Shown one piece after another: positions 1-59,050 of a stretch of DNA of 59,050 nucleotides (the stretch's first letter is position 1; each line of letters opens with the position of its first letter). The translations under genes and the position numbers were made by a program. Source of the stretch: Alphaproteobacteria bacterium. GTDB lineage: Bacteria > Pseudomonadota > Alphaproteobacteria > Rs-D84. The notes beneath the pieces are model-generated. The model was not told the DNA's origin, did no database searches, and worked only from the letters and a program-made list of their open reading frames with translations. The stretch is taken from the NCBI GenBank assembly GCA_031549365.1, contig JAVBPX010000002.1:1-59050 (forward strand). Reading direction: 5' to 3'.

Positions 1-284
1 GCACGAGCTTTTTGAATGGCAACAAGCGCCATTGGATCTACCGTAGGCGCATGCATAGTAGCCGACGAACCGGCAGGGGTGGATGCACCACCCCCATCGG
101 CTGCAAGTAAACGGTTAAAGCCAGCTGCTTCCAAATCTTTGGCATGACGCTGAACTGCCGTATTACTCATTCGTTCTTGAAAAGCCATCTGTTCACGAGA
201 TAACTGTTTATTGGTGGAATTTGCATCTTTCTGAGATAGAAAGTTCAAAACATTTCCACCAGCTGCAGCAATAGCACTCCACAT
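1..284 (-). CDS. Microvirus DNA pilot protein (VP2/H-like), 5' part only
   Basis: Manual translation [72 protein letters not shown]... carries the VP2 signature [11 protein letters not shown]..DL.AAG.N; RBS AAGGAG upstream; runs off the window edge. Confidence 0.88.
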
Positions 285-295
285 AATCAACTCCT

Positions 296-2104
296 TTAAA
301 CTATATGAATGCCTGGACGAGGATTACGAGCAAATACACGGCGACCATGAATGGTATAGCCAATGCAGATTTGCATTTGGTCTTCATCGCGGACAGAGAA
401 TGAACGGTCAGTGGGTTTTTCATAACGCCAAGCAGCAGACAATACAGGTTCGCCTTTGTTATACAAACGAGCCATAGTCCAGTGTAAGAACGTATCTTTC
501 ATATGACCATGTAACGTAGATGGAATATGCATTAATTCCGAATAACGTGGAACGAAACCGAAAGACTCTTCACCATTTGCAGAATTTGGATAGATTTCTA
601 CACGTTTAATATCCTGTTCGCCAACATGTTGAAATATTGGATTTGGGATATCAAAACGAGATGAACGCAAATACATCTTTGGAAGTATATTTTGATACTG
701 AGAACGTGGCATAATATGCATAACAGACATGACATAACCATGTTCAATTACCTTAATATGCAACGGTTGATTTTTACCACCTGTAATACCATGTCCGGCC
801 AAGTTACCTTGTGGGGATGTGCCATCAGTAGACGAAGTTTGCAATACTTCAGAGAACACAATCGGCAAACGGAAAGAGCCATGGAAAATAGGGCGCTGAA
901 TACGTTCGTCAGGAATACGAACACCAAACATTGCCAAAGTAAATTCAACTGCACGAGCACCGGCAGTTTGTAATACTTCACCAAAAGCCTGCATACGAGC
1001 AGCAATACGGAATGCAATAATTGATGCAGCGGTAGTTTGAATACCTTCAATATTACTTAAATCCGCGTATTGGCCTCCCGCTGTATAAGTTGGAGCTGTT
1101 GGCATAATTAAACCTCCTGTCCAGCCAGTAGGCAATCCAGCTATAACCGTATCCGGGGAAGCCTTTAAAATATGCTGATATGTAAAAGCGGGAATACCAG
1201 AGGTAGAAACCGTTTTACACCACATCTTCAAAACAGGATTATCCGCAACATTATCAGATTGTAATTCAATCCACTCTGATACAGGGTAAGCAACGTTCTT
1301 TAAAAACGTCAAACTAAATCCTCGCCACAGCGCAGGATTAGAATTTCCATTACCCAATAGCATCATTTTCTCTTCAGACCACTTAAACACTGTTTTTGTA
1401 ATAACAGGAGCAATCGGAGGAGTTAAATTAACATCACCAGTAATCGGCAACATCGCTTGTGGGCCACGTTGAGTATTGGGCAGGGCACGACCGAAATAAT
1501 CTCTCGACCAAGCTTTTGGAAATATACCATCAACGAGCAAATTATAACCTAATGGGTTACCGGATGCATCTTGAAATTCATATGCACCATTAATGAAATC
1601 TTCATACTTGGTTAAATCCAATTTCTTTACGAAATTCTGATCACGATAGTTTTCATTGATAATATGCATATAGCAAACTATGGGCAGGGCACAAACTTGT
1701 AAACCAGCGCCAACAATGACTTTATTGCCCGTATCAGGGTCAATATAATTGGTTGGCAAGCCTAAGAAATCAGCCAAAGAGCCTGATTCAAAGCCAGTTG
1801 CTGGAATAGTAACGGTTGGCATTAATGGATTTGCCATACCATCTTCGCCACCAGTCAAGAAATCATCCCAAGAAATACCTAATTTATCAAATAATTGACG
1901 CCAAGGCACTTGGTATGTATCAACACCGACAAATACATCATGCATAGTCGGTGCAACTTGTGGTAGAAAACGAGTTAAATTTGCGGCTTCAACACGAAAT
2001 GAATCGCCTGGAAACACTTCGAATAGGGTCGACGGATAAACTAAGCCCATATTATTGGTACTTGTTTTGGTATGGCTCAAATTATGAGCATGACGTTTCA
2101 ACAT
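296..2104 (-). CDS. Microviridae major capsid protein (VP1/F)
   Basis: Motifs [54 protein letters not shown] are typical of microvirus MCPs. ATG at 2104 has AAGGA at normal spacing; the ORF track starts at 2113. Confidence 0.95.
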
Positions 2105-2228
2105 CTTTATCATCCTTTTTTGGTGGATTAACTAAATTTTGTATGGAATAGACTACACCCTCGACAAGAGGGATGACGATAGTTGCATTTTTTAAAATGC
2201 ACAAAACAGCTTTGATTATTTTATTCAT
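2082..2228 (-). CDS. Small phage protein (48 aa), hydrophobic N-half and charged tail
   Basis: [48 protein letters not shown]; GGAGG RBS; ATGA overlap with the upstream gene and overlap with the VP1 start. Confidence 0.65.
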   Translation of the reverse strand: MNKIIKAVLCILKNATIVIPLVEGVVYSIQNLVNPPKKDDKDVETSCS

Positions 2229-2359
2229 CGTAAAATTCCTCCGCGAGAGCCAAAAGGCGTTTTGCGAGAGACGCGCTTACGGTGATAAGACGAACGACCA
2301 TAAGAACGACGAGAACGACCAGCCGAACGGCGGCCACGATAAGACCTAGAACGAAACAT
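2225..2359 (-). CDS. Microvirus DNA-binding/packaging protein (VP8/J-like, 44 aa)
   Basis: MFRSRSYRGRRSAGRSRRSYGRSSYHRKRVSRKTPFGSRGGILR is Arg/Ser-rich with C-terminal RGGI, like gokushovirus VP8 (RGGIRL); AAGGAGG RBS. Confidence 0.88.
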   Translation of the reverse strand: MFRSRSYRGRRSAGRSRRSYGRSSYHRKRVSRKTPFGSRGGILR

Positions 2360-2366
2360 AATTAAA

Positions 2367-2396
2367 CCTCCTTGTAGTTTTATGTTCACAAGGAGG
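2367..2396 (-). promoter_or_regulatory. 9-bp inverted repeat pairing with the VP8 Shine-Dalgarno
   Basis: CCTCCTTGT-N12-ACAAGGAGG; on the minus strand the 3' arm is the RBS of the first phage gene. Confidence 0.55.
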
Positions 2397-2405
2397 AAAA
2401 GAACA

Positions 2406-2433
2406 AATCGTCATAACGCGTATTATGAATCAG
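2406..2433 (+). other. dif-like XerC/XerD site, inverted copy (phage side)
   Basis: AATCGTCATAA-CGCGTA-TTATGAATCAG has the CATAA-N6-TTATG dif architecture. Confidence 0.6.
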
Positions 2434-2449
2434 TTTAGTTTTATCCTAA

Positions 2450-2477
2450 ACTATTCATAATATACATTATGCGACAT
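2450..2477 (-). other. dif: dif site / prophage att junction (XerC/XerD)
   Basis: Minus strand ATGTCGCATAA-TGTATA-TTATGAATAGT; 18 contiguous bases (CGCATAATGTATATTATG) are identical to E. coli dif. Confidence 0.8.
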
Positions 2478-2641
2478 TAAGAACACTCCGTTTTACCTAC
2501 ACCTCGCATATTTCAGCCACTTTCGAACACATCGCCCCAAACACACATTTGCATACAATAATTTTATAAATTTGAATTATTTTTATATTTTTTGGATTTT
2601 GTTTAGCTTTGTACCGATCAATCCGACCTATTTTTCATATG

Positions 2642-2665
2642 AAAAATCCCGAAAATTTCGGGATT
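2642..2665 (-). terminator. Rho-independent terminator of tadA
   Basis: AATCCCGAAAATTTCGGGATT hairpin followed by a T run on the minus strand at the stop codon. Confidence 0.6.
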
Positions 2666-3203
2666 AATTTTGCTGCGCCTTACACGTTTTCATCATGTTT
2701 TCCAGTCGTTTTTTGGCCTTGTCCTGGCGTTTTTTCTTGAAAAAATCGGTTAATAATTGGCCTGCCTCTGCCGCACATTCGAGATCTTCGATCACTTCGG
2801 GGCGAAATAGATGCGAATCTGTATCATAAACGCGCGAATTTGTGAAAATTCCGCCGCCCTTGATGTCCCTGGCCGCCAAAATAACCGTCTTAATTCTGGC
2901 GAATGATATTGCTGTTGCACACATAGCACACGGCTCTAATGTTGTAAATATGACGCAATCATCCAAAAATTTTGACTTTTGATTTCGGGTCGCCTCGTGA
3001 ATAGCAACAATTTCTGCATGAGCCATCGGGTTATTTTTTGATTGTACGCGATTTTCGCCGCGCCCGACAACCTCCCAGTCGCCACGATCGCCACGACGCG
3101 CCACAACAGCACCAATTGGCACATCATCGTGCCGCATGGCTTTTTTGGCCAACTGGATCGCTGTTTTCATCGGATTTTTGTTTCGACGCCCTAAAAAAAA
3201 CAT
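2664..3203 (-). CDS. tadA: tRNA adenosine(34) deaminase
   Basis: VPIGAV, HAE and LEPCAMC deaminase motifs. Confidence 0.9.
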   Translation of the reverse strand: MFFLGRRNKNPMKTAIQLAKKAMRHDDVPIGAVVARRGDRGDWEVVGRGENRVQSKNNPMAHAEIVAIHEATRNQKSKFLDDCVIFTTLEPCAMCATAISFARIKTVILAARDIKGGGIFTNSRVYDTDSHLFRPEVIEDLECAAEAGQLLTDFFKKKRQDKAKKRLENMMKTCKAQQN

Positions 3204-3249
3204 TGAAAACCCCTATTTTTCTGATATTATGGCATCAAAGGACCAATGC

Positions 3250-3801
3250 ATGCAAGTAATTTCAGGAACATTTCGCGGCAAAAAATTATGCCTGCCCGAT
3301 ATTGCGCGCCCGACATCAATGCGGGCGAAACAAGCACTCTATTCCATGATAAATGGATTGATTGAATTGCCCGTCAATACAGTATGGGACGCGTTCGCTG
3401 GCAGCGGCGCATTCGGAGTTGAATTTATTTCTCGTTCTTGGTCGCAACATATTGTTTTTACTGATATTTCCAAAAATTCAATTGATTGCATTCGCCGCAA
3501 TATTTCGTCCATTTCCGGGAATAAAATGGCAACAATTTTGCATACAGACGCCCTGTCCGCGGTATCAAAATTTGGAGATTCCGATATTATATTCATCGAC
3601 CCACCGTATTCGCAATATGACATAATTGATCCATTTTTAAAAAAATTAACATCAAAAATAACGCCGGAATCGTTGCTGGTACTGGAAATTGAGGTCACCC
3701 AACCAATACCAAAAACTATCGAAGCCGGATATGAAATACTACGTGATCGCACATACGGTCGTGCCCGATTTTTGATATTAAAACAACGAAATATCAAATA
3801 A
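3250..3801 (+). CDS. rsmD: 16S rRNA m2G966 methyltransferase RsmD
   Basis: MQVISGTFRGKKL, RPT, DAFAGSGAFG, FIDPPY, YGRA motifs; start moved to the ATG at 3250 after AAGGA. Confidence 0.9.
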   Translation: MQVISGTFRGKKLCLPDIARPTSMRAKQALYSMINGLIELPVNTVWDAFAGSGAFGVEFISRSWSQHIVFTDISKNSIDCIRRNISSISGNKMATILHTDALSAVSKFGDSDIIFIDPPYSQYDIIDPFLKKLTSKITPESLLVLEIEVTQPIPKTIEAGYEILRDRTYGRARFLILKQRNIK

Positions 3802-3845
3802 ATATTTTTTCAAATTCATCTAATTTATCAAGAGGTAAAGATAAC

Positions 3846-5123
3846 ATGAAAAATCAAACCGCCCTGCACCATTTATCAAACGGCACCGCCGTCATATTGG
3901 ATCCATTAAATCACGTTATGACAACATCCATGGGGGTATGGTTTAATGTTGGGTCGCGCAATGAAAAAGAATCTGAATTTGGCATTTCGCACGTTTTGGA
4001 ACATATGGCATTCAAGGGAACAAAAAATCGAACATATGCCGAAATTAATCAATTCATAGAAGATCGTGGCGGCATAATAAACGCATACACAGGGTTCGAT
4101 GTAACGGCATACCATATAAAAATATCAAACGAACATTTGAAACCCGGATTGGAATTATTGGCCGATATTTTAAAAAATTCGATTTTTCCAGCGGACGAAT
4201 TGGAAAAGGAAAAGAATGTCATACTCCAGGAATTGAATATGTACGAAGACATTCCAGAATCGGTCATCGAAAATGAATTAATCGAAAACATTTTTCGAGG
4301 ATCGCCACTGGGGCATACAATTATCGGATATGAAAAAAATATAAAATCATTTACACGCGAAAACTTAATTGATTATATGAACGCACATTACACAACGGAA
4401 AACATGGTGATTTCTTTGTCTGGCGCCGGACTGGATGATCCACAGGGTGTTTTGAATATGTTAAACACGTTGTTTTCAGATTATACCATCAAAAAAACCG
4501 AAAAATTCACTCCATCAAAACTAAAAACCACACAAACACATAAAGCCAAAGCTGACCAAAATATGGTTTATTTAAAAATCGCGTTTCCAGCCACGAATAT
4601 TTTGAATCGGGTTTTGGATGTTCATACAGCCCTGTTTTTACGCATTATGGGTGCAGGAATGTCATCACGATTATTTGACGAAGTGCGCGAAAAACAAAAT
4701 CTGGTTTATAATATATCCGCGGGACGATTCAGCTTTGAAGATGTCGGATCCGGAATTATATCTGCATCGACAGAGCCAAAAAACATTGATAAAACCATTC
4801 GTGCGATTGCGGCCGAATGTCGCGCAATAATAAATGATCGCCCAGCAACAGACGCCGAATTGTCCCGAGCCCAAGAATGTTTAAAATCCCGCCTGGCGAT
4901 GACAATGGAAGAATCTATGAACCGGGCGGAAATATTCGGATCGCATTATTTACAATTTAATGATGTTTATAACATATCAGAATTGGTTAATATTGTTGAC
5001 GCAACGACACTGAATGACATTCAATCGGTTGCAAATAACATTTTATCAAACACCCCATCAATTGTAACATACGGCCCTGGCGACGATTCAAAAATGAAAG
5101 AATGGATTGAATTATTTAAATAA
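3846..5123 (+). CDS. M16 family zinc peptidase (pitrilysin/MPP-like)
   Basis: GSRNE...GISHVLEHMAFKGT (HxxEH), INAYT, SSRLFDEVREK. Confidence 0.93.
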   Translation: MKNQTALHHLSNGTAVILDPLNHVMTTSMGVWFNVGSRNEKESEFGISHVLEHMAFKGTKNRTYAEINQFIEDRGGIINAYTGFDVTAYHIKISNEHLKPGLELLADILKNSIFPADELEKEKNVILQELNMYEDIPESVIENELIENIFRGSPLGHTIIGYEKNIKSFTRENLIDYMNAHYTTENMVISLSGAGLDDPQGVLNMLNTLFSDYTIKKTEKFTPSKLKTTQTHKAKADQNMVYLKIAFPATNILNRVLDVHTALFLRIMGAGMSSRLFDEVREKQNLVYNISAGRFSFEDVGSGIISASTEPKNIDKTIRAIAAECRAIINDRPATDAELSRAQECLKSRLAMTMEESMNRAEIFGSHYLQFNDVYNISELVNIVDATTLNDIQSVANNILSNTPSIVTYGPGDDSKMKEWIELFK

Positions 5124-5165
5124 TTTCGGCCCCGTCCGGGGCCATTTTATTAATATGCACACTAA

Positions 5166-8100
5166 TTAAAACCGAAATTCTGCACCAACGCGCAATGTAT
5201 TTACAACAGCATCGGCATTGTAATGATATTCGTATGAAACATTTACGCTGGTTCCATATGCGTGTGCAAATTCAACACCGGCGCGCGCATTCATCCAAAA
5301 ACCGTCGGACGATACGCCAGAATAATCAAAATTGCCATTTGTTCCTGCGAAATGGAACGAAGTATCCAAATTATCCATCCCCATAACATCGTATTCAATG
5401 CCCAAACCGATAAACGGGCGCAAATAAGACATACGGGTGATATATATGTTTTTGCCCAATGTTGCTTCGTACCCTGGGGTTATTGAAACATATGCATCCT
5501 GTTCTACGACCATATAATCGTTGTCGCTTTCCTGTTCTGTGTAATCATACCCTGAATAATATCCTGCGCGAATATATCCACGACCCGCGGCATAAACGCC
5601 CCAAATTTTGTGAACAATGCCCCATTCTGTTGAAACACCAAATGCAGAACCCGATCCCGATAAATGACCAACGTATTGCTGTTCCCTCTCGATATCAAAT
5701 TCATGCAACGAAACCATTAAATTTCCATACAGTTTTACTGCTTCTTTGCGGCCCATGATACCGTATACTCCAAAATGCACGCTGGTATCGGTTGTTTTTG
5801 GATTGTTGATTTTGATTTCCATATCGTTACGAGCACCACCCATAAATCCACCAAATATTAAATTACGGTTGATACGACGATCAAATCCAGCCAGGCCAGT
5901 TAACATGTTGCCGTCCGGAGAACCATACGAAATACCATCCAGAGAAATCATACTGTATGATAAATCTGCCCATAAATTATTTCGGTTTATATTACGCTTC
6001 CACAAAAAAGTATCCATAATTTGTCCGGACACCGTTGACGCCATATTTCTGTTGGATAATGAAATACTGTGGGCAATTTGCTCTGCCCCGCGAATATTAA
6101 ATAACGATACAAAATCGCGAATTGGGTCTGGGTTATTATCCAGTTCGTAATTTTGTAATAATGGGTATAATTCCTGCATGATCCCAGAAAATGGGCTGTT
6201 TGGCAACAAAGTTGTTATAACGGGCAAATAATTATGTGAAAAATCAGGATTCCAGCCGCCATTAATCAATCCCATTTCAATTAATGAATCCATCGCACCT
6301 GCTGTTTGAACATCGTTTGATGTTGGGCTATCTGACACTTCGACAATTGGCTGAATTTCTTGGATTTTTGCTGGCGATTTATCCGGATCAAACACAATTT
6401 TAATATCATGGTCGCCCAACAAATAGTAAATATAAGCAAAATCGTTATCGGGCCCAGACACAATATCTTGGGGATTTAAATCGCCGGATGCGTTTGTCGT
6501 TGATGCCAAATCAACACATTGTGTCCCTGTTAAATTACAGAAGTAAACATTCAAAAAACGCATTACGCTATCGCCCAATTCAGTAATATCGCCATCAACA
6601 TGAATCAATGTAATTTCAGAATTTGCGTCCAAATTTAACACATCAAATAAACTGATACTTATTTGACGTCCATTATTGCCATTGGTTAAATTTGTAATGA
6701 AATCACCACCAACTGTTACGTATGGCGTTGTGCGGGTCAAATCATCCACAGCAATGTTTAATGCGCTGACGTCATTAAAAATATAATTTCCACCAATATT
6801 TAATGATGTTAACTGATTAAATTTAACCCCTTCTGACACATCGGTGCCAACCGATACATTTAATCCATTGTTCAAACCAATACCGTCATAATAAGCATAC
6901 GATGATTTAAATATCATATTGCCAGACAGTCGGTTCAAACCCCCATTAACTGTTACGTTTTTAGAATCGATTGTTAATGTTTTCGATGCTTGTGTAATAT
7001 CTCCATCCACATTTATCGAATCCGCGACAATTGTATAATTATAAGTATTTAAAATATTAACAGACCCAGCACTATTAAAATCGGACACCGCGCCGTAAAT
7101 CAAATTTCCACCAACATCAAACAGGTACGACGACACTAACTTTGTTCCAGTAATATTTAATTGACTGTCTGCGTTTTGATTGGTTTTAAGGCTGGAAACA
7201 GAAACAACAGACACAGCATTCCAATCCATTTCCCCAGAATTTACAACATTGCCAAATTGCATCGTGCCGCCATCCAAAATTATAGAAGCAGAACTGAGAT
7301 TGGTCAAATTTCCAAAAAATACTGATGCGGCCCCAGCATCAACCATCAAATTTGAACCGGCATTGTTCACAGATACGCCCGAAATCACTGTGTTGCCCAC
7401 GGTTTTAATAAATAAATCAGAATTATTTGTTATTCCATCCGCAATCGTTACAGTTGCGCCAGAATCAATCGTTAATGTTTGTGAATTTACTATGCCGCCC
7501 TGGGTTTGAAATGCGCCAGTTGTGATGAATGTAAAATTATCACGAAATACGTTTGCCGACCCACCATAATTTGTTGTAGAACCATCGTTTATAATTTCGC
7601 CAGCAATTGAAATATCGCCCGCCCGCAATCCGGCAACCGAAACATTGTTTCCATCCAAAATATAAGTATCCAGGTTTAATTGGCTGGTCGTGCCGGCATC
7701 CGTTATTAAATGATTAACAAATGTATCAATTGATGATACCAAGGTCATGGTGCCGGAATTTCGTAGGATTCCGGCAAAATTTATGCTTTCTGCGCTCCAA
7801 CCTGCGGTGCCCGAATTGATTGAATTGCCCGTAACATCGATTGTGTCGTTTGCAATCATATCCAGAGTTCCTGCATTATCAATGTATCCATTAACAATTA
7901 TATTTTCCGCGCCCACACTCAAATCCATTCCAGAATCAACAACAATAGAATCCAACACTATATCCCCAGATATTGATGTTATGGAATACAAAGCTGATAA
8001 AATATTAATACCACCACCCGTGGCTGTGTTCGTCCCATCCATGACAATAGACCCCGACAAATTAATATCAGAATCAGAATTTAACGCAGTTCCAGTTAAA

Positions 8101-11100
8101 TCCAATTTTCCAGATGCCGAATTAAAGCTGTTCACTGTTGCTATGTCCGCCAAATCCCATGACATAACTGCATTATTTACAACATCTAAAAATGATGCTG
8201 ACGTGGATGTCAAAGAAACATTTCCTGCCCCATTATTTGTCCAATCGCCACCAGAAATTGTTCCCGTCAATTGATCGGTTATTATTGACAGGGCCTGAGA
8301 AGTTAAAATATCCCCATCAATTATAATATTTGAATCAGATGATAATTCAAAACCGTTTATCCTGATATTCAAAGATCCATTCGCACTATCGGCTGTTGCC
8401 AAAGAAATTAAATCGCCCCCAATATTGGCATCCCCAAAAATTTTCATTTTGGCCCCTGATGCGCCCACAACAACGATTTTGCTATCTACGGAATCCGAAA
8501 TATTCATATCATCATAAATTTCCAAATAACCGTTTGTTCCCAAAAAGTCCAGCGTCATTAATCCAGAATTATCCATATCACCAAATACCATCAGAGAATT
8601 AAACGACAAACTAGCAACACCAGAATTTTCAAAATATCCATTAAATACGCCAGCCCCGTAAATGCCCATATTTAATGTGAACGTTCCCGCATTATCCAGA
8701 TAACTGGGGCCGCCGTTTCCGAAAACAAAACTATCCTCGGCATTAATGGTTTGAACCGCGCCAAATAAATTTTCGACGTGTTCCTTTACAGACACAAGAC
8801 CTGATGAAAATGTCAGAACGCCTTTGTTAGATACTGATTGTAATATAATTTCTGCACCACCTGCGGCTTTCTGTGAAACAAAAATTAATTCTGCCCCTGC
8901 ATTATTTAATAACGCACCATCAGACACAGATATAAAACCTTCATTTGCAGTCATTGTTAAATCGCCACTATTTATCAATCCCGCACTGCCGGCCAATAAT
9001 ATATACGTAGCCGAATCCACCACCATCATTGCACCAACATTATTTTCAACGCTACTGGCCGAACCGTTTGCGCCGAACTGAATAACATTTGCAGAAACAT
9101 TCAAAACAGAATTATTAATCACAGACCCAAAAACACTAAACGCACCAGGCACAGACGTTATATCCATTTGGGCACCAAAATTAACAATGTCTTTTTCAAC
9201 TCGTATAGAATCAATCGAATTAATTGTCGTTATGCTGTTGTTTCCCAAAATTTTATTTATTCCGTCAATTGTACCGGAATATAAATTACCACCGATAAAA
9301 ACTGGGTTCAAAGATGCGGACATATTCAAAATATTTCCTGTATTAATTACATCACCTGATGCAACCAATATATCAGCAGTTAAATACATATCTGAATTTA
9401 AATTGAATGCAACCAGATCCGTTGTCCCGTTATAAATATTTCCGGTATTAATTTCATCATTTGTTAAATTTAAAACAAATGTTTTTATGTTACTTTGAAA
9501 TAATGTTGATAAATTCCCAGCTGAAAAAGTCCCTGTCCTTAATGCGAAAACTGTATTGGCTCCAGATAAATTTAAATCCCCTGTAATTGTTGTTGAATTC
9601 AACACAGAAATTTCATCCCCGGCCGCATAAACATTATCGTTGCCCGACAACATATATCCCGTATTATTAACATCGCCAGAAACAGACCACACCAAGCCAT
9701 CAACCCCGAATTTGTTGGAATTATTTAAATCCCCACCCATGGATATGTTGTCGCCAACCATTGATATGTTCGCACTGTTGACAACGTCATACCCAATATT
9801 TATTGATCCGGACGATGTTGATAAAATCATGGATCCCGACAAATTTTCAATTGATACCAAACCAGCCCCGGGATCCATACCAATTTCAATTAATGCGAAA
9901 TCCTGTAACACAAATGAATCCGTTGCCGATCCATTCGATGAAATCATGTCTGATATTTTTGCAGTCCCATTATATGAACCCGATGCGCCATCGGCGCTGA
10001 AACTGCCCATGTTGCTGATGTTGTTGGATTGAAATCCACCGCCTGAAAGTATCAGAGAATATGTATCGGCAATATTTATACTGCCTGCAACAATTATGTT
10101 ATCCGCGCCAGAATGGGTTACAGTAAAAGTTTTTGAATCCAAAATATTTAAAGAACCGTTGCCCTCTTCCGTCCCGTTTAAATTTAAGTTGCCCGCAATA
10201 TCCAATACCCCCAATGCGTCGACAATCATATTACCAATTTCGCCTGCGTGTATATTAACATGACTGGTCGCATCAATATCAATTCCACCAACAAAAATGT
10301 CCCCACTTGAATCAAAAGACAAAAGCCCAGAATTTGCAATCAACACGTTGCCATCAATTCTTATGGCTCCATCTGATAAATTTGAAATTGACACATCCCC
10401 GGAATCAATCACCAATCCGCCGCCAATTGAAATTTCCCTGTTGGTCCCAGGCACAGCGTTCAGAGATAAAATTGTTGTCGATCCATTGTCCACAGAAACA
10501 TAATCGCCAACAACAATTCCATTATCTGAATTAATTAATAAATTTCCGGCGGAATTTTCAACATATCCATCAATAAGAATTGATGAATTTGACATACCGA
10601 TTGATGATAATATCAAAGAAGTTCCCAAATTAACAACATCCCCAGCAACATGTATATTATCATTTCCCTGTAATTCCATTGACCCGTACCCGTTTGATAC
10701 AGATGCAATTTCCAACGAACCGCCCGATATAATATTAAATTCAAATCCGTAATTTGCGATGTTTTGAAAAATCAATTGAGATCCAGAGCCCGCGTTAATC
10801 TGTGTGATTGCAGTGTCTTTGGCCTGGACAAAATTTGAAAAAGTTCCGCTATAAAAATCACCATTAACTGTTAAAAACCCGCCATCACGAATATTAATTA
10901 ACATCGATGGATTATTTGAAATATCGGATGCAACATTTATAACATCGCCGCCAATAGTCAGCGTTGAAAAATCCAAAGAAATTGTTACAGCATCACCGTT
11001 ATTTAACGGATCCAAATTTATTCCATCAACTGTGCCGTTATAAACATTTCCGCCGATTGATGAATTTGTGGTTCCCGTTTGGGTTAATGATAATGTTTCG

Positions 11101-11285
11101 GAATTTTTTACATCGCCCGCGACATCCCAATAATCCGCGGACGCGTTGATTGGTGGATCACCAGCATCGATTTGAATTTCGGCACAAATGCCGTCATCAC
11201 AGTCGGAATCCCATGCGGCGCGCGCATCCCAAGTTGCAATTGGCGCAATCATGGACAGTAATAAAAAAATACCCTTTTTAAACAC
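5166..11285 (-). CDS. Large autotransporter (type V secretion) surface protein, 2039 aa
   Basis: Signal peptide, long G/N/S/D/I-rich beta-helix-like passenger, C-terminal beta-barrel ending in aromatic F (VGAEFRF); GTG start. Confidence 0.85.
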   Translation of the reverse strand: MFKKGIFLLLSMIAPIATWDARAAWDSDCDDGICAEIQIDAGDPPINASADYWDVAGDVKNSETLSLTQTGTTNSSIGGNVYNGTVDGINLDPLNNGDAVTISLDFSTLTIGGDVINVASDISNNPSMLINIRDGGFLTVNGDFYSGTFSNFVQAKDTAITQINAGSGSQLIFQNIANYGFEFNIISGGSLEIASVSNGYGSMELQGNDNIHVAGDVVNLGTSLILSSIGMSNSSILIDGYVENSAGNLLINSDNGIVVGDYVSVDNGSTTILSLNAVPGTNREISIGGGLVIDSGDVSISNLSDGAIRIDGNVLIANSGLLSFDSSGDIFVGGIDIDATSHVNIHAGEIGNMIVDALGVLDIAGNLNLNGTEEGNGSLNILDSKTFTVTHSGADNIIVAGSINIADTYSLILSGGGFQSNNISNMGSFSADGASGSYNGTAKISDMISSNGSATDSFVLQDFALIEIGMDPGAGLVSIENLSGSMILSTSSGSINIGYDVVNSANISMVGDNISMGGDLNNSNKFGVDGLVWSVSGDVNNTGYMLSGNDNVYAAGDEISVLNSTTITGDLNLSGANTVFALRTGTFSAGNLSTLFQSNIKTFVLNLTNDEINTGNIYNGTTDLVAFNLNSDMYLTADILVASGDVINTGNILNMSASLNPVFIGGNLYSGTIDGINKILGNNSITTINSIDSIRVEKDIVNFGAQMDITSVPGAFSVFGSVINNSVLNVSANVIQFGANGSASSVENNVGAMMVVDSATYILLAGSAGLINSGDLTMTANEGFISVSDGALLNNAGAELIFVSQKAAGGAEIILQSVSNKGVLTFSSGLVSVKEHVENLFGAVQTINAEDSFVFGNGGPSYLDNAGTFTLNMGIYGAGVFNGYFENSGVASLSFNSLMVFGDMDNSGLMTLDFLGTNGYLEIYDDMNISDSVDSKIVVVGASGAKMKIFGDANIGGDLISLATADSANGSLNIRINGFELSSDSNIIIDGDILTSQALSIITDQLTGTISGGDWTNNGAGNVSLTSTSASFLDVVNNAVMSWDLADIATVNSFNSASGKLDLTGTALNSDSDINLSGSIVMDGTNTATGGGINILSALYSITSISGDIVLDSIVVDSGMDLSVGAENIIVNGYIDNAGTLDMIANDTIDVTGNSINSGTAGWSAESINFAGILRNSGTMTLVSSIDTFVNHLITDAGTTSQLNLDTYILDGNNVSVAGLRAGDISIAGEIINDGSTTNYGGSANVFRDNFTFITTGAFQTQGGIVNSQTLTIDSGATVTIADGITNNSDLFIKTVGNTVISGVSVNNAGSNLMVDAGAASVFFGNLTNLSSASIILDGGTMQFGNVVNSGEMDWNAVSVVSVSSLKTNQNADSQLNITGTKLVSSYLFDVGGNLIYGAVSDFNSAGSVNILNTYNYTIVADSINVDGDITQASKTLTIDSKNVTVNGGLNRLSGNMIFKSSYAYYDGIGLNNGLNVSVGTDVSEGVKFNQLTSLNIGGNYIFNDVSALNIAVDDLTRTTPYVTVGGDFITNLTNGNNGRQISISLFDVLNLDANSEITLIHVDGDITELGDSVMRFLNVYFCNLTGTQCVDLASTTNASGDLNPQDIVSGPDNDFAYIYYLLGDHDIKIVFDPDKSPAKIQEIQPIVEVSDSPTSNDVQTAGAMDSLIEMGLINGGWNPDFSHNYLPVITTLLPNSPFSGIMQELYPLLQNYELDNNPDPIRDFVSLFNIRGAEQIAHSISLSNRNMASTVSGQIMDTFLWKRNINRNNLWADLSYSMISLDGISYGSPDGNMLTGLAGFDRRINRNLIFGGFMGGARNDMEIKINNPKTTDTSVHFGVYGIMGRKEAVKLYGNLMVSLHEFDIEREQQYVGHLSGSGSAFGVSTEWGIVHKIWGVYAAGRGYIRAGYYSGYDYTEQESDNDYMVVEQDAYVSITPGYEATLGKNIYITRMSYLRPFIGLGIEYDVMGMDNLDTSFHFAGTNGNFDYSGVSSDGFWMNARAGVEFAHAYGTSVNVSYEYHYNADAVVNTLRVGAEFRF

Positions 11286-11419
11286 GCGAAATTCCCTAAT
11301 GATTTATATTCATTTTATTATAACAAATTAAGAATTTTCGACCAAGTGTTTTTTTGATTATTTTCGCAAAAAATATAAAAAAGCCACCGTATTGGTGGCG
11401 TAAATTTAATTGCTGATAA

Positions 11420-12538
11420 TTAAAATTGAATACGCAACCGCGCGCCAATATCAACGGATGACAAGCTACCCTTTTCACGCGCATTGGTATAATGATATGT
11501 TGCCGTATAAAGCGCATCATCCGATCCACCATTCATTGGCCCTGCGGTCCATTCATCCTGGGTTACGACAACCGAGCCAGATGATTCAACATTACCCAAG
11601 CCCATATAACGTGCAAATAAATCCAATTTTAACCCACCAGACAGGTCTGTTGTAACACCGCCCTCTAACATATATGTGAAATTTTCAGTTGTGCCACCGG
11701 AATGATATGCTGTAATGTTATTTACCGCAGTCAAATCCCCCGGCTGAGTTTGATCTGTCACCAAATTATACCCTTCTGCATCATAAACCATGTAATCCGA
11801 AATTGTGTTTTGACCAAATCCAATACCCGCACCAACATACGGATGCAATTTTCCACCCAACATATTACCCATGTACGCATCCAAATTATAATATAAATTC
11901 AACATGGTTGTTGACGCATTAATGCTGCCATCATATGCTGGGACCGTTGCCATGAAACCGCCGACGTCGGTTTTAACCTCGTCCGGATACGATATCCCGG
12001 AATAACGAGTATATGAAAAATCAATTCGGAATTCAGAATTAATCGCGGCACCCAATGATACTGAAAATGGGATTACTGTATCTGTTTTAAAATCAGCCTC
12101 GGCCGCGGCACCAGGAATTGGCAATGGGCCAATCGAATCCGCGCTATATGTATCATACCCATCAGCCTGCATTCCGCCCATGGTGGACACGGAATATCCA
12201 ACGCCCAATCCAATATATAAACCACTGTCGGCCAAACGATCATACATCCCTGGATCATAATATTTGCGTTGATTTGACGCGCTTTTCCCAATATTTGGAA
12301 CAGACCCAGAAACACGTGTCGGCTGCGCCGTTTGTGCGACATACCCTGTTGGGGCATATTGCGTTGGCACGGATCCTGCGTTCACAGGAACATAACCCGT
12401 TGTATATTGTGCAGGAGCCTGTTGATAACCGTAATATCCGTTTTGTTGTTGAACAACTGGCTGATACACGGTCGCAGCACTGGCGACACCGCCCGACAAT
12501 AACATTGCCGAAAATATGGAAAAAATCTTTGCCTTCAT
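11420..12538 (-). CDS. Outer-membrane beta-barrel protein (opacity/porin-like) with Q/Y/P-rich N-terminus
   Basis: Signal peptide, MLNLYYN, PYVGAGIG, C-terminal GARLRIQF. Confidence 0.8.
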   Translation of the reverse strand: MKAKIFSIFSAMLLSGGVASAATVYQPVVQQQNGYYGYQQAPAQYTTGYVPVNAGSVPTQYAPTGYVAQTAQPTRVSGSVPNIGKSASNQRKYYDPGMYDRLADSGLYIGLGVGYSVSTMGGMQADGYDTYSADSIGPLPIPGAAAEADFKTDTVIPFSVSLGAAINSEFRIDFSYTRYSGISYPDEVKTDVGGFMATVPAYDGSINASTTMLNLYYNLDAYMGNMLGGKLHPYVGAGIGFGQNTISDYMVYDAEGYNLVTDQTQPGDLTAVNNITAYHSGGTTENFTYMLEGGVTTDLSGGLKLDLFARYMGLGNVESSGSVVVTQDEWTAGPMNGGSDDALYTATYHYTNAREKGSLSSVDIGARLRIQF

Positions 12539-12579
12539 ATTAAATTCCTTTCCTCTTATTTTTTCATTATATCATAAAT

Positions 12580-13392
12580 TCATTTTCGCGCCAAGCGCTT
12601 TTTTATATCGTATCCAAACCACAAAATTATACCAACCGCAATCATTACGCCAGATAACAATTGGCCCATGGTTAATCCCCACGATGTTAAATATCCAATT
12701 TGAATGTCTGGTTCACGAAACTGTTCCGCAAAAATTCGAAAGGCCGCATATGCTAATACAAACACGGACGCAACACGACCAGGAGTTTTTTTCAAATTGG
12801 TTTTATAAAATACAAATAACATTATTATGAATAATACTATGCCTTCCAGCCCTGCTTCGTATAATGGACTGGCGTGGCGCGGCTCTGCATTTGGAAATTG
12901 TTCGAAAACAATCCCCCATGGCTTATCCGTTACACGGCCCATTACTTCCATATTAATAAAATTTGCAATGCGACCCAAAAATAACCCAATCGGCACAACC
13001 ACCGCCGATATATCCAATAACGACAATGCATTTATTTTTTTAATATGTGCGAACAAAAACACCGAGATTAAAACACCAATTGCGCCGCCATGGAACGACA
13101 TTCCGCCAGACCAGATTGCAAAAATTTCCAACGGATGTGTGATAAAATAATCCAAATTATAAAATAAACAATAACCCAATCGCCCGCCAAGAATCACGCC
13201 CAAAATTCCATAAACCCATGTATCATCCCAAAATTTTTTATCGCCATTTATTCCGACTGATGGACCCAATTTTTTTAACAACCAGAATCCAAATATAAAA
13301 CCCAAAATATACGCGACTGCATACCAGCGCAATCCAAAACCAGCAATATTAATCGCGACCGGATCAATTGTTGGAACCATGATTGAAAACAT
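12580..13392 (-). CDS. lgt: Prolipoprotein diacylglyceryl transferase
   Basis: RWYA, GGRLGY, GGMSFHGG, GRIANFIN.E..GR, HASPLYE. Confidence 0.96.
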   Translation of the reverse strand: MFSIMVPTIDPVAINIAGFGLRWYAVAYILGFIFGFWLLKKLGPSVGINGDKKFWDDTWVYGILGVILGGRLGYCLFYNLDYFITHPLEIFAIWSGGMSFHGGAIGVLISVFLFAHIKKINALSLLDISAVVVPIGLFLGRIANFINMEVMGRVTDKPWGIVFEQFPNAEPRHASPLYEAGLEGIVLFIIMLFVFYKTNLKKTPGRVASVFVLAYAAFRIFAEQFREPDIQIGYLTSWGLTMGQLLSGVMIAVGIILWFGYDIKKRLARK

Positions 13393-13512
13393 GTTAAATC
13401 CCCCTTTGGGCTACCACGCCATCATAGCGCGTTTATATATATTATGTCAAACCTCTTGATTTTGGGTTTAAAAAATATTATATTAATCAACGATAACCAT
13501 TCGGAGGAAAAA

Positions 13513-14250
13513 ATGGCAAAAAAAATAATTAACCTTAAATCTGATGGCACTCCATCAACCCGCTTTCAGGGATATTTGCAAAAAATATTCGCACAAATGT
13601 TTATGGCCGTCGGCATCACAGCATTAACAACATACGCAACATTACAATGGGGGTTGAATTTAATTTTTTCAATTCACGATGGCGGAAGCGTCGGATTATC
13701 ACCATTGTTCTGGATTGTAACATTCGGCGGATTGGGCGTAGCTTTATTCGCACAATACAAAGCATTTTCATTAAAACCAATGACCGCACGCATTTTATTG
13801 GGAATTTATGCAATATCAATTGGATTTGTAACTGCACCTATGATTGCAATGGTATTGAACATGGACCCGACAATTGTGTTCAAAGCATTTGTATTGGCCG
13901 CATTGATGTTCGGATGCATGGCCTTGTTTGGATATAAAACCCAAAAAGACTTATCGTTCTTGGGCGTATTTTTGTTCATGGGAATGATCGGATTGATTAT
14001 TGCCGGCATTGTGTCATTTTTCTGGGTGTCCGATATGTATGTAACAATCGTATCCGCAATCGGCGTATTGATTTTTGCATTATTCACAGCATACGATATG
14101 CAATATTTGAAAAATGCGTATACACATCTGGATTTGGAAAAAAATGACGAATTGCGCGAACAAATGGCGGTTGCCGGCGCACTGCATTTATACATCAGCT
14201 TTGTTGCCTTGTTCAGATACATATTGACTCTGTTATCCCAACGCAATTAA
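13513..14250 (+). CDS. Bax inhibitor-1/YccA family membrane protein
   Basis: About 7 TM segments, KDLSFLG, FTAYDMQ, GALHLY; ATG after GGAGG. Confidence 0.9.
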   Translation: MAKKIINLKSDGTPSTRFQGYLQKIFAQMFMAVGITALTTYATLQWGLNLIFSIHDGGSVGLSPLFWIVTFGGLGVALFAQYKAFSLKPMTARILLGIYAISIGFVTAPMIAMVLNMDPTIVFKAFVLAALMFGCMALFGYKTQKDLSFLGVFLFMGMIGLIIAGIVSFFWVSDMYVTIVSAIGVLIFALFTAYDMQYLKNAYTHLDLEKNDELREQMAVAGALHLYISFVALFRYILTLLSQRN

Positions 14251-14271
14251 TTAAAACGCTGAAACCTTAAA

Positions 14272-14294
14272 GCCCGCCATCTGGCGGGTTTTTT
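14272..14294 (+). terminator. Rho-independent terminator
   Basis: GCCCGCCA-TC-TGGCGGGT followed by a T run. Confidence 0.7.
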
Positions 14295-14345
14295 AACCAT
14301 AAAAAATGCGGCCAATTGGCCGCATCAATCTTTTAAAACACCAAA

Positions 14346-14525
14346 TTACGAAGGCATTTTTGTTTCTGTGAATTCAACGTGTTTACGAACCTTTGGGTCG
14401 TATTTGCGCATTTTCATTTTCCCTTGGGTGTTTTCAGATTTTGTATTTTTCTTTTTTGTGTAATAAAAACCTGTTTCTGGGTTGCGCATGCGAACGATCA
14501 CAGATGCTGATTTCTTGGTTGCCAT
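14346..14525 (-). CDS. rpmG: 50S ribosomal protein L33 (59 aa, missing from ORF track)
   Basis: Manual translation MATKKSASVIVRMRNPETGFYYTKKKNTKSENTQGKMKMRKYDPKVRKHVEFTETKMPS. Confidence 0.95.
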   Translation of the reverse strand: MATKKSASVIVRMRNPETGFYYTKKKNTKSENTQGKMKMRKYDPKVRKHVEFTETKMPS

Positions 14526-14589
14526 TTTGATATCCTTTGGTTTATAACTTGGCTATTCTATGGGTTATTTTAATAAAATGCAAGCGTTT

Positions 14590-14784
14590 TTATTCGGTCG
14601 CGCCATTGTTCCCATTATCAACGGCAATTGCACCAACTGGGCAAACAGATGCACAAGTGCCACATGAAACGCATTTTGCTGGATCAATTTGAAATTGTGC
14701 CCCATTGTGCGCAATTGCAGCCACCGGACAAACCGCTGCGCAAGTTCCGCAAGAAATACATTGATTATTAATTTTATATGCCAT
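14590..14784 (-). CDS. 2[4Fe-4S] ferredoxin
   Basis: MAYKINNQCISCGTCAAVCP...CVSCGTCASVCP; two CxxCxxCxxxCP motifs. Confidence 0.93.
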   Translation of the reverse strand: MAYKINNQCISCGTCAAVCPVAAIAHNGAQFQIDPAKCVSCGTCASVCPVGAIAVDNGNNGATE

Positions 14785-14794
14785 TTTAGCCCCC

Positions 14795-16573
14795 TTAATT
14801 GTTTTCAGCAAATTGAACATCGTATAATTTTTTATACATGCCACGTTTTTTCATCAATTGTGAATGGTTACCCTGTTCCACAATTTGACCATTTTTAATC
14901 ACACAAATCATATCGGCGCCCAAAATTGTGGATAACCGGTGTGCAATGACAAAGGTTGTGCGCCCAACCATTAATTTTTCCAATGCCGTTTGTATCAAGC
15001 GTTCAGATTGGGTGTCCAATGCGGATGTAGCCTCGTCCAACAATAAAATCGGGGCATTTTTTAATAATGCACGAGCAATTGCAATACGCTGACGTTGACC
15101 GCCAGATAAACGCGCCCCGCGTTCGCCAATAACTGTGTTGTATCCTTCCGGAAATTCAGATATGAAATCGTGTGCATTGGCCAATTTTGCTGCGGCTTGG
15201 ATTTCTTTTTGTGTTGCAGACAAATCGCCATATTTAATGTTATCTGCGATTGTGCCGCTGAATAAAAATACGTCTTGGGAAACCTCGGCTATGCTTTCAC
15301 GCAATGAATCCACCGTATATTCACGAATGTCGTGTTTGTTGATTTTAATTGCGCCGGAATTAACATCATAAAAACGCGTAATTAAATTGACCATGGTTGA
15401 TTTACCGCCGCCAGATGGACCGACAAATGCGCAAACCTGACCCGGTTTAACATTTAAATTAATATCATGCAGTACGTCACCATCAATTTCATTATATGCA
15501 AAATTAACATGATCAAATTCAACCGATAATTTTCCACGCTTTAATTCAATTGCATTTTTTGCATTCCGGATTTTTGGTTTCATATCCAAAAATTCATAAA
15601 TTGATTCGGCTGCAATTAAACCAGATTGAACTGCACCATTAATACGCGTTAATGATTTCAAAGGCTTGTACGCCGCAGTCATTGCTAAAATAAATGCAAC
15701 AAAATCACCTGTTGTCATAACCCCAGATGAAATAAATTTGCCGCCCAACAATAATGATCCGGCCAAACCCAGGCTGATTAATACCTCTAATATTGGGGTA
15801 CGTAGGCCACTCAGATTTATGCTCTTTACATTTGTTTTGACTGTACTGGCTTCGATATCATACATTTTTTTGGTTTCCAATTCTTCACGATTATATGATT
15901 GAATTGTTTTGATTCCCTGTAAACTTTGATTAATATGGGAACTGGATTCCGCGGCCAGGCCGAATGTTTTTCGTGTAACTTTCCTCATTTTTCGCGTAAT
16001 AATAACAAACGGAATTAATATCGCCGGCGCCAAAATTACAATAACCCCCAACATATGCGGAGCATAATAAATCATCATTCCAACCATAGCCAAAACCGTG
16101 ACAGCATCCTTGATCACATCAACAATAACCTTGGTCGATACGTTTAATACAGCGCCCGCTTCGACCGTGTAATAATTCATCAAACGACCAATCGGTTTAT
16201 TAAAGAAAAATCCCATATCCAAACACATCATTTGTCGAAACAAACGTTTACGCAAATACGTGGCCGCATTGGCCCCGGCACGCCCCATAAACATTGTATT
16301 TAAATATCCAAACAATCCTTTGGTCGCATATGCCGCAATGATTTGCAAACCAACAATATATAATATGTCCATATTTTTGCTGAAAAACCCCTCGTCAACA
16401 ACGCGTTTTACCAATGTGATGGAATAAGCCTCGGCCCCGGCGGCAACCAACATGGCCAAAATGGACAATATGATTAATTTCATTTGCGGCTTTGCAATGT
16501 CATTAAAAATACGTTTATACAAACCCAATTGAACGGTCTTTGATTTGTCGATTTTTTTATCTTTTTTTGCCAT
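14795..16573 (-). CDS. msbA: MsbA-like ABC exporter (TMD + ATPase)
   Basis: TM domain, Walker A GPSGGGKS, LSGGQRQR, LLLDEATSALD. Confidence 0.8.
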   Translation of the reverse strand: MAKKDKKIDKSKTVQLGLYKRIFNDIAKPQMKLIILSILAMLVAAGAEAYSITLVKRVVDEGFFSKNMDILYIVGLQIIAAYATKGLFGYLNTMFMGRAGANAATYLRKRLFRQMMCLDMGFFFNKPIGRLMNYYTVEAGAVLNVSTKVIVDVIKDAVTVLAMVGMMIYYAPHMLGVIVILAPAILIPFVIITRKMRKVTRKTFGLAAESSSHINQSLQGIKTIQSYNREELETKKMYDIEASTVKTNVKSINLSGLRTPILEVLISLGLAGSLLLGGKFISSGVMTTGDFVAFILAMTAAYKPLKSLTRINGAVQSGLIAAESIYEFLDMKPKIRNAKNAIELKRGKLSVEFDHVNFAYNEIDGDVLHDINLNVKPGQVCAFVGPSGGGKSTMVNLITRFYDVNSGAIKINKHDIREYTVDSLRESIAEVSQDVFLFSGTIADNIKYGDLSATQKEIQAAAKLANAHDFISEFPEGYNTVIGERGARLSGGQRQRIAIARALLKNAPILLLDEATSALDTQSERLIQTALEKLMVGRTTFVIAHRLSTILGADMICVIKNGQIVEQGNHSQLMKKRGMYKKLYDVQFAENN

Positions 16574-16624
16574 AAATTACCTTTTAATATTGTGTAATGT
16601 GCATTATAACCCATGTTTTTCCCA

Positions 16625-16653
16625 TTGACAAGTAGTAAATATCGCCATATAAT
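16625..16653 (+). promoter_or_regulatory. Consensus sigma70 promoter for tRNA-Lys
   Basis: TTGACA-N17-TATAAT, 16 nt upstream of the tRNA. Confidence 0.85.
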
Positions 16654-16669
16654 CCAGGCCATAAACTTC

Positions 16670-16745
16670 GGGTGCGTAGCTCAGATGGTAGAGCAAATGA
16701 CTCTTAATCATTGGGTCCGGGGTTCGAGTCCCCGCGCGCCCACCA
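16670..16745 (+). tRNA. tRNA-Lys(CTT)
   Basis: 76-nt cloverleaf GGGTGCG...AATGA CTCTTAA TCATT...GGTTCGAGTCC...CGCGCCC ACCA. Confidence 0.95.
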
Positions 16746-16946
16746 CTTAAATTAAAAAACGCTTACTCGCTTTTTAATTTAAACACAATAACATACGGGA
16801 CTCGAACTTCCCGAAATTCTTTCGGAGTTCGATGACGGCGAAACATACAAATCAAAGATTTGTTGTTTCTATTTCGTAAAAATAAATATTATTAACATTT
16901 ATTTTTACTACACCGCACGCCCACCACTTAAATTAAAAAACACTTA
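16732..16946 (+). repeat. 34-bp direct repeat of the tRNA-Lys 3' end (16732-16765 and 16913-16946) enclosing a multi-hairpin spacer
   Basis: CCGCGCGCCCACCACTTAAATTAAAAAACGCTTA vs CCGCACGCCCACCACTTAAATTAAAAAACACTTA, 2 mismatches. Confidence 0.85.
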
Positions 16947-16947
16947 T

Positions 16948-17160
16948 ATGAATAAAAACTCTAATATATTATCAGAACAAGAAAAAATCGAATTAGCCAA
17001 TGCTATTATTGCAATCGATGCGCATTTTGCGAATCCAAATTTTGAAAAAATCCAGGCCGAAAATCGCAATCACGTTAATGACACCGCCGAATTTATCGCC
17101 GAAAAACAAACTGAATTACAAACTGAAATTATAAAAAATATTTTGAGATATGGTCGTTAA
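16948..17160 (+). CDS. Hypothetical protein (70 aa)
   Basis: Clean ORF followed by a hairpin terminator. Confidence 0.55.
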   Translation: MNKNSNILSEQEKIELANAIIAIDAHFANPNFEKIQAENRNHVNDTAEFIAEKQTELQTEIIKNILRYGR

Positions 17161-17220
17161 AAAATTAAAATTTAAACCAAAAATGGGCCCAACCGGGCCC
17201 ATTTTATAATCACGATGATA

Positions 17221-17358
17221 TTATTTACATCCGATTACGCGTGGAATCGAAATCATTGGGTGCAATAAATAATCATAATCACATTTTCCTTCGTGGTATG
17301 AACCTGTGCAAGCAGCCAAAGTCAATACAGCAAAAGCCAACAATACTAATTTTTTCAT
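17221..17358 (-). CDS. YhfL/DUF4223-like small lipoprotein (45 aa, missing from ORF track)
   Basis: MKKLVLLAFAVLTLAACTGSYHEGKCDYDYLLHPMISIPRVIGCK has a LAAC lipobox and the C.YDYLLHP.ISI motif of E. coli YhfL; AAGGA RBS. Confidence 0.8.
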   Translation of the reverse strand: MKKLVLLAFAVLTLAACTGSYHEGKCDYDYLLHPMISIPRVIGCK

Positions 17359-17512
17359 GATCTTTCCTTTTGTTTTATCCATGGAACCGATTATCCTGGT
17401 CCAAATATTTTTAACTTATTTACGATTAACTGTCAAGGCAAAACGTAAAAAGTCTTTGACCTCATCTTATAAAAACCCCGAATTACCGGGGCTTTTAATC
17501 GCTGATTTGAAT

Positions 17513-18541
17513 TTATTCCCAATCCAAGACGACCTTGCCGGAATTACCGGAACACATTGCTTCGAAACCCAATTCAAAATCATCGATTTTGAAACGATGC
17601 GTAATGATATCGGACATATCCAATCCGCCTTCGATCATAGCGCCCATTTTATACCAAGTTTCAAACATTTCACGACCATAAATTCCTTTGAGGAATAATC
17701 CTTTGAAAATAACATCGTTATCCCATTCGATTGATGTTGATTTTGGTAATAATCCCAACAATGAAACTTTGCCCCCATTGTTCATGGATTTTAGTAAATC
17801 ATTAAATGCGTGTGGATTCCCAGACATTTCCAAACCGACGTCAAACCCCTCGGTCATGCCCAATTCAGCCATAACATCCGACAACTTTTCACGCGATACA
17901 TCAATTGCACGTGTTGCGCCCATTTTTTTTGCCAAATCCAGGCGATATGGATTCATATCTGTGATTGCTACATAACGCGCCCCTGCAAATTTTGCAATTC
18001 GTGCCGCCATAATTCCGATTGGACCAGCGCCAGTAATTAATACATCCTCGCCAACCAAATCATATGATAATGCTGTGTGTGTTGCATTTCCCATTGGATC
18101 AAAAATTGATCCCAATTCGTCGCTGATTTTATCGGATAATTTATATAAATTTGTTGCTGGTATTGATAAATATTCCGCAAAACAGCCTTGGCGGTTTACA
18201 CCAATACCAATTGTTTTTGGACATAAATGACGTTTACCTGCGCGACAATTGCGGCAATTTCCACATACGATGTGGCCTTCGCCTGATACGCGGTCGCCAA
18301 TGGAATAACCCGTTACATTTTTTCCCAATTCAACAATTTCGCCTGCGAATTCATGACCAACCACCATTGGCACAGGGATTGTTTTTTGCGACCATTCGTC
18401 CCAATTATAAATGTGAACATCGGTTCCGCAAATCGCTGTTTTTTTAATTTTTACCAAAACATCATTATCGCCAATTTTTGGCATCGGAACATCTTCCATC
18501 CATAAACCTTGTTTGGCAAATGATTTGACCAGTGCTTTCAT
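17513..18541 (-). CDS. tdh: L-threonine 3-dehydrogenase
   Basis: [44 protein letters not shown]. Confidence 0.96.
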
Positions 18542-18751
18542 AGTACATCTCCTTATTGTGCATGGAATATGGTATCACCAACGATATTTATGTCAAACAA
18601 ATAAATTTTCGCAAATAAATTTTTGTGGGCGTTTTTTTAATAACCGATTGATTTTGGGACTTTTATCATCGGGCCAAATTTGAATAGATTTTTTCGTGCA
18701 ATTGCTGTTTTTTATGATATAATACCGGGACGAAACACAAGGAGAAAACAC

Positions 18752-19369
18752 ATGAACAATTTAAAAGGCACAAAAACCGAGAAAAATTTATTAATCGCAT
18801 TTGCCGGCGAATCCCAAGCCCGCAATCGCTATACTTTCTTTGCATCCAAGGCAAAAAAAGAAGGATTTGAAGCAATTGCAAAAATATTCGAAGAAACAGC
18901 AAACCAAGAAAAAGAACACGCAGAACGTTTGTTCAAATTCCTGGAAGGCGGCGCATTGGAAATTGAATATGCGTTCCCTGCTGGCAAAATTGGAACCACA
19001 TTGGAAAATTTGCGTGCAGCTGCATTTGGCGAACACGAAGAAAACACTGAAATGTATCCAAAATTTGCACAAATCGCCGCCGAAGAAGGTTTTGAAACAA
19101 TCGCCGATGCATTCCGCAACATTGGAATCGCAGAACGTTACCACGAAGCACGTTACACAACATTGGCCGATAAAATTGAACACGGCACATTGTACAAAGC
19201 AGATCGCCCAGTATTATGGCGTTGCACAAACTGTGGAAATTGGGAAATCGGCACAACCGCGCCAACCGTATGTTCCGCATGCGCACATACCCAGGGATAT
19301 TTCGTATCCGAAGCAACAACGGATCGTTGCGATACCCAGGAAGGCTTCTGCGAATTTATCAAAGAATAA
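18752..19369 (+). CDS. rbr: Rubrerythrin
   Basis: LKGTKTEKNLL.AFAGESQARNRY, EKEHA, C-terminal WRCTNCG...CSAC; ATG after AAGGAG. Confidence 0.93.
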   Translation: MNNLKGTKTEKNLLIAFAGESQARNRYTFFASKAKKEGFEAIAKIFEETANQEKEHAERLFKFLEGGALEIEYAFPAGKIGTTLENLRAAAFGEHEENTEMYPKFAQIAAEEGFETIADAFRNIGIAERYHEARYTTLADKIEHGTLYKADRPVLWRCTNCGNWEIGTTAPTVCSACAHTQGYFVSEATTDRCDTQEGFCEFIKE

Positions 19370-19384
19370 ATTTAACACTTTAAT

Positions 19385-19412
19385 AAAAAACTCTGCAATT
19401 GCAGAGTTTTTT
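19385..19412. terminator. Bidirectional terminator
   Basis: AAAAAACTCTGC-AATT-GCAGAGTTTTTT between convergent genes. Confidence 0.75.
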
Positions 19413-19434
19413 ATATGTTTACTTTCAAATATTT

Positions 19435-19905
19435 TTATCTGCCCGAATTTCTAACTGAATTTTGAATGTGTTGTATTTCCAAATCGCGATATATTTCTTC
19501 GAAAGCCAATTCACTGGCTGTTGGCGGGCGCATAAACGCAACCAATTGTCGAACTCCAAACGCACTTAGCATCGAAGTTCCACTATACATAACGCCGTTA
19601 AATGATGACGAAATAAAACCAATTAATTTTTGTTCATTGAACTGTTCCGCACCAAATATTTTTATCAATTCGACATTTGATTTCGGACCAAAGACATCAT
19701 AGCATAATGGAAATACATCCATTTTTGATTTATAGTTTTTGTCTTTTATGGTCTTTAACGTTTCGGCACGCAATTCCAATATATATTTACCGGCATCTTT
19801 TGTTCCTTTGAAATTTTCGGTCCGACGTGATAATTCGTTTAAAAATTCCGTTAATTTAAATGCGCGATTTATATTATTCTCATATTGTTTATGACTTTCT
19901 TTCAT
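19435..19905 (-). CDS. Hypothetical protein
   Basis: Long ORF following 19921-20547 in the same orientation; no recognisable motif. Confidence 0.6.
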   Translation of the reverse strand: MKESHKQYENNINRAFKLTEFLNELSRRTENFKGTKDAGKYILELRAETLKTIKDKNYKSKMDVFPLCYDVFGPKSNVELIKIFGAEQFNEQKLIGFISSSFNGVMYSGTSMLSAFGVRQLVAFMRPPTASELAFEEIYRDLEIQHIQNSVRNSGR

Positions 19906-19920
19906 TTTTATATTCCACAA

Positions 19921-20547
19921 CTAACGTTTATTTTCAATATTTTTAATTAAACCGATTTTGGATAAAATATTTCGCCCCGGTTGCAATATTTTTACTTTTC
20001 TTGCAGCTTGCTCCGCTCGTTTTGCGGCTTTTTTTTCAGCCTTTTCTTTTTCATATTTATCGCAATCTTTGAAATAGCGTTCCATATCCCAAAAACTGAA
20101 ACTTGGGCTATCGATTGCGTTATTTTCAACATCGGCGCGCATCGGTAAATAAAACCCAATGAAAAGACTATTAATACCAGATTCTGTTAAACCATATGTT
20201 TGTTTCCAATTTCCATCAGTGTATCTACGCATATAACCAACTGTCTGCCAAATTTCAATATTTTCCCAATCCATATATTCCAGAATTTCTTCTTTGGTTT
20301 TAGACCTGAAACCGTACAATTTTTTTTCAGGATCTTGCAATTTGCTGATTTCTTTTGCGCTGGGCCCCTTGGTCAACAAATCAATGAATCTGTGTTCTGT
20401 TTCTCTAGTATTTTCAATAATATTTTCATCGGAAAATATATTTGGGTATTTTGCATACACATATTTAACAAACGCGTTCAGTTTTATTAAACGCGCATAG
20501 GCATTATTCACATAAAAAAGATGCGTTCTGTTGGATTGATTATTCAT
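19921..20547 (-). CDS. Hypothetical protein
   Basis: 208-aa ORF downstream of ssb; no recognisable motif. Confidence 0.65.
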   Translation of the reverse strand: MNNQSNRTHLFYVNNAYARLIKLNAFVKYVYAKYPNIFSDENIIENTRETEHRFIDLLTKGPSAKEISKLQDPEKKLYGFRSKTKEEILEYMDWENIEIWQTVGYMRRYTDGNWKQTYGLTESGINSLFIGFYLPMRADVENNAIDSPSFSFWDMERYFKDCDKYEKEKAEKKAAKRAEQAARKVKILQPGRNILSKIGLIKNIENKR

Positions 20548-20573
20548 TAATTACCCCGGGGTTGGGTGATTTA

Positions 20574-21038
20574 TTAAAACGGAATATCGTCGTCGATTGC
20601 ATCAACCGAAATTTCGTCGTGTCCACCACCGGATGATGCAGGTGTATCAAATGCATCAGTTGATGGTGTGTGTGAACCGCCCCCTTCTCCGCGGCCACTC
20701 AATAATACTAATGTCGAACCAACGCCCAATACAACTTCGGTTGTATAAACGTCTTGGCCCGCAGTATTTTGGTATTTGCGTGTACGTAATTGTCCTTCGA
20801 CATATACTTTGGATCCCTTGGACAAAATGCGTTCTGCAACACTTGCCAACCCGGCTTGGAAAATAACAACACGGTGCCACTCTGTGCGCTCTTTGCGTTC
20901 GCCCGTTGCCTTGTCATTCCAGCTTTCCGATGTTGCAACACGTAATGAAACGATTTTGTTGCCGTCCTGGGTTTGGCGAACTTCTGGATCCGCGCCCAAA
21001 TTTCCGACCAATATAACTTTGTTAATGCTTGCTGCCAT
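20574..21038 (-). CDS. ssb: Single-stranded DNA-binding protein
   Basis: [24 protein letters not shown], acidic DDDIPF tail. Confidence 0.97.
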
Positions 21039-21115
21039 TTTCTTTCCTTTCTGTTAATTGTTTATCATAATTGCATTACAGCATAAATTACAAAAAGAAA
21101 GCAAGCACGAATTTA

Positions 21116-21331
21116 TTATTTTGTATTGCAAGCCAACCATAATGCATACAACCAAAACAATCCCGTCCATCCAAATCCAATCGTTAATGCACGAATTGTG
21201 AATGCATCTTTGGCCGCCTTGGAATTACGGTTTAATACAAAAATTGGCAAATACCAAATGAAAAATATCAGGCCCGCCGCCGCGATATATTTTAATAAAT
21301 TTATACCAAAATTCAAATAAATATCATACAT
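21116..21331 (-). CDS. Superinfection immunity (T4 Imm-like) small membrane protein
   Basis: YLPI...N...GWTGLFWLYALWLA pattern resembling the Imm_superinfect family. Confidence 0.65.
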   Translation of the reverse strand: MYDIYLNFGINLLKYIAAAGLIFFIWYLPIFVLNRNSKAAKDAFTIRALTIGFGWTGLFWLYALWLACNTK

Positions 21332-21343
21332 TGTTAATCCGAT

Positions 21344-22735
<1,392 letters not shown>

Positions 22736-22754
22736 TCAATCCAGAGGAGAAAAA

Positions 22755-23384
22755 ATGGCAAAAAAATCCAAAAATGCAATCGAACGCTTCATCTTGGCCA
22801 CCAAGGGTCCACACACACCAGAAACAATTATAAACTGTTTAAATATATCAAATATAAATGCTTCCGAAGGAATGATTTTTCCGAATATTGGGATTAAAAT
22901 AATATTGTCCGATGGGGATAATAACCAAGCCAAAATTGCTGATTTTTCCAAAGTGCGCTGTCTAGAGAGCATAAAATACACCGATAATTTGCAATTGGAA
23001 ACTTTTGTTATGCCTGAAAATGACAAAAAAGAACACCCTGTGCACGTCGATTTACGAGGATGTGCATATTTGGAAAATGTTGTTATTCATCATGAATGGC
23101 AAATAAACAATATTGTTATGATTGATCAAAATGCAAACAATGTGAATCACGGCAAAGAACCAAGAATTCATACCATTTCCAAAGAAACTGCGGAACGAAT
23201 TAAAAACATGGCATTAATGAATTTGCGAATTAAAAATGTAACCAATCCGGAACAAAAACAAGAATTGGAATTAATGTTGAAACAATACAAACGCTATTCT
23301 CAGGTAAGCGAAGATTGTAAAATCAACGCAAACAACATTATGAAAACATTGAAAGACGTTGTCCTGTCGGATAAATCAAAATAA
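22755..23384 (+). CDS. Hypothetical protein
   Basis: 209-aa ORF with GAGGAG RBS and upstream TTGACA. Confidence 0.7.
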   Translation: MAKKSKNAIERFILATKGPHTPETIINCLNISNINASEGMIFPNIGIKIILSDGDNNQAKIADFSKVRCLESIKYTDNLQLETFVMPENDKKEHPVHVDLRGCAYLENVVIHHEWQINNIVMIDQNANNVNHGKEPRIHTISKETAERIKNMALMNLRIKNVTNPEQKQELELMLKQYKRYSQVSEDCKINANNIMKTLKDVVLSDKSK

Positions 23385-24080
23385 TTGATGTAATTCTGAT
23401 CCGTGGGCGGACAACCATAATTTGGCACGTTCGACCCCGGGGCCGTGTAATTCACGAACTGTGCGCCAAAATGCTGCGGAATGATCCAAATATTTCAAAT
23501 GCGAAATTTCATGAATTATCACATATCGTGCAACATCCGTCGGGGCAAATGCCAAACGCCACGAAAAAGCAACAGATCCCGACGAAGAACAACTGCCCCA
23601 TCTGGATGTTGTGTCTTTTAAAGAAATGCGCGTTGGTTTATACGCAAATGTTTTGTTTATTTTTTTAACCTCGGCCACAACAAATTTTAAAAATTCGCGT
23701 TTGATTTCATCGCGCACGCGACGCTCTAACATATCTGCGCCACCACACACAAACATTTTATCATCATCGTAATATATGCCTGCACGGGATCTAGGATCGT
23801 GTATGACGCAATAATTGCGGCCACAAAACACAATTGTATCGCCAGATGATAATTTTTGTTTTGGTTTCGATTTTTTAAAAAATTTGTTTATCCAATCGCG
23901 CTTGGCATCCAAAAAAGCCAACGCCATTCTCATATTACCACCCCATGGGATTGATACTCGGATTTCCCAACGCGGCACAGCACGCGGATGCAAAACAATA
24001 TTTTTTCCATTTGTTTTTTTAGTAAAAATCACTGGTATTTCAATACCATCTTCCGTTTCAAATACGTATGCTTCGGACAT
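23376..24080 (-). CDS. YgjP/DUF45 (M48/SprT-like) metal-dependent hydrolase
   Basis: SRWGSCS, YVIIHEISHL..DHS..FW. Confidence 0.9.
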   Translation of the reverse strand: MSEAYVFETEDGIEIPVIFTKKTNGKNIVLHPRAVPRWEIRVSIPWGGNMRMALAFLDAKRDWINKFFKKSKPKQKLSSGDTIVFCGRNYCVIHDPRSRAGIYYDDDKMFVCGGADMLERRVRDEIKREFLKFVVAEVKKINKTFAYKPTRISLKDTTSRWGSCSSSGSVAFSWRLAFAPTDVARYVIIHEISHLKYLDHSAAFWRTVRELHGPGVERAKLWLSAHGSELHQLF

Positions 24081-24081
24081 T

Positions 24082-26001
24082 TTATGCCTTTTTCAAAATT
24101 GAAATTAATTCTTTGGCAATAAATTCAGCATCAAATCCATGCGCGCGATAAACATCCGCACCGGCCCCAGATTCGCCAAACTCATCAATCCCCATTATTG
24201 CGTCAGCATATTTATACCATGACAATGTTGCGCCCGCTTCGATCGCCAAAACAAATGATGACTCTGGACATAAAACTGAATCACGATATTTTTCAGTCTG
24301 TTTTTCAAATAATTCAACGCACGGCATTGATACAATCGCCGAATTTATTTTTTTGGCTGCCAATATTTTTTGAACGTTTAATGCCAATGAAACCTCGGAC
24401 CCGGTTGCCAACAAAGTAACATCGCGTTTTTTTGATCCGCCAACAGCCTCGGACAAAATGTACCCACCATATGATGACTTGTTCTCGGAAATATCGGTTC
24501 GAACAATTGGTAACGATTGACGTGTTAAAGATAAAATCGATGGTGTTTCGTTGTTGGACAGAGCCAATTCCCAGCATTCCGAAACCTCGACCGCGTCGCA
24601 TGGCCGAAATACATTCATATTCGGCATAGCCCGGAATGATGTTAAATGTTCAACTGGTTGGTGCGTGGCACCATCTTCGCCCAATGCGATACTGTCATGC
24701 GTTAAAACATATATGACTGGCAATTTCATTAATGATGACAACCGCATGGATGGGCGCATATAATCTGAAAATATTAAAAATGTTCCGCCGTATGCACGAA
24801 ATCCAGATAAAGTTAATCCGTTCATAATGGCCGCCATCGCGTGTTCGCGAACGCCGTAATGAATATAATTTCCAGACGCGTCATCAGGCATTATATCACT
24901 GCTGAATTTTGTGAATGTATTAACAGAAGGCGTTAAATCGGCCGAACCTCCGATAATTTCATCGCCAAACATTTCCATTAAATGATCCAAAACAATACCG
25001 GATGCCGCACGCGTTGCAATTGGCTTGCCCGATTTAATTAATTCGTGGGCGGCTGATTTGCATAATTTTTTTAATTCAGTATCGCTAAATTTTGTTGTTT
25101 TACCCGCGGCACCACGCGTGCCCGTTTTTGCCCATAATTTTTTCGCGACCGCTGACACCATAAATGGTTTTTCGCATCCCAATTTTTTCATAACATTTTT
25201 CGCATCATCGTCCGATAATGGCGATCCGTGTGTTGCGGCATCTCCGGCACGAACGGACAAATATCCGATTGTGGTCTTGCACGCAATTAATGTCGGGCGT
25301 TTGTTTTTTTTCGCCCGCGTTAATGCAGCATCAACCGATTTTGAATCCAAACCATTTACTGAAATCGTATCCCAATTTGCGGATTCAAATCGCCCCAAGA
25401 TATCATCAGATCTGGTTAATTTTGTATCACCATCAATTGAAATTTCGTTATTATCCCACAATACGATTAAATGATTTAATTTATGGAATCCAGCCAGAGA
25501 TATAGCCTCGGCCGATAAACCCTCCATCAAATCGCCGTCAGACGCCATTACATATGTATACCAATTTGAATCGGCGTCCCCTCGGTCGCGTTTAATTTTT
25601 TCAGCCAACGCAATACCAACGGATGTGGCAATCCCCTGACCCAATGGGCCGGTTGACATTTCAATCCCGGGCATAGCGCCGCATTCGGGATGACCCTGAG
25701 TCCGGGATCCCAATTTCCGGAATGATTTTAAATCATCAATCGTTATATCATATCCGGTTAAATATAATATTGAATACAACATGGCGGATGCATGACCGGC
25801 GGACAAAATAAATCTATCACGATTTGGCCAGTTTGGATGTTTGGGATCAAACCGTAAATGATTCGCGAATAAAACAGTCGCCACATCGGCCATACCCAAT
25901 GGTGCGCCCGGGTGCCCAGATTTTGCCGTTTGAACCTGGTCCACAGACAAAGCACGAACAGATGCCGACATTTCACGTAATTCATTTATTGAAAAAGCCA
26001 T
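24082..26001 (-). CDS. tkt: Transketolase
   Basis: SGHPGAPLG, NRDRFILSAGH, TGPLGQG, YGVREHAM, THDSIALGEDG. Confidence 0.96.
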   Translation of the reverse strand: MAFSINELREMSASVRALSVDQVQTAKSGHPGAPLGMADVATVLFANHLRFDPKHPNWPNRDRFILSAGHASAMLYSILYLTGYDITIDDLKSFRKLGSRTQGHPECGAMPGIEMSTGPLGQGIATSVGIALAEKIKRDRGDADSNWYTYVMASDGDLMEGLSAEAISLAGFHKLNHLIVLWDNNEISIDGDTKLTRSDDILGRFESANWDTISVNGLDSKSVDAALTRAKKNKRPTLIACKTTIGYLSVRAGDAATHGSPLSDDDAKNVMKKLGCEKPFMVSAVAKKLWAKTGTRGAAGKTTKFSDTELKKLCKSAAHELIKSGKPIATRAASGIVLDHLMEMFGDEIIGGSADLTPSVNTFTKFSSDIMPDDASGNYIHYGVREHAMAAIMNGLTLSGFRAYGGTFLIFSDYMRPSMRLSSLMKLPVIYVLTHDSIALGEDGATHQPVEHLTSFRAMPNMNVFRPCDAVEVSECWELALSNNETPSILSLTRQSLPIVRTDISENKSSYGGYILSEAVGGSKKRDVTLLATGSEVSLALNVQKILAAKKINSAIVSMPCVELFEKQTEKYRDSVLCPESSFVLAIEAGATLSWYKYADAIMGIDEFGESGAGADVYRAHGFDAEFIAKELISILKKA

Positions 26002-26060
26002 TTTGAAACCCCCCAAATTTATGATAGAATAATTTTAACACAACCAATGGAAAAATACAA

Positions 26061-26498
26061 ATGCAAACAATAACAACAATTTATACTGATGGATCATGTT
26101 TGGGAAATCCCGGACGTGGTGGATGGGCATATTTAATCGTAACGCCGGACGGGACGCGCATTGAAAATGCGGGCGGAGTTCGCGACACAACAAATAACCG
26201 CATGGAATTACAAGCCGTAATTTCTGCATTGCACGCGATTAAAAATACAACAGATGTTTGTATAAACACCGACAGCCAATATGTAAAAAATGGGATGACA
26301 ACTTGGATACAAAATTGGAAGCGTAAAAATTGGCGGGGGGCGTCTGGCGATCCGGTTAAAAACAAAGATTTATGGATGGAATTGGATGATGCCGCATCCA
26401 AATTCAAAATTTCATGGTGCTGGGTCCGCGGGCATAATGGGCACCCTGAAAATGAACGGGTTGATGAATTGGCCCGCACCGCTGCCGAACGATTATAA
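26061..26498 (+). CDS. rnhA: Ribonuclease HI
   Basis: YTDGSCLGNPG, TTNNRMEL, DSQYV, WVRGHNGHPENERVD. Confidence 0.96.
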   Translation: MQTITTIYTDGSCLGNPGRGGWAYLIVTPDGTRIENAGGVRDTTNNRMELQAVISALHAIKNTTDVCINTDSQYVKNGMTTWIQNWKRKNWRGASGDPVKNKDLWMELDDAASKFKISWCWVRGHNGHPENERVDELARTAAERL

Positions 26499-26510
26499 AA
26501 AATCGCAAAC

Positions 26511-26538
26511 AAAAAACCCGCCGATTGGCGGGTTTTTT
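26511..26538. terminator. Bidirectional terminator
   Basis: AAAAAACCCGCC-GATT-GGCGGGTTTTTT. Confidence 0.75.
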
Positions 26539-26552
26539 GTTTGTGCTTTCAA

Positions 26553-27452
26553 TTAAAACCATGTCCAAGGAGCCACGATTTTCAAAATAAACCAACCTGT
26601 ACGTTTGTCCATGAATGCATGTCCACAACGTGGGCAAACAACAAACGGTTTTGTTAATTTTTTCATTTGTAAATAGCCCCAAACGATTGGCAATAATCCA
26701 AAAATTACCCAACAGAAAATTACCATACCCCATGCAACATATGAAAAATATGTGTTCACAGTATTCATGATAATTGCAATGGTTGATGCTGATGATTTTT
26801 CCAAATCACGATAAATTTTTGTGGCAGTCGGCCAGCTGGACGGCAACCAAGGACGCACTGTTTTAATTTTATAATCAGTCAGCAATGTTGTGCCCAATCC
26901 ACCCAAATTTTTGTCTGCAATTTTTTTAATTTCTGCATCGATCATTTTATCGATTTCGGCTTGGGATGCTTTGACCAATTCATTTTGAATTTTATCAATT
27001 TGTTTATTAACTGTTGCCGTGGTATCGGTCGCGGTCGTTAAAACTTTGTCCGCGCCGGATGTATTCACACCAAATTTACCGGCCAATCCGGAAATTGTTT
27101 TGGCGTCTTTGGTAACTTTGTCCACATTTGCAACCTGCTTTTCGGCCAATTTAACTTTTTCTGTCGCAATTGCGATTGGTTTGGATAAATCGATATTTTT
27201 TTTGGCCGATTCCAATAAATTTTGATATTGATGAGCGATTGATTTTTGCAAATCAAAAAACATAGCAACAACCATCGATTGTTTAATTGGTGTTGAATAT
27301 GTTTTCATAATATAATACGGGCCGCCAATGAATACAACCGCCCATAAAATCGCCAGCATTAAATATGTTCGTTTAACCCAAACAACCCACGAAGTTTTAC
27401 GTGTTACAGTTTGGTTTGTTAATACTTCCAGTTGTTCTTTTTTCTTGGCCAT
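26553..27452 (-). CDS. Hypothetical membrane protein (two TM regions, coiled coil, C-terminal CPRCG)
   Basis: 299-aa ORF, AAGGAG RBS. Confidence 0.75.
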   Translation of the reverse strand: MAKKKEQLEVLTNQTVTRKTSWVVWVKRTYLMLAILWAVVFIGGPYYIMKTYSTPIKQSMVVAMFFDLQKSIAHQYQNLLESAKKNIDLSKPIAIATEKVKLAEKQVANVDKVTKDAKTISGLAGKFGVNTSGADKVLTTATDTTATVNKQIDKIQNELVKASQAEIDKMIDAEIKKIADKNLGGLGTTLLTDYKIKTVRPWLPSSWPTATKIYRDLEKSSASTIAIIMNTVNTYFSYVAWGMVIFCWVIFGLLPIVWGYLQMKKLTKPFVVCPRCGHAFMDKRTGWFILKIVAPWTWF

Positions 27453-27543
27453 GAAAATCTCCTTTCATTTTGCATGGCAATATAATACGTCAAAATAGTA
27501 TAAAAATCAAATTAAAAAACCGGGGAAATTCCCCGGTTTATTT

Positions 27544-29187
<1,644 letters not shown>

Positions 29188-29481
29188 TTATTCCCCTTGT
29201 AAAATTCCCAATATATCTGTTTCTTTGATAATAATATATTCATTACCATCGATTTTAATTTCCGATGCGGATGATGCCCATTTTGCAAACATCACAATGT
29301 CGCCAGACTTGACTGACATTGGCACACGCACGCCATCATCAAATTTCCCATCACCAATCGCAACAACGCGACCACGGGATGGTTTTTCCCGTGCATTGTC
29401 GGGGATAATAATTCCGCCGACTGTTTTTTCTTCGTCTGCCAATCTTTCCAATAGCACATAATTATATAGTGGTTTAAACAT
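29188..29481 (-). CDS. groS: Co-chaperonin GroES
   Basis: KPL...GGIIIPDNAREKP, immediately upstream of groL. Confidence 0.96.
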   Translation of the reverse strand: MFKPLYNYVLLERLADEEKTVGGIIIPDNAREKPSRGRVVAIGDGKFDDGVRVPMSVKSGDIVMFAKWASSASEIKIDGNEYIIIKETDILGILQGE

Positions 29482-29568
29482 TTTTACTGTTCTCCTTTTG
29501 ATTTAAACACCGTGGTCCCAATATAATTAAAAAATCCCCCTTTTTCAAGGGGGCGTTTGTTTATTTTA

Positions 29569-32500
29569 TTAAAAACCAACTGCATGGCGCATTTTTAACA
29601 TGAATACAGTTTCATCCGGCGCAGTATAATCATGATTTGGATTAATTCTGTACACAAATCCAATCGCCCCAGACGTTATGTCATTAAATTGATGTTGCAA
29701 AAATCCAGAAAATCTGGTTTCACGATGATTTGGGGATAAATCAACATAAACATCATGCGGATTCAAGCGCAAATCATACCCAGATTCACTTTCAATCAAT
29801 TCAAAATCCGCAGACGCGTATTTCATTGACCCGGATGTTACTGCCAATGGTTGCGATGCCGAAAAATTCAACATTGTTTTTTCATTAAATGCAAATTGTG
29901 CACCGAACGACATTGCATTTGATGTTAATTTTGATAATCCATCCAATAATGAATCATCCGATATATTTGAATCTGTGTTTGCGAAAGTATAACGGGCAAA
30001 TAAATCCAATCCATTCATTGGGCTGAAGCGGGCCACGGAATCAACATACGTTGTGTTTGCATTTCCAAAATCCAACATACCGGCGCCATACATACCCAAC
30101 ATAGTATGATTTTCAGACATCATACCAAATTCAGCACCAATTGATAATTTATCGCCAAACATATTGTGGTGAACGAATGACGAAGCACCAATTACATGGC
30201 CCAAATTTGCGTCCATTACAAATTCAGACATTACTGGATCGCGTTCGACCAAGTTTTCTTCGGTAACAGATCCTGAAAACCCACGGGCACCAATGGTTGT
30301 GTTTCCAAACTTAATACCCGCGTTCGAAGTAACTGAATTCGACACCATTGCAAAATATGGATTTGACACATCGGATTTATCAATTTTTACGAAAGAACCC
30401 GCAATGTCTGTTGACGCAAATGCATTGGTTAAATTATGACCGAACCCTGCGCCAACAACAAAATTATCGTTTGCAAATTCCATTGTCATTTTGTCCAGAC
30501 CGCCTGTTACATCCTCTGCAAAACTGGATGGGCGAATTGCCATACGCATAGTCAAACCATTTTCGGAATATACCAAATCATCATGTTTCTGTGTACGCAA
30601 ATCCGACAACATTGATGATAAATTCATTGATGCGCGGGTATTTGTCATACCGCCAAAATCCATTTCATAAACACGTGGGATTGATGTTGTGCCATCGGCC
30701 GTCGCGATAAAATCAAACATTGGAATTGATACAGCAACATTTGTTGCACCGAATGCGGATGATACAGATAACGCGGTCGATGCGATACGAGATGTGGTTA
30801 CCGCACGAAATGCATTGCCCGATTGACCGGACGCAACATTCCAATTTACATATTTAACATCAATTGCGCCCCACCCGGCATCATTTGTGTTACGCAAAAA
30901 TGTTAACCATGAACCCGGCATAGTCGCACGATTTAAATTGATAACGCCGTATCCAAATACTTTGGCAAATGCGCCCGCGTATGTCAAACTGCCGGCATTA
31001 ACCTCCATCTGAATTTCACCAGGCAATAAATAACGTTGTTTCAATGTTGTTTCATCCAATGCTTTGCCATCCGATGTTGCTGCCATTAAAACAAAAACTT
31101 GATCCGTGTTCATGTATGAAAATGCGGATTTAATTAATCCCGCGGCGCCGGATAATACGGCCACGGCTTCCTCGCCCGTTGCGCCCGGGGCTGAAAAACA
31201 CCATGGATCGTAATATGTGGATCCAACAGAAAACCCAGTCCCCGTCAATCCGCAAATCCGAGAAGACATCGTATCGTCCCCGGTCCCATGAACAGATAAT
31301 TGATATTTTTGATCGCCTGGGAATGGGTCATCCGCCTTGGTTACGCCCGATGTCCCAACGGTTAATTGAACCGCAACGACGGACGCAAAACGATGTTTTA
31401 AACCGTTGCCGTAAATATATGGGGCAACGTTGTCAAACGTTGCGGACAGCGCAGTCAAGCTGTCAATTTTTTTATATTCGCCCGCTGACATTATAATCAA
31501 AGGATCTTCGTTTGAATATGACGTACTGTAATTTGTATATAAATCATGTGCATCAGATCCAGGAAAATTTGTTGCGTCATCTGCTGAATTCAAATTGTAA
31601 TACTTATTTATGTATGTCTTGAATGTATTTTCATTCCACTCATATGCAATTGCACCATCTGCGGTCAGGGTATTTGATTCTTTCATAGTATTCAAAATTG
31701 AAGTATTCGCAATTACAAATGGGCGAATGTTATCGTTTAACGCCAGCGCCATTTTCATAGCCTTGTAATGGGACGCATCGGATACACCCAATTCACCCTG
31801 ACCTACTTTGTACACAGCCAAATATCCGTTCGGCAACATTCCAGATAATACATCGGTTTCCCCCGACATGTGTTGCCCAATTAACATTTGCGCCAGTTTG
31901 GATGAATCGCCGCCGGCCGGGACAGATCCGTTCAAAGCACTGGTCCCGCCAGTTAAATCGAAACTGGATTCTGTTTGCCCGGACTGTAAATTTAAATAAC
32001 GCGCAATTGGGTTTGATGAAATAGATGCAGTTTCACAATTTTGTGACGCGCCACCCGCACATTCTGCATATTCAATTTCAATTGGATTGGATCCGTCCAT
32101 CGATTGATAATTTGCGGCAGGCGTAACACCATTTGTTGTGATTAACGCAACACCGACCGGTTTACCACCATTAACACCGGATGGCAATTCTGTAATTGCC
32201 TTGGTTTTTGTGTTACGCAAAACAGTTTGTCCAAAATAACCACGCGAAAATGCATAATATGCACGCGTTAAATAAAGATAATTCTGATTTCCGTTTGCCG
32301 ACATTGCAGTGAAGTCAGCGGCCTTGGCCGGATTATCGACATTTGTTGTGCTGTACGAAGCCAAATCTTCGTTAAACGCTGTGCCGTTTTTTAACATCGT
32401 CGGCAATGTAACTTTGAATGCTGATGTGCCGCCGTTACCACCATTACCGTTTCCGCCGGATGATGATCCACCATTATCGTTTGACGAATCGGACGAACCG

Positions 32501-32913
32501 GCAAGTGCGCCAACCCCAACAACGACAAGGGCGGCCCCACCAGCCGCCAATGCTAATTGTTGAATGGACGACAGTCCAGAAAACATCCCACCAGAATCAT
32601 CCGTTTTATTATTCTTTTTGTATTTTTGTTGTTGGTCATCACAACGCGATGCGTCAGCACCATACGTTTGTAAAATTTGTGCGGCACGGGTATCGCCATT
32701 CATTAATGCGGTGCAAACCAACGACAAACCACTGGCGTCCGTGTAATTTACATCAACACCAGAATTGACCATTGCTTCGACCTGAACGACATCCCCCTGA
32801 CGTGCGGCGGATAATAATGCTGATGCTTGGCTGAAATTTGTGGCCGCATGCGCGCCAAATCCAAACATGGCAAATATGCCGAACAATCCGATTATTCGTA
32901 ATTTTTTTAACAT
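29569..32913 (-). CDS. Secreted ankyrin-repeat + degenerate S8 subtilase-like + C-terminal beta-barrel protein
   Basis: Signal peptide, ankyrin (LLSAARQGD...GVDVNYTD..G), S8-like WCFSAPG...GAAGLIKSAF and FGYGVINL, beta-rich C-terminus ending in F. Confidence 0.75.
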   Translation of the reverse strand: MLKKLRIIGLFGIFAMFGFGAHAATNFSQASALLSAARQGDVVQVEAMVNSGVDVNYTDASGLSLVCTALMNGDTRAAQILQTYGADASRCDDQQQKYKKNNKTDDSGGMFSGLSSIQQLALAAGGAALVVVGVGALAGSSDSSNDNGGSSSGGNGNGGNGGTSAFKVTLPTMLKNGTAFNEDLASYSTTNVDNPAKAADFTAMSANGNQNYLYLTRAYYAFSRGYFGQTVLRNTKTKAITELPSGVNGGKPVGVALITTNGVTPAANYQSMDGSNPIEIEYAECAGGASQNCETASISSNPIARYLNLQSGQTESSFDLTGGTSALNGSVPAGGDSSKLAQMLIGQHMSGETDVLSGMLPNGYLAVYKVGQGELGVSDASHYKAMKMALALNDNIRPFVIANTSILNTMKESNTLTADGAIAYEWNENTFKTYINKYYNLNSADDATNFPGSDAHDLYTNYSTSYSNEDPLIIMSAGEYKKIDSLTALSATFDNVAPYIYGNGLKHRFASVVAVQLTVGTSGVTKADDPFPGDQKYQLSVHGTGDDTMSSRICGLTGTGFSVGSTYYDPWCFSAPGATGEEAVAVLSGAAGLIKSAFSYMNTDQVFVLMAATSDGKALDETTLKQRYLLPGEIQMEVNAGSLTYAGAFAKVFGYGVINLNRATMPGSWLTFLRNTNDAGWGAIDVKYVNWNVASGQSGNAFRAVTTSRIASTALSVSSAFGATNVAVSIPMFDFIATADGTTSIPRVYEMDFGGMTNTRASMNLSSMLSDLRTQKHDDLVYSENGLTMRMAIRPSSFAEDVTGGLDKMTMEFANDNFVVGAGFGHNLTNAFASTDIAGSFVKIDKSDVSNPYFAMVSNSVTSNAGIKFGNTTIGARGFSGSVTEENLVERDPVMSEFVMDANLGHVIGASSFVHHNMFGDKLSIGAEFGMMSENHTMLGMYGAGMLDFGNANTTYVDSVARFSPMNGLDLFARYTFANTDSNISDDSLLDGLSKLTSNAMSFGAQFAFNEKTMLNFSASQPLAVTSGSMKYASADFELIESESGYDLRLNPHDVYVDLSPNHRETRFSGFLQHQFNDITSGAIGFVYRINPNHDYTAPDETVFMLKMRHAVGF

Positions 32914-33030
32914 AAAATTTCTCCCGTCCATTTACAGATTGGATTTTAACACATATTTCAAAAATGCGTCAACTGTTTTTATATTGGATAAAAACTTGAT
33001 TTTAAATGGCAAATACGCTTATTTGTAATA

Positions 33031-33061
33031 AAAAATGCCTCTGTAAGCATGAGGCATTTTT
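33031..33061 (-). terminator. Terminator downstream of the peptide gene
   Basis: AAAAATGCCTC-N9-GAGGCATTTTT immediately after the stop codons. Confidence 0.7.
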
Positions 33062-33062
33062 A

Positions 33063-33149
33063 CTATTCATCAACTATATCACTTGCTCCGCTACCATTGC
33101 AGCCTGCGCAACACATCGATATAACTGACTTTTCTTTTACAACTTTCAT
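33063..33149 (-). CDS. Putative RiPP precursor peptide (28 aa, CCxxC core; missing from ORF track)
   Basis: MKVVKEKSVISMCCAGCNGSGASDIVDE; ATG lies 1 nt after the rSAM stop, GGAG RBS, double stop TAG TAA, then a terminator. Confidence 0.7.
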   Translation of the reverse strand: MKVVKEKSVISMCCAGCNGSGASDIVDE

Positions 33150-33150
33150 A

Positions 33151-34437
33151 TTAAGCTCCATTTGTAATTTTATTAAACATGAAAAGATCTTCTTGTCCTT
33201 TGTTTACATATTTTACATAGGTCTTTAGAAATATGCTCAGATCTATTAAACCATAATCACATTTCTTTTTTCTACAGAACAACTTTCCTCCGCAAAGCAA
33301 AAAATCTTTGCAATTCAAGCACTCTTGATCAAGACTATTTTTAGATTTCTTTTCTAAAAACACCTCCGAGACCATATCTATGTTATTCTTAATATCTTTT
33401 ATTTTCAAGTCTTTTTCCCATAAAAAATCAGCATTACATAAACCTATTGACCCATTTGAATAGATTTTTATATTATGATCCGTATACCCGTGACACGGAA
33501 ATCTTATTATTTTCGGTTGCGCATGAACTCTGAGGCCGTTAGAAATTAAAATATCTATTGCTTCTGATGAGTTCCAGCGGCGAAAATCATTCATTGATAA
33601 TAAATTTTTAAACCCGTTGCTAGACTCAAATTCTTCTAAATATGCAACCTCTACTATAATATCTGTACTTATGGCACTTATAAATTCTATAAATTTTCTA
33701 AAATCATTTATATTACTATGATCAACATTATACCTCAGGGACAAAGTAACCTTTTTAGATTTTATTAAACCAATTATACTTTTTATATTGTTAACAACTG
33801 CCTCAAAAGACGATTGCCCGTTCAACATCTTTCTTTTTCTATCATGATCCTCTCTTGAAGTTAGGGTGATTGAAATAAAGAGTTTTTCAAAAAAATCAAT
33901 AAAAGAGCTGTCCAGCAAAATACCGTTTGTTGTTATCGCTGCAGAAAATTCAATTTCATTATTTTTACATAATTTTTTAATTTTTTCATAACCATAAATT
34001 ACATTTTCTTTTGCTACTATTGGTTCCCCTCCAAAAATACTTAAACGACATTTTTTATATTTTTGTTTTTTAAAACAATTTTTTGCGTATTCATACAAAT
34101 CATCTAAGTGCTCTTTTGAAATATCTGACATTCTACCCCAAGCACTCTGATAACAATAAGGGCATCTTAAATTACATTTTTGAGTAAACTCCACTATTAA
34201 ATTCAATGTCTCGTTACTACTTTTATAAGACTCTATTATTTGATTTTGTATGGTTTCTTTGTCTAGAAAAAATTCAAGATTTTCTAAAATTTTGACATCA
34301 TTCATATCTAAATTCTTGAAATTTTCATACAAATGCCTTTTTTCTATTAAAATTATAGAACCATTGAATGAATTATAAAGAATTGCATTGTTTTGGTCAT
34401 ATTCTGTCCAAAAAGTATAGTGATTCAATTTATTCAT
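33151..34437 (-). CDS. Radical SAM/SPASM peptide maturase
   Basis: CNLRCPYC (CxxxCxxC), FGGEP, TTNG, Cys-rich C-terminus (C...C...CLNC...CGG..C...C), N-terminal RRE-like ILYNSFNGSII. Confidence 0.88.
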   Translation of the reverse strand: MNKLNHYTFWTEYDQNNAILYNSFNGSIILIEKRHLYENFKNLDMNDVKILENLEFFLDKETIQNQIIESYKSSNETLNLIVEFTQKCNLRCPYCYQSAWGRMSDISKEHLDDLYEYAKNCFKKQKYKKCRLSIFGGEPIVAKENVIYGYEKIKKLCKNNEIEFSAAITTNGILLDSSFIDFFEKLFISITLTSREDHDRKRKMLNGQSSFEAVVNNIKSIIGLIKSKKVTLSLRYNVDHSNINDFRKFIEFISAISTDIIVEVAYLEEFESSNGFKNLLSMNDFRRWNSSEAIDILISNGLRVHAQPKIIRFPCHGYTDHNIKIYSNGSIGLCNADFLWEKDLKIKDIKNNIDMVSEVFLEKKSKNSLDQECLNCKDFLLCGGKLFCRKKKCDYGLIDLSIFLKTYVKYVNKGQEDLFMFNKITNGA

Positions 34438-34559
34438 ATTATTAACCTCTAATGCCTATGAGATTAACATACCATACTAAAAAATGTCAATTTTTTATAC
34501 TTGCTTTAATTTATATTGAAAGATATTATAAAAAGACTAATAAAAGATGAGGAACAATT

Positions 34560-35960
34560 ATGAACCACCCTAGCATAAAGCTTTATAACACCCTGACCAG
34601 ACATGTCGATGAATTCAAACCAACAGACCTAAATAGCGTTGGGATATACACTTGTGGCCCAACGGTTTATTCGTATGCTCATGTTGGAAATATGCGCGGG
34701 ATGATTTTCTCTGGCGTTTTAACAAACATACTTCGGCATGCTGGTTATGACGTAAAATGGGTTGTTAATGTCACAGATGTGGGTCACTTGGCACATGATG
34801 CAGATGTTGGTGATGATAAAATGGAAAAATCCGCGGCGACAGCCGGCAAATCTGTTTGGGACATCGCTAAATTTTACGAAGATGCTTTTTGGAAAGACTG
34901 GGATTTGTTGAACATTGTTCGACCCGATTTTACCCCACACGCAACCAAATATATACAACAACAAATTGATTTCGTTCTTGAATTGGAAAAACGTGGATAC
35001 ACATATAAAACCGCGGACGGGATTTATTTTGACACATCAAAATACCCTGAATACACAAATTTATCCGGGATAAATATTGGAAAACAAAGTGCTGGGCACC
35101 GTATTGATATGGGAGATAAAAAAAATCCATCTGATTTTGCATTATGGAAATTTTCACCAACAAATGAACAGCGTCAAATGGAATGGAACAGCCCATGGGG
35201 CATTGGATTCCCTGGTTGGCATGTTGAATGTTCCGCAATGGGCACATCAATATTGGGAGATAAAATAGACATTCATACGGGAGGAGAAAATTTAGTTATG
35301 CCTCATCACTCTGCCGAATGCGCACAAAATTTTGGATATTATGGGCATGATGTTGTCCAACGTTGGATGCATTGGGGGCTATTGGTTTTAGACGGAAATG
35401 AAACCATGTCGAAATCTAGTGGAAATTCAATGTCTTTGCAAAACTTCATAGATCGCGGCATTGACCCGTTGGCATACCGTTATTTATGCTTGACCGCACA
35501 TTACCGTAAACAATTAATGTTTTCGGATGAAATTTTGTCGGCCGCTGCGACATCGTATAAAAATTTACGCAAACAAACATCCGCATTGGCCGGAATTCCA
35601 CCCGTTGCCGTTTTGTCGGATACCGCAAGTGCATTTTTGGATAAATTCGATGCTGCAATTTATGATGATTTGGCCACACCCGTTGCATTAACAGTATTGC
35701 GCGATGTATTGTCATCGGATTTATCGGATTCTGAACGTGCGACATTGGTTGCGGACTTTGATTCAGTATTTGGATTGAAATTATTGGACCCCGTTACGGT
35801 TGCCACAATACCAAACGAAATCACAGAATTGGCCGAGCGTCGTATGATCGCAAAAAAGTCCCGTGATTTTGCGACAGCCGATACATTGCGCGCCGAAATA
35901 ACCGCCGCTGGATACACCGTTATGGATACTGCGGACGGATTTAAAATTGAAAAAAATTAA
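34560..35960 (+). CDS. cysS: Cysteine--tRNA ligase
   Basis: YTCGPTVY..AHVGN, DFALWK, GFPGWHVECSAM, MSKS. Confidence 0.96.
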   Translation: MNHPSIKLYNTLTRHVDEFKPTDLNSVGIYTCGPTVYSYAHVGNMRGMIFSGVLTNILRHAGYDVKWVVNVTDVGHLAHDADVGDDKMEKSAATAGKSVWDIAKFYEDAFWKDWDLLNIVRPDFTPHATKYIQQQIDFVLELEKRGYTYKTADGIYFDTSKYPEYTNLSGINIGKQSAGHRIDMGDKKNPSDFALWKFSPTNEQRQMEWNSPWGIGFPGWHVECSAMGTSILGDKIDIHTGGENLVMPHHSAECAQNFGYYGHDVVQRWMHWGLLVLDGNETMSKSSGNSMSLQNFIDRGIDPLAYRYLCLTAHYRKQLMFSDEILSAAATSYKNLRKQTSALAGIPPVAVLSDTASAFLDKFDAAIYDDLATPVALTVLRDVLSSDLSDSERATLVADFDSVFGLKLLDPVTVATIPNEITELAERRMIAKKSRDFATADTLRAEITAAGYTVMDTADGFKIEKN

Positions 35961-35972
35961 TTGGTGATTAAT

Positions 35973-36170
35973 ATGGAGAAAGATTCATTCCATGACAGAA
36001 TCCAGATTATATTAATTATTGCTGGCGCGATTGCATTGGCTGTTTGGATGAATAATATCAGCAATAACCGATCCGATTCTAAACAAAAATCGGGCGACCG
36101 GGCAAAACCAAAATCCGAAACAATCAAAACATATCAAAATCAAGTTGTTCGCGACAGCATCCAACATTAA
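35973..36170 (+). CDS. Small hypothetical membrane protein
   Basis: Single TM segment, follows cysS, ends at a terminator. Confidence 0.55.
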   Translation: MEKDSFHDRIQIILIIAGAIALAVWMNNISNNRSDSKQKSGDRAKPKSETIKTYQNQVVRDSIQH

Positions 36171-36195
36171 AAAAACCGCCAATCGGCGGTTTTTT
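36170..36195. terminator. Bidirectional terminator
   Basis: AAAAAACCGCC-AATC-GGCGGTTTTTT. Confidence 0.75.
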
Positions 36196-36664
36196 ATTTT
36201 TCGTGTGATTTAACACGATTTGTAAGTTCATCCACATATTCCGTGCGATAATGTCTGCTGCCAGTTTCATTACCGTCCGCATCATACCCTTCGTGTACAT
36301 AGTATGATGCTGCGAATAATTGTTCCGTTGCATATCTTTGTTGGACCACATCTTTTGCTGTCCAGTTTTTTATTCGTCGTGATCTGGCTTTTTCGAATCG
36401 TCTGTTATTAAGAAACATAGATCCTTTAACCAAATCGGCATTTAAATATCCGTTTGCATTTTTGACCGAATCAAATACGGCCAACAAAGCAATATCATAT
36501 TCGCGCTTGTTTTGCTCTATGTTCTTGGGAGAAGCACATTTTAGTATTTTATCTTTTTTATTTTCATTTATTTTCGAAGAGATGTTCAAAACAGCAAGAG
36601 GAATTATAACAACAGCGAGGGGCAATACAAATGCTCGGACAACAGAATTTAAAGTTTTTTTCAT
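36194..36664 (-). CDS. Hypothetical protein with N-terminal TM/signal
   Basis: 156-aa ORF, GAGG RBS. Confidence 0.65.
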   Translation of the reverse strand: MKKTLNSVVRAFVLPLAVVIIPLAVLNISSKINENKKDKILKCASPKNIEQNKREYDIALLAVFDSVKNANGYLNADLVKGSMFLNNRRFEKARSRRIKNWTAKDVVQQRYATEQLFAASYYVHEGYDADGNETGSRHYRTEYVDELTNRVKSHEK

Positions 36665-36725
36665 TTTAAACCTCTAATTTCTTATAACGGTTTGATTGTA
36701 ATACAAAAATTTCAAATGTCAACTA

Positions 36726-38825
36726 TTACGCATTTATATAATTCATCGCATCAATTCGATCGAACAGTTTTAATAATTGCCGAATGGCCAAACCGCGTGC
36801 GGATTCCAATTTTGGGTCCGATTTAACCAATTCCATAGCATCATGTGCAGCATACCGAAACAAATCGCGATGTGCGCGATAATCAACAAAATGATACGGA
36901 ATCCATCCACTCTGTTTTGTGCCCAACATTTCGCCGTTTCCACGCATCATTAAATCGGATTCCGCAATTTCAAATCCATTATCAGTTTCGCACAAAATAT
37001 CCAAACGCTTTAAGCCATCCGGCGTTGTGTTCATGCCATACGTCAAAATACAGAACGATTGCGCCGATCCGCGCCCCACCCGGCCACGTAATTGGTGCAA
37101 TGCCGATAATCCAAAACGCCATGCATCTTCGATTACCATGATTGTTGCCTGGGGGACGTCGACACCAACCTCGATTACTGTTGTTGCGACCAAAATTTTA
37201 ATCGGCCCATTTGGGTCGGCAAATTGCGCCATGACCGCATCACGTTGTTTTTTATCCATTTGGCCGTGTGCCAATCCAACCACATCGCCAAAAATTTGAC
37301 GTAATACAGCATATCTATCCTCGGCCGCCATTAAATCCGACGTTTCACTTTCATTTACCAATGGACAAACCCAAAACACATGCGCGCCATTTGCTAATTC
37401 ATTTTTCATTCGTTCAATCAAGGTTGGAATTTTATCAGCCATTAATTTTGTTGTTTTAATCGGTATGCGACCAATTGGTTTTTGATCAATAACAGATATA
37501 TCCATATCGCCATACATAGTCATTGCCAATGTTCGCGGTATTGGCGTTGCAGATAACGATAAAACATCAACCATGTTGCCCTTGGCCGATAATTGCAAAC
37601 GCTGATTCACACCAAACCGATGCTGTTCATCAATAACAATTAAACCCAGATCGCGAAACACAACTTCGCCCTGAAACAACGCATGGGTTCCAATTAAAAT
37701 TTTTGTGCGCCCGGATGAAATTGATGTTAATTTTTCACGCCTGGTTTTGCCAGTATCGCGCCCCGTTAAAATATCACAAACAATTCCCAATTTATCGCAC
37801 ATTGGCTTTATTTTTTGGAAATGTTGCCCTGCCAAAACATCAGTTGGCGCCATAAATGCGCCCTGGGTGCCAGATTCAACCGCCACCAACAATGCAATTA
37901 ATGCAACAATTGTTTTGCCGGATCCAACATCACCCATAACCAATCGCATCATTTGTTCAGAATTTGCCATGTCGCGTAAAATATCATGAATAACGGCATC
38001 CTGGGCCATTGTTAATTGAAAAGGCAAATCTGCCAACACTTTATCAACCAAGCGGCCTGTTTTAATCATTTTGCGCCCGGGCACTGATTTTTTTTGAACA
38101 CGCGTTATTGCAATTGCAATCTGATGAGCCAACAATTCATCATAAGCCAAACGTTTGCGGGCAATACTTTCAGGATCCAGATCGGATTCCGAACTTGGTT
38201 TATGAACAACGCGCAGAGCATCACAAAAAGTCATATCATTTAATTGATTAACAACCATTTTATCCAGCCATTCCGGAAATTCTGGTAAATTTGGTAAAAT
38301 TTGATCACGAATTCCAGCCATTGTTTTTTGTGTTATGCCATCACACAATGGGTATATTGCCTGGAACGTTGGAATTTTATCGATGTTTTCCGATTCTTCG
38401 ATAAAGTCAGGATGATTCATAACCCACATATTATTTGATGCTTCTAATTTACCACTGATTGCACGATATGATCCAATTGGCATTTGACGAAACCAATAAT
38501 CAGCGTATTTCGCATTAAAAAATTGAATCGAAATTGGGGTTCCCATTTTATCAAACGCCAGCACACGCGCGGGTGCCCCGCGACCACGAAAAAAGCCTGC
38601 CGATTTGTGTGCACCAATCCGAACTGACACAGTAATAATATCGCCCGTCGTTGCGGATGATATGGAATCAACCATGCGCCGATTTTTAATATTAATCGGA
38701 CGATGAAACAAAAAGTTCAATACTGTGTGTCCGCCCAACAATCCCGATAAACGTTCAGACAATACCGGACCGACGCCACGAATGTATTGTAAATCTGTTG
38801 ATAAAAAATCCCGCTTCATTTCCAT
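36726..38825 (-). CDS. recG: ATP-dependent DNA helicase RecG
   Basis: GVGP, MRLVMGDVGSGKT, IDEQHRFG, SATPIPRTL, LHQLRGRVGRG; start approximate. Confidence 0.96.
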   Translation of the reverse strand: MEMKRDFLSTDLQYIRGVGPVLSERLSGLLGGHTVLNFLFHRPINIKNRRMVDSISSATTGDIITVSVRIGAHKSAGFFRGRGAPARVLAFDKMGTPISIQFFNAKYADYWFRQMPIGSYRAISGKLEASNNMWVMNHPDFIEESENIDKIPTFQAIYPLCDGITQKTMAGIRDQILPNLPEFPEWLDKMVVNQLNDMTFCDALRVVHKPSSESDLDPESIARKRLAYDELLAHQIAIAITRVQKKSVPGRKMIKTGRLVDKVLADLPFQLTMAQDAVIHDILRDMANSEQMMRLVMGDVGSGKTIVALIALLVAVESGTQGAFMAPTDVLAGQHFQKIKPMCDKLGIVCDILTGRDTGKTRREKLTSISSGRTKILIGTHALFQGEVVFRDLGLIVIDEQHRFGVNQRLQLSAKGNMVDVLSLSATPIPRTLAMTMYGDMDISVIDQKPIGRIPIKTTKLMADKIPTLIERMKNELANGAHVFWVCPLVNESETSDLMAAEDRYAVLRQIFGDVVGLAHGQMDKKQRDAVMAQFADPNGPIKILVATTVIEVGVDVPQATIMVIEDAWRFGLSALHQLRGRVGRGSAQSFCILTYGMNTTPDGLKRLDILCETDNGFEIAESDLMMRGNGEMLGTKQSGWIPYHFVDYRAHRDLFRYAAHDAMELVKSDPKLESARGLAIRQLLKLFDRIDAMNYINA

Positions 38826-38950
38826 AGCCAACATTATAGAACAAACGGCGAACAAAGTCAAAAACTTTGTTAACACATAAAAATATCTATATAAATACTT
38901 GACAATCAATTATTATCGACCATAATAACAGAGTAGAAACCGAGGATAAA

Positions 38951-39445
38951 ATGCCCAAACACCAAAAAGATTATTTCCAAGACCAAAAAGAAAATCTTGT
39001 ATTTTTACAAAAAAATTATAAATTGGACGGAACATGCCCTTATAAAGAACGCAAAGCAGAAAAAAAACGCAAGGAAGCTGAAAAACGAGCCGAAAAACGC
39101 GCAGCTGCCGCATTGGCAAAAAAACAGGCTCGCGACGACGCTCGTACCGCCCGTAATGAAAACAAGTTAAATAAATTAACCGAAAAACAAAACCGTACAA
39201 AACAAGCCGCGGATGATTCTGCAAAAAAACAAGCTGAAATAAAAAAATTACGCGATGATACTGCCGCTGAAAAATTAAAAAATGATGTGGAACGCGCAAA
39301 ACGGCGCGATGATGCCGCGAAAAAACGCCAAGAAAAAATTCGCCATAATAAAATCCAAATTAATGTTACAATATTATTGTTTTTGGCTGGGATAAAAATC
39401 ACTGCTCAAAATAAATGGAAAAAAATAACCGAAAATTACAGGTAA
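38951..39445 (+). CDS. Hypothetical Lys/Ala/Arg-rich coiled-coil protein
   Basis: GAGGA RBS; TTGACA..CATAAT-like promoter upstream. Confidence 0.65.
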   Translation: MPKHQKDYFQDQKENLVFLQKNYKLDGTCPYKERKAEKKRKEAEKRAEKRAAAALAKKQARDDARTARNENKLNKLTEKQNRTKQAADDSAKKQAEIKKLRDDTAAEKLKNDVERAKRRDDAAKKRQEKIRHNKIQINVTILLFLAGIKITAQNKWKKITENYR

Positions 39446-39449
39446 TAAA

Positions 39450-39728
39450 ATGAGTAAACGATCAGAACGCCGTCAATTAAATAAAAGAATACACGAATTA
39501 AAAATGATGACGGATCCTGGATATGCCGCAAAACAACGCGCAACCCAGAGGAACGTCGTCGGTTGCAGACGCGCGTTATCAAAATTAATATTATTGGGGG
39601 CGATTGCCTGTTTGTTAATTCAAAACGTTCGCAGCGCACGCGAAATTAATAAATTGGGACAAGCTATTGAAAATCTAGAAAAATCAATCGATGAATTAAA
39701 TAAAAAGCAATACGAATATTACCGTTAA
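39450..39728 (+). CDS. Hypothetical protein (one TM, coiled coil)
   Basis: Follows the previous ORF by 4 nt; terminator hairpin at 39727-39760. Confidence 0.6.
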   Translation: MSKRSERRQLNKRIHELKMMTDPGYAAKQRATQRNVVGCRRALSKLILLGAIACLLIQNVRSAREINKLGQAIENLEKSIDELNKKQYEYYR

Positions 39729-39759
39729 AAAAATCCCGAAACTTATTCGGGACTTTTTT

Positions 39760-41550
39760 TTAACGATCAATATAATGAACTACAATCTTTGGTCGTTTAA
39801 ATCGGCCAATAATTGGACGCAATGTCGAATTAACAGCACGATTAATTGCCTGGGTCAATTGTTCGCGCGATTTTCTTTCGGCTTTGGTCAAATCGTCCAT
39901 ACCCTTGGTAATTGCGATTTGAATTTGACGTTTGATTAATCCTGTTTCATCCGTTTCAAAAATTCCTGTGGATGATACTTCGGGAACGCCTTTTAAATAA
40001 CCACGGTTATCAACAGGCACCGTTACAAATACAGCGCCGTTTAACATCACTTTTTTGCGGGCAGAAAATACAGGATCGTTGCCTGCGTATTCTTTGGTCC
40101 CCTCTAGGATAATGGATCCTGTGTGAATTGTTTCTGTTACCCATGGCGCACTGTCGCGCTGTAACGCCAATACTTCACCATTATGAATCACAGACATATG
40201 CTTTGCCCCGCCAACGTCCATTGCCATTTTTGCGTGTAACATTTCACCAATATATTCTCCATGCATCGGAATAACAATTTGTGGATGAACCATTTCATAA
40301 AAACGCTTGTATTCCGGCGCACCGGCATGACCACTGGCGTGCAATTTATCTGTATCGAAAATTGTTTTTGTGTGAACGCCCTTTTGCGCCAATTTATTAT
40401 ACAAAAACGAAACAGCTTTTTCATTACCCGGAATAATGATTGCTGAAAATATAACCAAATCCGTTGGCATCAATTTCATTTCTTTGACTTCATCTTTGCA
40501 TAAACGATCCAACATTGAATATTGTTCACCCTGGGTCCCTGTTACAACCACAACAACGTCTTTGCCCGGTCGATCCGTAATATCGTCATACAATTTGTAG
40601 TCTTTTTTATCCAGATAGCCCAAATCAATCCCAATTGCCAAAAATTCTTCCAATGAACGTCCCTTAATTGCGGCTTGGCGACCCGCTGCACGGGCGGCAT
40701 TGGCGATTGCTTTTAACCTGGCAATGGACCTGGAATAACACGTAACAATAACACGAGCCGGGGCATCTTTGAAGATTCCAGTCATGGTTTCTTGGACTTC
40801 GACTTCGGTCGTTTGAACGGCTTGGCGTGAAACGGATGTTGAATCGCCGACAACCGCCAATAAATCTGGATCGGATCCAACTTGTTTTAATTTTGCATAA
40901 TCAGTCGAAGGCTCGATTAACATTTCATCATTAAATGTCCAATCGCCTGTATGCAAAATTTTACCCTGGGCCGTTTTAATGATCAACATATTTGCTTCGG
41001 GCACAGAATGCGACACGTGAAAAGTTTCAATATCAAAGGGCCCTATTTTTAAATTTGCCCCATTGTGATCGAATACTTGGAAATCATATGGTTCGGGGAT
41101 CCCCATTTCGATAAAGTCGGTTCGCAGCGCAGCTTCGACAAATCTGGTACAATAAACTGGACATCGTAATTTTCCCCAAATATGTTTTATGGCTCCAATA
41201 TGGTCTTCGTGTCCGTGGGTAATCAAAATTCCTAAAATATCCTCTTTTTTATCATCCAACCAAGATGTATCTGGATATTTTGTATCGGCGCCTTCGTGGG
41301 CATCTTCCAAAAATCCCATCCCGGCATCAACGATTAAATATTTGCCCATGTATTGGTAAATATACATATTCATACCAACATGTTCCAAACCGCCCAATGC
41401 GACAAAATAAACATTTTTATCGTCCGGATCGAATGCTTTTTTTGGCGTTTTTGACACAACACCCTTTTTCCCAGGAACAGCATTTTTTGTTGGTTTATTT
41501 GCGGGCTGTCCAGTTTGTTTATTTGCTTTTTTCTTTAATATTTCAAACAT
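39760..41550 (-). CDS. rnj: Ribonuclease J
   Basis: LGGL..VGMN, THGHEDHIGA, HSVPE, HTGDW, HASGHA, PMHGE; start moved to MFEIL. Confidence 0.93.
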   Translation of the reverse strand: MFEILKKKANKQTGQPANKPTKNAVPGKKGVVSKTPKKAFDPDDKNVYFVALGGLEHVGMNMYIYQYMGKYLIVDAGMGFLEDAHEGADTKYPDTSWLDDKKEDILGILITHGHEDHIGAIKHIWGKLRCPVYCTRFVEAALRTDFIEMGIPEPYDFQVFDHNGANLKIGPFDIETFHVSHSVPEANMLIIKTAQGKILHTGDWTFNDEMLIEPSTDYAKLKQVGSDPDLLAVVGDSTSVSRQAVQTTEVEVQETMTGIFKDAPARVIVTCYSRSIARLKAIANAARAAGRQAAIKGRSLEEFLAIGIDLGYLDKKDYKLYDDITDRPGKDVVVVVTGTQGEQYSMLDRLCKDEVKEMKLMPTDLVIFSAIIIPGNEKAVSFLYNKLAQKGVHTKTIFDTDKLHASGHAGAPEYKRFYEMVHPQIVIPMHGEYIGEMLHAKMAMDVGGAKHMSVIHNGEVLALQRDSAPWVTETIHTGSIILEGTKEYAGNDPVFSARKKVMLNGAVFVTVPVDNRGYLKGVPEVSSTGIFETDETGLIKRQIQIAITKGMDDLTKAERKSREQLTQAINRAVNSTLRPIIGRFKRPKIVVHYIDR

Positions 41551-41560
41551 ATTTTTCCTT

Positions 41561-43348
41561 TTAGTTTTTATTTTTTGCCACATCGCCAATTACTGCCTTG
41601 ATTCGACGAACGCCAGCTGATGAACTTTCTTCTTTTTGAATTTTAAATGCACCCAATTCGGATGTATTTTTTGCATGCGGCCCGCCACAAATTTCCATTG
41701 AAAATTCGCCCATTTTATATACTTTGACCGCGTCACCGTATTTATCGTCAAAAATTCCTTCGGCACCTAATGCTTTGGCCTCGGCCACGGACATTTCGGA
41801 ACATATGATATCGGCGGCGGCAGAAATTGCATCATTCACCAATTGTTCCACGCGCGCGATTTCATCATCCGTCATTTTGCGATCAAACGAAAAATCAAAG
41901 CGCAAACGTTCTGCATTTATGTTACTGCCACGCTGATGAACAGAATCGCCCAATACACGACGCAATGCATTATTCAATAAATGTGTCGCTGTGTGCAATT
42001 TTGCGGTTTCTTCGCTGTTGTCGGCCAAGCCACCCTTGAATTTTTGTGCGGCACCTGCGCGGGATTTTTCCTGGTGTTCCGAAAACAATTTATAAAACCC
42101 TTGTGTATCAACTGAAAATCCGCGTTCCGTTGCCAATTCTTGGGTGAATTCCAACGGGAATCCAAATGTATCATATAAACGGAATGCGTCGGACGCGGCC
42201 AATTGTCTGGATGTTGCCGCATCCAAATATTTATTTGCGATTTTCAATCCGGAATCCAGGGTTCGACTGAACAATTCTTCTTCGCGATCAAATTGCGATA
42301 TGACAAAATCATGATTACGATTTAATTCAGGATATGCATCGCTGTAATTTTTAATTATAATTTCTGCAATTGTTGACATCGATTTTGCCGGAGCATTCAT
42401 CCCATTTAAATAACGATACGCACGACGGATTAATCGACGCAGGACATACCCCTGATCCACATTGGATGGGGAAACCCCCTTGTCATCACCCAAAATAAAC
42501 GTCGATGCACGTAAATGATCCGAAATTACCCGGTATTGCAATTGGTTTTTTTCTTCGTATTTTGTTCCTGTTAATTCCTGAATTTTTTCAATAATTGGCG
42601 CAAATAATTCCGTATCAAAAACAGTCGGGACATTATTCATTATTGCCAAAACACGTTCCAACCCCAATCCTGTATCCACGTTTTTCTGATCCAATTTTGA
42701 AAAATTTCCGTCCGCATCTTTGTTGTATTGCATGAATACATTATTCCAAATTTCCGTATACTTTCCACAATCACACGCAGGACCGCAATCAACGCAACAT
42801 TTTGGCTTTCCGTTATCAAAAAATATTTCTGTATCCGGTCCACACGGCCCTGTTGTTCCCGCGGGCCCCCACCAATTTTCTTTTTTTGGATAAAAATATA
42901 TCCGTTCGTCCGGATACCCTAAACCGCGCCAAATATTTGCACTTTCGTCATCACGAGGCACAGAATCATCACCCAAAAAACAAGTTACTGAAATTTTTTC
43001 CATTGGAATATTTAAATATTTGGTCAAAAATTCATGACTTAATTCAATAGATTCTTTTTTGAAATAATCGCCCAACGACCAATTGCCCAACATTTCAAAA
43101 AAAGTTAAATGGGATGCGTCACCGACCGCATCAATATCGCCAGTACGCAAGCATTTTTGGCAACTGACCAATCGTTTTCCCAATGGATGTTTTTCACCCA
43201 ACAAATATGGAACCAGTGGATGCATCCCGGCGGTTGTAAATAAAACCGATGGATCATTTTCGGGTATCAATGATGCCGATGCGATTTGTTTATGTCCACG
43301 TTCGATGAAAAAATTTATAAACAGTTGTCTTAATTCATTTGCCTTCAT
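41561..43348 (-). CDS. alaS: Alanine--tRNA ligase (short form without C-Ala domain)
   Basis: LFTTAGMHPL, HLTFFEMLGNWSLGDYFK, GPCGPDTEI, HTATHLL, CGGPH, GVRRIKA. Confidence 0.96.
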   Translation of the reverse strand: MKANELRQLFINFFIERGHKQIASASLIPENDPSVLFTTAGMHPLVPYLLGEKHPLGKRLVSCQKCLRTGDIDAVGDASHLTFFEMLGNWSLGDYFKKESIELSHEFLTKYLNIPMEKISVTCFLGDDSVPRDDESANIWRGLGYPDERIYFYPKKENWWGPAGTTGPCGPDTEIFFDNGKPKCCVDCGPACDCGKYTEIWNNVFMQYNKDADGNFSKLDQKNVDTGLGLERVLAIMNNVPTVFDTELFAPIIEKIQELTGTKYEEKNQLQYRVISDHLRASTFILGDDKGVSPSNVDQGYVLRRLIRRAYRYLNGMNAPAKSMSTIAEIIIKNYSDAYPELNRNHDFVISQFDREEELFSRTLDSGLKIANKYLDAATSRQLAASDAFRLYDTFGFPLEFTQELATERGFSVDTQGFYKLFSEHQEKSRAGAAQKFKGGLADNSEETAKLHTATHLLNNALRRVLGDSVHQRGSNINAERLRFDFSFDRKMTDDEIARVEQLVNDAISAAADIICSEMSVAEAKALGAEGIFDDKYGDAVKVYKMGEFSMEICGGPHAKNTSELGAFKIQKEESSSAGVRRIKAVIGDVAKNKN

Positions 43349-43501
43349 TTTATTTTCCAATTATTTTTAAAATATTAATATATTTCATTTTCAATTTTTT
43401 GCCCACAGATTATAAAGCAAAAACAGAAAAAAAGCAAGAACCATAAACAAAATCCCCGGATCACACAGTGCCGGGGATTTGCATGTGGAATGTCCGTATT
43501 T

Positions 43502-44554
43502 TTATTCCGCATCTTCGATTTCAGGCCCTGCCAACATTTCGTCCGCCAATACACCCGATTTTGCCATGACCAAATCCATGATTTCTTTTTGAATTGCTTC
43601 ATTTTCCTTTAAATAACGACGAGCTGCTTCACGACCCTGGCCGATACGTTCGGAATTATATGAAAACCAAGCGCCCGATTTTTCAACCAATCCCATTTTT
43701 ACGCCCATATCCAGTATTTCACCTGTTCTGGAAATCCCCTCGCCGTACATGATTTCGAAATCAACAACGCGAAAAGGTGGAGCAACTTTGTTTTTAACAA
43801 CTTTTACCCTTGTTTCATTACCAACCACGGTTTCTTTGTCTTTGATTTGGCCAACACGACGAATATCCAATCGAACTGACGCATAAAATTTCAGAGCATT
43901 TCCACCAGATGTTGTTTCAGGACTTCCGAACATAACACCAATTTTCATACGAATTTGATTGATGAAAATTAATAATGTATTTGAACGTGAAACAGATCCT
44001 GCCAATTTTTTTAATGCCTGGGACATTAAGCGGGCCTGTAACCCAACGTGAGTGTCGCCCATTTGACCTTCTAATTCCGCGCGTGGAACCAATGCTGCCA
44101 CAGAATCAACAACCACGACATCAACAGCGCCTGACTTTACCAAAGTATCGGCAATTTCCAACGCCTGTTCGCCAGAATCGGGTTGCGACACAACCAAGTT
44201 TTTAACATCAACACCCAATTTTTTTGCATAACTGGGGTCCAAAGCATGTTCCGCATCAATAAACGCGCAAGTGCCACCGTTTTTCTGAGATTCTGCAATA
44301 ACATGCAATGCCAACGTTGTTTTACCAGAGCTTTCCGGTCCAAAAATTTCGATAATTCGGCCTTTTGGCAAACCGCCAATACCCAATGCAATATCCAAGC
44401 CCAACGAACCTGTTGAAATGGCAGGAATATTCGCAACTTCTTCGGACATGGTCATAACGGAACCCTTGCCGTATTCACGTTCAATTTGAGCCAAAGCCAT
44501 TTCCAACGCACTGTTTGATTTTTTGACTTCCGATTCTGTGACTTTTTTTGCCAT
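43502..44554 (-). CDS. recA: Recombinase RecA
   Basis: [35 protein letters not shown]; start at MAKKV after AAGGAG. Confidence 0.98.
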
Positions 44555-44623
44555 ATTTTCTCCTTTTGAAAATTTGATGACATAATCATAACACGTTCCG
44601 AATCGATTAATCAAGCAAAAAAT

Positions 44624-44638
44624 GTTCGCCTTTCGTTC
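44624..44638. promoter_or_regulatory. Alphaproteobacterial LexA (SOS) box upstream of recA
   Basis: GTTC-GCCTTTC-GTTC matches GTTC-N7-GTTC, about 70 bp upstream of the recA start. Confidence 0.8.
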
Positions 44639-44700
44639 TTTTTTACAACAAAATAAAAACCCGCCGTTTTCAGCGGGTTTAATCTGTACTATTTCAAATT

Positions 44701-45822
44701 TTATTGAATGTTATCCATTGCGTCCAATACTTTTTTCAAAGAAATTGCACGTTCGTGATCGCCCAATTCGATTGAAATACGGATGGCTGTGGATACATCT
44801 TCTTGGGCACCCAATATGTCATTACGCTTTAAACGCAATGCGCCACGGGTTTCGTAATATCCCATTGCCGTACGAGAAAGAACATCTTGATCCTCGCTTG
44901 TTGCTGCATTATTTATTGCATCTGCGACACCCTGAATCGCATATGTATAATCCAAAATCGAGCCCGCAAAATCAGCCATTGCCATTTTTGCTTCGGCGCG
45001 ACCTGCAAAATCATAGTAACGATTTTGTTCCATTCCCAGTTCAATTGCCATTGTGTAATCTTGGATTGCCCCAATGTTATCCTTGGTCCACAATCTTAGT
45101 TGGGCACGTTTTGAATATAAATTTGGCTGCTCCATAAATGAATAAACAAAACGAGACGCTGCATCAGATTCAATCGCCGCAGAATAATCCACAATAGCAC
45201 CACTCCAGTCATCCAATTTGGTTTTGGCAACCGCACGACCATAAAAAGAAAGGGCATCTGTTGGATCCAATTGAATTGCTGTATTAAAATTAATCAATGC
45301 ATTCGCATAATCCCCCATTTCTGACAAAATTTGGCCACGATTCGCATATGCTTGGGCATAATTTGAGTTTAATGCAATTGCGGTCGAATAATCAACCAGC
45401 GCGCCACGCAAATCTGGATTAATTGACGAATCTTGCTTGGCCTTGCCGTTTATAAAATATTCATCTGCCAAAGCCGCCTGTTGTTCCGATGATAAACTGA
45501 CTGCATTTGCGACAACAACCTGATCTGGGGCAATTTCTGGAACAATGACAGATTTATTAACAACAACTGCGTTATCAACAATTTCAGGCACAATTACACC
45601 CGATTTATGCGTTGAATCCCAAAAAAATGAAGATACAACAATTAATCCCGCTGTAACAACAGCGCCCAAAACCAACCAATAACCATATAATTTGGCACGG
45701 GCCGATATCTCGGGATCAATCTTGATTTTTAATTTTGAATCTGAATTTTTTTTGGCCGCGACCTTGGCCTCGGCTATTTTGCGTGTTTTTCTGATACTGA
45801 TTTTTGAATTTTTCTTTGGCAT
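44701..45822 (-). CDS. Membrane-anchored tetratricopeptide repeat protein
   Basis: One TM segment, then TPR motifs (AYANRG..., DYS.AI.L). Confidence 0.85.
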
Positions 45823-45851
45823 AATTCTCCCCCTACTTGTTCCCTACAACG

Positions 45852-46571
45852 CTATGGTTGCATTTTTTTAATAATCTGGTCAACCTCTTTTTTGGAACAA
45901 ACGCGAATTTTGCCAATGGGAATATCATCCAATTCAAATGGGCCATAATTTGTGCGCACTAATTTTGCGACATCCAATCCCAATTCGCCCATTACTATGC
46001 GGATTTCGTTATTTTTACCCTCGGCCAATTTTAATTCAATTTCAGTGTTTGTATTACCAGATTTTAATATTTTAATTTTCATGGGGGAATAATGCACACC
46101 ATCAATTATAATCCCACGACGCGCACGATCCAATATTTTTTCATCACATTTACCATGAACACGGGCACGATATGTTCGAATTAATCCAGATTTCGGCAAA
46201 GTCATAAATCGCGCCAATTCACCGTTGTTGGTTAATAACAATAACCCTTCGGTCCTGTAATCCAGGCGCCCAATGTATTTTAAATTTTTGTATTCGACCG
46301 GCAATACATCATATATTGTTTTACGCCCTTGCGGATCGGACAATGATGTTAATGTATCAATCGGTTTATTTAATATAATTAATATTGTATCGGTTCGTGG
46401 CTCGACCAATTTACCGTTTAGTTTTACAATATCGCCATTTTCAACAAAATATACAGGCGTATTAACGATCGCATCGTTTACAGATACAATGCCCGATTCA
46501 ATTAATCGTTCGGCCGAACGCCTTGACGCAACCCCTGAATCCGATAAAAATTTCGCCAATCGTGTTTTCAT
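45852..46571 (-). CDS. rRNA pseudouridine synthase (RluB/RsuA family)
   Basis: S4 domain RLAKFL..SGVASRR, LNKP, GRLD..TEGLLLLTN, EGKN.EIR. Confidence 0.92.
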   Translation of the reverse strand: MKTRLAKFLSDSGVASRRSAERLIESGIVSVNDAIVNTPVYFVENGDIVKLNGKLVEPRTDTILIILNKPIDTLTSLSDPQGRKTIYDVLPVEYKNLKYIGRLDYRTEGLLLLTNNGELARFMTLPKSGLIRTYRARVHGKCDEKILDRARRGIIIDGVHYSPMKIKILKSGNTNTEIELKLAEGKNNEIRIVMGELGLDVAKLVRTNYGPFELDDIPIGKIRVCSKKEVDQIIKKMQP

Positions 46572-47075
46572 AACAAATCCTTTTCTATACCATTTGGGAT
46601 TTGCTTATCCTCGCCCATTTGGGAGAGGAAGTTTTGCTCTGCACCACGTGCAGCAAGCAAAACTGGAGAGGGTAAATTTTGTTTGATAACAATAGTTATT
46701 CCATCCAAATTACTTAATATATCATTATTCCAAAATCTTATTATTTTGAATCCTTTTGATTCTAGGAAACACGACCTTTTGCTATCAACAACGTCGTTAT
46801 GCTGTCCTCCGTCGCACTCTATTACAAGCTTAATCTCTAAACACACAAAATCAACGATATAATTACCAATCGGGTGTTGTCTTTTAAAAGTATACCCTAA
46901 ATTTTTTCTACGTAACAACGCCCACATTTTTTGTTCTGCAATTGTTGGATTTCTTCTATTATGTTTGGCCAAGGATAAAATTCTATGTTTATTTACCCCC
47001 TCTCCTTTGTCCTCTCCCCGCTGGGGCGAGGAAATATTCGAATCCGATAAAAATTTCGCCAATCGTGTTTTCATA
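46537..47075. mobile_element. DUF559 insertion cassette with 36-bp direct repeats and inverted terminal palindromes
   Basis: Identical GAATCCGATAAAAATTTCGCCAATCGTGTTTTCATA at 46537-46572 and 47040-47075; inverted GC-rich hairpins at 46608-46629 and 47010-47032. Confidence 0.75.
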
Positions 47076-47080
47076 CCCAT
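46568..47080 (-). CDS. DUF559 (Vsr-like PD-(D/E)XK) endonuclease domain protein
   Basis: RRNPT.AE..MW..LR, FKRQHPIGNYIVDFVC, IECDGGQH, IIRFWNND. Confidence 0.9.
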   Translation of the reverse strand: MGMKTRLAKFLSDSNISSPQRGEDKGEGVNKHRILSLAKHNRRNPTIAEQKMWALLRRKNLGYTFKRQHPIGNYIVDFVCLEIKLVIECDGGQHNDVVDSKRSCFLESKGFKIIRFWNNDILSNLDGITIVIKQNLPSPVLLAARGAEQNFLSQMGEDKQIPNGIEKDLL

Positions 47081-47318
47081 ATTTTATAATGTTTTTCAAT
47101 AAATTGCAATCCACCTGTATATAAACCACATTTTTATATAAAAAACACCCCAAATTTCAGGGTGTTTTTAAATGGTGCGCCTTGCTGTGGCATCATCGGA
47201 CTAATCACAGCAACCTTTTACCAACATTATCAAAGAAAAGTCAACAATTTCATAGTCAATTATCTTGATTTTGGAAAGCATATAAAGTATTATCTGAATA
47301 TAAAAACAAGGAAAAAAT

Positions 47319-47882
47319 ATGAGAACTGCATTAATATGTCACGGCATCCTAACAGAAGAAGCTTTTAATAAAAACACTATGCCTTGCAACGCTGCGCTTT
47401 GGTATCCATGGGTACAACACAAATTGGAATTCATGAATATTTGGGCCCAATGTCCATTATTTAAAAAGTCTTATTTACCTGTCAGAAGTTATGATTCCGA
47501 TGCGGTTCTATTGAAAAGATTTGATATAAACAAAGACAGCATATTAATTGGTCATTCATGTGGTGGTGGATTATTAGTAAAATTTTTATCACAAAACCCT
47601 GATATAAAAATATCGCAATTAATTCTGGTTGCGCCATGGATTGACCCAACACATGAATTTGATTCATATTTTAATTTTGAGCCCGATCCAAAATTGACCG
47701 AACGTGTCGGACAAATCGATTTATTATATTCAACTGATGACCGCCACGGTGATTGGATATTCAAAAGTTGTGAAAAGCTGATGAAAATATATCCGAATAT
47801 GAAAGTTCACAAGTTTGATGATAAGAATCATTTTTCTGGTGAAATGACAGAATTACCCGATTTATTAAAAGTTATAAAATAA
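47319..47882 (+). CDS. RBBP9/YdeN-family alpha/beta hydrolase
   Basis: HG, WYPW, GHSCGG nucleophile elbow, LVAPW, STDD, NHF. Confidence 0.85.
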   Translation: MRTALICHGILTEEAFNKNTMPCNAALWYPWVQHKLEFMNIWAQCPLFKKSYLPVRSYDSDAVLLKRFDINKDSILIGHSCGGGLLVKFLSQNPDIKISQLILVAPWIDPTHEFDSYFNFEPDPKLTERVGQIDLLYSTDDRHGDWIFKSCEKLMKIYPNMKVHKFDDKNHFSGEMTELPDLLKVIK

Positions 47883-48024
47883 TCAAAAGCAAGGAATCCA
47901 AGGCTTTTTGTGAAATAGTCCGATAAATGTGAAAATCGGACTGATTTTTGAAACTGTATTATCGGACTCGCCGAATCTTTGGTGACCGTGGTCTGCGTAA
48001 CTTTTTCGCCAACCCATCACAACC

Positions 48025-48098
48025 TGGTGCCTCCTGCGGGAATCGGACCTGCGCCTCGTCCTTACCAAGGACGTGTTCTACCACTATACTAAGGAGGC
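48025..48098 (-). tRNA. tRNA-Thr(GGT)
   Basis: GCCTCCT...CGTCC TTGGTAA GGACG...GGTCCGATTCC...AGGAGGC ACCA; atypical T-arm. Confidence 0.85.
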
Positions 48099-48171
48099 AT
48101 GATAAACATTCAGTGCCACGAATTATAACTATATTTTATTAAAAATCAACCCCAATTTTCGCGATATTTTG

Positions 48172-48756
48172 TTAAACCATGAATGGCAAATTTTCCAATG
48201 TACCCTCGGACACGCGGACGTTTACATCAATGACCAAAAATATTTTAGTATCCAATGTTGATGGATCTGTTGGCTCATCCGGTAACATAAACATTTTTGG
48301 ATTCAAAAAGTGCGAAGTGTTTACCGAAATTTTCGTAACCAAATGATCGTCATCCAATAATGCATAAATTGGGCCAATGTTACGTGGGGTGTTTTCACCA
48401 ACCTCGTGTTCGTTTTGCGGGCAACGTAACGCGTCCAATAATGTTTTAACGCGATTATCAATATCAGCACGTGCGACGCCAACCACTTCGGGATGCAACA
48501 TTTGAATATCCAATTCGGCGATCAAATTCAATCCAGGTGTAATAATTGGATTAAAATCAATTCCGCCGACATGGCGTGTAATAATTGGCGATTTTCGGGG
48601 ATTGGGCATCATGAATGCTTGCAAATTATGCCATGGTGAATGTGTTATCAATTCTTTCAGCTGATCATGAAATTGCATACGAATTTCAGCAACATGTTGG
48701 GAACGTTTTTTTGGGTTTATTTTTAACTCTCCGAAATACAGCAATTTGAATTTCAT
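48172..48756 (-). CDS. Hypothetical protein with RusA-like motif
   Basis: DIDNRVKTLLDAL...LLDDD resembles the RusA DxDN..K...D.L / DD acidic motifs. Confidence 0.65.
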   Translation of the reverse strand: MKFKLLYFGELKINPKKRSQHVAEIRMQFHDQLKELITHSPWHNLQAFMMPNPRKSPIITRHVGGIDFNPIITPGLNLIAELDIQMLHPEVVGVARADIDNRVKTLLDALRCPQNEHEVGENTPRNIGPIYALLDDDHLVTKISVNTSHFLNPKMFMLPDEPTDPSTLDTKIFLVIDVNVRVSEGTLENLPFMV

Positions 48757-48806
48757 GTTTTATCCTTTGTTTGTTTTAACAATTATACCATAATTTAAAA
48801 TTGTAT

Positions 48807-50699
48807 TCAATTTGAATTGTTTGGCAACATTGTATCGTGAAAAATTTCCGCAGGCGTAACTCCACCCGTAATTTTATTCGACATCGGGGTAAAATTATCG
48901 TTTCCAACCCAAATACCCATGATTAAATTATCTGTGTATCCGATAAACCAAGCATCCCGATTTTCGGACGATGTTCCTGTTTTCCCACCACGCGTTATAC
49001 CATCCACATACGCACGATGGCCCGTACCTCCGACAGCCACCGTTTCCGCCAATAATTCTTGGATTTCCGACACTGTATTTTGTTGTAAAATCTGCAATGA
49101 TTCGGATGGGATACGCTCGTACAATGTTTCGCCGGAATCGGTAACGATTGATGTTACTGCGTACGGGATAACCGAATGCCCATCATTCGCTATAACCGCA
49201 TACATTGTTGTTAAATCCAACAATGTCATTTCGGACGCGCCCAACACAGTTGAAAATTCGCGTTTCAAAGTTGTTCCAACACCCAAACGCGACGCCATGG
49301 ATAATACGGATGAAATGCCATATTCGCGCGTTAATTTAATCGGCACAGAATTAACCGATTTTGCAAACGCTGTTTTTAATGGAATATCGCCATAATATTT
49401 ATCGTTATAATTTTTTGGAGAATATTTTCCAACAGTTATATGAGAATCGTTTACATATGTTTCAGGCGTCATACCATGTTCCAATGCCACCAAATAAACA
49501 ACCGGCTTGAATGCAGAACCTGGCTGACGCGGGGCCTGAGACACCCGGTTGAATTGAGAAGCCTGATAATCAATACCACCAACCATTGTTAAAATTGCAC
49601 CCGATTTATCCATTATAACTGCGGCTCCCTGGCCTACTGATTTATCATTATTTTTTAATACGTTCGAGCGGACAACACCAGCAGTTTTTTGTTGCTGACG
49701 GCTGTCCAAGGTTGTATAAATTATTAAATCTGAATCCGGCTGATCTCCCAATCTCGACAAAACATCATCCCAAACATAATCTGTAAAATAACGAAAAATA
49801 TTTTCGTCATTTCGCACAGGAATTGGTTTAGCTGCATCCGCAATCGCGTTGTTCATTTGGTCCAACGTAATATATTTTTGATCATACATTGCGCGTAAAA
49901 CGATTTTTGTACGACCTAATGATTTTTCAGGATTTCGAATTGGATTATAAGTTGTCGGAGCCTTTAACATCGCAGCCAATTGTGCGGATTGCGCCAATGT
50001 TAAATCGGCCGCAGGCACAGCATATAAATCACGCGCCGCGGCATCCAATCCGCGCATACCCTTGACCAGGGATATGCGATTCATATATAAATTTAAAATT
50101 TGATCTTTGGAAAAACGAGATTCCAACCAAAACGATAAAATCATTTCTTGGACTTTGCGCGTTACTGTTTTTGACGACGATAAAAACACATTTTTGGCCA
50201 ATTGTTGGGTCAGAGAACTGCCACCCTGGACCACACGACCGGCGTGCATATTTTTTAACACAGATCGCGCAATACCTGATAAATCCAGCGCACCATGATC
50301 AAAAAACCGGCGATCTTCGATTGCAACAATTGATTGCCAAACATATGGCGGCACGTTTTTTGTTGAAACCTGGGCCCCAACCAAGCGATTTAATGCACGA
50401 ATTTCATATCCATCACGATCAACAAATGTCGCGGATGGCATTCTGGTTTCATTTAACAATTGATCCAGTGACGGCATGCGCAAAAATATAAACAAAATAA
50501 ACAAGGCGATCGCAACAAATCCCCAAATTGTTGCAATTCCAGTCCACTTTAAAATTTTCCATTTTAATTGGCCATTTTTTTCAGGCCTCCATGGCAGCAG
50601 AGCATTGTCCGGCACCCGGTCATTTTTATAATGACGTCCGGGCCCCATTGCAATATGTTTTGAACCACTCTCTTTTAATATCTTTTTTAATACCAACAT
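48807..50699 (-). CDS. Class A penicillin-binding protein (PBP1A family)
   Basis: EDRRFFDH, GGSSLTQQLAKN, RQPGSAFKP (SxxK), SVN, KTGT. Confidence 0.93.
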   Translation of the reverse strand: MLVLKKILKESGSKHIAMGPGRHYKNDRVPDNALLPWRPEKNGQLKWKILKWTGIATIWGFVAIALFILFIFLRMPSLDQLLNETRMPSATFVDRDGYEIRALNRLVGAQVSTKNVPPYVWQSIVAIEDRRFFDHGALDLSGIARSVLKNMHAGRVVQGGSSLTQQLAKNVFLSSSKTVTRKVQEMILSFWLESRFSKDQILNLYMNRISLVKGMRGLDAAARDLYAVPAADLTLAQSAQLAAMLKAPTTYNPIRNPEKSLGRTKIVLRAMYDQKYITLDQMNNAIADAAKPIPVRNDENIFRYFTDYVWDDVLSRLGDQPDSDLIIYTTLDSRQQQKTAGVVRSNVLKNNDKSVGQGAAVIMDKSGAILTMVGGIDYQASQFNRVSQAPRQPGSAFKPVVYLVALEHGMTPETYVNDSHITVGKYSPKNYNDKYYGDIPLKTAFAKSVNSVPIKLTREYGISSVLSMASRLGVGTTLKREFSTVLGASEMTLLDLTTMYAVIANDGHSVIPYAVTSIVTDSGETLYERIPSESLQILQQNTVSEIQELLAETVAVGGTGHRAYVDGITRGGKTGTSSENRDAWFIGYTDNLIMGIWVGNDNFTPMSNKITGGVTPAEIFHDTMLPNNSN

Positions 50700-50882
50700 A
50701 GGTTCGATTATATCACAAAAATTCCCATATTTCCAATTGCTTTTAATTGCAAGAACCAATTATCACATATGAATAAATTCCGCTATATGTATATACACAT
50801 TTCCTCTGGACACACCCGCGATAAGTCTTTATTATACAGCTATATAAATGTGGGTAAATTTGGGACGCAAGGTTAATAATAC

Positions 50883-53800
50883 ATGAACATTTTTTTAATG
50901 TTGATTACTTTCTTGTTTATGGCTGGATATTATTATATGCAGTCACCCAGCCTGTCATTCCGCGAAGATTCCCGTGAAGTATTGGCCGAAACAGCCGGTG
51001 TTAAATCAATTTTGGCTTGTGTGTCCCAGGTTCACTTCCAATCATTAAAAGAAAACGATGTAAATTTATATCCACATAATCATCAGTTTAAAAACGATTC
51101 TGGATGTGCAAAAAAATATAAAATCACGTCCAAGAAAATTTGTATGAAGGGTGACAGATTAACGCCCGAATGTTACCCAGACGTTGCGAATGCAGCCGAC
51201 ATATCGCACTATGTTATTACAAAATCGGCGGTATTGGACCAACGCGATACCGGTAAAGTATTGGATTTGTTACGACGCGATTATCGACATGCTTCTAATT
51301 TGGGTATGATGATGGTATCCGAGGAACGAAAGCCGATATTGGTATCCGCTGCCGAAGTTCCGTTGGAAGTATCAACCCCTGTATTTTCCGCCATGTCAAT
51401 GCGTACTGGCGATTTGGTATATTATTCCCAATATAACAAGGATGAAATCTTGGCCCAAATGCGAAATAATGAAATGAATCGCGTTACTTGCGTTGGAAAT
51501 GAAATCAAGGTCTATCGTTATCGCCAATGGATATGCGAAGTGCCGTCTGAAAATGCGTTATGCATTGGGGATATGATTTATGATCGCAATGTCGGCGGAT
51601 GCGTAATGGATGAAAGCAAAAAGCCAGTATGCCCCGGCCGCGAAGAAGCAGTCAGCATAAATAACTTGTGGGTTTGTGTGCCTCCGCAAATGACAATTAA
51701 ATGCGAATCACCATTGGTCGCCCAATTAAATTTCCAAACTTTTGAATGGGAATGCATTTTTGATCCAGATCGAATCGAAGATTCAACAGAATGCACATCA
51801 TCAAAAAAGGATCAATTAACTGGCGAAATTTCCAGTGAAATTATTCAAATTACCGCCGGATCTTCGCATTGTACCGATTGCGAAATATTTGATCAAAGCG
51901 ATGGTCGCTGCAACAATACGTGCACTCCAAACCCACAGCGCATTTCTAATCCTTCGTGCTATAACCCTGTAATTGATTGTACCAATACGGATTCTCAAAA
52001 CCCGACCAAGGCCATATATTTCGGATTTCCAAAATATGGAACTGGTACAGACGCCGCCAGATCTCTGGAATACATAAACAACGCGAAAAAGACTATACGG
52101 GAACTCCAGGGTATTGATTCTGTTATATTGGGATCGGTTCCATCAAATAATCGTTACTTTAACTGTTTGGACTGTGGCAGTTTACGAATAAATAAAAAAA
52201 CACTTGTTCTGAACATGTTTGCAGAATGCGATTATAGCGGCACACATTATGCGATTTGTAGCAATGGCGGAAAAGATCCGGACAATGTATATGTTATTGA
52301 TCCAAACGCAAATGATCCATCAAATAAAAACAAAGGCGGCTGTAAAAATCTTGATGATGTTGTCAATGTTGTTCCGCCATGTCCGGATGGTTTCTATCGC
52401 AAAAATAAATCTGAATCATGCCGACCAAAATTTTGTAATTCCAATGACGGGGTTGGAAATGTATGCCCTTCGGATCGCCCGGTTATGGTTTTAACCCAGG
52501 CCGGAAAAAACAATGAAACTTGCGTTTATTGTTGGCGACCTTCGATTAAAATCCCAGGATTGGCATCTGCGAATATATCTATAACACCAAACGTTGGTTC
52601 AACAAAAATAAACGGTACTTATTCCGCAAATATTGCGTTTGACTGGAAAGCAACGTTATCATCAAAACAATCCGAAGCAATTCCGGACACAGGGTCTGAT
52701 TTATCACTTTTTGCCGTAACTGCGCGCATGAACACTAAAAAACAAATCAAGGATTCTGTTTTACGCTTTTTTGGTGGACGCAACACAAACGCCGAGGATA
52801 TATTCGATGCCAATGGAAATTATATTGATTTAATACAATCATTAAATTGGGGAAATTTTTCTGGAACAAATATGCCACCGCTTCCAATCCCAATCCCCCA
52901 GGATAAATTAACAACATTATATAATAACGTCGATTTGGGCGGTCTTGAATATAATGTAATTCCATGCGCTGTTAAAAATGCAAATGGTTATTGTGTTGAT
53001 TCGGACTTATCTTTGGATTCTTCGAAAACCAATGGCACCGGGTATCATATGGTAATGCCCGGATATGTTCGCAAATGGTCCGGGAATGATTGGACGACAT
53101 CTTGGTGGTTAAATGATAAAGATGACAAATCCAACCAAACATTGGCCAAAGATTCCGTATTGAAATGTGCAGACGGCGACATAATGCGCGTATTTGGTAA
53201 ATTTACTGATTCCGGCGATTTGGCCGCCACCCGTTATTGCATGCGCCCGATCCCATTGGCCAATGATATCCCATCAGACGGCGAATTTAAACGTGATGGT
53301 ACAAAAATTGGCGGCTGGCAGGATTCAACCGTTGATTACATGTCATTTGGACAAAAACAAAAAACAACAACTGATGATTATAAAAATAAATTGTTTCCAT
53401 ATTATGGATGTTTATCAACTTCGAACAATGATAAAGTAATCCAGACTGGATGTTCTCCGTGTTATGATGTTGTGAAATCTGAAACTGTTGTATTCAACGA
53501 ATATGAAAAGGTTGACAATGTTATCCGAAAAAAAACAACGTCGCCATATAATCAAATATTTAATGCCGTTGATGTATTGAGTGTTAAAACCGGAACAATT
53601 ACAACGCCAACAACATTAAATGTTGGAAGCGGCCGCCAAACGGTTTCTGGGAATAATAATACCATATACATTAAACCTGAAAAATGTTCGGGAACTGAAT
53701 TTTTGGATGATAAAACAACCGAAACACGTGCTGGATGCCCGGCCGGAATGATTCGTTATTGGGGTACGGATCATTATTGGACACCATGCTATTACAATAT

Positions 53801-56800
53801 GTGTGGTGCGACACCTGCGACAAATATTTCATGGGCAAAATCATTGGCAGGAGGCACATTGGGCGGATTTGTTTATGTTTTAACCCGCGAAAACAATACA
53901 CGAACAATATTATATGAAAACGGGGCAGAAACGGAAGGCGGCACCCCGGTTAACGATTCATGCGTTTATAACTGGCGCCCACCATATTATTATTGGACTG
54001 TAAATTTATCACAACATTCATTTATTACCCAGGTTTGTCCGAATGGATTATGTTCGACACCGTCTGCTGCTGCGTCCGCAGTTTTATACACAGCCGAAGA
54101 CATCAAAGACAATATGCAAAATGTTTTTAGCAGCAGCCAATCTGTCCCAATGTTTGCCGATGTATTAATCGACGAAAAAATGAAATATATCACATCAGAA
54201 CAAGCCGGTAAATTAACACCCTGTCCAACCGGATCATATCACTATTGGAATGATCACCGCGGATGGAGCGATTGTATGTATAACGTAATTCCAGACGATG
54301 GATACAGAAACACAACCGTTTCTTCTAACGATTTGTGGGGGGATGGGCTTAACGATCATGGCGGGACTGTTTGGAACCCAGGGATGGAAACATTATCGCA
54401 ATATGTAAACCGAAATATGGGGACAATGGGCTATGGCGCAAATATTCCGTTGACAGGGGATCCAAAAGAATTAGAAGGTGTGGACGGACGCATTGTTGTG
54501 ATTTACGAACCCATGGCGGATGAGATGGAACCATTGGGACCGGTGGCTGGAATTTATTTATGGGACGCGCCGGCATGGGTATCAATTGAAAATCAGGCCG
54601 CTGTAAACGATCCATCATATATTGCGTTTGTCGACGAGGACACCAGCGCATCAACATCCAATTCGTTTTTGCGCGTTCAATCATTATTTGGGAAACAACT
54701 TTCAACTAAAAACGAGTCCGAACCATCAAATACCGTTGTTGGGCGCAAGTCGCATGTAACATTTGCTGAATTTTATCAAACAGCGATGGACCCAACCAAA
54801 CTTTCGGATAAATTGGATTCAAAGGACAACGTTATCCTTGGGTCTGATGAAAAACCAATCCAAACAACCAATATATCTGGCCTCTCGGACCAAGTATTGT
54901 CTCCGAAACACATTCACGCGACCGCAAAAAAAATCAAGGTTGCTTTGCAAAGTTCAGATATACATCCAAACTTTGCCGGAAAACAGAGATTGTTCCGCCA
55001 AGATATTGAAGAATATGCTCTGGAAAAATATGCCGCAGGGACACATGTAAAATTGGAAAACATAAAAAAACAAAACCCGACAAACGCGACCCTTAACGAC
55101 TATGGCTGTCCAATTGGGACCAGAATGACGCATGATGACAAAAATTTTGAACCATGGAACCCAATTTGTTTGGATATTAATTATTGCAAAAATGTTAACC
55201 CATCTGGCAAAGAGGGATATATAAAAGTCGCAAAAGAAGTCGAAAATGATTACTGTATTGATTTTGTAATGCCCCGCCCAGACGAAACCGAAGACTTTTT
55301 GGATGGTGATGGGGAATGTTCAACAATGGACGCGGCAACGATGAAAACTGGACCAGCCCTGGGAATCAACGAATTGGATCCGGATGGTTGCAACTATCGA
55401 ACATATGATTGTACAAAACAAAAAAATGATGACCCGCGTTGTAATCCGCCATCCGATGAAACCATTGGTAAAAACATCGCATTGTATCGTGGGATTCCGG
55501 GTGTATATCAATACTTTGGCAAAGTTGACAATAAATGGCGCTGGTCCGAACCAATTGCGAATTGGTGTACTGGGGCCGAACCTTCATCCGAAACGGCCGG
55601 ATATGTACCAACATATTTCCATGATGGCGATAATGATAATCCATTTACACCATCCACATTAAAATTGGGGAATGGCGAAACCGTCGCAACGACGGCCGTG
55701 GATTTCACATATTGTTCACGTAATGATTTGTCGGTCGCCCCCAGAATCAAATGTCAGAAAGTCGATGTCCCGATTTATGCCGTAACAGCACCATTATCCC
55801 AACCATGTATTTCGATGTGGAAACCCAGCTATGCCCAAGCCACAACATTAAACTGGTCCGACAAAATTGGGCAGAGTGCCATCGCCACCGACGCAAATAA
55901 TTTCCACAAGAATGAATTAACACAACCATCCCAAATTCATGCGGTTGATATAAATACATCCGGATTGGAATGTTCGGATGTTTCCGGATGTTCAACGAAT
56001 TCAAACGACAACTTTGTGAATTCAACCCTGCCCGTTAATAACGGAATTACATATTCGAATGCATATTTACACCGCTTTAATGACGCCGATAAAATTGTTT
56101 GGAATTTTAATATGTCGCCTGTGTTCTGTGCTGATTTGCGCGAAAACCAAAATACTAAATTGCAGAACAATAAATTAAATAAATGCGACACATCAATAAA
56201 TGGAAATTTATTGGCGAATTCGTGTATGAATTTTACAAATTTAACCCGTGGTATTTTTGCATTGAACATTAAAAATTTGACAGAACCTTGCATCACAATT
56301 ATCGAAACCGTTCCGACCGGGTTTACTGGTAATAAATCCGATTATCTGGTCCGCGAATCAATCAATGAAACCGGCATGTTTGTAACGGGCAACGAAGCAT
56401 GGATTAACGGAATGCCAACATGTGGCGGAACATCCGGCACAACATCCGGCACAACGTGTAATTTTGGCACGATTGATTTTAACGCCGCCAGAAAACCCTG
56501 CTTGAATTCCATGGCCAATCCATACAACAATTCTTATGGATTAAAATTCTTTACATATTGGTATGACGATTCATGGTCCAATAATGATAATTGCGCTGTT
56601 GAAATTAAATTGCCAACAAATATACGCCATTTGTTCATCCGTGGTTCGGAAAACAAAGACATCGGATTCGCGGGCGATGATACAACTGCCTTGACACCGG
56701 ACAACATATCCGGATCATTGTCCAGCTTTGCACAAAAATATAAAAAGTATTTCTTGGGATTTGATGCGAGTGCGAATGCGAATGAATTTAAATTGTTCCG

Positions 56801-59050
56801 ACCTGCCCCAACATCGTCGGAATGGACAAACGGGCTCGGTTCAAAAACATTTGATATATTTATGGAGGCCACAACGAATTCGGATCGCGTTGCAACATTT
56901 TCAACATATACCGATGATGCGTGCGCCGCCGCGGGCAATTGCGTAACCGCGGACAACAAACAGGCTTATGTCCTGGGCCAGCCATCCGGCTGGGGATATG
57001 ATTGGACTGATGACGCTGGTTGGGGGGATCGAACATATAATAATGTTTGCACTGCCGCAACAAACGAAAATTCCGATTCAAAATGGTTTAAAATAACATC
57101 ACAATACAAACCGGGCGGAAACGCAACATGCGCGGTTCCACATCCAAATATTTGGGCGGGAACATGCGGGTCAGAATGTACCGCGATTACATCCGCATCA
57201 ACCCCTGCCGACATTTATAAATGCCATGAATGTTTATTTGATAACACCGTCGATTACACACCAACATATGCGTTGACCGACACCAAAACCACCAACACAT
57301 ATAACCAATTGGTAAAATTTGGTGCAGCTGGTTGGAACAATCCAACCGCATTGGGCAATTTCATATGCCCGGGCCAGGATGTTCGCACAACGGGCACCGC
57401 ACCCGAATTATCGTGCGCAAATGCATTTTATTCCGCCGCGGCTGAAACCACATATACTGGCAATGATTACGCCGCATTGGGGCCAACGGGGGCGACACGT
57501 AAATGTTTCAACTGTTTGTATAATGGATCATGCACCGACGGACATACATATGCGACCGGACCAACTGCCGTTACGGCCGATGTTGTCGGATTGATTCACG
57601 GGCCGGCACAATCGGCATGTGATTATCGTGTATTGATTGATTCCACTCGTCAAACAAAATTGTTTAAAAACGGGAAATCATTGACATTATGTAACCCAAC
57701 CAATAATGTATCGTATACCACATATAATGCGAAATTAACAGATGAGCAGCAAATGACTTTGCCCGCGGCTATGCGCGATGATCTGGATTTCACAGTAAAT
57801 CAATATTACGATTGTACCGCCACATCATTAGGGCAGCCATGTACACCTGGCACAGAAAATTGCTTTGGCTCGATTTTGTATAATTCAAACGGTAACGCAT
57901 TTAAATTATATTCGATTTCAGCCGATTTGGATTTTGCACAAAACAAAATTGGCGGCGAAAAATATCTGGATTTAACAAACGGGGTATTGGTATACGCAAA
58001 TACATTGAATGAATCATTGGGATCAAAAGTTTCGGCTAAAAACATGACATCTGTTGGATTGAACTGGGGCACATCATTCACGAACGCCAATGAAGATCAA
58101 TTCCGTACAACATGGGTTGGCGGATCCGTTGCCCCGGCTGTGGGTTGCACGGTTAAATATGAAAACAACGATTATAAATTTGAATGTGGTTCGACTGGCG
58201 CATTTTATACGGACGGGTGCACATCATCAAATAATAATGGGTGTATAAATTTAATGGGCATCAATATCAATACAAATTTATATGATATATCGTCTGAATT
58301 GTCGACATTGGCAACATTTGGAACTAATTTTACGGATTTAAATGGCGATGCCTTGACCGCACCATACATTGGCAAATTATCAATTGATCGAATAACGGAC
58401 GCCACAAAATTGGCAGTCGAAAAAAAATTAACAACCGAGTTAAAGAACTGGATGTCTGTTGATGAAAACGGTTATACAGATTTGGACGCAAATTCATTGA
58501 CTGCAAAATGGATCCCAAACACGGCCGGAACCACACCAACGGTTACATGCTCAATATCACATAATGGTTCAAATTATGTATTCGGCACATGTAATCAAAC
58601 CGGGTCATTTGCAACATCATACACGGATTGCACCGGATTGGGTGGCGCACCAACCGATTGTTTGACATTCGGCGCAATGTCGGCCATTAAATCGTCATTA
58701 TATGATATCGTTGCGCCAACAACATCGTCCAGCGGCCCGAATGCAGCTGATATTGTGGCATATAAAACCGCATTTGGATTCCAGACAACAGAACAATCAA
58801 CCACATATAATTTATCGTTATCAACCCGCGCATTGCCAACTGCAACAGGCCTGGCAAATGATTTCGGTTCCGCCGGATGGACAAAAACATATTCATACGA
58901 AATTAATAAAATAACAGCAACATATACCAAATCGGGACAGTCATCCCAATCATGCGAAATTCAAGCAAACGCAAATGACACCGCTGCTGAATTATCGATT
59001 GATATAACGGCGATGACGGATGAGGCGTGGAAAGCCGGATACCTGTGCGC
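50883..59050 (+). CDS. Giant cysteine-rich membrane-anchored/secreted protein (>2720 aa, truncated by window end; missing from ORF track)
   Basis: ATG at 50883 (MNIFLMLITFLFMAGYYYMQSP...). The frame was open at the spot checks (54000, 56340, 58980-end), and no ORF in the track terminates in this frame. Confidence 0.85.
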   Translation, partial: MNIFLMLITFLFMAGYYYMQSPSLSFREDSREVLAETAGVKSILACVSQVHFQSLKENDVNLYPHNHQFKNDSGCAKKYKITSKKICMKGDRLTPECYPDVANAADISHYVITKSAVLDQRDTGKVLDLLRRDYRHASNLGMMMVSEERKPILVSAAEVPLEVSTPVFSAMSMRTGDLVYYSQYNKDEILAQMRNNEMNRVTCVGNEIKVYRYRQWICEVPSENALCIGDMIYDRNVGGCVMDESKKPVCPGREEAVSINNLWVCVPPQMTIKCESPLVAQLNFQTFEWECIFDPDRIEDSTECTSSKKDQLTGEISSEIIQITAGSSHCTDCEIFDQSDGRCNNTCTPNPQRISNPSCYNPVIDCTNTDSQNPTKAIYFGFPKYGTGTDAARSLEYINNAKKTIRELQGIDSVILGSVPSNNRYFNCLDCGSLRINKKTLVLNMFAECDYSGTHYAICSNGGKDPDNVYVIDPNANDPSNKNKGGCKNLDDVVNVVPPCPDGFYRKNKSESCRPKFCNSNDGVGNVCPSDRPVMVLTQAGKNNETCVYCWRPSIKIPGLASANISITPNVGSTKINGTYSANIAFDWKATLSSKQSEAIPDTGSDLSLFAVTARMNTKKQIKDSVLRFFGGRNTNAEDIFDANGNYIDLIQSLNWGNFSGTNMPPLPIPIPQDKLTTLYNNVDLGGLEYNVIPCAVKNANGYCVDSDLSLDSSKTNGTGYHMVMPGYVRKWSGNDWTTSWWLNDKDDKSNQTLAKDSVLKCADGDIMRVFGKFTDSGDLAATRYCMRPIPLANDIPSDGEFKRDGTKIGGWQDSTVDYMSFGQKQKTTTDDYKNKLFPYYGCLSTSNNDKVIQTGCSPCYDVVKSETVVFNEYEKVDNVIRKKTTSPYNQIFNAVDVLSVKTGTITTPTTLNVGSGRQTVSGNNNTIYIKPEKCSGTEFLDDKTTETRAGCPAGMIRYWGTDHYWTPCYYNMCGATPATNISWAKSLAGGTLGGFVYVLTRENNTRTILYENGAETEGGTPVNDSCVYNWRPPYYYWTVNLSQHSFITQVCPNGLCSTPSAAASAVLYTAEDIKDNMQNVFSSSQSVPMFADVLIDEKMKYITSEQAGKLTPCPTGSYHYWNDHRGWSDCMYNVIPDDGYRNTTVSSNDLWGDGLNDHGGTVWNPGMETLSQYVNRNMGTMGYGANIPLTGDPKELEGVDGRIVVIYEPMADEMEPLGPVAGIYLWDAPAWVSIENQAAVNDPSYIAFVDEDTSASTSNSFLRVQSLFGKQLSTKNESEPSNTVVGRKSHVTFAEFYQTAMDPTKLSDKLDSKDNVILGSDEKPIQTTNISGLSDQVLSPKHIHATAKKIKVALQSSDIHPNFAGKQRLFRQDIEEYALEKYAAGTHVKLENIKKQNPTNATLNDYGCPIGTRMTHDDKNFEPWNPICLDINYCKNVNPSGKEGYIKVAKEVENDYCIDFVMPRPDETEDFLDGDGECSTMDAATMKTGPALGINELDPDGCNYRTYDCTKQKNDDPRCNPPSDETIGKNIALYRGIPGVYQYFGKVDNKWRWSEPIANWCTGAEPSSETAGYVPTYFHDGDNDNPFTPSTLKLGNGETVATTAVDFTYCSRNDLSVAPRIKCQKVDVPIYAVTAPLSQPCISMWKPSYAQATTLNWSDKIGQSAIATDANNFHKNELTQPSQIHAVDINTSGLECSDVSGCSTNSNDNFVNSTLPVNNGITYSNAYLHRFNDADKIVWNFNMSPVFCADLRENQNTKLQNNKLNKCDTSINGNLLANSCMNFTNLTRGIFALNIKNLTEPCITIIETVPTGFTGNKSDYLVRESINETGMFVTGNEAWINGMPTCGGTSGTTSGTTCNFGTIDFNAARKPCLNSMANPYNNSYGLKFFTYWYDDSWSNNDNCAVEIKLPTNIRHLFIRGSENKDIGFAGDDTTALTPDNISGSLSSFAQKYKKYFLGFDASANANEFKLFRPAPTSSEWTNGLGSKTFDIFMEATTNSDRVATFSTYTDDACAAAGNCVTADNKQAYVLGQPSGWGYDWTDDAGWGDRTYNNVCTAATNENSDSKWFKITSQYKPGGNATCAVPHPNIWAGTCGSECTAITSASTPADIYKCHECLFDNTVDYTPTYALTDTKTTNTYNQLVKFGAAGWNNPTALGNFICPGQDVRTTGTAPELSCANAFYSAAAETTYTGNDYAALGPTGATRKCFNCLYNGSCTDGHTYATGPTAVTADVVGLIHGPAQSACDYRVLIDSTRQTKLFKNGKSLTLCNPTNNVSYTTYNAKLTDEQQMTLPAAMRDDLDFTVNQYYDCTATSLGQPCTPGTENCFGSILYNSNGNAFKLYSISADLDFAQNKIGGEKYLDLTNGVLVYANTLNESLGSKVSAKNMTSVGLNWGTSFTNANEDQFRTTWVGGSVAPAVGCTVKYENNDYKFECGSTGAFYTDGCTSSNNNGCINLMGININTNLYDISSELSTLATFGTNFTDLNGDALTAPYIGKLSIDRITDATKLAVEKKLTTELKNWMSVDENGYTDLDANSLTAKWIPNTAGTTPTVTCSISHNGSNYVFGTCNQTGSFATSYTDCTGLGGAPTDCLTFGAMSAIKSSLYDIVAPTTSSSGPNAADIVAYKTAFGFQTTEQSTTYNLSLSTRALPTATGLANDFGSAGWTKTYSYEINKITATYTKSGQSSQSCEIQANANDTAAELSIDITAMTDEAWKAGYLC

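Follow-up and report, generated by a model that had tools for sequence, protein, structure and literature searches.

We read two dif-like sites that face each other near the start of the window (the whole stretch of DNA analysed here, 59,050 nucleotides) as the left att junction of a temperate, recombinase-less microvirus of ~4.24 kb at the dif site of its host. In this reading, to which we give a probability of about 0.55, XerC and XerD inserted the phage, likely through a folded two-site attP. The initial annotation of this DNA had described the pair as the attP hairpin itself. It is instead a prophage junction, composed of a hybrid dif and a phage-borne partner, and the true partner of the phage site lies 4.2 kb away on another contig. 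As a whole, the initial interpretation is partly supported.

The prophage and its host

The window is the start of contig C6 in a 911-kb assembly (G000) of 15 contigs that is 97.6% complete, and it opens with minus-strand phage genes. The 5′ part of VP2, the DNA pilot protein gene (3..290), was recognized by tblastn with VP2 of free relatives and continues on contig C2. It is followed by VP1 (296..2113), whose product is a 605-residue major capsid protein with a Pfam Phage_F match at E 3.1e-66 and 53–64% identity to the capsid proteins of nine free microvirus genomes or contigs. A small 48-residue ORF (2082..2228) lies between VP1 and an Arg-rich gene; similar DNA is found in L057–L061, and a comparable reading frame is present in relatives. 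The Arg-rich gene (2225..2358), the first gene of the phage, has AAGGAGG upstream, encodes 44 residues, and gives tblastn matches in L002 and L058. Pfam returned a match for neither of the two small proteins, and the Arg-rich one is, by its composition only, probably a DNA-packaging basic protein.

The rest of the prophage is on contig C2. The two contigs share an exact 141-bp overlap inside VP2, with which C2 begins in inverse orientation, and C2 carries the remainder of VP2 followed by VP3 and VP4 (tblastn with VP2 of free relatives; Pfam). VP4 contains the Rep domain PF23343. The earlier proposal that a microvirus is integrated beside the sites is supported. About 30 nt past VP4 lies a third dif-like site in the same direction as site 2 (arms GCACCGCATAA and TTATGAATAGT, 7-nt spacer CGCCATA), and the host gene gpmI comes next. 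At the other end of the prophage, the site pair adjoins host intergenic DNA (2478..2663) with a terminator-like hairpin (2645–2665) of the deaminase gene, and then a tadA-like host deaminase (2664..3203, minus strand; Pfam matches and synteny) that adjoins dif in relatives too. Read along the minus strand of the window, the order is therefore host tadA, site 2 forward, 16 nt, site 1 reverse, the Arg-rich gene, the small ORF, VP1, VP2, VP3, VP4, site 3 forward (C2), and host gpmI. Sites 2 and 3 are direct repeats that bound the ~4.24-kb prophage, the gene content of which is VP1–VP4 plus the two small ORFs. The host part of the window also includes a 2039-residue ORF at 5166–11285 (minus strand).

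Contigs from run X1, which is probably the source sample, include one that spans positions 1–4000, and they hold only the integrated form. A two-variant bubble is present at window positions 1–30, where contigs at ~15 and ~17 depth join the main one (~31) inside VP2. We therefore conclude that two prophage variants exist in the population, which explains the assembly break between C6 and C2. Neither a circle junction nor an empty site was seen in the run X1 contigs; contigs drop rare variants, so absence from the sample is not shown by this. Exact and gapped pattern searches for a free genome of this phage gave 0 matches in IMG/VR and JGI metagenome contigs.

No recombinase gene is present in the prophage, as the three PF00589 matches of the genome all lie elsewhere, on C14 and C15. 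The best NCBIfam matches of the host recombinases are XerD at 301.8 bits and XerC at 300.7 bits; the XerD-like and XerC-like proteins fall below the equivalog cut-offs, and one is above the tyrosine-recombinase subfamily cut-off. The element has the features of an IMEX: it carries no recombinase of its own, it sits at the host dif between direct dif-like sites, and the host has XerC- and XerD-like genes, on which we infer that integration depends. Related prophages occur in metagenome-assembled genomes titled Candidatus Enterousia sp., Alphaproteobacteria bacterium, and uncultured Rickettsiales. The host is a Candidatus Enterousia-like alphaproteobacterium.

The paired sites and the ancestral dif locus

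Site 1 occupies positions 2406–2433 on the plus strand (arms AATCGTCATAA and TTATGAATCAG, spacer CGCGTA), and site 2 occupies 2477–2450 on the minus strand (arms ATGTCGCATAA and TTATGAATAGT, spacer TGTATA). Their XerD-type arms point at each other across a 16-nt linker (2434–2449), which adds a stem extension of 4–5 bp on either side of a 7-nt loop (2439–2445). The whole stem pairs 2423–2438 with 2446–2460 in 15 bp with a single bulged C. Coordinates, arms, spacers, and stem all reproduce the initial description, and folding supports it. The predicted single-stranded fold of 2396–2487 has an energy of −13.7 kcal/mol (z −4.5), against a mean of −4.66 (sd 2.01) for 200 dinucleotide shuffles, none of which folds as well. 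In this predicted fold the XerD arms, the extension, and part of the XerC arms are paired, and the spacers are open. A repeat search likewise reports the pair as an inverted repeat (I1) of 19 nt with 84% complementarity.

The motif itself is rare. Within the 59-kb window, sites 1 and 2 are the only two occurrences of the core CATAA-N6-TTATGAAT, and 100 shuffles give an expectation of 0. A looser pattern, CATAA-N6-TTATG, is found at four places in the 911-kb assembly: sites 1 and 2, one ORF on C1, and one place on C15 that is unlike dif. The C1 match (4630–4657) was considered as the other end of the prophage and rejected because it lies within a 415-residue ORF.

A dif-type pattern was matched in 33 of 41 related genomes. 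The XerD arm TTATGTATAGT is found in 12 of the 30 dif sites listed, together with GCGCATAA-type XerC arms and the spacers TGTATA, TATATA, TGCATA, or TGAATA. Two relatives, G003 and G004, have one dif each, with arms ATGTCGCATAA and TTATGTATAGT and spacer TGTATA, at a locus that shares tadA, rsmD, gpmI, or C2 genes with the junctions in the window assembly. An inverted partner site at this syntenic dif locus was found in neither genome. Prophage-free relatives thus have a single syntenic dif and not the two inverted sites that the initial annotation named as a sign of a host feature. The locus occupied by the prophage is therefore that of the ancestral dif, and the pair does not belong to the host. 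That both sites are bacterial or due to chance, or that the hairpin is only a terminator, is a very improbable account. The XerC arm and spacer of site 2 are host-like, as such an account would have it, but site 1 occupies the att-site position of free phage genomes, the motif pair is not expected by chance, and a terminator scan of the window called the deaminase terminator at 2645–2665 and not the hairpin of the site pair.

The dif of G003 and G004 differs from site 2 only at the sixth position of the XerD arm, where site 2 has A instead of T. The A matches site 1 and pairs with it in the hairpin. Site 2 is the only canonical dif-like site in the assembly and is the lysogen's sole usable dif. 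The XerD arm of site 3 also has A at position 6, where every other dif seen in the family has T. Among 299 family genomes, a dif-like site with the A variant is found in the window assembly only, apart from one unrelated match in G141. Since the variant is present in both sites 2 and 3 and confined to this one assembly, our best reading needs either a host-specific change or a later conversion.

Several other observations concern the dif region of these hosts. GC skew near the locus is about −0.105 on C6 and about 0 on C2. In five relatives (L014–L018), gpmI and tadA are convergent neighbours ~50 kb from dif, whereas in the window assembly and G004 they are codirectional and flank dif, one on either side, so the terminus region has undergone rearrangement between genera. 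G001 has five copies of one dif-like site plus a sixth close variant (L056 16–43 and 14607–14634; C5, C11, and C13), including two inverted copies at both ends of a 14.6-kb contig; these may represent several Xer-exploiting elements in an array, or else a segment that can invert. In G018, two dif-like sites 135 bp apart (L055 238–265 and 401–428) are inverted relative to each other and identical in XerC arm and spacer.

Att sites of related microviruses

The initial annotation proposed to look in related free phages for the paired motif with compensatory changes. Compensatory changes and a CTXphi-like design were indeed found, but the pair is not general: the nine close free relatives comprise four with a pair, four with a single site, and one with none. 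The single site of L002, L004, L010, and L005 lies just upstream of the Arg-rich gene, opposite to the gene direction, and combines the spacer and XerD arm of the host with a degenerate XerC arm. Two prophages, L057 and L058, are of this single-site type and are bounded by plain direct dif repeats. L003, L006, L007, and L009 have a site of the single type plus an inverted partner that overlaps the VP4 stop, with a host XerC arm, an 11–13-nt spacer starting TGT or TTT, and the XerD arm TTATGTTGAG. The window's site 1, intact and directly upstream of the first phage gene, has the place and orientation of the partner or sole site of these relatives. In L008 (Chicken microvirus mg7_25), no dif-like site was found between VP4 and the Arg-rich gene, and this phage may be a strictly lytic member. 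The free genome L102 has one forward site, similar to site 2 in spacer, XerD arm, and flank; it shows that a site-2-like layout can be phage-borne, without settling the case of the window.

Pattern scans of IMG/VR and metagenomes added seven further pairs, and a second capsid lineage (24–31% identity) in the same host family also has site pairs. The two-site module is present in the free genomes L003, L006, L007, L009, and L095 and in the prophages L059, L060, L061, L091, L093, L094, and L054B. From the 11 metagenome pattern matches, L066, L068, L069, and L070 were chance matches and were excluded before alignment; L067 is the same as L063, and L078–L080, L087, and L091 are duplicates of other loci. 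At L054 3111, a motif resembling the long-spacer site was ignored because it lies in a capsid gene without a partner, and blastn with short att regions was too insensitive for paired-site counts in the phage collection.

In the relatives, one site of the module has an XerC arm identical to the host's and a spacer of 9–13 nt, and the inverted partner has a spacer of 6–7 nt. The long spacer opens like the host spacer, with TTTA in L061 (dif TTTATA) and TGT or TGTATA elsewhere. Loops are 3–12 nt, with 35 nt in one case (L054B). In all seven paired-site prophages, the long spacer remains at the paired end, which reads host-type XerC arm, long spacer, phage XerD arm, loop, and intact partner, and the far end is a perfect dif. 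In all five lysogens checked, the genome has no canonical dif other than this far-end one. The crossover is on the XerC side in seven of seven, and the well-spaced partner served as the crossover site in none. In the window phage, the end of VP4 on C2 (L011 1820–1848) reads as a decayed host-type XerC arm of the long-spacer relatives, a resemblance which hints that this phage may descend from the long-spacer design.

The module can face either way with respect to the genes. In the 17 relatives with recognizable genes (two others were left out), the long-spacer site has its top strand on the coding strand in 11 and on the non-coding strand in 6, and the group of six includes L095, a complete free genome. 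The prophages seen in this group of six cannot come from a packaged-strand hairpin; a duplex route, or a cruciform on the replicative form with loops of just 3–12 nt, must be considered. As the origin of the reversed relatives, inversion of the phage body by Xer was examined and rejected: their XerC arms are not swapped, as they would be after an inversion, and L095 has the same orientation. Two further loci deserve mention here. In G002 (L054 1–8800), two prophages of the second lineage lie head to head around a canonical dif, and a pair with 9-nt spacer and 35-nt loop forms the end of the right-hand prophage. L062, titled Bacteroides fragilis, carries a prophage of the window phage's group and an Enterousia-type dif, with an inverted dif-like site 82 nt on; its label is probably a binning error.

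We then consider whether the pairs covary. Alignment A2 comprises 18 paired-site sequences; L054B, with its 35-nt loop, was left out, and L094 was added by hand. In the A2 structure, 91.7% of cells are paired overall and 98.7% in the XerD-arm helix, where five pairs change on both sides and a G-G mismatch within the arm is conserved. Columns 35–46 hold CG in 11 sequences and UA in 7, and columns 36–45, which lie outside the arms, hold UA in 6, CG in 2, and GC in 1. The covariation score, which rests on few columns and on related sequences, is 0.123 versus 0.083 (sd 0.008); 0 of 500 shuffles reach 0.123, and all slid versions score lower. Two inverted copies of any protein-binding motif will have complementary arms, and arm pairing by itself would be trivial; the case for folding rests on the stem extension and on the over-long recombining spacer. 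Together with the stem covariation, the seven of seven XerC-side crossovers with dif regenerated make a folded, Xer-dependent attP likely for the group.

Crossover at the window prophage and routes of integration

The junctions of the window prophage differ from those of its sisters in where the spacers went. At the left junction, the spacer and the XerC arm next to it are both of host origin; at the right junction, both are the phage's. The crossover therefore lies at or to the right of the boundary between spacer and XerD arm, where phage and host spacers share only ATA. By this assignment, site 2 is a hybrid in which the XerC arm and spacer of the host are followed by an XerD arm of phage type, site 1 is the phage's own inverted dif-like site (an attP2-like 'site b'), and site 3 retains the phage XerC arm and spacer. 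Sites 3 and 1 share the core CATAACGC, followed by G or CA, and then TATTATGAAT.

In the excised circle, the XerC arm and spacer of site 3 would rejoin the XerD arm of site 2, beside the linker and site 1, and the rejoined site would form a near-perfect hairpin of ~65 nt. The predicted energy of this circle hairpin is −20.0 kcal/mol, versus −15.6 for the prophage pair with the same parameters. Host XerC and XerD would integrate the phage via this two-site attP, which most likely works in a folded state, either as a single-stranded DNA hairpin or as a cruciform arm in the replicative form. We propose folded two-site integration mainly because sister microviruses of the same hosts carry the CTXphi-like module.

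Which recombinase acts first is suggested by the junctions. The strand that Microviridae package is the coding one. Here the forward site has its top strand on the coding strand, but an XerD-side exchange would imply the bottom strand. The arrangement of spacers contradicts the textbook reaction of CTXphi, in which XerC cleaves the packaged strand, and it fits XerD-side exchange on duplex DNA equally well as on a folded minus strand. As both spacers of the window phage are short (7 and 6 nt), a duplex site could work without folding. Three other schemes, namely recombination through site 1, XerD cleavage of a plus-strand hairpin, and XerC cleavage of a minus-strand hairpin, were rejected, as each predicts the pair beside VP4 or genes antisense to site 2, and neither is observed.

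The initial annotation favoured an XerC-only exchange of the plus strand. In a strict CTXphi mechanism, the packaged plus strand folds, XerC swaps one pair of strands with dif, and replication resolves the junction. Eleven relatives, including the prophages L059–L061 and L091, fit it in every detail, and the window prophage agrees in the coding-strand position of its forward site and in its left junction, where hybrid site, loop, and intact partner are laid out as predicted. This mechanism predicts, however, the phage spacer on the left and the host spacer with the host XerD arm on the right. We observe the opposite: the host-type TGTATA is on the left, having stayed with the host XerC arm, and the 7-nt CGCCATA, which is like the spacer of site 1, is on the right. 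Furthermore, the window phage has no over-long spacer, and its right junction is not a usable dif. We consider the strict mechanism improbable for the window prophage.

Dif recombination by the replicative form through a single site is how VGJphi, TLCphi, enterobacterial gokushoviruses, and Ebor integrate. An ordinary double-stranded IMEX integration of this kind, via the single forward site, is possible for the window phage, though we doubt it. Site 1 would then lie outside the recombination substrate and serve as a hairpin for complementary-strand synthesis, act in the control of excision, or be a relic of an ancestral single attP. The prophage topology is the same for the duplex and folded routes, and the 11 to 6 split in module orientation is what duplex substrates would give. 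Phages with a single site exist, both as prophages (L057, L058) and free (L002, L004, L005, L010, L102). The 7-nt spacer is within the 6–8-bp range of Xer sites, and an XerD-side crossover fits a duplex reaction, for which TLCphi is a precedent of XerD-initiated integration, according to the text available of PMC6744903. What duplex integration leaves unexplained is the retention of the inverted partner in at least 12 phages or prophages of two capsid lineages, the stem covariation beyond the arms, and the recombination of the sister group at a site with a 9–13-nt spacer when the well-spaced partner was used in none of seven. In addition, no DUF3653/XafT-like domain was found in the phage proteins scanned with Pfam. 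We prefer integration by XerC and XerD through a folded two-site attP.

This preferred reading can be set against known Xer-dependent phages. CTXphi (Val et al. 2005, as summarised in PMC3089051) integrates through a forked hairpin of attP1 and attP2 by an XerC-only single-strand exchange. According to that summary, its two inverted sites have spacers of 12 and 7 nt, the XerC arm resembles the dif1 XerC arm, the long spacer opens like the dif1 spacer, the strand exchange is stabilised by base pairing beside the cut, and integration produces one new dif and two sites that are dead. The window phage resembles CTXphi as a single-stranded DNA phage without a recombinase that targets dif and has two inverted dif-like sites that pair. 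The likeness of the sister microviruses extends to the host-identical XerC arm, the over-long spacer with a host-like start, and the partner with a 6–7-nt spacer, and that of the sister prophages to the hybrid site and intact partner at one end and a new perfect dif at the other. There are also clear differences. The window phage and its relatives are icosahedral Microviridae, whereas CTXphi belongs to the Inoviridae, and the loop is 3–12 nt (35 nt once) versus about 90 nt. The exchanged strand is non-coding in 6 of 17 relatives. In the window phage both spacers are short, the crossover is on the XerD side, and a functional dif was not regenerated at the end away from the pair, which has a 7-nt spacer. 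It is thus an apparent variant with short spacers and an XerD-side crossover, and we infer that the window holds the junction of an Xer-dependent microvirus whose two-site attP belongs to a family of CTXphi-like designs.

To our knowledge, the one known XerD-first element is TLCphi. This satellite phage is XerD-initiated and XafT-activated, has a degenerate XerD arm, and encodes XafT (DUF3653) (PMC6744903). It resembles the window prophage in XerD-side initiation, as the spacer distribution of the latter suggests. In contrast, the window phage has an intact XerD arm and no XafT/DUF3653 domain in the phage proteins scanned (Pfam), and TLCphi is described in the available text of PMC6744903 without an inverted partner site.

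Among the Microviridae, the folded or CTX-like route is not as new as the initial annotation supposed. Krupovic and Forterre (2011; PMC3091885) proposed XerC/D integration for the Bacteroidetes microvirus proviruses BMV1–7 (Alpavirinae) and, in the portion of the article available, noted an extra dif-like sequence near one terminus of BMV4–6 that they called reminiscent of CTXphi single-stranded DNA integration. Compared by description only, BMV1–7 are likewise recombinase-less microvirus proviruses between dif-like direct repeats; they differ in host phylum and capsid lineage, and that portion of the article (PMC3091885) contains no analysis of folding, spacer length, crossover, or covariation. 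Enterobacterial gokushovirus prophages (Kirchberger and Ochman 2020, PMC7062461) and the Rhodobacter microvirus Ebor (PMC11980548) achieve lysogeny via host XerCD and a dif motif carried by the phage. For the gokushoviruses the description is of a single dif motif, in an available text that does not use the terms hairpin, inverted, stem, or secondary structure (PMC7062461), and one dif motif is mentioned in what is available on Ebor (PMC11980548), versus the two-site module here. In the main-text literature searched on Microviridae attP, XerCD, IMEX, and Enterousia, we found no published analysis of a folded attP in Microviridae and no paper linking these microviruses to Enterousia.

A broader scheme, which we offer as speculative and rather unlikely, is that Enterousia microviruses have a folded attP not tied to the packaged strand, the short-loop inverted pair being extruded from the supercoiled replicative form or formed on either strand, with mirror-image versions by lineage. 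One version, CTXphi-like, would mimic the host XerC arm and combine a long spacer with an XerC-side crossover. The other, that of the window phage, would mimic the XerD arm and combine short spacers with an XerD-side crossover; if true, it would be an undescribed class of Xer-exploiting element.

The findings indicate that these gut microviruses, hitherto known only from rodent, lemur, cattle, and chicken samples, are temperate, and the prophages together with the dif mimicry assign uncultured Candidatus Enterousia-like Alphaproteobacteria as their host. With single sites, long/short pairs, a short/short pair, and both gene orientations, the group forms a natural series for the rules of Xer hijacking. 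If Microviridae do use a CTXphi-like att site, two unrelated families of single-stranded DNA phages would have converged on borrowing the chromosome-dimer resolvase of their hosts.
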